Made by a program: the position numbers and the translations under genes. The notes beneath the pieces are model-generated. The model did no database searches, was not told the DNA's origin, and saw nothing but the letters and a program-made list of their open reading frames with translations. A stretch of 16,886 nt of DNA from NCBI GenBank assembly GCA_031441465.1, contig JANOEP010000062.1, positions 1 to 16,886 on the forward strand. Reading direction: 5' to 3'. The DNA is from a bacterium (GTDB taxonomy: Bacteria; Krumholzibacteriota; Krumholzibacteriia; LZORAL124-64-63). The stretch's first letter is position 1; each line of letters starts with the position of its first letter. Of this stretch, positions 1 to 16,886 are shown piece by piece.

Positions 1-141
1 ACCCTCTTCCATCGCGATCGGCGTGATCAGCTCGATCGTCATCTTGATGTTGTCGCCCGGCATCACCATCTCCACACCCTCGGGCAGGTGCGCCGAACCC
101 GTCACGTCCGTCGTCCGGAAGTAGAACTGCGGCCGGTAGCC
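1..141. repeat. 141-bp exact terminal direct repeat (tuf domain III sequence), copy 1
   Basis: accctcttcc...ggccggtagcc at 1-141 matches 16746-16886 base for base by direct reading. Confidence 0.97.
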
Positions 142-1125
142 CGTGAAGAACGGCGTGTGACGGCCGCCCTCCTCCTTCGACAGGATGTACACCTCGCACT
201 CGAAGTCCGTGTGGGGCTTCACCGATCCCGGCTTGCACACCACCATCCCGCGCTCGATGTCTTCCTTCTTCATCCCGCGCAGCAGCAGGCCCACGTTGTC
301 GCCGGCGATGCCCTGGTCCAGGATCTTGCGGAACATCTCCACGCCCGTGCAGACCGTGCTCTGGTTGTCCCGCACGCCCACCAGCTCCACCTTGTCGCCC
401 GTGTTCACCACGCCGCGCTCGATGCGGCCCGTCGCCACCGTCCCACGCCCGGAGATCGAGAACACGTCCTCGACCGGCATCAGGAACGGCTTGTCCAGCT
501 CGCGCACCGGCGTCGGCACGTAGCTCTCCAGGGCGTCGATCAGGTCGAAGATGCACTTCGCCTCGGGGCTGTCCGCGTCCCCGCTCTCCAGCGCCTTCAG
601 CGCCGATCCCTTCACGATCGGCACGTCGTCGCCCGGGAAATCGTACTTCGTCAGCAGCTCCCGGATCTCCAGCTCCACCAGCTCCAGCAGCTCGGGGTCG
701 TCCACCATGTCGCACTTGTTCATGAACACCACCATGTACGGCACGCCCACCTGGCGGGCCAACAGGATGTGCTCCCGCGTCTGGGGCATCGGGCCGTCGG
801 CCGCCGACACCACCAGGATCGCCCCGTCCATCTGGGCCGCGCCCGTGATCATGTTCTTCACGTAGTCGGCGTGGCCCGGGCAGTCCACGTGCGCGTAGTG
901 GCGCTTCAGACTCTGGTACTCCACGTGAGCCGTCGCGATCGTGATCCCGCGCTCGCGCTCCTCGGGTGCCTTGTCGATCTGGTCGAACGGAACGTAGTCC
1001 GCCAGGCCCCTCTTCGACAGGATCTCCGTGATCGCCGCCGTCAGCGTCGTCTTGCCGTGGTCCACGTGACCGATCGTCCCCACGTTCACGTGTTCCTTCG
1101 TCCGTTCGAACTTTGCACGAGCCAT
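1..1125 (-). CDS. tuf: Elongation factor Tu, str-operon copy (3'-truncated by window edge; 375 codons visible)
   Basis: Not in the ORF track because it runs off the edge. Manual translation from ATG at 1125 gives [33 protein letters not shown]...RGITI...[26 protein letters not shown]...NKCD...[33 protein letters not shown] lies within 1131-1140, directly downstream of fusA. Confidence 0.99.
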
Positions 1126-1168
1126 GGTGGCTACCTCCTTCTCGACGTCGTCGGGGCCGGTCCTGTTG

Positions 1169-3280
1169 TCACGGGCGGGTCCAGATGCCCATGTAACGCT
1201 GCTTGATTTCCGTCGCGATCTTCTCGGGCGCCCGCTCGTAGCGGGCGAACTGCATCGTGTACGTCGCTCTTCCCTGCGTCAGCGACCGGACCTGCGTGGC
1301 GTAGCCGAACATTTCGCTCAGCGGCACCTCGGCCTTGATCACCTGGACGTCCCCGCGCGGCTCCAGCTGCTGGATCTGCCCGCGCTTCGAGTTGAGGTGT
1401 CCGGTCACGTCCCCGAGGTACGCCGCCGGAACCACCACCTCGACGTCCATCACCGGCTCGAGCAGGGCCGGCTGCGCGTCCTGAACCGCCCTTCTCAGGG
1501 CTTCGGCGCCCGCCGCCCGGAAGGCCGGTTCGCTGGAGGCGTCCTCCTCGAAGGTCCCGCCCACCAGCCGGATCCGCAGGTCCACCAGAGGGTGGCCGGC
1601 GAGGATCCCGCTCCCGCAGGCCTGGAGGCTCGCCTCCTGCACGGCCCGCTGGTACTCCGCCGGCAACCTGTCCACCGGCACGCCGCTCGAGAAGCTCAGG
1701 CCCTCCCCGTAGGTCGCCGGCTCGACTGCCAGCTTGACGTGCGCGAACTGAACCTTGGTCCCGGCCTGCCGCTCGAGGCGGAAGTCCGCCTGCGCCGGGG
1801 CGGTGATCGTCTCGCGGTAGGCGACCTGGGGCTTGCCGACGTTGGCCCTGACCCCGAATTCCCGCTGCATCCGATCCGTGATGATCTCCAGATGCAGTTC
1901 GCCCATCCCGCTGATGATCATCTGGCCCGTCTCGGGATCCACCTTCACCCTGAAGGTGGGGTCCTCGTCCGCCAGCCCCGCCAGCGCCTCGCTCATCTTG
2001 TCCTGGTCGGCCTTCGTCTTGGGCTCGATCGCCACGAAGATCACCGGTTCCGGGAAACTCATCTCCTCGAGCAGGATCGGCCTCTCGAGGGCGCAGAGCG
2101 TGTCGCCCGTGCGGATCTGCTTGAAGCCGGACACCGCCACGATGTCCCCGGTCCCGACTTCCTCCACCTCTTCACGCTTGTTGGCGTGCATCCGGTAGAT
2201 CTTGCCGAGCCGCTCCTTCTTGCCCGTGTTGGCGTTCAGGACGACCCCGCCCGCCTTGAGGACCCCGCTGTAGACCCGGACGAAGGCCAGCCGGGACACG
2301 AAGGGATCCGTCACGATCTTGAAGGCGATGGCGCTGAACGGTTCGCCGTCGTCCACCGCCCGGGACTCGGTCTCGGTCCCGACGCCGCCTTCGCCGTCCT
2401 GCACCCGCCACCCCCGCACCGGCGGCAGGTCGAGCGGCGAAGGCAGGAAATCCACCACGGCGTCGAGCAGTTTCTGGACGCCGTTGTTCTTGAACGCCGA
2501 ACCGCAGAGCACCGGCACCAGGTGGGCGCCCAGGGTGGCGCGCCGCAGTCCGGCCAGGAGTTCCTCGTCCGCGGGTTCCCGCTCCTCGAGGTAGCACTCC
2601 ATGATCTGCTCGTCGACCTCGGCCACCGTCTCGACCAGCTTCGCGCGGGCCGTCCGCGCCGCCGGGAGCATCGCCGCCGGGATCTCCGCGTCCTCGTAAC
2701 TGGCGCCCAGGTCCGCCTGGTCCGGGTACCGGATCCGCATCGTCAGCAGATCGATCACGCCCCGGAACCCTTCACCGCTGCCGTCCGGCAGCTGGATCGG
2801 CGCCGGCCGCGCGCCGAGCCGCTCCACCATCATCGTCACGACCCGGTCGAAGTCCGCTCCCGGCCGGTCCATCTTGTTGACGAACGCGAGGCGCGGGACC
2901 CGATACTTGTCGGCCTGCCGCCAGACCGTCTCCGACTGGGGCTCCACCCCGCCGACCGCGCAGAAGACCGCCACGGCCCCGTCCAGGACCCGCAGGCTGC
3001 GTTCCACCTCCACGGTGAAATCGACGTGCCCCGGGGTGTCGATGATGTTGACGCAGTGGTCGCGCCAGGCGCAGGTGGTCGCGGCCGCCGTGATGGTGAT
3101 GCCGCGTTCCTTCTCCTGCTCCATGAAGTCCATCTGGGTCGCCCCGTCGTGGACCTCGCCGGGGATGTGCACGCGCCCGGTGTAGTAGAGGATCCGCTCG
3201 GTCGTCGTCGTCTTGCCCGCATCGATGTGGGCCATGATGCCGATGTTGCGAATCTTCTGCAGAGCCACTCGGCGCGCCAC
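1169..3280 (-). CDS. fusA: Elongation factor G family GTPase (703 aa) with divergent domain IV, probably EF-G2/recycling type
   Basis: [66 protein letters not shown] and PLSEMFGY motifs; located between rpsG and tuf. Start moved from the track's 3322 to GTG at 3280 ([14 protein letters not shown]), which has the SD-like GGGGTGA at 3283-3289. Confidence 0.96.
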
Positions 3281-3454
3281 GTTCACCCCATGATGCCCGG
3301 GCCGCAAGCATTCGACTCGCACAGTCGCCCCAGAGGGGCCTGTCCGTCGTCGACTGCCCAGGTCCCGCCTCCTGCGGCGACCGTACGGGCTATTCGTTCC
3401 TGTCGCTCCGGCATTCCTAGCGAAGCGCTGTGTGGACCTGAACGAGAGGGACCA

Positions 3455-3925
3455 TTACCATCGGCAGTGGGCGAACGCCTTGTTCGCATCAGCCATACGG
3501 TGTGTGTCTTCGCGCTTCTTGATAGACGGTCCTTCGTTCTTGCTGGCCAAGACCAACTCGGCAGCCAGCCGCTCGGCGAACGTGTGTTCGGGCCGGGTGC
3601 GGGCGAAGCTGATGATCCAGTGCATGGCGAGCATCTGGCGCCGGTCGGGTCGGACCTCGACGGGCACCTGGTACGTCGCGCCGCCGATGCGGCGGGACTT
3701 CACTTCCAGGCTGGGCTTGACGTTGCTCAGGGCGGCGCGGAACACGTCGACGCCCTCCTGCCCCGTCTTCTCCTTGATCATGTCCATCGCCTCGTAGACC
3801 ATCCGCTCGGCGACGCTGCGCTTGCCGTCGGACATCACGTAGTTGATGAACTTCGTCACGACGGCGTCCCCGTACCGGTGGTCCGGGGTGATGTGGCGTC
3901 GTTCGGGTCGTCTGCGCCTGGCCAT
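3455..3925 (-). CDS. rpsG: 30S ribosomal protein S7 (156 aa)
   Basis: [10 protein letters not shown]...[16 protein letters not shown]...[18 protein letters not shown]...[21 protein letters not shown] at 3925 with SD AAGGAG at 3937-3942 (the track start at 3964 is too far upstream). Confidence 0.98.
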
Positions 3926-3980
3926 GTTGCTGACTACTCCTTGGCGGGGCCCGCGGCCCCGCATCTGCTGACCATTCGGG

Positions 3981-4361
3981 TCAGGACTTCACTTTGGGCC
4001 GTTTGGCGCCGTACTTCGAGCGACCCTGGCGGCGGGCCTCCACGCTGGAGGCGTCCTGGGTGCCGCGCACGATGTGGTAACGCACGCCGGGCAGGTCCTT
4101 GACGCGGCCCCCGCGCACCAGCACGATGCTGTGCTCCTGCAGGTTGTGGCCTTCGCCGCCGATGTAGGCGGTGATCTCGATGCCGTTGGTCAGGCGCACG
4201 CGGGCGATCTTGCGCAGGGCCGAGTTGGGCTTCTTCGGCGTCTGGGTGTAGACGCGGGTGCAGACGCCCTTGCGCTGGGGGCAACCCTGCAGCGCGGGGC
4301 TCTTGCTCTTGACGAGCACTTGCTGGCGGCCTTTGCGCACGAGCTGGTTCAGGGTCGGCAA
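3981..4361 (-). CDS. rpsL: 30S ribosomal protein S12 (126 aa, TTG start)
   Basis: [12 protein letters not shown]...[25 protein letters not shown]...GHNLQEHS...[13 protein letters not shown]...[10 protein letters not shown]. Confidence 0.99.
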
Positions 4362-4458
4362 TTCTCGTCTCCCTCATCGCCGGTCGGGCGCCGATGGGCG
4401 CGTTTTCCGGGCAAAATCAAGGCCGCGGGGCAGACCGCCCCTTTGGCACAGAACCGAA

Positions 4459-4487
4459 AGAGTATAGCCCGGCGGGACCTTTGTCAA
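4459..4487 (-). promoter_or_regulatory. sigma70-type promoter of the str operon
   Basis: Minus strand reads TTGACA (4487-4482), a 17-nt spacer, then TACTCT (4464-4459); the overlapping TATACT (4466-4461) gives a 15-nt spacer. It lies about 100 nt upstream of rpsL, with an A-tract (GGGAAAAA) upstream of the -35 in otherwise very GC-rich DNA. Confidence 0.8.
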
Positions 4488-4582
4488 GCGATCCCACAGG
4501 TTTTTCCCGCACTTGCGCGATTCGGCGGCGCTCCGCCCGGCCCCGGTCGGGTCCGGATGGGCGCCGCCGGCGTCCCCGGCGC

Positions 4583-8782
<4,200 letters not shown>

Positions 8783-8810
8783 CTGCAACCTCCTCGCGGA
8801 CCCGTCGGGA

Positions 8811-12653
<3,843 letters not shown>

Positions 12654-12721
12654 GGGTCGTCACCTCGCCAGGGGGGGTACCGTTCATTCCGGGCGCCTCG
12701 GAGCGGCGCGGCGGACGATCG

Positions 12722-12750
12722 CCCCCCGCCCGGCGCGGCCGGGCGGGGGG
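12722..12750. promoter_or_regulatory. Perfect 13-bp GC hairpin between rplL and rpoB (possible pause, attenuator or processing site)
   Basis: ccccccgcccggc (12722-12734), loop gcg, gccgggcgggggg (12738-12750); no U-tract follows on the transcribed strand. Confidence 0.5.
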
Positions 12751-12768
12751 ACGTGCGGGACGCGCGGC

Positions 12769-13155
12769 TTACTTCAGGTCGATGATCGCGCCGACCTCTT
12801 CGAGCTTGGCCTTGATCTGCTCGGCCTCGGCCTTGGAAACGCCTTCCTTCACGGCCGTCGGGGCGCCCTCGACCAGATCCTTGGCTTCCTTGAGGCCCAG
12901 GCCCGTGATGGCCCGGACTTCCTTGATGACCTGGATCTTCTTGTCGCCCGCGCCGGTGAGCATGACGGTGAACTCGTCCTTCTCCTCGACGGCGGCGGCG
13001 GCGGCCGGGGCGGCCATCATGGCCATGGGGGCGGCGGCGCTCACGCCGAACTTCTCCTCCATCGCCTTGACCAGGTCGGCGGCCTCGAGGACCGTCATGG
13101 ACTCGATCATCTCCAGGACCTTCTGGCCATTCGCGCTCAGATTGATCTCCGACAT
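12769..13155 (-). CDS. rplL: 50S ribosomal protein L7/L12
   Basis: [24 protein letters not shown], Ala-rich hinge, [30 protein letters not shown]. Confidence 0.99.
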
Positions 13156-13227
13156 CTCTCTCTCCTTGTTCCGCGGCGCCGCAAGCGCCGTCGTGTCTGG
13201 TTGATTCCGGTCAGGACAGCGAACGCG

Positions 13228-13746
13228 TCAGGCCGCCTTCTGCTTGGCGACCGCGTCGAGCGCCCGCACCAGGGCGCTCATCACGCCGTTGATGGTGCCG
13301 ACGATCCCCGTCAGCGGGGCGTTGATGCTGCCCATCATCTGCGCATACAGTTCATCCCGGCTCGGGACCCTGCTCAAAGCCACGACCCGTCCGGCGTCCA
13401 GGAACCCGCCGTCCACGTAGCCGCCGCGGATCTTCAGCTTGTCGACGTCCTTGGCGAAGTCGACGACGATCTTGGCGGCATCGATCTGGCTTTCCGAACT
13501 GATGATCAGGGCCATGGGGCCGGTGAGGTGCTCCTTGAGCACCGAAACATTCGCCTGGTCGGCGGCGATCATCGCGAGGCGGTTCTTCACCACGCGGCAG
13601 ACGACGTTCTTCGCGCGGCACTTGACGCGGAAGTCGGTCATCTGCGCCACGGTCATCCCCTGGTAGTCGGCGAGCACGACGCTCTTGGCCGACTGGAGAT
13701 GCGACGCGATCGCCTGGACCTCGGCTGTCTTCTCTGGACGTGCCAT
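13228..13746 (-). CDS. rplJ: 50S ribosomal protein L10
   Basis: DYQGMTVAQMTDFR, VVKNRLAMIA, LTGPMALI, LSRVPSRDEL; located between rplA and rplL with SD AAGGAGG. Confidence 0.97.
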   Translation of the reverse strand: MARPEKTAEVQAIASHLQSAKSVVLADYQGMTVAQMTDFRVKCRAKNVVCRVVKNRLAMIAADQANVSVLKEHLTGPMALIISSESQIDAAKIVVDFAKDVDKLKIRGGYVDGGFLDAGRVVALSRVPSRDELYAQMMGSINAPLTGIVGTINGVMSALVRALDAVAKQKAA

Positions 13747-13801
13747 CGAGGCACCCTCCTTCGGTGACGCTCCGCCCGGGGCGGAGCGGCCTGCTCATAT
13801 C

Positions 13802-14494
13802 CTAATGGCTCATCGCCGCGTGCTCGATGCGGATGCCCGGCGTCTGGGTCCCCGAAACGAAGACCGAACCGACGTAGGGCCCCTTCAGCGACGAGGGCTT
13901 GGCGCGGACCAGTTCCGTGAACAGCGCCGTGGCGTTCTCGACCAGGGCCTCCGGGGTGAAGGACCGCTTGCCGATGCCGCAGTGGATGATGCCCGCCTTG
14001 TCGACGCGGTACTCCACGCGGCCGGCCTTGGCCTCGCGCACCGCCTTGCCGATGTCCATGGTCACGGTGCCCACCTTGGGGTTGGGCATCAGGCCACGGG
14101 GGCCGAGCACGCGTCCGCGCTTGCCGAGCTCGCCCATCATGTCGGGGGTGGCGATGATGACGTCGACGTCCGTCCACCCCTTGTCGATCATGGCGAGATA
14201 GTCGTCGGAGCCGACCATGTCGGCGCCGGCGGCCTTGGCCTCGGCTTCTTTCGGGCCGCGGGTGATCACGAGCACACGAACATCCTTGCCGGTCCCCTTG
14301 GGCAGCACGACGGTGCCGCGGACCATCTGGTCCGCATGGCGCGGGTTGACGTTGAGCCTGACGGCCACGTCGACCGATTCGTCGAACTTCGACTTGGGCA
14401 TCCGGTCCAGGAGATCGAAGGCCTCGGCCAGGGTGTAACTCCTGGTCCGGTCGACCTGCTCCTTGGCGTTGCGCCATTTCTTGCCGTGTTTCAT
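13802..14494 (-). CDS. rplA: 50S ribosomal protein L1
   Basis: [68 protein letters not shown]. Confidence 0.99.
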
Positions 14495-14607
14495 GCCGAT
14501 GACTCCCTGTGACTGTGATGGGTCGAAGGGGCTTGCGCCTCCTGCTTCTCCGGTGCCGGCGGCCGAGGCCCCGACGCCGTGTCTTCCCAGTCACGGGACG
14601 AAAGGTT

Positions 14608-15030
14608 CTAACGAACCTCCAGCCCCATGCTGCGAGCAGTGCCGGCGATGGTCTTCATCGCCGCCTCGATCGACGCCGCGTTCAGGTCCACCATCTTCAT
14701 CTCCGCGATCTCGCGGATCTGCTGGGGGGTGACCCGACCGCAGGTCGTCTTGCTCGGCTCTTTGCTGCCGGACTCGATGCCGGCGGCTTTCTTGAGCAGG
14801 ACAGAAGCAGGAGGAGTTTTGGTGATGAACGAGAAGCTCCGGTCCTGATAGACGGTGATGACCGCGGGGATCACCAGGCCCATCTGTTCCTTCGTCCTCT
14901 CGTTGAACGCCTTGCAGAACTCCATGATGCTCACACCATGCTGGCCGAGGGCCGGTCCCACCGGAGGGGCGGGATTGGCCTTGCCGGCCTGGATCTGCAA
15001 CTTGACCTGTGCGAGGACTTTCTTAGCCAT
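14608..15030 (-). CDS. rplK: 50S ribosomal protein L11
   Basis: [60 protein letters not shown]. Confidence 0.99.
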
Positions 15031-15232
15031 TCGCTGCTCCTACTGCGTGTCTCCAACTGCATTTCAGGAGGTCCGCCGCCGCTACGACGGTATCGCGCCG
15101 TCCACAGGCGCACCCACTGCGCCGCCGGGCCTCCGCTCGCTGCATGCGCCCGTCGGGGGAGAGAGTGTCCCCGTCAGGACCGGTTCCGACGCGCCAGACT
15201 CGCGGGTGCAGAACCTATCGAGATCGGCCGGG

Positions 15233-16030
15233 TCAGACGTCCTTCACCTGAAGGAAGTCCAGCTCGACCGGGGTCTCCGATCCGAAGATCGAGATCATCA
15301 CCTTGAGTTTGCCCTTGTCGTGATTGATCTCGTTGACGACACCGACCCAATCGGTGAACGGGCCGTCGATCACCTGGACGCTGTCCCCCACCTGGTAGGG
15401 GATCTCCAGCAGCGTTCCCGTCTCTTCCGACTTCGTCATGCGGCCCAGGATGCGGTCGACCTCGTCGGAGTCGATCGGCTGCGGCCGCAGCTGCGTGCCG
15501 CCGATGAAGCGGGTCACGCCGGGGATGGAATTGATGAAGTGCTGCGATTCCTTGGTCATGATCATCTCGACCAGGACGTAGCTCGGGAAGAACTTGCGCT
15601 TGGAGGTCGAGCGCTTGCCGTTCTTCATCTCGGTGACGTCCTGCGTCGCGACGAGCACCTCGCCGAACAGGTCTTCGAACTCGTTGGCCTTGATCGCCGT
15701 CTCGATGTTGCGCTTGACCTTGTTCTCGTGGCCCGTGTTCGCGTGGATCACGTACCAGCGCATGCCGCGCCGGCGCTTCTCCTCTTCGGGCAGCCGGCCG
15801 GCGGCGGCGGGCGCTCCTGCGGGGGCCTCGGCGGCGGGCGCCTCGACAGGCGTCGCCGCGGGCGCGACGGCGGCCGGGGCCGCCGCAGGCGCAGCGTCCT
15901 CGTCGTCGAAGGCGAACAGGTCGGCGCCGTGCAACGGCGCGTCCACGACGGCGCTGTCGTCGGCGACTTGATCGCCGGCCAGGCCCGTGAACAGGGGCTC
16001 TTCGCGCAGGTCCTTGGCGTCGTCTGACAC
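15233..16030 (-). CDS. nusG: Transcription elongation factor NusG with N-terminal acidic Ala/Pro-rich extension (265 aa)
   Basis: NGN domain MRWYVIHANTGHENKVK...RKFFPSYVLVEM...PGVTRFIG and KOW motif VGDSVQVIDGPF...ISIFGSETPVELDFLQV. The track start (16288) overlaps secE. GTG at 16030 has SD GGAGG at 16038-16042; an alternative start is ATG 15763. Confidence 0.95.
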   Translation of the reverse strand: MSDDAKDLREEPLFTGLAGDQVADDSAVVDAPLHGADLFAFDDEDAAPAAAPAAVAPAATPVEAPAAEAPAGAPAAAGRLPEEEKRRRGMRWYVIHANTGHENKVKRNIETAIKANEFEDLFGEVLVATQDVTEMKNGKRSTSKRKFFPSYVLVEMIMTKESQHFINSIPGVTRFIGGTQLRPQPIDSDEVDRILGRMTKSEETGTLLEIPYQVGDSVQVIDGPFTDWVGVVNEINHDKGKLKVMISIFGSETPVELDFLQVKDV

Positions 16031-16075
16031 GATCGTTCCTCCGTCCGCGGCGAGCGGACTCGTCCTGCAGGGATG

Positions 16076-16118
16076 AAAGACAAAGAAACACCCGGGCCGG
16101 TAACACCTACCGGCGGGC
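16076..16118 (-). terminator. Intrinsic terminator/attenuator-like hairpin plus U-tract between secE and nusG
   Basis: Minus strand: GCCC-GCCGGTA-GGTGT-TACCGGC-CC-GGGT-G-TTTCTTTGTCTTT, a 7-bp core stem extendable across a 2-nt bulge, followed by 10 T in 13 nt. Confidence 0.55.
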
Positions 16119-16164
16119 TGTCCCGTCAGCCTCGCGATCCACCTGCGGCGCCGCACGGCGCCGG

Positions 16165-16356
16165 CTACGTCATCAGGATCAGCTGCCTCTGGATGAAGCT
16201 CAGCACCTGATCGACGATGAAGATGAAGACCGTCACCACCGCGACCGTGGCCAGCACGACCATGGTGGACTCGCGCAGTTCCCGCCACGTGGGCCAGGAA
16301 ACGCGCCTCATTTCCTGCCCGGTCTCCCGCACGTACAACGTCAGCCTGTTGAACAT
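16165..16356 (-). CDS. secE: Preprotein translocase subunit SecE (single-TM form, 63 aa)
   Basis: EMRRVSWPTWRE signature followed by one hydrophobic helix (VVLATVAVVTVFIFIVD); canonical position between tRNA-Trp and nusG. Confidence 0.97.
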   Translation of the reverse strand: MFNRLTLYVRETGQEMRRVSWPTWRELRESTMVVLATVAVVTVFIFIVDQVLSFIQRQLILMT

Positions 16357-16383
16357 CCCGTTTTTTCCCCTCGACGGTCAGGC

Positions 16384-16459
16384 TGGCAGGGGCGGCAGGA
16401 TTCGAACCCGCGACCCTCGGTTTTGGAGACCGATGCTCTACCAGCTGAGCTACACCCCT
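16384..16459 (-). tRNA. trnW: tRNA-Trp (CCA), 76 nt, CCA end encoded
   Basis: AGGGGTGTAGCTCAGCTGGTAGAGCATCGGTCTCCAAAACCGAGGGTCGCGGGTTCGAATCCTGCCGCCCCTGCCA: cloverleaf, anticodon loop CTCCAAA, GTTCGAATC T-loop. Confidence 0.98.
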
Positions 16460-16478
16460 GCCTGGACCGTTCTCGCGT

Positions 16479-16631
16479 TTAGCGCGTTTCCTTGTGCGGC
16501 GTATGCTTGTCGCACCGCGGGCAGTACTTCTTGTACTCCACCCGGTCGGGATGCAGGCGCTTGTTCTTCTTCGTGGTGTAGTTCCTCATCTTGCACGTGT
16601 TGCAAGAGAGGATCACCAAGTCCCTGGGCAT
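16479..16631 (-). CDS. rpmG: 50S ribosomal protein L33, zinc-ribbon (C+) form, 50 aa
   Basis: Absent from the ORF track. Manual translation gives [58 protein letters not shown] upstream; two CxxC pairs. Confidence 0.97.
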
Positions 16632-16676
16632 GATCGCACCTCACGGCTTGCTGCAGACTCGTTCACTTCAGGCCGC

Positions 16677-16886
16677 TCACTTCAGGATTTTGGCCACGAC
16701 CCCGGCGCCCACCGTGCGGCCGCCCTCGCGGATCGCGAAACGCAAACCCTCTTCCATCGCGATCGGCGTGATCAGCTCGATCGTCATCTTGATGTTGTCG
16801 CCCGGCATCACCATCTCCACACCCTCGGGCAGGTGCGCCGAACCCGTCACGTCCGTCGTCCGGAAGTAGAACTGCGGCCGGTAGCC
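16677..16886 (-). CDS. tuf: Elongation factor Tu, C-terminal 69 aa (5'-truncated by window edge), copy upstream of rpmG
   Basis: [72 protein letters not shown] at 16677-16679. Confidence 0.98.
16746..16886. repeat. 141-bp exact terminal direct repeat, copy 2
   Basis: Identical to 1-141. Confidence 0.97.

Follow-up and report, generated by a model that had tools for sequence, protein, structure and literature searches.

Spirochaetes, planctomycetes, delta-proteobacteria and mitochondria are known to divide elongation factor G (EF-G) function between one protein for translocation and another for ribosome recycling. As a rule, genomes with spdEFG2 also encode spdEFG1 and have no canonical EFG I, and the KDG insertion in switch I is a defining feature of spdEFG1 and mtEFG1 (PMC3150367). 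According to another report (PMC8203779), which also deals with the part played by the loop I glycines of domain IV, EF-G2mt has Asp in place of the second of these glycines and Borrelia EF-G2 has Ala in place of the first, and the C-terminal extension of EF-G1mt blocks co-binding with RRF. For Escherichia coli EF-G, the H583K substitution abolishes translocation, deletion of loop I leaves polysome breakdown unimpaired, and deletion of loop II or the S588P substitution impairs it, loop II reportedly taking part in the disruption of bridge B2a during recycling (PMC4666400). The str-operon copy EF-G1A of Pseudomonas aeruginosa has 75-fold lower activity in poly(U) synthesis and is suggested to have a role alongside RRF, and EF-G1B, encoded elsewhere, translocates (PMC3832671). 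Here we analyze a str-operon EF-G, P0001, encoded in the window, that is, the whole stretch of 16,886 nucleotides of bacterial DNA under study.

Results

The str locus

The locus lies on the minus strand in the order nusG-rplKAJL-rpoBC-rpsL-rpsG-fusA-tuf (Table 1), with tuf preceded by a strong GGAGG site. By homology, the likely start of fusA is the GTG at 3280. The product has the five-domain architecture of EF-G (Pfam GTP_EFTU, EF-G_D2, EFG_III, EFG_IV, and EFG_C) and scores 958.6 bits against the NCBIfam EF-G equivalog TIGR00484, above the cut-off of 659.4 bits, so that automatic annotation as plain "elongation factor G," anticipated in the preliminary description, is indeed to be expected. 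A search of named genome contigs with P0001 retrieved conserved EFG I matches, 51-62% identical and spread over many phyla, and a protein atlas search retrieved generic EF-G clusters only. The genes for S12 and S7 lie upstream of the str EF-G in 30/30 relatives' loci. Situated between rpsG and tuf, fusA is still placed where a translocase gene with high expression belongs, an observation that in itself speaks against a recycling reading.

Table 1. Features of the str locus and of P0001 (positions in the window)
Feature	Position	Strand	Details
fusA (P0001, str-operon EF-G)	1169..3322	-	open frame, GTG at 3322 to stop 1169-1171
P-loop AHIDAGKT, intact	3209..3232	-	P0001 residues 31-38
Domain IV of P0001, selectively diverged	1472..1831	-	residues 498-617, PF03764
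Loop I, domain IV tip	1739..1771	-	P0001 residues 518-528
Middle tip loop, domain IV	1652..1681	-	P0001 residues 548-557
Loop II (H583 loop), domain IV tip	1520..1561	-	P0001 residues 588-601
rpsG (ribosomal protein S7)	3455..3964	-	directly upstream of fusA; PF00177, 211 bits
rpsL (ribosomal protein S12)	3981..4361	-	first gene of the str unit; PF00164, 140 bits
tuf (EF-Tu)	1..1125	-	43 bases downstream of fusA; cut by contig end

A rewritten domain IV tip in P0001

Translation of 1169-3322 on the minus strand recovered the stretches quoted in the preliminary description for three rewritten loops at the tip of domain IV, and the codon count puts two of them exactly where they had been placed (RQAGTKVQF at 1745-1771, the loop II stretch at 1520-1561). 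Conservation was gauged in an alignment with 74 named EFG I sequences spanning many phyla, which has 206 columns with at least 95% conservation. Of these columns, P0001 retains 99/100 (G domain), 32/35 (domain II), 25/26 (domain III), and 20/21 (domain V), altogether 176/182 outside domain IV, vs. 15/24 within it, which upholds both the canonical character ascribed to the G domain and domains III and V and the selective divergence ascribed to domain IV, and argues that the tip changes are not chance variation. The mean identity of P0001 to EFG I follows the same pattern (G domain 63.5, II 52.0, III 72.5, IV 37.5, and V 56.8%), the ratio of domain IV to other-domain identity being 0.61 vs. 0.93 for EFG I among themselves. 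All G motifs are intact, the translation showing GSAF as well.

The nine domain IV changes, in P0001 numbering, are G522T, G524V, G550V, G551D, G564A, D588G, H592E, V594D, and D595A. In loop I, Thr takes the place of the second glycine of the conserved pair, Val that of the following Gly, and FA that of YG; in the middle tip loop, VD stands where canonical EF-G has GG; and in loop II, His gives way to Glu, Val to Asp, and Asp to Ala, with the following SSE and the loop length kept. The previously noted replacement by Glu of the residue equivalent to E. coli H583 is the H592E change. The canonical tip motifs GG.G.YG (loop I) and H.VDS (loop II) are both absent from P0001. All loops have the lengths seen in canonical EF-G, so that the residues alone differ.

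Additional EF-G copies and RRF

A separate second EF-G with an intact SxH.VDS tip, whose existence elsewhere in the genome had been predicted, was found at G000:C4:4280-6328. This protein, P0003, is 43% identical to P0001, carries the three-residue KDG insertion in switch I, and keeps 23/24 conserved columns in domain IV. Its best solved relative is mitochondrial EF-G1 (785 bits vs. 640 for Thermus thermophilus EF-G), and trees unite it with the Myxococcota KDG copies in one clade (support 100). The insertion is present in 22/22 KDG copies of the host phylum and 29/29 from Myxococcota, and the other groups are without it. The C-terminal tail of the KDG type is also about six residues longer than that of EFG I (median 24 vs. 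18). A third paralog, P0004, is EFG II-like with intact loops; copies of this type are found in families with and without a KDG copy. The genome has one RRF gene, at G000:C24:46096-46575; EF-G and RRF meet on the ribosome only.

Distribution across the host phylum

We scored nine families of the host phylum (f1-f9) for the KDG copy and 70 str-operon EF-Gs for the tip motifs. The KDG copy is present in 98/107 sampled genomes of three families (f1 79/86, f5 10/12, and f6 9/9) and was not found in the genomes sampled from the remaining six (f2 0/7, f3 0/42, f4 0/23, f7 0/8, f8 0/12, and f9 0/1). In the families without it, every str EF-G has the full loop I motif (32/32) and H.[VI]DS (32/32), whereas in those that have it, the full loop I motif occurs in 0/38 and the His in 10/38. 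The loss is graded by family: the f6 str EF-Gs keep the loop I GG and the His, with YG changed to FA; those of f5 have lost the first loop I glycine and, in 2/7, the His; and in f1 the His is lost in 26/26, its position being occupied by D, E, R, and others. The loop II S-S/T-E positions are nevertheless maintained in f1 (S in 25/26, S or T in 24/26, and E in 24/26), and some new residues are fixed: position 527 is Ala in 38/38, and in f1 position 523 is Lys in 22/26. Thus, tip loss and the KDG copy are co-distributed, in a pattern close to a single evolutionary event; since f1 and f6 group together in trees, with f5 nearby, the 70 str EF-Gs are not 70 independent trials. In Myxococcota, 17/20 fetched str EF-Gs of KDG-bearing genomes keep canonical loops (the exceptions being L194, L195, and L205), and hence the KDG copy permits tip loss and does not force it.

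Selection

Across six genomes of the genus (15 pairs), the str fusA has a dN/dS of 0.21 overall, of 0.20 within domain IV, and of 0.28 over the 42 tip codons, with values of 0.06-0.32 across every domain, and the frame is open in 70/70 genomes examined. The gene is under purifying selection, the rewritten domain included. Its rate of evolution is about double that of its KDG partner (dN/dS 0.21 vs. 0.11); Atkinson and Baldauf are said to have found in 2011 that spd/mtEFG2 likewise evolves faster than the partner. Codon adaptation is lower for P0001 (0.72) than for P0003 (0.82) and tuf (0.82), a small difference to which we attach little weight because the measure is confounded with GC3, which it mostly tracks, and because its background set includes wrong-frame ORFs.

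Phylogeny and host placement

The canonical EF-Gs of the sister families sit among FCB-group phyla, and the genome has 53 matches to T9SS sorting domains. On the evidence gathered, the host belongs to a lineage of FCB type and not to the spirochaetes, planctomycetes, or delta-proteobacteria, the classical spd phyla; a host outside these was the case considered in the preliminary description. A GC content of about 70% is reported for Krumholzibacteriota MAGs (PMC10936416) and, like the FCB placement and the T9SS matches, is consistent with assignment of the host to that phylum.

The position of the degenerate str EF-Gs depends on the method. FastTree places those of the phylum apart from the Myxococcota spdEFG2-like proteins, Myxococcota being the only spd-phylum references in all trees. 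IQ-TREE with domain IV included joins them to the non-str degenerate EF-Gs of Myxococcota under both LG+G4 and PMSF (97-98 SH-aLRT), the mixture-model tree being built on 49 rows. Without domain IV, LG+G4 has f5 joining the Myxococcota spdEFG2-like group at 97, and PMSF yields a polytomy in which the grouping with these proteins dissolves. A single clade of the phylum's str EF-Gs is not rejected by the AU test (p 0.241).

Discussion

A proposed division of labor between P0001 and P0003

We propose that P0001 is probably a recycling-specialized, translocation-poor EF-G, with P0003 as the translocase. P0001 would be a working ribosome-dependent GTPase that is inefficient at tRNA-mRNA translocation and is retained for splitting post-termination ribosomes with RRF, and P0003, a KDG-type protein with an intact domain IV tip, would drive translocation. 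These activities are predicted from the effects of the same changes in E. coli EF-G, Borrelia EF-G2, and human EF-G2mt. The sequence data themselves establish the selective tip rewriting, the paralog with an intact tip, the one RRF gene, the co-distribution within the phylum, and purifying selection acting on the rewritten domain. Moreover, P0001 keeps features that recycling needs in E. coli, namely the loop II length and SSE. Given that three loop II residues are changed, recycling could be altered too.

Alternatively, P0001 could be the main, dual-function EF-G of these bacteria, its unusual tip fitting the ribosome of the lineage, and the KDG copy an accessory or condition-specific translocase. 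The canonical operon position, the intact GTPase motifs and domains I-III and V, the unchanged loop lengths, and the purifying selection would all be accommodated, as would the frequent coexistence of the Myxococcota KDG copy with a canonical str EF-G. However, the residues that have been lost fall in columns at least 95% conserved among the 74 EFG I, and translocation in E. coli depends on them; loss of the full loop I motif is confined to families that have an intact-tip KDG copy (38/38 str EF-Gs, vs. 0/32 in the families that do not); and the wide variation of the f1 tip, with D, E, or R at the His position, is unlike what a co-evolved decoding-site contact would display. We consider this reading unlikely.

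A further scenario, to which we give little credence, is that P0001 has moved to a role in rescue, quality control, or stress, with recycling performed by the KDG or the EFG II-like copy. It would agree with the partial rewriting of loop II, which is implicated in recycling, and with the low conservation of recycling-linked sites in spd/mtEFG2 that Atkinson and Baldauf reportedly noted in 2011. Stress roles have also been the subject of speculation for some spdEFG2, in Atkinson 2015 (PMC4342817). Against it, the tested proteins with comparable tip changes, Borrelia EF-G2 and EF-G2mt, are recycling factors; the KDG type has the longer tail, and the extension of EF-G1mt blocks co-binding with RRF; and the loop II S-S/T-E pattern is conserved.

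That the P0001 gene has no function and is decaying, preserved solely by its place inside an essential operon, is extremely improbable: its dN/dS is double the KDG copy's value but stays at 0.06-0.32 in every domain, the frame is open in all 70 genomes examined, 176/182 conserved positions outside domain IV are kept, and the rewritten state persists in at least three families. The pseudogene reading is rejected on the dN/dS values and the open frames.

Evolutionary origin

With regard to the origin of the proposed division between a recycling P0001 and a translocating P0003, we tentatively entertain, as a possibility short of probable, that it arose in place: a KDG translocase would have been transferred into the ancestor of f1, f5, and f6, and the resident str EFG I would then have lost its tip stepwise, in a split independent of the spd and mitochondrial type. 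The nesting of the KDG copies within Myxococcota diversity would fit their gain by transfer. If this scenario is true, f6, f5, and f1 preserve successive stages, with the intermediates still living. Conversely, if the tree signal that joins the degenerate EF-Gs is real and not the result of attraction, this FCB-type lineage could even lie close to where the Myxococcota spdEFG2 came from.

Implications

The split between translocase and recycling EF-Gs is of a known kind and is probably present here in a new bacterial group, judging from the sequences, which would extend it to a large branch within a candidate phylum of FCB type. A gene that is automatically annotated as the housekeeping fusA is thus probably not the translocase in these organisms, which would affect the use of fusA as a marker or growth proxy, the prediction of fusidic-acid targets, and the reading of metatranscriptomes. 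Furthermore, the canonical, half-changed, and fully changed tips of the sister families form a natural series that separates the tip residues involved in translocation only from those that are retained (loop II length and S-S/T-E). This pattern of retained residues agrees with the E. coli mutagenesis.

Comparison with known systems

Among the described systems, spdEFG2/mtEFG2, exemplified by Borrelia burgdorferi EF-G2 and human EF-G2mt, resemble P0001 in several respects: P0001 likewise has a KDG partner in the absence of a canonical EFG I, has lost a loop I glycine along with other tip residues, and evolves faster than the partner. Nevertheless, P0001 scores only 497 bits with EF-G2mt, far below the 838 bits to T. 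thermophilus EF-G. It also differs from the spdEFG2-like proteins of Myxococcota, of which the 16 fetched genes lie outside the str operon whereas that of P0001 lies inside; P0001 shares 0/5 of their signature indels and has 22 residues after the conserved Tyr, with the C-terminal helix kept, in contrast to 3-5 residues and no helix in those proteins. With canonical EFG I, P0001 has in common the operon position, architecture, length, indel pattern, and G motifs, with 55-61% identity to members from many phyla, and is distinguished by the three rewritten tip loops, the loss of the H583 equivalent, and the paralogs in the genome. The P. aeruginosa pair EF-G1A/EF-G1B provides a precedent for a str-operon copy that is a poor translocase; its members are 84% identical and both EFG I, whereas here the identity is 43%, P0001 is paired with a KDG/spdEFG1-type protein, and its own tip motifs have been lost.

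Domain IV of the str-operon EF-G

The fusA product of the window (P0001) is encoded in a str operon of conventional content (table) and deviates from typical EF-G at the domain IV tip, which comprises loop I (GG.G.YG), a middle loop and loop II (H.VDS, the loop of E. coli H583). The three rewritten loop stretches quoted in the preliminary description are present in the translation of the minus strand where it had placed them. The tip-loop observation itself is confirmed by alignment with EFG I from many phyla (74 named sequences, the shorter or cut L070, L075, L087, L092, L100 and L103 being left out), in which 206 columns reach a conservation of at least 95%: of the 24 such columns in domain IV, P0001 keeps 15, against 99 of 100 in the G domain, 32 of 35 in domain II, 25 of 26 in domain III and 20 of 21 in domain V, so that the divergence is selective for domain IV, as had been claimed. 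Changed in domain IV are nine positions: the glycines of both glycine-rich loops and, in the histidine loop, D588, H592 (the counterpart of E. coli H583), V594 and D595; the lengths of the tip loops are unchanged. Mean identity to EFG I likewise drops to 37.5% in domain IV compared to 52-72.5% in the other domains. Against solved structures, P0001 scores 838 bits with T. thermophilus EF-G, 566 with mtEFG1 and 497 with EF-G2mt, and its score of 958.6 bits against the NCBIfam EF-G equivalog lies above the cut-off of 659.4, so that, as anticipated, annotation pipelines will name the protein plain EF-G.

Coordinates of the str-operon genes and of the additional EF-G-like genes of the same genome (G000; C, contig; L, fetched locus)
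Feature	Location	Strand	Remarks
nusG, rplK, rplA, rplJ, rplL, rpoB, rpoC, rpsL, rpsG, fusA, tuf	16,886-base window	minus (all)	
fusA open frame (P0001)	1169-3322	minus	
tuf	1-1125, cut by contig end	minus	43 bases past fusA; strong ribosome-binding site
P0003 (KDG-type EF-G)	C4:4280-6328		43% identical to P0001
P0004 (third EF-G-like protein)	G000:C12:3806-5857 (L003:1498-3579)		36% identical; best match NF009381

Homology suggests that translation of fusA probably begins with the GTG at 3280. EF-Tu was seen downstream of fusA in just 15 of the 30 loci of relatives (L009-L037 among them) because many contigs end there; a second, near-identical tuf copy is the likely cause of such breaks. The nusG frame (15233-16288) has 351 codons with the NusG domain confined to residues 176-281, so that the protein either carries a long N-terminal extension or begins far downstream.

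Companion EF-Gs

Three full-length EF-G-like genes and one RRF gene are present in the assembly, which comprises 3.49 Mb in 74 contigs and is 96.8% complete. The second EF-G with an intact tip that the preliminary description predicted is P0003, which has canonical tip loops (KQTGGSGQYG, VIGGTVPTEY, DGNSHAVDSS) and keeps 23 of the 24 conserved domain IV columns. Its closest solved structure is mitochondrial EF-G1 (785 bits, with 640 for T. thermophilus EF-G), the opposite of the P0001 pattern. The P0003 switch-I sequence, EVRGKDGVGATMD, carries the three-residue KDG insertion described as the defining mark of spdEFG1 (Margus et al., 2011, PMC3150367).

In P0004, the G motifs are altered (P-loop APHGVGKTS; TRMNK instead of NKxD) and the domain IV tip loops are intact. 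We take this protein to be EFG II-like, a label that is partly our assumption. Copies of this type are present in every family sampled, with and without a KDG copy, and thus do not account for the released constraint.

Distribution and selection

Of 31 genomes from the class, 23 have a KDG-type copy sharing at least 66% identity with P0003, namely all 19 of f1 (the family of the window's genome, which is included), two of f5 and two of f6; all eight genomes of f2, f3, f4 and f7 lack it. In G009 the copy is spread over two contigs. In a wider sample of 201 genomes of the phylum, it was present in 79/86 f1, 10/12 f5 and 9/9 f6 genomes and was not found in f2 (0/7), f3 (0/42), f4 (0/23), f7 (0/8), f8 (0/12) or f9 (0/1); the seven listed f1 genomes missing it are 62-90% complete. 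The tip was read in 70 str-operon EF-Gs, 30 from the class sample and 40 chosen for further genera among 112 matching genomes. Where a family lacks the KDG copy, the complete loop I motif Q[ST]GG.G.[YF]G and H.[VI]DS each occur in 32/32 sequences; where a family has it, the complete loop I motif occurs in 0/38 and the tip His is kept in 10/38 (f1 0/26, f5 5/7, f6 5/5). Given that the genomes are related and that f1, f5 and f6 fall together or close in the trees, this co-distribution amounts to about one evolutionary event rather than 70 trials. The str copy was not found in G003, a genome of the same genus that is 83% complete. Three contigs of the f8 genome G245 (reported contamination 5%) each hold a str-type EF-G match, which probably reflects a mixture of strains and not paralogy.

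Nei-Gojobori estimates from 15 non-independent pairs among six genomes of the genus (dS 0.07-0.16) give a dN/dS for the str copy of 0.29 (G), 0.32 (II), 0.06 (III), 0.20 (IV) and 0.12 (V); the 42 tip codons give 0.28 and the whole gene 0.21. The low value in domain IV indicates that the rewritten domain is constrained in its new form. In the same genomes the KDG copy shows 0.11 for the whole gene and 0.078 for domain IV, the str copy evolving at about double the rate of this partner. New residues have become fixed: residue 527 is Ala in 26/26 f1 and 12/12 f5 and f6 sequences, residue 523 is Lys in 22/26 f1 sequences, and the former His position within f1 is occupied by D, E, R or other residues.

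Predicted role in ribosome recycling

The two loop I glycines are described as universally conserved and as letting the tip insert at the decoding centre; in recycling-only factors the second is Asp (EF-G2mt) or the first is Ala (Borrelia EF-G2) (Koripella et al., 2021, PMC8203779). P0001 has Thr at the second position, where EF-G2mt has Asp, and 4/7 f5 sequences (L258-L260, L262) have Ala at the first, as in Borrelia EF-G2, the other three retaining glycine. In E. coli EF-G, polysome breakdown is reported to survive deletion of loop I or any single change in it and to be abolished or reduced by loop II deletions and S588P, and translocation is blocked by H583K, S588P and E589A alike (Zhang et al., 2015, PMC4666400). 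In P0001, the glycines of loop I and the His are missing, and loop II retains its length and a Ser-Ser-Glu that, mapped by motif, would correspond to E. coli residues 587-589; in 26 f1 sequences these positions hold S in 25, S or T in 24 and E in 24. Furthermore, the C-terminal tail of the KDG copies is about six residues longer than in EFG I (median 24 versus 18), a suggestive parallel to the C-terminal extension of EF-G1mt that reportedly keeps this factor from binding together with RRF (PMC8203779). Sequence comparison and analogy with characterized factors thus support the initial reading of P0001 as a putative recycling-type, translocation-poor EF-G; a str-operon EF-G with poor translocation has a precedent in P. 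aeruginosa (PMC3832671).

Origin of the two copies

Myxococcota, of which 61 genomes were sampled starting from a named Myxococcales MAG, supplied all spd-phylum references in the trees. A KDG copy is present in 32 of the 61, and 40 partner EF-G genes were fetched. Sixteen of these (L178-L193) lie outside the str operon and have highly degenerate tips, two-loop insertions and a truncated C-terminus; on these features we take them as spdEFG2-like. The insertions comprise 3-4 residues in two domain IV tip loops, and the final ~14 residues are missing (3-5 residues past the conserved aromatic versus 18 in EFG I; G037-G092). Another 20 are str-operon copies, 17 with canonical loops; the other three, from KDG-bearing genomes (L194 from G084, L195 from G092 and L205 from G072), have degenerate tips, with the His lost in L194 and L195, so that erosion of the str-operon copy recurs in a second phylum. 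The last four are the canonical L215, without str genes in its flanks, and a non-str trio of long-branched paralogs (L196, L197 and L216, from G044, G094 and G079) with H.KDST in loop II and two insertions near residue 88, which fit none of the EF-G groups compared.

Tree placements of the phylum's str EF-Gs conflict between methods. FastTree (210 rows; duplicates L140-L144, L146 and L147 and partials L145 and L177 dropped) places them within EFG I, beside Gemmatimonadota, Eisenbacteria, Marinimicrobia, Ignavibacteria and Zixibacteria and separate from the Myxococcota spdEFG2-like clade. In contrast, IQ-TREE under LG+G4 (91 chosen rows, the long L185, L188, L189 and L195 excluded) joins f1, f5 and f6 to that clade at 97, and without domain IV f5 remains joined, again at 97; under the C20 mixture model (49 rows), the join is at 98 with domain IV and dissolves into a polytomy without it. 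A single clade of all 12 phylum str EF-Gs is not rejected by the AU test (delta lnL 15.1, p 0.241), the five indels of the spdEFG2-like clade are all missing from P0001, which retains the C-terminal helix, and the operon position of fusA, constant in 30/30 relatives, favours descent in place. The P0001 type may belong to the spdEFG2 clade or may represent an independent origin of the split.

The phylum's KDG copies form a clade with those of Myxococcota (100), nested within them, and the Myxococcota KDG-type L148 (G085) and L149 (G090) fall inside the phylum's group, adjoining f6, which suggests that the KDG gene was transferred between these phyla. Canonical EF-Gs from sister families cluster with those of FCB-type phyla rather than with those of Myxococcota or Desulfuromonadales, and the window's genome has 53 T9SS sorting-domain matches, with none in 14 control genomes. 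A published Krumholzibacteriota MAG (71.1% GC) was first placed via low-identity EF-G gene matches (PMC10936416).

Comparison with known EF-G pairs

In the literature collection searched, the papers that use the term spdEFG2 do not deal with this phylum, and further searches, which did not pair the phylum name with EF-G, turned up no account of this case. The spdEFG1 and spdEFG2 pair has been described from spirochaetes, planctomycetes and delta-proteobacteria, with some delta-proteobacterial EF-Gs assignable to neither EFG I nor spdEFG2 (Margus et al., 2011, PMC3150367), and further scattered cases include spdEFG1 in Fibrobacter (Atkinson, 2015, PMC4342817). P0001 is probably a further case of this known EF-G division of labour.
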